Shown here piece after piece: positions 1 to 64,000 of a DNA stretch of 64,000 nucleotides. The DNA is from Tubiluchus corallicola (Eukaryota > Animalia > Priapulida), in the NCBI GenBank assembly GCA_030141605.1, contig JAQGDQ010000011.1:1112066-1176065 (forward strand). Reading direction: 5' to 3'. Positions within the stretch are counted from its first letter, which is position 1; each line of letters starts with the position of its first letter. The notes under the pieces are model-generated. The model did not search any database. It was not told where the DNA came from and saw only the letters and a program-made list of their open reading frames with translations. The translations under genes were made by a program, and so were the position numbers.

Positions 1-202
1 AGAATAATGTCATAAAAAATGAGAACACATTTGCTGCACCAAACAAATGTATATAGTTTGTTTTACAATGTGTGTGCGTGTCAATTTTTTGGAAAATGAG
101 ATGAAAATTTAGGTACATCAGTTTCTGCTTTGGCTCAATCTTTTTCCTTTATGTTTTCAATACTTCCGTATGCACAGTACAAAAATTAGAAGCTTGGAGA
201 GC

Positions 203-359
203 AGTTTTCCAAAATACTTCACATGACTCAAAGTTCTTTCACTTTCCACTGTTTGTAGAGACAAAAGAGCCCAAATATGGCTCAAAGTTTTCCAAAATAC
301 TTCACATGACTCAAAGTTCTTTCACTTTCCACTGTTTGTAGAGACAAAAGAGCCCAAAT
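203..359. repeat. Direct duplication of 74 bp (203-276 and 286-359, period 83) downstream of the IFT88 stop
   Basis: agttttccaaaatacttcacatgactcaaagttctttcactttccactgtttgtagagacaaaagagcccaaat occurs twice, identically. Confidence 0.9.
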
Positions 360-796
360 CTGCAAATCTAGTACAAATGACAGTAGATTTCAGTCATAAA
401 CTGTGATGAAAACTGCAGAACACTTCATCTAAATCATGCTTTCGTGCTTTTATGGTCTAACACTGACAAAAATGGAAGCATTGAGCAATAACCGACAATA
501 AGTAAAGATCAAGACTTTTGCGAAGTTAGGCGTATTTCAATGTTTGCGAAATATATTAGAAGGATTTAGTAATAAAAGTGCTTCCTTTAATGGCGACTAC
601 TGCACAACTGGATGCAAATTCATCAGATATAGCTAATCAACAAACTGTTTGTTTACAGTTACTGAGTTGCTGTGATAGAGGTATTCATAAATTACGAGAC
701 AGAAAGAAAACTTGCAACTTTTGACTGACGCTACAATGCACATTGTAATATTACATGAGCACATGAGATTATCACATGAGAATGAAAAATGAAACT

Positions 797-25542
<24,746 letters not shown>

Positions 25543-25913
25543 CACGTAAATGTCGTAAAAGAACTAAACCCTGAAACAGAATTATTAAAAATCAAAATAA
25601 TTTCAAGTTTAGGAAAAACTTTTTATTAAGTAACAAGAAATTGGTGTGCCCATTAATCTAAAAGAACAATGCAGATCTTACACCAGATCATACAGATAGA
25701 TTATACAGCATATCAACAGCAGTATAATAACATAATACTGTGCATACGAAATAAAGTAAGAAAATCAGGAAACCAGTAAATAGAAAAAAATATATTTCGA
25801 AACATCATTAGTGGATTAGATTATAACTGTGATTGCCAGAGTTTCTAAACCATTGCGGGTAATGAATGAGAGAAAGAGGACGATGAAAATAAAAATATTT
25901 CGAAAAACCATAC

Positions 25914-26000
25914 CCGAAATTTCACCACAAGACTGTAAAAATTCACGTGAACTGTCAGTTCAGTTACATTGTTTGTTTAGATCAAACGGTATTCCAAAAT
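25914..26000 (-). other. Probable non-coding first exon of IFT88 (5' end uncertain)
   Basis: Minus-strand donor CGG|GTATGG at 25914/25913; acceptor TGTTTCAG just before 25570, upstream of the ATG at 25542. Confidence 0.45.
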
Positions 26001-26111
26001 ATTAAAACTACCATCCACCATGCGTGCAATGTTTTACAAATTTGGATTTCGTAGGCAAAAATGTACAGTCTGCACAAAAACCCCAGAGTGCGAGATATCG
26101 CGAGGTTCAAT
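25915..26111. promoter_or_regulatory. Bidirectional promoter region shared by IFT88 and ACAT1
   Basis: About 200 bp between the putative IFT88 first-exon donor and the ACAT1 ATG (26112). Contains TATCGCGAGG (26096-26105, matching TMTCGCGANR) and forkhead-like TGTTTGTTTA (25970-25979). Confidence 0.6.
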
Positions 26112-29100
26112 ATGTCTGCCACCTTGTTAAGACCGTTTGTCCCTAAGCAAAGGGTAATTGAGCACTTTTGTACTAAATTGTTTTTGATAATTTAGTCACA
26201 AAACATGGTGTATTTTTTCCAATTGCAGAGTAAATTCCGTTTTTTATCATTTCATTTAGCTCAGTTTAATAATGGGTTTGTTTGCCAGTTCCGTTACAAA
26301 TCCAATTAATTACTGCGAATCCTAAATGTCATTTTACAAGATTCAACAAACACTGTTGTACAAATAGTGTCAGGCACTTTAGTAAATTCACGGTCCCAAA
26401 TAACTGGAATAAAATAAGTGCCTACGTAAAAATACACAAAACTTATCTATAGTTTCCAAAAGTACTTGAGAAGAAGTTGCCTTGATTCGTGCTTATAATA
26501 CAGTCGTGATGCTACCACGTCTCATGGTGCAATGGCTGCCTTCCCATTATTTATAATATACTATTTTAATATAGCTGTATGTAATTTAAAACATACACTG
26601 TGGTCATTGCCTCCCCTCCTTCTGTCTTCCTATCCTTAATCTTACTATTTTTTCCATTCCATCATGTCTACTAACCCTAACTATTCCTTCATTCACTCAC
26701 TCAGGGTGCCTCAACAAGTAACGCTTTCAAATTTCATGCATCAATTCACTTAATTGGTTAATTTGCTTTCAACAATGATTTTTTACCCAGTATACTGTTT
26801 TTTTCTCATTATATTGTATGTTGATGCATTGTATATGTATTGCTGGAGTGAAATAAATTGATTGATTCATTGATTGATTGCTAATAATTTCATCATGGCC
26901 ATCCATCATTCTCATGAGTAGGCCCATAATCTGGTTGGTATGTTATGCCATCAATATGACATTCTTTTACTTGATGACACGAAAAGATCGAATCTTGATG
27001 CTTACTTAATATGCTTAATCCTTGGTAGGTTGGCTGTCCAGTTTATACAGCAGTCGATAAAACAATCTGATTTTGAATTTTCCTGCTGTTCACCTGCTGT
27101 GACAACATCTTCTGGTAGAGCATTGCAAACTGATATCAATGACTCGAAGAGAGAACGAGTATTTTCTTATATCAGTTCAGCAGTGTGCCTTGAACAGCTT
27201 CACATGATCTCTCAGTTGATCTGAAGTGGCTGACTTAAAAAATTCTCAAAGAACAAGTTCTGTGTATGCCATGCTTAAACTAACATTCCTCCACCAAATC
27301 TGCTGTGTTTCTCTTTTTTTTTATTAAAGCTATTACCTTGGAGGAATCATATGGACAAAGCCGCAAACAACCTTTTTTGTACCATTTGAATTAATGCATT
27401 TTTATATTTGCAACATAATATGGATGCAATTGTTAAAGACATTATCTCTGTTTCGTGTGTTTCTTCTCTTTTAAAGAGAGTTACTTGCAATATGGAGTTT
27501 GTTTTTCGACTAAAACCTATGTAGGATACTGACGTTGGTGTTTATTTTTATTGCTGTAATTTGTACTGTAGAGTCACACAGTACATAGTATATTGACTAA
27601 ATTTGCAGACATGCACCTTTGGATTGCAAAGAAGCTTGAAGCACATAGCAGGACTAAATGCAAGTATATGCCATACTTTTACTTGAGCGTACCAGCAACT
27701 TTTTCTTCAGACAAGTTGCCGGTGTTCCACATATAAATAGTTCATATTGTACACAGGTTTGTTACATTATATATTCAACTTAATATCCTTCAATGAGTAC
27801 CAATCCCCTAGCCTGAGTGGTAACTGGTAGGGTTGTCACATTTACACTTGTAAACGGAAGCGTTTAGTTTAGTCCGTCTAAACATTTACTGATTTTTGTA
27901 GATGATAAATGGTTTCGGTAATCGTCCCAGTGATAACAATGGTATGATGTTATGACTTTATTATGGCCGTGTAGTTACTGCTACATGCCTACACTTATTG
28001 CTACAATGCGCTTGTAAATTAAACTGATAAGAACACAGCCATGCGAAACTGCTACTGTTTGCTATTCCAAGGCTGACCCATTATAATTAATAACTAGCTG
28101 GTTATATTTTCCAACCTGGAATGTGTAGTGCAGGGGAAATTCTTGCATAAATTGGTTTAAAATTTTCACATTATGTACGAGATTACACACATTACATAGT
28201 TAAAACAAATGAGAATGTGCCAGGTTGTCAGGTTATTAGTGTAATAACCATTCCGTCATTGTGGTGAGTCTTTATTATAGCGTCTAGTCATTAGAGTGAT
28301 TGAAGTCATTAGACAGGCATTTCAAGCTAAATCATGATGATAAAAGCACATGTTATTATCATTTCCAACTCAGTTTAATTAATCGTGACAGGGAATGAAT
28401 ATATTCCCATGATTCAGATAGTAATTTGTATCTCCTCCTTCCTAGTTCTCCTAACATACATTTAATAATTAAACATCATGTTAACTGAATCATTTTGTTT
28501 AGTAAGCATCGTATAAACGTTTAGCAAACTTAATAAACATGACAGCCTTAGTTATTGCCTGGTATAAACAGTAGAAGCCTATAGAATTCTGAGGTAGCTT
28601 AGATATAGTAGAACAGCACTGGATAAACTCCAGTGACATTTGACTCTCAGACACACAAAAGTTGGCTTTTTGAAGTCTTTTATTGCTAGTGTGTCGGACT
28701 ACACAGTAATATTATTTGATATGGTACGAGTTATTTCCTGTATATCAGTTCTAATGTCAAGCAATGTACATTCTAGGATGTAGTGATTGTCAGTGGCGTA
28801 AGAACACCCATTGGATCTTTCAGAAGTTCTCTTGCAAAAGTTAGAGCAACACAGCTTGGTGCTGTTGCAATACAAAATGCTGTGGAAAGAGCTGGTAAGT
28901 AGTGCAACTGATGCACTAATTTTCGTGCCTTAGAGCAGCATTCTTTTGTTTATTTTTATGAAGGATAATGCAAAAATTCCTTTTCGGTTACACTCGCCAA
29001 ATTGTTTATCATCTGCAATTATTTTGAAAGCTGCAGCTAGTGTCTGGCCGATTGAATTCATAAAGTCGGAATTAATCAATTAGTAAACTGTAGTATAAGG

Positions 29101-32100
29101 AAAACCACATGTTACATGACACATATATTAAATAAATTAAAATATTCATAAGATATACAGAACAGCCGTGTGACCACTAAAGATGTGTATGGGTGTCATT
29201 TTTTGGAACCTGCATTACAGAAAAACAAGTCAGTATTAAAGCCTGAGGAGTTATCTGGGAAGTTAGGCTTGTTTCGATGTTTGCGAAAAATATTAGGATT
29301 TAGTAGTAAGGGTGCGTTAAGTGCTTTGTGTAATTAGTAAAATCATTTTAAAGCCACGATCATTTTACACTCGGGTATTCCCATTTTGAATGTCCATTCT
29401 TTCACCAGTGACATCATTCATCGACCGAAGAAAAGCAGTGCACTGTCAATTTCCCTCAAAACAATATGTTTTTGCAAAAAATTAGGTAGCTGCTTTTGTG
29501 ACATTTTTGCACGAAGATTAGGTAAGCTGCAAAAGTTTTAATTAAGAAGCTCATGCTTAAAGAAAGCCACGATGCGCTTATGAAAAATCACGAAGTCCTT
29601 CAGTTACGTGATAACTGTCAAGTGAATGGTGGCTACACCTGGCCGTGCCTGAAAATCTCTGTACAGCGATAGTATAAATTAACCTTATGCTTTATTGAGA
29701 GTTTTCAAAATTTCTTTGTGATATATTTCTAAGTTTAAATGATAAGATTAAAATGGACCAAAGATGCTAAGCGATTTGTCCTTTCCTTTAAACTACAGAT
29801 TTTAACAAGATTTTAATAGTTCATAACACCATGAAAAAACTAGACTGGTGTTCACTAAAATCAGCTTCCGATAACAAAATGGATATTAACTGCCACATAT
29901 GCAAGAATCTGACTGGAAAAAACATACAAGCCTAAATCAAAACAGGTCGTTACTTGAATGGAATTTATTACTGAAATTCGGACTAAATTCTGTTAGAGCA
30001 CAGTTCTACTAAAGTTATTTAATCAAACTTTGAGATAAAGAAATGGCTAATTTTATTCTCTGAAGTTTCTCCTGTCATCTCCTTAACTTTGTCTGCATTT
30101 TCAGGCATTCCAAAAGAAGAGGTGAAGGAAGTGTATATGGGTTGTGTGATCCAGGGCGGATTGGGGCAAGCGCCAGGCAGGCAGGCCACTTTGGCTGCGG
30201 GCTTGGACATAAGCACTCCCACGACAGTCGTGAATAAAGTCTGCGCATCGGGAATGAAATCCATCATGATGGCAGCACAGAGTTTAATGTGTGGAAGCCA
30301 GGTCAGTCATCACTTTTGCAGTGATGCTTCACACTTACACTGAGAGCCCAGTGAAATGTTACAGTCATTGTTTTGCAGTTGATTGTAAATCAGTTTGTCT
30401 CTTTTTCTGAAGGCATTAATAGGGTAATGTTTTTATTCTTATTCTGTTAGTCCTAATTGCGTGTAAGAATATTGAGAACACATACATGTAAGTAAATTAA
30501 TTAGAACTTATCTTCATGCTGATTGTAGCTATCAAAACAAGGAGGATTTTTTCAATCTATGTCCTTTCGTATTTTAAACAAAAACATTTTCGTATACAAA
30601 AAAGATCACCAACACAAGTCTGAAGGGAAAAATGCCTCCTATGACAACTGTAACTGCTTTGCTGTCCAATAACTCATTTAATATTTGTTAGCGCAGAGAG
30701 CGTGCTCACTGATCGTCAACGTAAACACGTAACTCGAAATACACAGACATTTATTAACAATATGATCTCAGTAAACGCAGTTAAGTTTTATAAACATTGT
30801 TTGAGACGTTGACCTGAGCACGTGTTCTTTGTCTATAATCTCAGCTCGGCGTGAGGAACAATGCCTGCAAAACAATGTTAGACATTTAGGTGTTAGAAAA
30901 TTACATCTTCACATCATCTGCTAGGCAGAATGCTAACTCACTGCAGTCACATTAACCTTCATTCTGTGAGCGACGTGTTGAAACACATCATTAATAGCGC
31001 ATTTATTCTACAATCTCTCCTAATGTGTGTATGCTATAAATCCTGTGTGTTTATAACTGAAACATTGGACTCATTATTATGAATTTCAATCTCAGAATAA
31101 ATAAAATGTCAAGAAGGATGCATTTTAACATTATCTATTGAAAGTAAAAAAAAACATATCTGCGTAGTCGTCATCTAGGTCCTTCTACGTTCTAAAACAT
31201 CGCACATTCCACCTGTTGATGCCATGCATTCCTGCTCACCTCTGCCGCCACTGCCCACAATGCATCATTCCTCAAATCTAGAGTTGTAGTTGTTTTCGCA
31301 CTTTCAGTGTTCAATGAAAAAAAACTTTGACCAGCAAGTAATGCCAAAAAGAGTTACAGAAATAAATTCAAAAGATTTTTTTGACTGAGCAATATTCAAA
31401 ATTAGGTTGCACTTACAAATTAATAACAACTCTTTACTTGCTGGTGGAAGGTTTTTCCCATTACATCGAAAATTACAGCATGGATTGCCAAAATGTCTGA
31501 AATATCTGTTTTTTCATCTTAATTACAATAAACAGTGTTAAAATACATGCTTTTAGTCGCCTTATTGATCCCTGTGTTTTTAACAAGGAACAGAACCATT
31601 AAAAACAATCAAAAACTCACTGTGTTTAGAAACTAGTTTTGGGTAATTCATTTTCAGGATGTGATGGTCGCTGGTGGAATGGAAAGTATGTCTCATGCTC
31701 CATTCATCATGACTCGAGATGTGCCTACATATGGCGGAGTCCACCTTACGGATACGGTTCTTTCTGACGGTCTCACTGATCCGTATCACAACATTCACAT
31801 GGTACAGTATGAACGCATATTCTTGAAAGCCAACCTTTTGCAAACCAAAACTATTATGTTAACTGCAGTGATAGTTTAAGACATCAGTGATCAAGCAAAG
31901 TCTTTGAAAGTATGCTGAAGGTACAGGTTCTTATTTCTTCGCACCCAAAAATGCATTGATTTAGAGATGTGCCACCTTATAATGCTTCGTGTGTCTTATC
32001 AATGGATTTCACCATGCTGTACGTAATATTCTATTACTATTACTGTTTACCTGCTGCTCACAGTTTGGTCCGATTAGCCTTAAACTGACAAAAGCTAGAC

Positions 32101-35100
32101 AACCCTTAAGCAATTTAGCATTGTAGTGTACACTAATATTAAAGGAAAACTGGATACAATCTTAAACTATAGCTCAAAACAATATACTCTATAAAATATT
32201 GAAAGGAAGCATACTATTTTTTCCAGAATGACTTATGTGAAAGAATTATTACCATAGAAATGAAATTTCGCATTCGTGCTGCTCATTCCATTGCATGCAT
32301 TTCGCCATTCTCTAGTTAGATGGGCACTAGCGCGTCTGTCTCGGAAACGCATTGCACAAAAAACTGGTGCAAGATCTCTCAGTTTAATGGTGTTCGGTTG
32401 TGATGTAATGCAAAGTTCAAAACCTCACGAGTGAGCGCAGTGCTCAGTAAACTCGAAATTTAAATTTTTGTTTTTAACATTTGACGTGTTTTTGTATATC
32501 ACACTGAATGTTGTGCTGTAGCACTGTACATCAATTTAAACTTTTGCAAACATGTACATTGTGCTCATGGAATTTTATGCTGTTGAAAATTATTTTCACT
32601 TGTGATGTCATCAATAGTTGGGCTTGCCTCCAGTTAATTAAGTTTGTAACATATTATTTAATTATGAAAAACACTTTGGCATTACTATGGATGTTAAAAT
32701 GTATACTTTTTACTGTTCTTTAAAATTGGGTAGGATATGAAAAATTATATCATTTTCCTTTAACTAATAATCCTCCTACTTTCAAAATGCTGAACTAGCA
32801 GCAATATCATAGGCCATATTCTTGTGTATAAACGTATTTTAATAAGAGCTATAACATGAGGTCATATGCCAGATAAAACTTGTCAGACGTGATATTCTTG
32901 CCTGACACCCTCCAGTTTACTTACCAGGGCCAGTGTTGCTCAACTTCCACGATAGGCACACAACCGTGACCACTCATCTTTCTTCCTTCACTTTTAAAGA
33001 GCGTTTGTGACATTTCAGGGTGTGTGTGGTGAACACACGGCTGAGAAAATGAAGATAACACGTGAAGAGCAGGACGATTTTGCGATCGAAAGTTACAGAA
33101 GGTCCACTGAGGCCTGGAAGAATGGAGTGTTTAAAGATGAGGTTGTTCCTGTTTCTGTGCCAGCTGGAAAGGGCAAACCAGACGAGATCGTTAATGAGGA
33201 TGAAGAATTTAAAAAGTAAATATAAAACTGCATAAAACTTGTAAATTTAAACTACAGCGTTGACCGTTAGGCACAGCCATTTTGAACAAGTTCAGCTGAC
33301 ATTGCATAAAGTTTGAAAAAATAATCAGAATATTCTTAGGACACTCCTTGCTAACCAAGCAAAAATATAAATTAATTTACATTGTCAATAAGATCAGTAA
33401 TATGTTTTTGGTGAATTAGTGTTGCACAGTGGGATGGCAATGCAGTGCCATTTTATATTACTAAGAGTTTTCCCTTACATAAGCTTTTCAAACTGGTAAA
33501 CATAATGCTAAGTAATATCATAATGTATGGAAAGTTCTTTGGTATATAATTTAAAATTCCCTTTTCTTCCCCTTGGATTTTTTTCATAATCGAAAGGCAT
33601 GGTAATCGTACGGCACACCTAATTATGGTATATTAATTAACCAGTATTACTGTAGCTGTAGCTGTAGCTGTAGCTGTGTTGCTACTGTTGCTGTAACTGT
33701 GTTGCTACTGTAGCTGTAGTTGTTGCTGAAGCTGTGTTGTTGCCGTTGCTGTACCTGTGTTGTTGCTGCTGCTGTAACTGCGTTGCTATATTTGTATTCC
33801 AGTAATTATTGTTGTTGTTATTGAGGAAGAAGATTGTACCATAAAGTTTTGGCTTTACTGCTGTCCTAATATTTATAGCAAACAATTCACCTTTTTCGTG
33901 TTTTTAGGTTTAAACCTGAGAAAGTTAAGACCTTAAGGGCTGTATTCAAGAAAGAAGGAGGAACTGTAACAGCCGCAAATGCTAGCAAATTGAATGATGG
34001 TGCCGGTGCCGTTGTAGTAATGACGGCTCAGGCAGCCGCTAGACTCAACGCTAAACCTCTTGCAAGGATACTAGGTTTGTATTTTGCAGCGTTTTCAATT
34101 TTTTTAGATATCGTAGAAATTTTGAGCTTTGCATTTTTTGCATAGTTTTTTCTAAGTCAATTTATACATTCACTCACACAGTGAAAACATGTCACACACG
34201 TTGAAACTGCAGCCTGCAGTCATCATCAGTGATAGATTACACAAACAAACAACCAGTATTATAAGCATAATCTACAGTATAGAAATTTTACTGTACTGTA
34301 TCTCTTCCTTCTATACACGGCTGTTAATTCATTTCATCTTTGGTTTCCTTGTAAACACGTAATTAGTGAATTTCTGTACAGTAGCTTCTCCCTATAAAAC
34401 TGGTTCTTGTTTGTGTAATCTATCACTGAAGATGACTGCAAGGTGCAGTTGAAATGTTTTTCATTGATTGGTGAAATTGTTTACCTTGGTAAGTGCAATT
34501 TGCACGTTGAAAACACACATCTGATCGTAAAGATGCTTTTATTCTATGTACAAGATTCTTATGAAAACGTCTTCTTCCTTATTGAACTTGCCAAAATGAC
34601 TCATTGATCCGTTGATTCAAAATTAGGTTATGTTTTGAGTACCAATTTGAGTACAAAAATACCCAAGATGCCTTAGTTCTGAATTTAAATTTACTTTTTA
34701 AATTTTGGTTTGTGAACTGAATGGTACATCTGGGTGACTTGAAGAATGAGAAAAGGCAATTTTAAAGTATGCCCCAAAAACTTTCCATACAAAGTTATAT
34801 TACGTAGCATTATGGTTACCCGTTTAAAATACTTATATAACTAGGAAAAAATTCTTAGTAATTTAAAATGTTCATGCCACCTGACCATCATGACACCGAC
34901 TCACCTTTCCAGTGTGCTCCAAAAACGTATTTTTAACCTTAATGACAAGATACAGTAATTTATACTTTTGCTTAGTTCATGAAGAGTGTGCCAATGATTA
35001 ATGTGCAATTTAAATTTAAATTTAAGAGTTTTATACAGCTTTATTGTTAATGCCAGTCCTGTATGCAATGACAGCATGTAAGTCATACAAGATTTCTACA

Positions 35101-38100
35101 GCTACAGCTACAGTAATACTGGTTAATTAATATACCATCATTAGGTGTGCCGTACGATTACCATGCCTTTCGATTACGAAAAAAATCCAATGGGAAGAAA
35201 AGGGAATTTTAAATTATATCCCAAAGAACTTTCCATACATTGTGATATTACTTAGCATTATGCTTACCAGTTTGAAAAGCTTATGTAAGTGAAAACTCTT
35301 AATAATCTAAAATGGCACTGCATCGCCATCGCACTGGACACCACTGATTCACCAAAAACACATTACTGATCTTATTGACAATGTAAATTTGTATTTATAT
35401 TTAAACATTTATATTTTTGCTTAGTTAGCAAGGAGTGTTCTAAGAATGTTCTGATTATTATTTCAAACTTACCACAAGGTTATCTAAACTTATTTCAAAT
35501 GACTTACCGTCGAAATGACTGCGCCTAACAGTCGTCGCAGCAATTTAAATTTGACAGTTTTATATAGCATTATTGTTAATGCCAGTCCTGTATGCAATGA
35601 CAGCATGTAAGTGATACAAGATTTCTACAGCTACAGCTACAGTAATACTGGTTAATTAATATACCATCATTAGGTGTGCCGTACGATTACCATGCCTTTC
35701 GATTACGAAAAAAATCCAATGGGAAGAAAAGGGAATTTTAAATTATATCCCAAAGAACTTTCCATACATTGTGATATTACTTAGCATTATGCTTACCAGT
35801 TTGAAAAGCTTATGTAAGTGAAAACTCTTAATAATCTAAAATGGCACTGCATCGCCATCGCACTGGACACCACTGATTCACCAAAAACACATTACTGATC
35901 TTATTGACAATGTAAATTTGTATTTATATTTAAACATTTATATTTTTGCTTAGTTAGCAAGGAGTGTTCTAAGAATGTTCTGATTATTATTTCAAACTTA
36001 CCACAAGGTTATCTAAACTTATTTCAAATGACTTACCGTCGAAATGACTGCGCCTAACGGTCGTCGCAGCAATTTAAATTTGACAGTTTTATATAGCATT
36101 ATTGTTAATGCCAGTCCTGTATGCAATGACAGCACGTAAGTGATACAAGATTTCAAGATGAATTATTTTAGCTTTATTTATGAACAGTGTTTTTGTTTTC
36201 AAGTGCTTTAACTGTGTTTTTTTCATTTTTAATTTCGCCAGATGTTGAAAAAGTGTGACGAATAAGTTTTTCTCAGTTATAGCAATAACATGACGTCATT
36301 TATTATTGAAAACTAAGAAATCCTGAGTGCTTAATAGTACTTAGCACTATACTGCTGCATTATGTGTTCAAACATGTAACAAATTTTTTAATCTTCAAGT
36401 AATTGTACAAAACAGATAATCCAATAGTAATTTTTATTAGTACTGCATAATACATTGCATTACAGCATAAAACAATGAATTAGTGGTGTCTGAACCATGT
36501 TAAATGAAAAAATTTAATGTACAGAAAGTGATTTACTAGCAGGATCTTGCTTGGGAACTATAAAAAATGAATTAGATAAGGTTCTAGCTGTTAAAACTGT
36601 TAATATTACAATAGCTTGGGCTGCGAGGCATTGTCAAGTGTACACAAATGTGTTGTCTGGTACACTTAACCTTTAACCTTTTTGCGATCATCATCAATCG
36701 CTGCAACTGTGAAAATGCTTATGGGAATCAAATCCTCACCTATACTCAATCTGACATGATGACAATGAAGATGATGGTAATTTTGCATTATCAAATTATT
36801 AATCATGTTACAGGGTGACTTATAGACTGATACAGTTTATTTTGGCTGGGAACAAAGATGGCTTTTTTGGCTTAGGGCTGTCTTGTCTGTATGCTACTGC
36901 CCAACCTTGATGAACATGTAGAGAACCAAGTGGCGCTGCTGAAGCCTCCTCCAGCACTTGCTCAGAGATACAGCAAGGTCCACCTATAAAGTCCATCTTC
37001 AATGCTTGATTATAATATTGCCAAGTGAAAGGAGCTTGTGAAAGCCACAATGGAAAATCATCCATTTCTAATTTATTGAAATGGTTATCTAGGTACTCGT
37101 CCTGCCACATGGATGGTGTATCATTTGGTTCATAATGGTGTGGCATGCCTTCTTCCAAGTGCCGCTCCAGTTTAGGGTACGAAGAAATGTGAGCAAACGG
37201 GTTTCTTTCTTCTTTTTGTATATAAGGAGGAATGTGAGCAAACGGGTTTCTTTCTTCTTTTTGTATATAAGGAAAAAAGACGTTTACCCATCCCGTGACA
37301 TAATTGACCCCACCTGATTCATCTTCTCTGTTATATTTGAAAATCCGAGCCATCCAGTCTTCCAGTGAGGGATCTTTTGGGTTCTGATAACATAGGATCA
37401 ACTTCTTAAGGACTGTCGTTAATCCAGTTTTCCACCACTCCAGATCTGTACCATTGGGCATACCTTGAAACATATTTAATAAATTTTCTGCAGCCTCTTT
37501 TAATTTGATCCAGTCGTTCAACTCTCCCAGTAATGTTACACTTGGTATCCCACACATTGAATACACTTTTAAATCGATGTAAGCCTGTACAACGTCCATC
37601 AAGGAAATGCAGGAAATATCGTTTAGCGTCTCTGTTGTTGTGGTAAATCGTTCACGTATCACTGGCTGTGCACTTTCTTTTAAATTTGCTTCAATAAGTT
37701 GTCTGAATTCTCGAATTACGCCCGGCCAGTTGTTGTCTTGTCCCACCACAAAGTCGTCTCGTCTGACACTTAGTGCGATCTTTCCCTCATGTTTAACAAA
37801 CACGTCACGCAGCTCCTCCGAGTGCTTATTTACATGTATGGTCACGGCCTTTCGAATGTAGTGCCATAACAAGTCCGGTGTGAAGGCAATTGGTTTGTGT
37901 TTAGCAAAACCGATGAAGCACATTTTTATAAGAGGATTTTGAGCTATTGCATACCCACCTTCAGGTATTGGTTTGAATGCTTTGCAATCATAATCCACAT
38001 GCATCTGTTCTATGTCCCTGAGTTTCGGGCTATCGTGGCCGTTAAAAGCACGGAACAGAAGACGGTTGCGGACTTGCGTGTCATCTGTACGCTTGATAAA

Positions 38101-41100
38101 CTTATCGGGAGACACGGGTGATGCTTGTATCGTTACTCCGTTATGCATAATTGCTGTCTTTGGCTTCCAAAGAGTCAAGACGGTGAACAGTGCAGAAAGT
38201 GATCTGAAACATTTCAATTCATAATTAGGATTCACAAACAAGCTGATGTGAAATATTCTTACTTTAAGGACTTACTTTACTTGTTTACCAAGCTTACTTT
38301 TTAACCTTTAGCCGGTCAAGGAGTTTTTATATTATGATAAAGAACAATCGGGGTAACAAATTACCCCATGAAAGTTTTTTTCTTAATAAATGTTACTAAA
38401 TGGATAGAATGACTAACTGGCAATCGAGGTGCTCCTGGTGGTGCAGCAAGTTGGCATAGATATTTGAGGGCACTAAGGATAAAAAGAGACATTCCACCAT
38501 TGCACTATTATCAACTCTTGTGACAATTCTTCTAATAGGTTAATGATGTTTACTATTTAATATTGAGACATCCACTTTGTCTTCACTTGGTTGATCTTCT
38601 AACATTTCATCTTCATCAGCTTTAAGCTTAGCCACCTGTACGGCAAAAGTTCCAGCCATATTACTAAAAGGAAATGTGAAATTTCCTCAACAGATTATTA
38701 GAAAAATCTCTGCAGAGTTGCAGGCTGCAATTAGAGGTTTGCAGCACTTCTCATTTGTCAAGTTGAACATGTGGTGCTATCAAAAAGAAAAGAATTGCTA
38801 TGCAAACTCCAAAATTTTACATATGTAAAAGATCAAGAGATGTAACAAGTTGTTCCACATTAGGTAGCATGTGGCAGCCATGCTTTGTAAAATAGCTGGA
38901 ATAATACTTTTCAACAAAACTAAAGTATAGTTGCATAACAAATTGAAAAATATTTAATCACTACTAGTTTGGAAATTTTCTTTGTATGTATCAATATAAA
39001 AATGTGAGTAAACATCACCGGTGTAATTTTTTAAAGGCTAAAAGCTAAAAACTATTTAAACTCTTAAGTAAAATCCAGTAATTCTAGCTTTTTCTTAATA
39101 CGAAAAATGTTTGAGTATGTTTCGTAAACACTTTCAAATTGTTGTGTGTGTGTGTGTGAAGGAATATAGACATAGTAGAGATGATCACTTTCTTAAATAT
39201 ATTTTTAAATATATATGCTTTCAGCCAGTGATTCCATGTTTGACATCAAACAAAGGATTACGGTTAATTCCCTATTATTACGATAAACATTAAAACAAGT
39301 CAAAATGCCCTTAGGTCTCAAAAATTCTTTATTTTTTAAACAGATTTAGTCCAAGCGCTTCAATGAATATCATTTCTGTACATTAATATTGAGCTGTGAT
39401 ATCATCATTAAAGTAATATTTGAAGAAATGACTTTTGTTTATGTAATGCTTTATTATTAAATTTTCATCAAAATTGGTTTGAAAAGTGGTTTGAAAAGAT
39501 TTGAAAATCAATCGAGAGAGTGCATATAAGTGAAATGAAAGAAGGTGCAAAAGACGAAGAAAAAATAAAGAATTTTTTGAGACCTAAAGTGTATTTTGAC
39601 CTCTTTTGGCATTTGTGACCATGGTGAATATCAGAAGAGTACTGTCTTATTTTCAAGTTATTATTGATATTTGAAGCCCAGTTTCAGCAAGGCATACAAG
39701 TTATAACATTTGTAGTAAACACAGCCCACAAACTTCTCTGCTCGTATTCCCGTTTATTTGAAAATAGGAATTATTTTTCCATGATGTATTGCCTGGCACA
39801 GACCAAGCGAAGACTTCCTCATTTTTCGCGTTTGTTTCCTAAAGTGGATTATTCAATCTGATTTCATTTATACAGCTTCTCAATTGATTTTCAAGTCTCC
39901 CAACCATTTTTCTCTAAAAAGATTTGATAAATATTTAATAATTGCATTTCATTAACAAAAGTCATTTATTCAATTATTACGATATCAGAGCTCAGTATTA
40001 TTGACATTCAGTGAAGCGCTTGAATTAAGTCTGTTTCAGTAACCAAGTTTTCATAAAAGAAGAAGCCTCATTAAGTTTCTATGGACCTCAATTTCTGTGA
40101 CAATGCCGAAAACATGTATAATAATAATAACTTACCAAGTTACTTTAAAATCCCGAACACACAAGCGAGCTTCTCTATGTTTGAATACTGGTCTTACAAC
40201 ATAGCGGGCTCACTTTTATATATAGCTAATGTTTGGCTACATTCAAAGTCTAGTTCCTGTTTATTTAGTGACCATTGTGCTAAATATAGGGCCAAATCCT
40301 GGTTGTGAACATCTGGGGAATTCCAAACAAGTGCCACATATATTAAATTGATTATGATTCTGTTAGTGGGTGCAGTCAAGTGCTGAATATACAATGTGAA
40401 TATATAATGTTATTAAGGTTATAACTGAATCATGCTTGCTAATACTGCCATATATCACACTTGGTGCTAAAAATTATTCAGCCTTGTACTAGTTTTCAAC
40501 ACTGCCTGTCAAAATAACTCAAAACATTTTATTATATAGTTTTTTCTGTTGCTCAGTTCTCAGGCCTATGCTGTAGGCCTAAGATAATATCCACCATTTA
40601 TACTGAAAGAGCAATAATTTTACATTTCCAAAAAAATATGGCAAAGAAATTGTTTTACAAAGTGCTCTAGTAATACAATTATTTCATCACGTGGTTTTTT
40701 CGAATACAATTATTTCATCACGTGGTTTTTATGGATACAATTATTTTATGATGTGGTTTTTGTGAATGTAATTAATTCATCACCTGGTTTTTGTGAATAC
40801 AATTATTTCATTACGTGGTTTTTATGAATACTATTATTTCATCATGTTGTTTTTATGAATACTACTATTTCATCATGTGGTTTTTATGAATATAATTATT
40901 TCGTCAAGTAGTTTTAATGAATACAATTATTTCATCAAGTTGCATTTATGAATACAATTATTTCATCAAGTTATTTTTATGAATACAATTATTTCATCAA
41001 GTTTTTTTTTAGGAATACAATTATTTCATCAACTTGTTTTTATGAATACAATTATTTCATCAAGTGGTTTTTGTGATTAGCTGGCGGCAGAATTTCTACA

Positions 41101-43985
41101 AATAACTAGAACAAATAACATGTAGTTTGATATGTCGAAGCTTTCATATAACTGTACATTGCTATTCTTCTACTACTTCTGACCCTGGCATTAAAGGAAA
41201 GATCAAGTCTTTTAGCACATTGGGTTTATTTTACTACTATTACTTAAACTTAGAAAAATATAACAATGAAATTTGCAAAAAAATGTCTATAAAGTATAAA
41301 GCTAATTTACACTACCACTGTGTAGAAATTTTCTGGTGCAGTGGTAGCTGTCATTCACTTGAAAATTATGATGTAACTGGAAGACTTTGTGACTTCTTGT
41401 AAGCACATCATGGCTTTCTGTAAGTGCGCGCTGCTTAAACTAATTCAAAATCTGCACCTCACTTAATGTTCATGCCAAAATATCACACAAAATTATTTAT
41501 CTAAGTTTTTGTAAAAACTTATTATACTTTTGACAGAAATTGACAGTGTACTGCTTTTCTTCATTGGTGGAAGAATGGGCGTTCAAAATGAAAGTGCTCA
41601 AGCATGAAATGATCGCGACATTAAAATGATTTTACTGGTATCACGAGGCACTTATCACACTTTTATTACTAAATCCTTCTAACATTTTTTGCAAACATTG
41701 TATTAAACTTAACTTCCAGAAAGGCTTAACCTTTCCTTTAAATAGACCTTGACCTGCAGAGTGCAAAATTATTTTAAAAATGTTTGATTTTATAGGGTTT
41801 GCAGACGCGGCTCTAGATCCAATAGACTTTCCGATCGCACCAGCTCATGCAATGCCCAAGGTATTAGAGTACACGGGCGTGAAGAAAGAAGACGTTGACA
41901 TGTGGGAGATAAATGAAGCATTCAGTGTGGTCGTTATTGCAAATCAAAGGTTAATGGATATTGACCCAGCAAAAATTAACATCAATGGTGGTGCTGTTAG
42001 TCTAGGACATCCAATTGGGTAAGCTAGAGTCTCCTGCAATGCATGGATTATGAATTTAGTCTATACTAAACAGTTTTGTACTTGCTGGCCTGCCTATAAA
42101 ACAGGATTATATTATATAATATTTCAGCTTTTCAATAGGGATCCAGCCCTTGAAAAAATGGCCACTAGGTGGCAACATATGACTGTTGCTATACAGTTTG
42201 TCTTATGTAATATAAAGGAGGGACTTGCCATGGGAAATTCATAACTTTGAAATTCAAGATGGCTGCCGACTATTCAAGCGTCTATGTACTTGCCTCCAGT
42301 TAAGTGGAATTAATCATTCAGGTACAAAGGAAAGTGGGGTTATAGCATCAGTTAGTTTCCATAAATGAGTGAAGCTTAGTGAAGGTTGTTGGTTAAACTG
42401 TATAATCCTATTCTACCAGCCAGCCAAACCTCGCAAAGGAACTTGTATATGCAGTATCAAATGCTGTCAAAAACTCAACATTATACAATTATAACTTTCT
42501 CTGTAACACAATAGAAGGTGATGACACAGTGGGTGATGACAGTGCCTGGAACAGCCAGATAATTTCTAAAAGCCAAAGGAAATGAGTGTTCCAAACAGCA
42601 CAAAGTTCTGGGAAGAGGGCTGAAAAAGAACTTCGAAATATGCCATTCCCATTTCATTCAGTTGACATGTTAAATGAAACATTCCCACCTTATAAACCTT
42701 CCCTTTCTCCTTTTAAGGCTGTATTGTGTAAAATTCAGGTGGATGAGTTCCGGAAAAGCCATTTGCTGGAAGCCATGGTTGAAGCCATAAATTGTGCACA
42801 TTTTTGCATCCCTGAGTCCCACTTTTTCAGCATGATGGGATAAAGTTTTCTCAGAATCACCCTGAGATTGATTTACGTACTGCACCAGAATGCCTCTTCT
42901 ATGCATTGGTCTAGGAAAGTTGCTCATAATACGAAACAGTCGTTAAGCATTCAGCTCCAATATTAAGACATGCAAAGATTATGAAAGATACAGAATACTA
43001 CAGGTTTTCACCATAATAGAGAATAACGCCACTGTTTCTCCCAAAATTATCAATCTGCTAAGCCACATGACATCCTACACACACCTTTAAGTAACAACAT
43101 TAGCTTTTTTCTAGACCGTACTAGTGTACGTAGTAACTAAGTCAGTTACGATGATCTCTGACTAGGCAATTTTGTTGTATTTTGAAAACTTTTGTTAATT
43201 ACTTATGTCAGATTAGTAATTAATAATTAACAGTCATTAAACTCTAGAAGAATTTTACTCCCGCTTACGCTTGCACCCGGAAACTCTGTCGCCTCCTTCG
43301 CTACGCTCTGTGGGTCTCCCCCAAAATGTAACTATGTCTACTGCACCCATTGAACAGGCTATCCAGCCATTATTGGCACAAGACACGGTGCCTTCCTAAC
43401 TTCTTAAACTAAGGACTACAAGTTTTGAGAAAAAACGGGCCATGAAATGGCAATATTTGAAGGTTTTCACTTCCCGCTTTTCCCAGTAGCCCTGATTAAA
43501 AAAATAAACCATCAATAGAACTATACTAGATTGAAACTTTTCATTTGTTATATAAATTGCCCAAAATGATACAGTTGTTGAAACTGTCACTGTGGTAGTT
43601 ACATGTACTCAGCAAATGATGATGTAGGGTAGTGTTTGGGGGACTTGAGCAAAGGGATGAACTTGCCTCGCTTATTAGTTGGTAGTTGGTTTATGGGACT
43701 TGTTAGGTAGCACTAACAAGTACTATAACTACACATCTGAATGATTAATTTCACTCAATTAGAAGCAAGAATATAGAAGCTTGAACTGTCGTCAGCCATC
43801 TTGAATTTTGAACTTACAATTGCAGTCTACCCATCCTATGCTCTAAAATGTTATATCCACTTGTAGTATAAAAATTAACACGAATTTCTCATGGGACAAG
43901 AAAATGCTGCATAAGCCACTACACTAATAATTACTATTTAGTGGACTTTGGATTTTGGTGGTTGTCAGCCAACATCTAAAAGCAT

Positions 43986-44041
<56 letters not shown>

Positions 44042-44291
44042 GGGAGGCTGTGTGAAAGTGCAATATTATTATGACATTGAGTTAATTAACCATGGATATG
44101 ATTGAGTAACTCCTTTTTCTCAAAATTAGTTCTTGATTGTTGTACTGAAAAAAATCGATTACTTTTACAGGATGTCAGGAGCTCGATTAGTTTGTCACCT
44201 GCTGCATCAGTTGAAAGCCGGACAGAAGGGAATGGCTGGAATCTGTAACGGAGGAGGCGGAGCTGCTGCCATGCTTATTGAAAAATTATGA
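26112..44291 (+). CDS. ACAT1: Acetyl-CoA acetyltransferase, mitochondrial (thiolase T2), about 419 aa; coding exons 26112-26153, 27609-27659, 28777-28894, 30105-30301, 31658-31801, 33019-33215, 33908-34074, 41796-42018, 44171-44291
   Basis: Thiolase motifs [24 protein letters not shown] (catalytic Cys), [35 protein letters not shown] and the T2-type CNGGGGA. Exon phases are consistent (sum 1260 nt). The first two exons ([14 protein letters not shown] / [17 protein letters not shown]) resemble a mitochondrial transit peptide and are less certain. Confidence 0.95.
26280..26880 (+). mobile_element. Degenerate L2/CR1-group LINE 3' end in ACAT1 intron 1
   Basis: Frameshifted remnants of the C-terminal FS..GP..WN..IK pattern, then AATAAA followed by an (ATTG)n tail at 26851-26880. 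Confidence 0.45.
26940..27400 (-). mobile_element. Degenerate CR1-like LINE 3' fragment
   Basis: The minus strand holds frameshifted remnants resembling [25 protein letters not shown], the CR1 C-terminal pattern. Confidence 0.5.
32143..32759. mobile_element. Kolobok-like non-autonomous DNA transposon (uninterrupted copy)
   Basis: TTAA on both flanks; termini aggaaaa / ttttcct; second copy at 17476-18832. Confidence 0.7.
33225..33665 (-). repeat. Inverted copy of the 529-bp unit found at 35041-36154
   Basis: Reverse complement of ctacagctacagtaatactggttaattaatatacc..ggtgtgccgtacgattaccatgcctttcga..aactttccatac. Confidence 0.85.
33648..33810. repeat. (TGTAGC)n / (TGY)n low-complexity tract
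   Basis: Direct reading. Confidence 0.8.
34183..34460. repeat. Inverted pair of Penelope-like termini with hammerhead-like cores
   Basis: Inverted arms of about 90 bp (aactgcagcctgcagtcatcatcagtgatagattacacaaacaa / ttgtttgtgtaatctatcactgaagatgactgcaaggtgcagtt). Confidence 0.6.
35041..36154 (+). repeat. Near-perfect tandem duplication, period 529 bp, about 2.1 copies
   Basis: ttattgttaatgccagtcctgtatgcaatgacagca recurs at 35041, 35570 and 36099. Confidence 0.92.
36433..36438 (-). terminator. Candidate polyadenylation signal of the nested gene
   Basis: AATAAA on the minus strand about 380 nt after the stop codon; the AT-rich context makes a chance match possible. Confidence 0.3.
36820..38148 (-). 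CDS. Intronless DUF4419-like protein (442 aa from the first ATG), nested antisense in ACAT1 intron 7
   Basis: Uninterrupted ORF; the track start at 38241 is TTG and the first ATG is at 38148. Motifs recalled as DUF4419 hallmarks: [77 protein letters not shown]. Confidence 0.85.
   Translation of the reverse strand: MHNGVTIQASPVSPDKFIKRTDDTQVRNRLLFRAFNGHDSPKLRDIEQMHVDYDCKAFKPIPEGGYAIAQNPLIKMCFIGFAKHKPIAFTPDLLWHYIRKAVTIHVNKHSEELRDVFVKHEGKIALSVRRDDFVVGQDNNWPGVIREFRQLIEANLKESAQPVIRERFTTTTETLNDISCISLMDVVQAYIDLKVYSMCGIPSVTLLGELNDWIKLKEAAENLLNMFQGMPNGTDLEWWKTGLTTVLKKLILCYQNPKDPSLEDWMARIFKYNREDESGGVNYVTGWVNVFFPYIQKEERNPFAHIPPYIQKEERNPFAHISSYPKLERHLEEGMPHHYEPNDTPSMWQDEYLDNHFNKLEMDDFPLWLSQAPFTWQYYNQALKMDFIGGPCCISEQVLEEASAAPLGSLHVHQGWAVAYRQDSPKPKKPSLFPAKINCISL
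38324..38331 (-). promoter_or_regulatory. TATA box candidate for the nested DUF4419-like gene
   Basis: TATAAAAA on the minus strand about 180 bp upstream of ATG 38148. Confidence 0.45.
38385..38660 (-). pseudogene. Possible degenerate hAT transposase C-terminal (dimerisation) remnant
   Basis: Frameshifted minus-strand pieces QWWNVSFYP / LKYL / STSIAS..FS resemble the WW..YP.L..KYL..P.TS..SER.FS pattern. Confidence 0.3.
39296..39603. mobile_element. MITE-like element with TIRs; partial inverted copy at about 39875-40036
   Basis: caagtcaaaatgcccttaggtctcaaaaattc / gaattttttgagacctaaagtgtattttgacctc; about 170 bp of the interior is repeated in reverse complement nearby. Confidence 0.55.
40672..41075. 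repeat. Minisatellite, unit about 31 bp, about 13 copies
   Basis: Unit aatacaattatttcatcacgtggtttttatg; the first units contain CACGTG. Confidence 0.92.
42246..43812. mobile_element. Old DNA-transposon-like segment bounded by inverted repeats in ACAT1 intron 8
   Basis: aaattcaagatggctgccgactattcaagcgtctat versus atagaagcttgaactgtcgtcagccatcttgaattt; no intact ORF. Confidence 0.4.
43990..44038. repeat. (GA)n microsatellite
   Basis: Direct reading. Confidence 0.95.
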
Positions 44292-46022
44292 GAGCACCAA
44301 AAGGGATGGTGGAAACTTATAATTAAGTGGCAGGCGGAACTCCTGCGATGCAAAATGTCATTATTGAATGCAAAATGTCATTGTTATTTTCAATCAAATG
44401 TAGCATTTTTATTGTCGAATTAGAAGTTTAGCTTCACTGATGCCTGCCGAGTCCAACGGAGAAGTTCTAATTGTGGTTTTGATTCCTTTGTATTTAATCA
44501 AACTACAGTCACTAAGAAACGTTTAAGATCACTAATTCCCCAAGCAGTCAGTAGGGACTAATACCTAACTTTAACTGTTCTTAAATGGTCTATGGTCAAA
44601 CTAAAAGTCAGTAGGCATGATTGGTTCGTTTTTGAACATTAGGATTTCTGGTGACAGCACATCCGGTGACGTTGTCAGCTCTTTACTATGACATCATCAA
44701 CACCATATCTCAGAATCACATTTTACAGGGAAAAGCATGTTCTCTTATAATAAATTAGATGATTCATATATAAATCACATATTGTTAATTAACACCTCTC
44801 AAAGAGATTTTTCAGTCAACAAATACGTGTTATTATCAGAACGAAATAGCATAAAATAACAGCGTAAAATGGGTAAAATTTTATCCTACTTTGACTCGAC
44901 TTTGATGACATCATAATGAATGACGTCATTGAATGTGACATCACCAGACGTCCAAATTTACGATCATGGGCTAATCATGCCAACCATGTCTACTGCCATC
45001 AAAATCAGCTAGGATGGGTAGCAGTCGCAACCGACAGTCTGGGAAATTGGTTGTGTTATAATTTAGTTAATGACTGTAATAAGGTGACCACTGATCTAGG
45101 TCTTATCCATTCCTGGTAGTGAGTGTATCCATTCCTAGTAAACGACTCGCTAAGGTTTTTATTCCAGATCTGTTAGCCTATATGCATAGTTGTACAACAA
45201 ATTAGGATATTTTGTGTAACCTGCATATGAGTTTGTTTTCCAAATTTTTTCCTTCTATTGATTAGTTGTACTCTTGTAGTTTAAGGTATAAAGCCCAGGA
45301 ATAAAAGAAGGGAAAGAGAGAGACCCGGTGGAAATTTGCCAACTTTAGATCATGTTATTCTTTATTGTTTTTATTACATTGTTACTACAATGTTCAATTT
45401 TAGTAGTACAGATTTAAGAGTAATACAGGGATAGAACTGTAGGACTTTAATTTAGTCTGCAATAGTCACTACCTGCAGTGCAATTGCTGTTAGTAGAATA
45501 AATGTTGTTGACATTTTATTTTGTTCATAAATTTATAAAGCATTGTAAGTGTAGAGGTGTGTGGTGCAAGTTGTACTAGTGTGTTAAGTTGTGACATTGA
45601 TCATACTTCAATGTGTACATAAACCTTGTTTCTATACTGGTAAATAGACTTTATAAAGCAATGTTGTTATGGTCAATAAAATGTTATATTGATAATTTGT
45701 ACGCACTTGGTACTGTATTTCATTGCAGTGAATTTGATGAAAATACACAAGTCAAGTAAAATACACAAGAACGTATACACAAAAATTGTTTTACGTTCTT
45801 ATGTTCTGAATTCATGTTAAAAGCTTTTCTCTCTAGACCATTAGACTACACAGTCTCTTGTAATAGACATTCTTTATTTCCGTATCTTGCATAACTAGCT
45901 GCAAAAAAGAAAAAAAAATTGCGTGAATTGAAACTCTGACAAACGTACACCGTACGATAATTTTTCTTTATAGCTGAGCTGTGATGAAAACTCCTTATAC
46001 AGCTATGTACGTGCAATCGATT

Positions 46023-46139
46023 TGGCGCCATCTGTTCACAGGAAAGAGAAGTTTTTCTAAAGTAGTGATTAGTGACAGAGATTTATTAAACTGTCCCTAC
46101 TTTAGAAAGACTTCTTTTTCTTGTGAATAGATGGTGCCA
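46023..46139 (+). other. 43-bp stem hairpin (small MITE or structured RNA)
   Basis: 46023-46065 pairs with 46097-46139: 38 Watson-Crick and 5 G-U pairs, no mismatches on the plus strand. Confidence 0.6.
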
Positions 46140-46271
46140 TGCTGCTCCCTACTTTTCAACAGTACGTTTTTGTTATTTAAATTTTCAATAGTTAAGAGCT
46201 CTCAGAGTTGATTTATTCACTAGCTAGTAGAAATTAAACTAACCAGGATTAGGTCTACTTTCCATACTTAA

Positions 46272-46716
46272 AGGGGAAGAAAGGGAAATTCGAAGTACTG
46301 TATATCGAAAGAACTTTCCATACAAAGTTATACTACTTAGCAGTACGCTTACCTGTTTGAAAAGCTTATGTAATTCGAAAAAAATTCTTAATAATTTAAA
46401 ATATTATGGTAAAACGGCCCTGCATTGCTATCCCCGTGTACACCACTAACTCGCCAAAAAATGCATTATTAATCTCATTGACAATATGAAGTAATTTATA
46501 CTTTTGCTTAGTTAGAGAACAGCATGCTACGAATACACTGATTGTTTTTCAAACTTTATGTTATCTAAACGGTCATTGCGGGAGTTTCAATTTTACAACT
46601 TTTATACAATGTTAATGCTAATGCAAGCTTTGTATGCACTAAGACAGCATGTAATTGATATAAAATTTCAAGACTAATTTTAAGCTTTGTTTGTGAAGAG
46701 TGTTTCTTGTGTTTTA
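46272..46716 (+). mobile_element. Second Kolobok-like repeat family; related pieces at about 34745-35040, inside the 529-bp unit, and about 62900-63250
   Basis: Begins ttaa|aggggaagaaagggaaatt; shared core aactttccatacaaagttata..ttttgcttagttag..caaacttta. Confidence 0.6.
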
Positions 46717-48756
46717 ACTGAACACCACGCTTTGCAATACAATCAAAACTTGAGACTGAAAGATCGAAAAATCAAATTAACCCGGTGATACAGATCTGTA
46801 GCTGAAAATCTACATCTTAAGAACCACCATAGTCATAAAACCGGGACAACTTTTAGGAAGTGAGAGGAAACAGTCAGTGTTTATTATCTGACAGGGAAAG
46901 CAGTGAAAGCTACAATGATTTATGGGCTACTTCTGTTATTCCAAGTCCTATATCAACATGCAGGTGTGAGCAGTTAAAATTCTACTTTCAATTTTGACAC
47001 ATCTAATCCACTGCCGCAGTTCTGTGAATGATGGATTGGTAGTGCGGGTAATTATTTTCACATAATTGATGGTTTTTTAAAAGTTTGCATATGCGCTGCT
47101 GGTAAAATGGGGGCGGGGTGGGTGGGGCTCATGATGTGATGGATTATCTTGAGACAGTGCGGCAATTAAGCTTTTGGCATTTTGAACACATTTCTACTAA
47201 AGAATGCTTGATTTAGTTGTTTACTACTGCAATCTTAATAGCTAGGTTGGTACACAATTCTATCCATTTAACTACCAGAAAAATTATTTCCGTACTTCAT
47301 CTTAACTAACTTAATTACATGTAGCCCTGTACTGTACAGTCCAGGACCACGTTAACTCGTATAATTTTGGAATGACCAGACATTGCTATGGATATTATAT
47401 TATATATAATTGGGCGTAGTATACTGCTGCCATCTATTAACAAACTAGTAGGAATGTTTCATTACAACCACGATAGTTTTTTGTGCATTATTTTAATTAA
47501 TCGAGTTTGTGCAGTACTAACGTTCATGCTCATCGTTTTGTAGGCTTGAGGGTGTTTGAATCAGGGCTTTGAGGCGCGGAGGCGGTTAGAGTGCGCGGAG
47601 AAGAGCTTAAAGTACGCAAATATTGAATTAATAGCTGCATGATGATAGACAAAATGAAATGAGAAGTCCTGGACACAAGTCCAACAGTTTTACACTTAGT
47701 CTTGAAAAAAATTTCGGCGCCTCTACTTTTCTGTATTGTACGTATGTTGCGGTTAGTTTTTCTCTGAACATTATTACAAAAACGCAAAATAATAACAAGG
47801 CAAAATGCTTGCATGAATCATACAATACTTAACACTGAATTTTGTAATTAATATCCATTTCATTCTTATACTTACATGTACATGTATTTGAATAACTGTA
47901 GACGCAGCAATTAAACTGGTGCCCGGTGGTAACGTAACCAATTACTAGGCCCACCACTACAACACTATAATTTTATCGTTTCTTCATGCCTAATTCAATT
48001 TCGCTTATCAAGTAAAGTAATTTGTCATAACGCTATCAAGTGCTTAATAAAATATTTTCAAATCCCAAAATTGCGCAAAGCGTAAAATCAAATACCCGGA
48101 CGAAAATCCCGGCAGAATAATTTCAGCAAAATAAATTACTCTATTACGCGTTCGTGGCGTTAGCGTGATCTGAACGATCGAAATTCGAGACAATGAATTA
48201 ATGCATGGCTGCAGTGTTTAAAGTAGTGTTTCCGTTAAATTTGGACTTTCATGCTCTACAGAGAGCGCTGTAGGTGTAGTTGTGTTCTACTCAACTGGCT
48301 ACAATATCAAGCTTATATTTCTAATTTTACAATTGGGCTGTAGATGGCGCAAGCAAAAATATTTGTTATTCAAGGCAGATTCCTTTTATTTTAGAATTCT
48401 GCGTATCGAATGCTAGTAGCAGACCTAATGAGCGCATAATGATGATGACGACGACGACGATGACGATACTAGTGTAGTATGGTACGCTGATACTGCTTGA
48501 GTCAGTTAAGTGGTTAAAATTATTTACCTGCAACAAAAGGGAAACCTTAAAACAGCTAGCACAGGAAGAGAGACAATTGTCAAATGCGAATCCTTTGGAG
48601 TTGGGCAGCTAAACGTTATGATATTTAAGCGTGAACATATTTAGGTGGGTGTACGTGACTTTGGCTGCGTCGTTGAATGTCAAAGGTCAGATCTGTCGAA
48701 AATTCTGAATGGCTTTTTTATTCTAAGAATTTTAAAATCAGGTGATTGAAATTGAA

Positions 48757-48905
48757 ATGGACATGGAGAAATGGACTGAGGTGGACATGGAGAAATGAAC
48801 TGAAGTGGGCTGAACATTGAGGTGGATGGGGAGAAATGAATTGAGGTGGACTGGACATTGAGGTGGACAGGGAGAAGTGGACTTAGGTGGACAATGAGGT
48901 GGACA
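48757..48905. repeat. Purine-rich degenerate minisatellite
   Basis: Repeated gaggtggac(atggagaaatggact) units. Confidence 0.75.
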
Positions 48906-51344
48906 GCGAGAGATTTAGCACAATGCGCGTTCTTTCACTGGTTGCTTCAGGTCAGTGATTAGCCAGGCCAGGTCAAATCAGTGGACAAGAGCCAAAATGT
49001 AAATGTGAGGCCCAACATTTATTTGTCTTTTTTGTCCAGCCGTCCTTCAAAGCACATACCTGGTATCCAAATCCCCCTGGAAGATCGTGGATTAAACGGT
49101 CAAGGTCAGCCACCAGTAATTTATTCAACCTTTTGAAAAATGCACAAGTCAGTATCACCCACATTGACAAGGAAGACATTTCAAATTTTTCTTGAACTTT
49201 GGACTTGGCCAAAGGTAAGTTGGGCTGTAATGTGAGTTGGAGAAATATTAAATAGAAAATACAAAAACTGCAAAGTTTCATAAAGGAATTCAATAAGGCA
49301 CAAACAAAACTGCTAACAACAAACACGTCACTAAAAATGTATTTAGAAGACATTTACATTGTAAACTGTAAACCAAAATTTGGTAACAGATAGGAGAGAA
49401 ATATTGTGACTAAGTATTGACCTTCAGTAGGTGTTCAAGGTAAAAAGTCATTTTTCTGAACTGTTAAGTAGTAAGCAAACTGATCACAAATTGAAAAAGG
49501 CCAATTAAAGCACAGCAAAAATTGATAGATACATAATTTAATGTGTCAAAAATCTAAAGCATTGTGCTTGCAATACAATGAGTGCAATGCTGCAGGCTAC
49601 TGCCTTTACTTTTTATTCATTTTAAATATGTATTATATGTATTACTCTTCACTCAAATAAAGGTGCAGATACACAACTAGCAGTGACAATGATCAACGTT
49701 TGTTTGTTAACTTTCAATAATAACAAGGATCATTTCAATAATCATCTAGCCACCCAAAAACATCAGAGAGATTCTTTATCGAGATTATTTTCAATAGTAT
49801 TTATTCAGCAACAATCGTTGGGTGGGCGTGGGGTAGGTAGCTGCTGGCCATATCCTCACAATTTACGATAGGGTTTGCAACCTGAACGGTGGAGCTTATT
49901 CCATCAACAAAATCACAGCGCATGCGTGGTTAATTTTAACAAAAAATGAGCAAAATGTAATTATCGCCCTTTTCGATCAACTGGATCACATGAGGACACC
50001 CCCAGCACTTATTGCAGATGGTTGGTTCTCCAGCGTCTATAAGCGCAAACGCACGTTCAGCAAACAAAACGCAACGATTTGCCATCTCGTCTTTTTCATC
50101 AAATGCGCCGATACACCGGTTTTCTGTTTGCACAAAGTTAATAAAGTCCATTGCTTGCTCAAATAAAAGATATTTAGTTACAGCCGGCACACAGCGAGAA
50201 GTGGAAAAGTTCGAAAAAGTCAAACAAACGCCGAGCAAACGATGGATTAACCCTTTACAACGACGCCTTTGAAGCTGCTAGCGGAGACTTCCTCTTGTTT
50301 TGTGGCCGAATCCTTGGAAGAAGTGGCGCGAAGACGATTAAGATAAAAGAGGAAGAAGCTGTTCCTTCTGTATATTGATGCGACTTTCTACATTTATTTC
50401 CTAATAAAATGTCAACCAATTAGTCAGCAAATTAAGATGATAAACATGCCATGCCTTTGTACTGGCTAAAACAGTTTTAACCAGCTGTTAACAGGTTCCC
50501 TCTTTCTCATACAGTTATTGCGGTAGGGTAAACAATAAACGCCCGCCAACCAAGTTAAGTTGTGACATATCTTAATCAGACTGAAAATATTTCAGTCCGC
50601 CAAAAGTACCCCTTCTTATGGAAGCCACACCAATCTGCAAGACTGCACCCTCCCTGCTGAAAAATAATATCAAATCAGATGAACAAACTGGGGTTTGAAC
50701 TTGCGGCCTTTGGGTTACTAGTCCAGAGTCTACGTGGTTGAATGAGGAATGCTATCAAATTTGGGGCTATGAAATCCAAAAACGGTCAAAATTAGCAAGC
50801 AGCTATATCACCTCTCAGCTAAATAGGACAATTTCGAGAATCTTCTTTGCACGAAATCTCATTTCTTACATTGTTGCATTGCATAGTTTAAATAATAATT
50901 ACCTCGGATACTCAAATTTCGTTACACTTTCAAAGCTACGCGCGGCTTGGTGAATTTACTAAGATTGGCAGGGGCGCCTTTTTGTCGTGATAGAAGGCGG
51001 CACCGTGATAAGCATGATCATGAACTGCAGTGTTAGTTTCTGACTCCATATAATGTAAAGACCATTTTTCGTGACATCATGCGTTTAAGCAGTACTGTAA
51101 CACTTATGCAAATGTGCTTGACGCGCAAGGTAAGACGCCTGCCATTGCACAAACTGTGGTTAGTTTAATTAACTTTCTAAGCTAATTATTCAAATATAAG
51201 GAACAATTGTTAACTTTTATAGGCAAGAAAATGTATATTTTGGACAGTAAATTAAAATGAGATTGAGTCTAAACAATCGTCCGCTCTTCCTTTAATTAAA
51301 ACGTTTAAATTTTTGCATCAAGCTAAATACTTACTAAATTAACT

Positions 51345-51493
<149 letters not shown>

Positions 51494-54400
51494 GAAATGC
51501 GAAGTAATGAGTTATTTGTTTTCTGAGTTTTTTGCCCAACTGCCAGTCACTTTCTAGATATGTCATTTAGAACAGCGTCAATCTGTTTTCTCGTATAAGT
51601 TTTGAATACATACTAACTCTATTGTGACTATAAAAATTGGCTAAAAACTTATTACATGAACAACGTGAACAACAACACCATCACGGCGAAGCAGACGGCT
51701 TTACAAAGTTACTTCACAATCGAGTAACCCAACAAGTAAAACTAATGTGCTTAGTTAGCACTATGATAACCCCCAGCTGCACCACAATACTATAAGAGAC
51801 GTTATTAAAAAAAGAAATAAAAAACGGTCTAACCCCTTCGTCTGGTGCTCAAAGTGCGTAGAAATTGATTACATTGAATGATAAATCTCTCTCAATATTT
51901 CAAACGTTTCATGGAACCGCGCGTGGTTTAATTTCGTTAAAGTTATTAATCACTGGGCTACAATAAAAGCCACGAAGCTGATTTATTTCTATTTGCACTG
52001 AGGTTCTTTGAGAGGCACAAAGCGCGGCGCTGCATATAACAAAAAAAGCTCGAGTGGGCGATGTGCAAGCTACCATTACGGAGAGTTAGGTTAATTCATT
52101 TGCAAAAAGGAGGGGTTAATAAAGGAAAGTTTTTCAGCTACACAAGGAATGAAATCCGTGTGAACTAACCGTCTAAGATAGATACAACGTCAGAGGTGCA
52201 TAATCTTTGTCTATTGTATGCATTAATTTATTTTGATCATGTTCCTTTATCCGTTTGTGTTTTTATTCATCAAAGAAACTCTTCTGTTACAAAAGATGTG
52301 AAATCCTTATGAACTGCAATAATAAAAGTGTAATATTTAATTCGAAAGTGGCGTCATCTATAAGCGCTGTATTGAGTTTGATCATTCTTAATAGTCCCCG
52401 TGCACCTTTCCAACATAGTTTTTGTACTTTACTTTAGCCAAGTCGCAAATTTTGCCACAGAAACAAAGCGTGAAAATCTCATGATTTATAATACTAGGTT
52501 TGTTAAGAATCAGCTAATTTCATTACAGTATTATTCTTCGAAAAATTCTGTTGTGCGGCCTACACCTAGTCTTCTTGCAAAGTTTTAATACTGTTTCAGT
52601 TTTCTTATTTCTCTTAAAGCACAAGAAAACGCTCTCCACAAATAAAGCTTAAAAATTCGTCTTGAAATTTTGTACTTCTTGCGTGCTCCCTGTTACATAC
52701 AGGGCTTGTGTCAGCAATAGCGCTGTATAAAACTTGTACATTTAAACCCGCGATGACCGTTAGATGCAGCCATTTTGAGAGAAAATTGTGTAACAAACTT
52801 TTGTTTAAGTTTATCTAAAAATTTTGTAACGTAGTTGTGATATAGCATTTATTCAGTTTGATATTCTTTTACTTGCTTTATCTGTTTGTACTGTTACATG
52901 ACTAATGAAAATAGTCTTGTCAACATCATTGTCATCGTTAAATGTCGTGGTCATCAGCATTATCAATATCGTCGTCATTCGTCGTCATTCAATAAAGTTT
53001 GAAACAAAAACCAGAGCATCCGTACCACACACTTCACTAGCTAAACAAATGTTTATATTACTTTATCCTGTCAATAAGATCAATAATGTTTTTTTGTGAA
53101 TAAGTGTTGTACACTGGGAATGTAAGTCAGTGACGTTTTACCAGGTGGCGCGAATATTTTAAATTACTAAGAATTTTGTTTCCTAGTTACACAAGACTTT
53201 CAAACAGGCAAGAGTAATGCTAAATAATATAACTTTATATGGAAAGTAGGGACTCTCTTTAAGTTACATTTTCTTCCCTTTTAAGGGTACGTATATTCTG
53301 TAGTGAATACCGAGCCTTTTTTAATGGTTCACATTACAAGTTATAATCCAACGTTCAACGGGAAGCCATTAATGTAAATGGCTATGGAGGAACGGAACCC
53401 CAACTTCAAGGAAAATCTTCTAAGGTGATGGAATATGGGGCCAGCAATGTGTATGGGTTTGGGTGTATGGTCTAAATTGCGCATTTCCATGTTCAGAAGT
53501 AGTTTTCTTGGTCACCTGTTCACTTGTTAACCGGATCCGGCGTTGTTTAACTTCACAACCAAGACATTCAATTATTTTTCTCTCGCCAAACTTGCTATCT
53601 CGACTATCGTATATAAAGCATAGCATAAACGACAGAGTCTTTATCATTCTTTATGATTATTAGTTTCTGTACAACATTCTCGCCCAACTATAAAGTGATC
53701 AGAGACCTGCAATCGGTAACGCTTTGCGGCATTACCTGTCTTATCTCACCTGAGCTTAGTATCACTATGATTGGAACACAAAGCCGCCTGTACATGGCCA
53801 GCGGGTGTAAGATGAATGCTCGGCTTGATTTCTCCGCAATCTCGCAAGTCAAAAGGCGATTGAAGAAACTTTTACAGGTTCAGAAACTGTTTTCAATAAG
53901 ACGATTCAGCAACCCAACTTCAATCAGTGATTATGAAAATGACGTCTATGATATGATTTCAACAACAATAAAATAAATGAGGATGATGATGATGATGACG
54001 ATATTGATAATGCTGATGACCACGACATTCAACGATGACAATGATGTTGACAAGACTATTTTTATTAGTCATGTAACAGTACAAACAGATAAAGCAAGTA
54101 AAAGAATATCAAACTGAATAAATGCTATATCACAACTACGTTACAAAATTTTTAGATAAACTTAACAAAAGTTTGTTTAGTTTGTTACTAAAGCCCTTGC
54201 AAAACAAATGTAAGCTTGTACCTTGTATTTTTCAAAACACGTAACACCCTTCTGCAAGACTTTTACTACTTTTATTTTACAAAAAATGCCTGCTTGGCTA
54301 CTTGGTATAATTTGCCCAATTAGGCAATGTCAACTCAATATCGCATTATAGATTATACAAATAAGACAGTCACAAATGCATAAACATAACTTAACTGCTA

Positions 54401-55106
54401 ATCTTTGTATGTCAATACAGCCACCGCTTATCCTATCATAGCTAAATTGTAAACACGTACGAGTATGATATGCTCGTAAAATTGTTTTGCCGTTTACATG
54501 CCCATTAAGCACAGTGAATGGTCACTTTTCTGTCCCGTCCAATGTCCAAAAGAAAGGTAGTCAAAGTTAAAATTCGCATTTTAGTTAAATTGCTACTCTG
54601 CAGGGATGACTGACACTTGTAATAGTAGTGGCGGCACGATCAAAAGCCAGCGTCAATCATACCGCCTACTATATCCTTTACATGGAACTCTGTGCCGATT
54701 TACACGACTTTAAATAGTTCGTTATTGATCTTCAAAATATAACCTACTAAATTTGGCTAACACAATTTCATTTGGCTAACGTACAATATTGAAACTGTTT
54801 TTGTGCCTAGTTTTTTCTATGGAAATTTGTTGGTCATCATTGTAGCCGTAATCAACTTGTGTTTGACGATCGATATCCATGCGCGCGGCAGCATACACGA
54901 TAAGTGCATAGTGATACGACACGCTTTGAGGGCAATACAAGACTGGTAAATGATCAGTTGCTCAGTATACAACAGGTTCTGTCAGCTGTGAGCATGGTTT
55001 GTAAATGAGCCGACTCTCTCTCTGTATGCCTGTGTGACTTAATGCTTTCCCAACGTATAAGTAGTAGTGACTGCATACAGCGCAGTTGATACTGGCGAAT
55101 GAAAAC

Positions 55107-56921
55107 ATGTCGCCCGCAAGCGTCGTGCGACTGCACGTGCTTTTGTTGTGGTTTTTACTTCTGTGTCACAAACTTTGCCACGGATTAGATTCCAGTAAGA
55201 AAAGCCAGTGTGAGCGAATAACTATACCTATGTGTCAGGATATGCCATACAACATGACTAGAATGCCTAATCTCATGGGACACGTTAGTCAAGCTGAGGC
55301 AGCCATTCAAGTGCACGAATTTGTCACACTCGTAGAAGTTGGCTGTTCTAAACATCTGAAGTTTTTTCTGTGCTCCCTGTACGCGCCTATGTGTACGGAA
55401 CAAGTCGACATACCCATACCTGCCTGCAGGTCAATGTGTGAAGAAGTCAAAAACTTATGTCTTCCGGTGCTGGAAAAGTTCCGTTTTCCTTGGCCGGATT
55501 CGCTAAAGTGTTCCCGTCTTCCTGAAAAGAATGGTTTGTGCATGGAAATCCCGGACGCTTCTCGGGAGCCCAGTAATCGGGCAGATAGAGATAACTTCGA
55601 TATTGACCACATCGACAGGGTACTAAAACCTGGTGACTCTGGCGTTTTTTCTGTTTATAATCAAATGTTCAATTCGAAACAGCCGAGTTCCACCACTAGT
55701 CAACCGGCTCCAAAGTGTAAATCAGAAAAATTTGTTTATGTAAAACAGTTAGAACACCGTGAAGATACTCTAGGTGCTTGTGCTCCCATGTGCAGACTTC
55801 CACCGTCGGAGGGGGAACGTCCTATTAGCGTGTTCTTTCGGACGAATGATAAGAACTTTGCGCAGGTCTGGATGGCGGTGTGGGCCTCCGTTTGTTTCGT
55901 GTCCACTGCGTTTACTGTGCTGACATTTTGGATTGATATGGGACGGTTTAAATACCCCGAACGACCTATCTATTTCTTAGCTATGTGTTTTAACATCTAT
56001 TCTATTGCTTACCTAATACGTGTTATTGCGGGAGCAGACGCCATATCTTGTGACTCCACATACGTCAATAAAGAACCTGTCAGATTTCTCATTCGCGAGG
56101 GATTACAGAGCACGGGCTGTATCATTGTCTTTTTAATCCTCTATTTCTTCGGCATGGCGAGTTCAATATGGTGGGTCGTTTTGACATTGACTTGGTACCT
56201 AGCCGCCGGAAGAAAGTGGGGTCACGAAGCTATTGAGGCCCTCAGTTCCTACTTCCACCTAGCGGCTTGGGGCGTTCCTGCCGTTAAAACCATGGTGATC
56301 TTAATCATGAGACAAGTGGACGCTGATGAGTTTACGGGTATGTGTTACACAGGAAATCTGGACCCTCGGGCATTGTTGGGGTTCGTGATTGCCCCACTCT
56401 GCGTTTATCTAATCATTGGTATCGTGTTTATCTGCTACGGATTTGGTGCGCTGTTTAGAATTCGGAAAGCCATGAAACGGGACGGTAGCAATATCGACAA
56501 ACTCGAGAAACTCATGGTTAAAATCGGAATATTTTCCGTCACCTACTTAGTACCAGCCGCTTGTGTGCTAGCTTGTTACGTTTATCAATATTACAGACTG
56601 GACGATTGGATACGCCTGGCGATGAATTCAGACTGTACCAGCGATGACTGTAGTGACAATCTTAATTTTAGTATACCTTATACGTCTGTATTTCTCATGA
56701 AAATTTGCATGTCTTTGATAGTGGGCATATCTAGTGGAATGTGGGTGTGGACCAGCAAGACTTGGCACTCCTGGTACAACTTCTGTAGCCATCCCTGGCG
56801 GCGGTCGCACAGAAGGAAGATAAAAATGGCCTATCAACATCATCAAGTGCCTATTATGCAGCTGACCACTTACAGGGGTGAGAAATATTACGCTCCTCAT
56901 CAGACGTGTTCCAGAGTATGA
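55107..56921 (+). CDS. FZD9/10: Frizzled-9/10 family Wnt receptor, intronless, 604 aa
   Basis: Signal peptide; cysteine-rich domain CERITIPMCQDMPYNMTRMPNLMGH..EAAIQVHEF..FFLCSLYAPMCTEQV..PIPACR (FZD9/10 type); seven TM segments; RFKYPERPI; KWGHEAIE; KTxxxW motif (KTWHSW); C-terminal PDZ ligand SRV. First ATG is at 55107 (track start 55086 is TTG). Confidence 0.96.
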   Translation: MSPASVVRLHVLLLWFLLLCHKLCHGLDSSKKSQCERITIPMCQDMPYNMTRMPNLMGHVSQAEAAIQVHEFVTLVEVGCSKHLKFFLCSLYAPMCTEQVDIPIPACRSMCEEVKNLCLPVLEKFRFPWPDSLKCSRLPEKNGLCMEIPDASREPSNRADRDNFDIDHIDRVLKPGDSGVFSVYNQMFNSKQPSSTTSQPAPKCKSEKFVYVKQLEHREDTLGACAPMCRLPPSEGERPISVFFRTNDKNFAQVWMAVWASVCFVSTAFTVLTFWIDMGRFKYPERPIYFLAMCFNIYSIAYLIRVIAGADAISCDSTYVNKEPVRFLIREGLQSTGCIIVFLILYFFGMASSIWWVVLTLTWYLAAGRKWGHEAIEALSSYFHLAAWGVPAVKTMVILIMRQVDADEFTGMCYTGNLDPRALLGFVIAPLCVYLIIGIVFICYGFGALFRIRKAMKRDGSNIDKLEKLMVKIGIFSVTYLVPAACVLACYVYQYYRLDDWIRLAMNSDCTSDDCSDNLNFSIPYTSVFLMKICMSLIVGISSGMWVWTSKTWHSWYNFCSHPWRRSHRRKIKMAYQHHQVPIMQLTTYRGEKYYAPHQTCSRV

Positions 56922-59900
56922 AGCTTGAGCGTAGCTATGCCCATGTAAATAATGCTTTGTTGACATGTAGTAGGTGCGTCAGTATGGTTGTGATCAAGTG
57001 CATGCTGCTATAATTTATCATTAGTGTGCTTGAGTTTCTACGCATGTAATGCTTAGGAAATTAAGCGTGTAAGCTTCCCAGCTAATGATAAATTATAGCA
57101 TTTTGTCCAGAATGAAAAATTACTATGTAGATTGCAGAACCCCCAAACCATCTGTAGTCTCTCTGCTTCTCACTCATCAGCGGCGGTTTTCAATGAGTCC
57201 TTTGATCTCGCCGCCGGGGAGGTACTGAAACCATTGTGCTTTAACATTTTATGTTGTAGCGGGAAAGCTTGCTTATGCATAATTAAACAATGGATCGATA
57301 GAAACCTGATCACTTTACACGCAAGCGTCGATTTTCCAAACCTCACTGGCTTCCTTCAAAGCTTCGTTTATGTGAAGGTTAAATAGGGATGAAGAAACAA
57401 TTGCCTTAATTGGCTTTCTCTAAGGCTTCATTTTCTTAAATACAGCAAGAATATTTAAAGTAAGATTTGCAGTGGGTTATGGTATAAAACTAAAAAAGTC
57501 TGCAACCACAAATTTATCAGTTCATTCTGCAAGTTTATTATCAGTGTCATTTTTTATTGAATTATATTTATTTGCCAAAGTTCATATGGGAAAATAAATT
57601 TTCAGTCAGAATGTGGTGCCACTTTCCGTACATATTATTATACATTAAAATATATTCGCAAATAGATGAAATGACCAACATTCCCCAAGAAATTTGCTTA
57701 AATTTTATAGTCATTTCATTTGAAAAATAATTAATAATTAATTACTTTAATCTAAGTTATGGTTAAATTAAATTGAAAAAATACAAAGTAACTCAAAAAT
57801 TCTTTTTGGAATTGAACTTAAGAAAAAATGTTCTTAACTCAATACTTTTATTAATGAATGTATAATTGCTTTTTAATTTTCATGCAATATTGATTATATT
57901 TATGTTTTTTCCTAACAAGCTTAATAATTTTCTCTCAAACAATCCACTTTTATTTTCATTAAAATAGGTATAAAAAATAATAGCCTTTTTAAATGCTTTT
58001 AAACAGAAATTTTTTTTGACAAGCCTCTCGTGTTAATTTCTCTTGACATATTTGGCCTTAGTGACATGTATTAGTAATTGCGCGTTTTCTAAATGGTACT
58101 TTAAAAAGTATCGGTTTTTGAAATGTTGATTTTTGATAGAGGTAGAGAAGTGCATACATGTAATCAAAACATTACCAGTTGGTATTAGGTGTTTTTCAAC
58201 ACCTGCATCTTTGTTTTGTTTTTCGTTGATTTTTAAGTAACTTATAGCAGTATTAATGCCACATATACCAAGTTATGAACAATATAATAGTAAACTAAGA
58301 AAGGTTTTATGTGTGTTCAAACCCCTTACACTGAGATTACTTCTGAAGCATTTATTTTAGCTTCTTTTTTATGTAAAGTACTTCTTGCTAGTTTTTTTTA
58401 TTTACTGGGGTGGTTTTAGAGCTCCCATTATCACTTAGTATTGCAGATTAAATGTTTAGTATCTACTTGTCTATCTGCTTTTATTAAAATTGCTTTGCGT
58501 AGACTGAAACTGTATAATATAAAATGGCAGTGCAAAAACTTGAAAGGCACGATGTTTTTTAAGGTCTGTACTCGTCACTTAAAATAGTAATTAAATTTAT
58601 ATTTCATGATGCTTTGCAATGAAAATGCAAATTTGAAATTACTTTAGTTAAAATGTCATGTAACTTGACTTGCCCACGGCAATATGTTTCAATGTAAATT
58701 TTAATGTAATTTATAGTCATGGATTTTATGTATTTACATCGTGTAACTTAGTAATTAAATTTCGATGCATCAGTCTTCAATCAATTTTCTAAATTGGTAA
58801 TTATAGTATTCGAAAAGCGAAATTTTAGACCTTACTACAAAAATATTGCTTGTGCTTGTTAAAATTTAAGTTACACGATATTTTTAAACATTCTCACTGC
58901 CTAGATATAATTCTCGTGGCCCTTTGCTGTTTGATGTTTGCTTTTTTAGTATTTGTTGTTTACAAATTGTAATAAGTTGTTTGTTTGCATTGAACAACTA
59001 CAGTAATAATTGTTGTATATACTTGATTAATTTATCCTAGTCGTTGATAAATTGTTAGATATATTTTGCTGGTAGTGTAATTATTTAATAATTTTTTTCG
59101 CATTTTTCTACATTATTGTTTAATTTTTAACCTACTACTTATTTGTATCTAAGGATATATACGAATTAATACCTGTCTTACTGCTTCACTTGTGTTAATT
59201 CACTTCCAGCTCTTCATTTATTTATGGTTTTCATTTGTAACAGTAACTTCTATGCCAAAACTCTTATTCCCTTTTGTATGATAAGTATGAAACATTTTGT
59301 AAATATGTACATAGTTACGAATTTGTAGTTCATAGTTTGTATATTTTATAGACCAAATGTAAATAATGAAGTTCTTTGAAATACAATATAAGACGAAGAT
59401 GAATTACACTAGTTTTTTGTTATCTGCATATAATAATTAGTATGGCTAGAAAATTCCACCTGTAGGCCAGTCAGTACTAGGCCTATTTTGCTCTCTCTTG
59501 AGGCTGCAGCTTCAAGTCTGTCATAAACGGTGGAAGATCATGCCTTGGCTTCCTAATCTTCTATTTCTATTAGATATCTGGAAAACAAATACAGAAAGAA
59601 TTCCAGCTTTTGCTTTCCAAGTGCCAATTTTTTGTTGCAAGAAAATAAATTTTCTACATCTGTGAGAGAGGTTAACCCTTTTTATCAAACTCGTGAAAAG
59701 TCCCTTCTGACGAACGTCCACATGGCAGACGCGATCGCTGTTATATATTACGTATCAAGCAGTTTTCTTTGGTGAAGAAGTTTCCTGTTGCTCTCCCTAG
59801 CGGTCAAAAAATTGTAAATATGGTGTAGACTTAACTGATATTGTCACTCCAATTCAAATAAATAATTTCTTCGGCTCTCTTAGAAAAAAATAAATTTTAT

Positions 59901-59952
59901 TTGAGAAAATAGAGCAAAATAACAGCAATCTTGACCATTCGTACATTTGGAT

Positions 59953-60141
59953 ACAGTCAAACGTCTTTACACCGCTAAATTGGGGTTCCAGAAGAAGTTG
60001 CGTTAAAGAGTTTGGCACTACATATAACGAGGTGCATTAATACATATATGTCTGTGAGAATATAGACATTTTGTTTACCAAAATGTGCGCGTTAAGCGAG
60101 GTTGGCATTATACATTAGGCGTTATAACAAAGTTTGACCTT
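59953..60141. mobile_element. Short Tigger-like MITE
   Basis: TA-cagtcaaacgtctttacaccgc ... gcgttataacaaagtttgacct (imperfect TIRs). Confidence 0.45.
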
Positions 60142-61012
60142 GGTAAGAAATGAAAAATTGTTCATTTGCACACTCCACTCTAGCCCAGTGGTCACTCGTG
60201 ATAAAGGGAACAGTCACAAGCTACTGTGGAACAATGGTAAAAATGATACTATTTTTTACAGTAAATTCGGAAAAATATCATTCTTGTAATTTATATATAT
60301 TTTTGGATCTTTAAATTACGTCGAGTGATTGAGTGATATTTTTATCCTCTTCTTAAAGAAAGTGGAAAAACAGTTTACGACAAAGAATTCCATAGACAAG
60401 ACTCCGAGGAAAGAACTGTGGTTATAAGCTATGCTGCAGCACGAATAGCAGTAGTAGCTCTGCATGTTTTAAACTCACATGAACAAATCTTATTTCCGCG
60501 TCGCGGCTCGTTTGTGAAGGCCTCTCCTCGTCTGTTTACGCCTATAACCTGTAATTAAAAACACTAGAAGATAACAGCAGAGTGCGGCGCACCGCCAAAG
60601 CAACGTAAATATCAGCTGTGTTTTTCGGGAGAACTCAGAGCAGAATAAGGAGGAGGTAGAATCAGCCTCGTCAGTTTCCAGTAATAAGCCGCACAGATCT
60701 CAGGAATTTCAACCGACACACCAATGAGTTCAGTAGACCCTGCCTTTAGGAGCATTGCACTATACTATACTCCCTCTTCCATCACCACCCCAAAAATGCC
60801 TAGGTGTTCCATTCTTAGTTCCTACATACAGGTGAACGAGTTTAAACGCATAGTTTAGTGGTGTAATATATACACACAAGATAGGCTTTTTTATTTTCTT
60901 TTGTTTTTGCTTTATCATAGTATTTATTGCACAAATTTGAGTTTTATGCGCGCATTTACTTGCACGATTACCGTTCTCATATACAACATGCTGCTTCTCA
61001 TATGTTGTGTTA

Positions 61013-61153
<141 letters not shown>

Positions 61154-64000
61154 GTTATTTCATCTAATATTGTTTTTGCTTTACTTAATTGTCCCTTATA
61201 ATATGGATAACTTTTGCATTATTTTTCTTTATTACGCTAAGTGAACTTTATTGAAGTAATTTCTAAAATCAGTAGTGTTATAACTGAACTCTAATCCTGC
61301 CATGTACAAAAGGCATTAAATCTGTAAATAGGGGTGGCTGACTTAGTTGACCGTATTGTCTTCCGCCTCTGTTTCTCCATACAATTAAGCTTTCTTTTTA
61401 ACACCAAGTAGGCTACTAACAAATACTTAGTTTGTAAATTGTCAAAATTATTGTTATGTCTATCATGTATTATAAAACTTAAAGGAGATAAACAATCTAA
61501 TCTTGATCACAATAGCACTAATCTTGATCACAATAGCACCCACAGACCGGGAAAAAGTCACGGGTTCGACTCCCAGTGAGGATGTAAAAATGCTTTCGAG
61601 TATTTTGTTCAATAGTATAGCAGAACTTCTTACTTATTCATACAGAAATTAAAAAAAATAATTAAAATAAACATAGCAAAAAATCACGGTAGTAGCCGAA
61701 TCTCTAAAGATAAAATCATTTATATAGTTATTATCTAGAAGTCTATATTTTACTTGCTATAAAACTAGATTACAATAAAATGAGAATCCTCAGTGTTTAA
61801 AATATTTTTCCATATTAAAATTTTTATCTGTTATAGAAACATAATTTCGTGGCGCTATGTAGATTAAGTGTATTCATAGTGCCAATCTATTTAATTTGCT
61901 TCACACATCTGCGATGTAATAATTCTTATTTTATACTAAATTTACTAGTAAGGAAGGGAAAAGAATGGGTAAAAAGACTGAACAAAAGGCTGTTTTGGCC
62001 ACTGTGTACATTCAAGGCAAAATACCAAACCATTACTACAACCCCGTGTGACAAGCAATAAATTTGGTGAAAATGTGCTCAAAGGTGGACGACTGGACAC
62101 GTCCTAAATTTCATGCACTGTATACGGTCCTGTTTTGTTTAACTTCAATATTACGGTTCGAACAACATCATATCTGTTATTTCTTAAATTAAATACAACT
62201 GAAAGAGAGTAAATGTGTGAAAAGTTGGGAATAAGCCAAGATTTGAACAAACGAACTTAGGATTATTCTGCGTCTAGACGTCGTTCTTTTGGAAGGACAG
62301 TCCTGATTTTGAGCACTCTGTCCGTCGTCCTTCTTAACCTTAAAACCATTAACTTGTCCCTCTTTTGGGGCCTGTATAAAAATTATATAAATTGCCTTTT
62401 TACAAAATTTTCAAAGTTTTCAAACAACTGAGAACCACAATAAGTACTATCTAAGTTATCTAATTTTATACAGTTGCTATTGGCAACACTGCTGCAGTGT
62501 GACACCAGTGTCACATGACTGACGTCAAGTAAAATAAAACATTTAACACAAAATTATTTAAATGCAATAATTTGTGTGATTATGTATTTTACATATTATA
62601 CATAGACATAACAGATAAATATGACGGCTGTGTCCTTCTTGTCCGAGATGTGGAAACGGCCGCCCTTCTCTGAAGTAATAGTATAAATTAGTAGAACTGT
62701 GACATGCATATATTCATAGCTTTATTGACAGTGGCAAACTACAGTATATTAGTCATTCCTTTTATTAATACTAATATTGTTCATTTTGATAAAACATGGG
62801 ATAAACTCTGCGATAAAACAAAGTTGTATTACTTAACTTACCTGTTTGAAAAACGTATGTATAGTCTTTGGAAAAGAAAGTTATTAATAATTTAAGATAC
62901 TCGCATCAACTGGTAAAAATCACTATTTCATTACACCAGTGTGCAACAAAAACGTCACTGGCTCACCAAAAAATATAATTAATAATCTTATTGATAAAAT
63001 AATGTAATTTAAACTTTTGCTTAGTTAGCGAAGAGTGTGCTACGAATGCTTTATTTTTTCAAACTTTACAAAATGTAAATCTAAACTTGTTTCAAAGACA
63101 CCACGAAGTCATGGCGAAGTTTAGATTTTTAGAAGTTTTTTCCAGTGTTGTTAGCTAACACAAGCTCTATGGGCTCTGTGAAATAGTTTTAAGTGATGAA
63201 AAATTTTTAGGCAAATTTTTTAAGCTTTAGTTATGAAGAGTGTTTCCTTCTGACACAAGCAGTTTATTCTGACAAAAATTAGAAAGCTTAACTAACCGCT
63301 GGACACGTTTACATTCTCTTTACGCTGCCATCGCAATAAAACAATGTGTAAGACTGACAAATGAGATTCTGGGTTTGTTAAGTATTCTGTTTATCGCTGC
63401 GGAACATTGTGTGCTTGACTGATTTATTTGGCAGAGAGAGCTGATTTATGTCTTCACAAATAAGACCAGCGTGGCAACAACCCGCTGGGCGTTTGGGGAA
63501 TCTTTAGCCTGCTAAGTGTCTCTGTTACTAAAGTTGATCGCCACACGCGTTTCAGTTAAAATGCAACAAGCGACCTCGCTCTTTTATTTACGTAGCATCT
63601 TGAGAGTCAGTCAACTTCAACTTTGCGGAGCTTGCGCCGTGTAAATTACTTTCTTTAGTAAGGCTTTTTGTGACTTGTGCGAATTAGCCACTTTGTTTTG
63701 GTCCCTGGAGATTGATTACACAGCTAAGCAAATGTATCGGCATTTTTTATATGAATTAAAGTCCCTCTGGGCGCTATTTCGTCAGCATTGTTATTTATCT
63801 AGTACATTTCACATGTACATCTGTAATTATAAATTCAATTATGTTTTTTGCATTTGAATCTTTCAGGTTACAATGCTTAATCAAACTGTACTTTACTTTA
63901 TTTTCACAAAAAAGCAGGCTTAATATTAGAGTTCCTCATTGTTCTATCTTGATACCCCTGTCACTTAAATTACATACCTAGGACTCTACACAGAAACAGG

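What the first reader, a model, noticed from the sequence alone, without database searches (positions are those of the whole stretch)
36820..38148. Intronless DUF4419-like gene nested antisense in an ACAT1 intron: candidate domesticated horizontal acquisition
Seen: an intact 442-aa single-exon ORF on the opposite strand inside the 7.7-kb intron 7 of ACAT1, while IFT88 and ACAT1 are finely split into exons. It has a TATA-like box upstream and AATAAA downstream. Knowledge: its motifs match my recollection of DUF4419, a domain of unknown function known mainly from bacteria, fungi, protists and giant viruses, and patchily distributed in animals. Inference: a horizontally acquired or retroposed gene kept under selection. 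Embedding in a host intron argues against a contaminant contig.
Basis: partly seen in the sequence, partly recalled or inferred. Interest (0 to 1): 0.85.

Follow-up and report, generated by a model that had tools for sequence, protein, structure and literature searches.

The report
Microbial-type DUF4419 gene family in priapulids
An intact, intron-free gene for a microbial-type protein of unknown function sits backwards inside an intron of a metabolic gene in what is likely a priapulid worm; it is likely a later duplicate in a small gene family shared with an annelid, so probably an ancient acquisition rather than a fresh transfer, and it is predicted to encode a cysteine-dependent enzyme.

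Summary
The ORF is real: 442 codons, minus strand, inside the 7,721-bp ACAT1 intron, Pfam DUF4419 at E=3e-60. The host is likely a priapulid. An independent run holds the ORF at 3 differences in 964 nt, so contamination is unlikely.

The 'fresh domesticated transfer' reading is only partly right. The best-matching DNA run holds at least two more diverged copies. The protein falls in a 100/97 clade with an Owenia (annelid) protein, away from all named bacteria. Hemichordates carry a separate lineage nested among bacteria. So animals hold at least two DUF4419 lineages; this one looks old, its donor is unidentified, and the intronic copy is likely secondary. Missing introns look like a family trait. 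The TATA and AATAAA motifs are at chance level.

No fold match in PDB. A near-invariant Cys199 and His84, and CaaX-like ends in 3 related proteins, suggest a membrane-anchorable thiol enzyme (untested). Selection on this copy may be relaxed. The scan had not noted this family before.

The parts
36820..38148 (-). DUF4419 ORF, 442 aa, no intron in the coding sequence
36946..37938 (-). Pfam DUF4419 (PF14388) match, residues 71-401
   Evidence: E=3.3e-60, 204.5 bits against cut-off 25
37552..37554 (-). Cys199, candidate catalytic thiol
   Evidence: Cys in 258 of 259 aligned family members; role inferred
37897..37899 (-). His84, candidate partner of Cys199
   Evidence: His in 249 of 255 rows with a residue there; segments 81-95 and 199-212 covary; role inferred
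37178..37267 (-). In-frame 45-nt (15-aa) tandem duplication, absent from the homologues that cover it
   Evidence: skipped in the X1 and X5 homologue contigs and in P0001/P0002
36823..36834 (-). C-terminal CISL, a CaaX-like end after a lysine-rich stretch
   Evidence: Cxx-L ends in 3 of 267 family proteins, all in this clade or its sister
34075..41795 (+). ACAT1 host intron, 7,721 bp, GT-AG
33908..34074 (+). ACAT1 exon before the host intron
   Evidence: joined to other exons in an X6 contig
41796..42018 (+). ACAT1 exon after the host intron
   Evidence: joined to the last exon in an X6 contig
38300..38414 (.). High-copy host repeat upstream of the ORF, beginning near a TTAA; it contains the TATA-like motif (38325-38331)
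   Evidence: depth bins, loose ends and X3 records 13-14
36527..36722 (.). Very high-copy host repeat about 100 nt past the stop codon; the AATAAA (36433-36438) lies beyond it
   Evidence: loose ends at 36527 and 36722 and bin depth
38204..38209 (-). Possible splice acceptor (TTTCAG) 55 nt upstream of the ATG
   Evidence: sequence only; untested

Best explanation
This is a host-encoded DUF4419 gene, likely a secondary duplicate within a small priapulid gene family whose ancestor likely entered animals once, at or before the early protostomes, from a still unidentified microbial or viral donor, and it is predicted to encode a cytosolic cysteine-dependent enzyme. Shown: the ORF, the domain, its place in the ACAT1 intron, further copies in the same DNA run, a supported clade with an annelid protein, and a separate hemichordate lineage. 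Inferred: one old entry followed by loss in most animals; duplication in priapulids; landing of one already intron-free copy in the ACAT1 intron, in the antisense direction. Predicted mechanism (about 0.3 on its own): Cys199 acts as a nucleophile beside His84, under a mobile lid, in a hydrolase or transferase reaction. Some members would be geranylgeranylated at a CaaX end and held on membranes. The family's spread (myxobacteria, planctomycetes, jumbo phages, giant viruses, insect DNA viruses; fusions to LRR, FHA, SMI1/KNR4-like domains) points to host-microbe conflict rather than core metabolism.
For: Host origin: the X1 contigs over the ORF have depths 182.8 and 194.4, within the 183-211 of the other seven listed X1 contigs, and one runs from the ORF into the upstream host repeat; X3, from another study, has 3 differences in 964 nt. 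Family: two further X1 contigs are 16% and 20% diverged over the aligned parts. X5 and X6, whose ACAT1 contigs join exons, carry homologue contigs 12% and 19% diverged. Age: the third-best of 4,551 hits with full-length cover is an Owenia fusiformis protein on a 37-Mb record; the tree has (query, P0001, P0002) sister to (Owenia, unnamed ENA group) at 100/97, with four unnamed proteins as sister at 100/97. Two lineages: AU test rejects joining this clade with the two hemichordate proteins, p=0.0017. Constraint: the query keeps 58 of 67 conserved columns, against 60 for P0001 and 57 for P0002; a neutral branch of 5-8% would stay stop-free with probability 0.005-0.06. Mechanism: conservation and covariation; both models are weakest in the segment before the Cys; in a yeast GGTase-I screen CNLL (P0001's end) scored 0.18 and CAIL (P0037's end) 0.066, inside the under-0.2 zone of canonical substrates (PMC11304957).
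Against: Only one member of the clade besides the window is named (Owenia); P0001, P0002, the ENA group and the four sister proteins are unnamed, so 'congruent with the animal tree' rests on a three-tip pattern. No donor is identified, so horizontal entry is not shown for this clade. The AU group was named after I saw the tree, and the test used 39 hand-picked rows of 267. Changes probably on this copy's branch are 11 non-synonymous to 5 synonymous codons (omega about 0.6-0.9, not different from neutral; from a truncated list). It also carries F191I, Y193L and G368W at conserved or homologue-shared sites and a 15-aa duplication. Its own end, CISL, scored 0.66 and 0.76 in the yeast screen, which is ambiguous. 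The direct His84-Cys199 coupling is weak (z 3.3, rank 259). No single contig spans from an ACAT1 exon to the ORF.
Confidence: 0.5

Rival explanations
1. No horizontal transfer into animals for this clade: it was inherited from unicellular eukaryotic ancestors and lost in most animal lineages.
For: The sister group is not bacterial by any label I have; one sister protein (P0037) ends in CAIL, the same end as yeast Cdc42, which suggests a eukaryote. DUF4419 also occurs in amoebae (PMC7125106 passage). The clade is not inside the bacteria-rich group.
Against: It needs very many losses: among the 20 proteins that I looked up by name, only Owenia and two hemichordates were named animals. The coding sequence lacks introns where it could be checked. 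The hemichordate case shows that this family does appear to jump into animals.
Confidence: 0.22
2. Several independent transfers from one unsampled donor group (a marine giant virus, protist or symbiont of sediment worms) into priapulids, Owenia and a third host.
For: Extreme patchiness; many viral carriers; a paper infers bacteria-amoeba-giant virus movement of a DUF4419 gene; no named Priapulus caudatus protein among the 21 and 19 hits.
Against: No named non-animal sequence falls inside the clade; viral scans with the query and the clade alignment gave only 30%-identity loci outside it.
Confidence: 0.2
3. Whatever the family's origin, this intronic copy is a decaying duplicate that is no longer used (can hold together with the other readings).
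For: 11:5 non-synonymous to synonymous codons on its likely branch, substitutions at conserved aromatic and glycine sites, the 15-aa duplication, an ambiguous CaaX end, promoter and poly(A) motifs at chance level.
Against: Frame intact over 442 codons, improbable under neutrality at 5-8% divergence; candidate catalytic residues kept; no protein-level acceleration (26 unique changes against 30 in P0001); intact over the parts covered in a second study's run.
Confidence: 0.25
4. Contaminant or misassembled microbial DNA.
For: No record spans exon to ORF.
Against: Host-like depth, linkage to a host repeat, near-identity in an independent study, several paralogues; GC3 0.405 against 0.404 for ACAT1.
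Confidence: 0.02

Closest known systems
Pfam DUF4419 (PF14388)
   Same: Full domain match above the curated cut-off; all near-invariant polar residues kept.
   Different: Belongs to a distinct subclade with a GGPCC motif and an insertion in the last hairpin, CaaX-like ends in some members, and animal hosts; no paper on it was found.
Owenia fusiformis CAH1798963.1 (UniProt A0A8J1TCZ0)
   Same: Nearest named relative, 40% identity over nearly the full length, same clade.
   Different: No CaaX end; long branch; its gene structure and locus were not checked.
Hemichordate DUF4419 proteins (Glandiceps XP_077992473.1; Ptychodera XP_070532206.1)
   Same: Animal-encoded DUF4419.
   Different: Separate lineage nested among bacterial and phage sequences; joining them to this clade is rejected.
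Viral DUF4419 proteins: LbFV ORF1, entomopoxvirus W6JIV0, Yasminevirus, Fadolivirus, Pithovirus, Marseillevirus, Tupanvirus, Catovirus
   Same: Same predicted fold: 13 BFVD matches at E<=0.001; LbFV ORF1 is listed as DUF4419.
   Different: 14-21% identity; their labels ('inhibitor of apoptosis', 'eEF-3 like') are database names with no test that I could find.
Old microbial-type genes in marine invertebrates (msp130; the hemichordate 'deuterostome plus marine microbe' genes)
   Same: Patchy animal distribution with microbial relatives, explained by ancient transfer or repeated loss (PMC11878542 abstract; PMC4729200 passages).
   Different: Those have known or proposed functions and shared intron positions; this one has neither.

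Membership tests
DUF4419 (PF14388) | Score above the Pfam gathering cut-off over the domain | tested here: met
   204.5 bits against 25; profile positions 1-292 of 303
DUF4419 (PF14388) | Conserved core residues (H84, D92, H105, R114, T170, C199, D212) | tested here: met
   All present; F191 and Y193 of the YFxY motif are changed
Horizontally acquired animal gene | Sits in host DNA among animal genes | tested here: met
   ACAT1 intron, Frizzled nearby, host-like depth, second study
Horizontally acquired animal gene | Nested within a named non-animal donor clade | tested here: inconclusive
   Sister group of four unnamed proteins; not inside the named-bacteria group
Recent, lineage-specific transfer | No member of the same clade in other animal phyla | tested here: not met
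   Owenia fusiformis protein in the same 100/97 clade
Retrocopy | Intron-bearing parent gene whose introns are lost in the copy | tested here: inconclusive
   DNA paralogue contigs align without introns over the parts laid; whole parent loci not available
Retrocopy | Poly(A) remnant and target-site duplication | not tested
   None obvious by eye; flanks are repeats
Domesticated (functional) gene | Purifying selection on this copy | tested here: inconclusive
   Intact frame unlikely under neutrality, but 11:5 codon ratio not different from neutral
Domesticated (functional) gene | Transcription of this copy | not testable with these tools
   Only contigs of homologues in exon-joining runs of related animals
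CaaX-prenylated protein | C-terminal CaaX accepted by a prenyltransferase | tested here: inconclusive
   CISL ambiguous in a published yeast screen; relatives' CNLL and CAIL score like canonical substrates
Cys-His thiol enzyme | Cys and His adjacent in the fold, or a fold shared with a known thiol enzyme | tested here: inconclusive
   Neighbouring segments covary; model coordinates could not be read; best PDB Z 4.5 and 4.0

The most novel reading that the evidence does not exclude
DUF4419 is an undescribed family of cysteine enzymes with a fold not yet in the PDB, used in microbial and viral conflict, which animals captured at least twice; one capture, in early protostomes, became a lipid-anchored defence enzyme that expanded in priapulids and other marine invertebrates.
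Probability: 0.15. Interest if true: 0.72.

Novelty: new member of a known kind. Interest (0 to 1): 0.42.

Why it matters
It records an animal subfamily of an uncharacterised domain that I could not find in print, and it shows two separate animal lineages of that domain. That makes it a usable case for the long-running question of ancient transfer versus repeated loss in animals. It also gives testable handles on DUF4419 itself: a candidate Cys-His pair and a prenylation signal. The nested, antisense position is ordinary and says little about origin.

Tried and rejected
No whole genome is held for the window, so paralogues were seen only as run contigs. No RNA holder was listed for this stretch; this says nothing about expression. 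PDB sequence searches: 0 hits for the protein, 3 hits at E 0.27-0.51 for the profile, rejected. Fold searches: no Foldseek PDB match at E<=0.001 for either model; VIA best Z 4.5 (rmsd 4.7, 133 aligned) and 4.0 (rmsd 4.4, 104 aligned), generic helical bundles; absence does not show a new fold. ESM Atlas: nothing usable (the second model had pTM 0.26). NCBIfam: no match above cut-off for 7 proteins. Gene neighbourhoods of 94 bacterial and viral loci: no partner conserved across phyla; the large clusters were antisense ORFs of the gene itself or came from close relatives. Phage and plasmid records: 3 and 1 hits, no informative annotation. The 'apoptosis inhibitor' and 'eEF-3 like' labels of entomopoxvirus homologues were followed up without finding support; the ACEV genome paper itself was not read. 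The TATA box and AATAAA were rejected as evidence. No complex prediction was run.
Full report
Observation. The 442-codon ORF is at 36820-38148 on the minus strand, far beyond the 186-codon maximum in 300 shuffles of the intron. Seven plus-strand exons with AG/GT ends give an open thiolase-like frame, and the ORF lies in the 7,721-bp intron 34075-41795. Pfam gives DUF4419 over residues 71-401 at E=3.3e-60. The TATA-like and AATAAA motifs are present but occur in 22.5% and 45% of comparable stretches of the window, and the TATA motif lies in a high-copy repeat. A 45-nt in-frame tandem duplication sits at 37178-37267.

Host. The intronless Frizzled at 55107-56921 is 73% identical to Priapulus caudatus and 72% to an unnamed Logan protein; the next of 352 hits is 57%. 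The host is therefore likely a priapulid other than P. caudatus.

Host DNA, not contamination. Four of six listed runs hold the ORF or part of it, from two studies. I laid X1, X3, X5 and X6. In X1, which may be the source of the window and so is not independent, the ORF contigs have depths 182.8 and 194.4, like the other listed unique contigs (183-211), and one continues into the upstream repeat. The tool warns that depth is no copy number. X3, from another study, has a 964-nt contig with 3 differences. GC3 equals that of ACAT1. No record spans exon to ORF.

A small family. X1 also holds a contig 16% diverged that lacks the 45-nt duplication and another 20% diverged; neither shows an intron over the parts that align. 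X5 and X6 have ACAT1 contigs that join exons, so they behave like transcript assemblies, and their ACAT1 exons differ by about 7.6%, so they are likely related species. They hold DUF4419 contigs 12% and 19% diverged from the ORF. The family is thus likely transcribed in relatives; this copy's expression is not shown.

Relatives. The word-indexed search gave 21 hits among 6,664 candidates, led by unnamed Logan proteins at 70% and 61% and an unnamed ENA group at 37-43%; two of that group lie on contigs of the same length, 37.9 kb, which suggests a tandem array. The exhaustive search gave 4,551 hits, 150 listed. I looked up 30 proteins by name in three calls; three were named animals: Owenia fusiformis (P0027), Glandiceps talaboti (P0031) and Ptychodera flava (P0052); the rest were unnamed or 'hypothetical'. 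In GTDB one motif found 309 confirmed places, of which 79 loci were returned, mainly Myxococcota, Planctomycetota, Melainabacteria, Bacteroidota and Cyanobacteria. Fifteen viral loci lay on contigs of 74-529 kb.

Trees. A FastTree of 187 rows (one short row dropped), a quick IQ-TREE of 81 rows and a careful one of 39 hand-picked rows agree. The query groups with P0001 and P0002 (100/99); these are sister to Owenia plus the ENA group (99/92); the whole clade has 100/97; four unnamed proteins are its sister (100/97). The hemichordate pair lies in a group of named bacteria and phages (84/92, weaker). Forcing the two animal sets together is rejected (p-AU 0.0017), with the caveat that I named the group after seeing the tree. 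So animals have at least two DUF4419 lineages. The window's lineage crosses Ecdysozoa and Spiralia and has no named donor. The simplest reading is one old entry and many losses, but vertical descent from protists and repeated transfer from an unsampled donor both remain open. The same ambiguity is stated for hemichordate genes in PMC4729200 (passages) and for ACY3/ASPA in PMC6006793 (abstract); msp130 is a parallel (PMC11878542, abstract).

Selection on this copy. It keeps 58 of 67 conserved columns (P0001 60, P0002 57) and has 26 unique changes against 30 in P0001. A neutral branch of 5-8% would avoid stops with probability 0.005-0.06 (the branch length is a rough estimate). Against this, differences shared by two homologues, and so likely derived here, are 11 non-synonymous to 5 synonymous codons (omega 0.6-0.9, not significant), whereas the X6-type paralogue comparison gives 8 to 9 (omega 0.25-0.35, p 0.005-0.03). 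These counts use only the 40 of 251 differences that displayed. Relaxed constraint is possible.

Mechanism. AlphaFold models reached pLDDT 72 for the query and 82 for a compact relative, P0041; both are weakest in the segment leading up to the conserved Cys. Neither matched a solved fold; 13 viral DUF4419-type models matched. In 259 aligned members Cys199 is kept in 258, Asp212 in 257, Arg114 in 256, His84 in 249 of 255. Covariation links the segment around His84 to the one around Cys199 (F81-I201 z 7.0; L93-L207, F89-L206, A88-L207 weaker; H84-C199 z 3.3). I infer a Cys-His site and a thiol-dependent hydrolase or transferase; this is a prediction. Three of 267 proteins end in Cxx-L: the query (CISL), P0001 (CNLL) and sister P0037 (CAIL), all within the 22-member clade plus sister (the query and P0001 are not independent). 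In PMC11304957 (passages and supplement rows) CNLL and CAIL score like canonical geranylgeranylation substrates at 37 C (0.18, 0.066) and CISL is ambiguous (0.66). Microbial members carry add-on domains: LRR-type hits in 6 and FHA in 1 of 30 long proteins, SMI1/KNR4 hits in 5 of 26 long bacterial or viral ORFs, only one above the curated cut-off. From general knowledge these domains are common in conflict and immunity systems; that is a lead only.

Literature. 'DUF4419' occurs in 2 papers of the library and 'PF14388' in 1: LbFV ORF1 (PMC5381508, passages) and a Vermamoeba gene thought to have moved between bacteria, amoeba and giant viruses (PMC7125106, passage). Searches on priapulid or Owenia with horizontal transfer, entomopoxvirus apoptosis inhibitors (PMC11253681 term search) and nested genes showed nothing on this family in their listings. 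Subscription papers and most supplements were not searched, and gene lists there may name it. Earlier scan notes hold nothing on DUF4419.

Verdict. Real, host-encoded, and a new member of a known kind: an old microbial-type gene with patchy retention in marine invertebrates. The intronic position marks a later duplicate, not the transfer. Interest is moderate, carried by the two separate animal lineages and the testable Cys-His and CaaX leads.

Noticed in passing
window 35013-36154 and 33217-33667: Three 529-bp tandem units in the same ACAT1 intron, with a 93% inverted copy in the previous intron that runs up to that intron's 5' end.
   Followed up: no
window 40610-41074: Minisatellite with a 31-bp period in the host intron.
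   Followed up: no
window 55107-56921: Intronless Frizzled 9/10 gene; used to place the host among priapulids.
   Followed up: yes
P0052 (Ptychodera flava XP_070532206.1): Hemichordate DUF4419 annotated in some isoforms with an N-terminal signal-like stretch and pleiotrophin/midkine domains; a real fusion or an annotation read-through.
   Followed up: partly
L103:1840-4116 (P0026): Tandem double DUF4419 on a 435-kb viral contig, hinting at a dimer.
   Followed up: no
L004:1-1161: Intron-free member of the ENA-type subgroup with one in-frame stop, followed by non-coding, repeat-like DNA; host unknown.
   Followed up: partly
L050, L051, L076, L093, L097: Bacterial DUF4419 fused to a C-terminal SMI1/KNR4-like domain, mostly below the Pfam cut-off.
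   Followed up: partly
window 14346-14726: Minus-strand ORF whose first part resembles IFT88 by recall; not tested.
   Followed up: no
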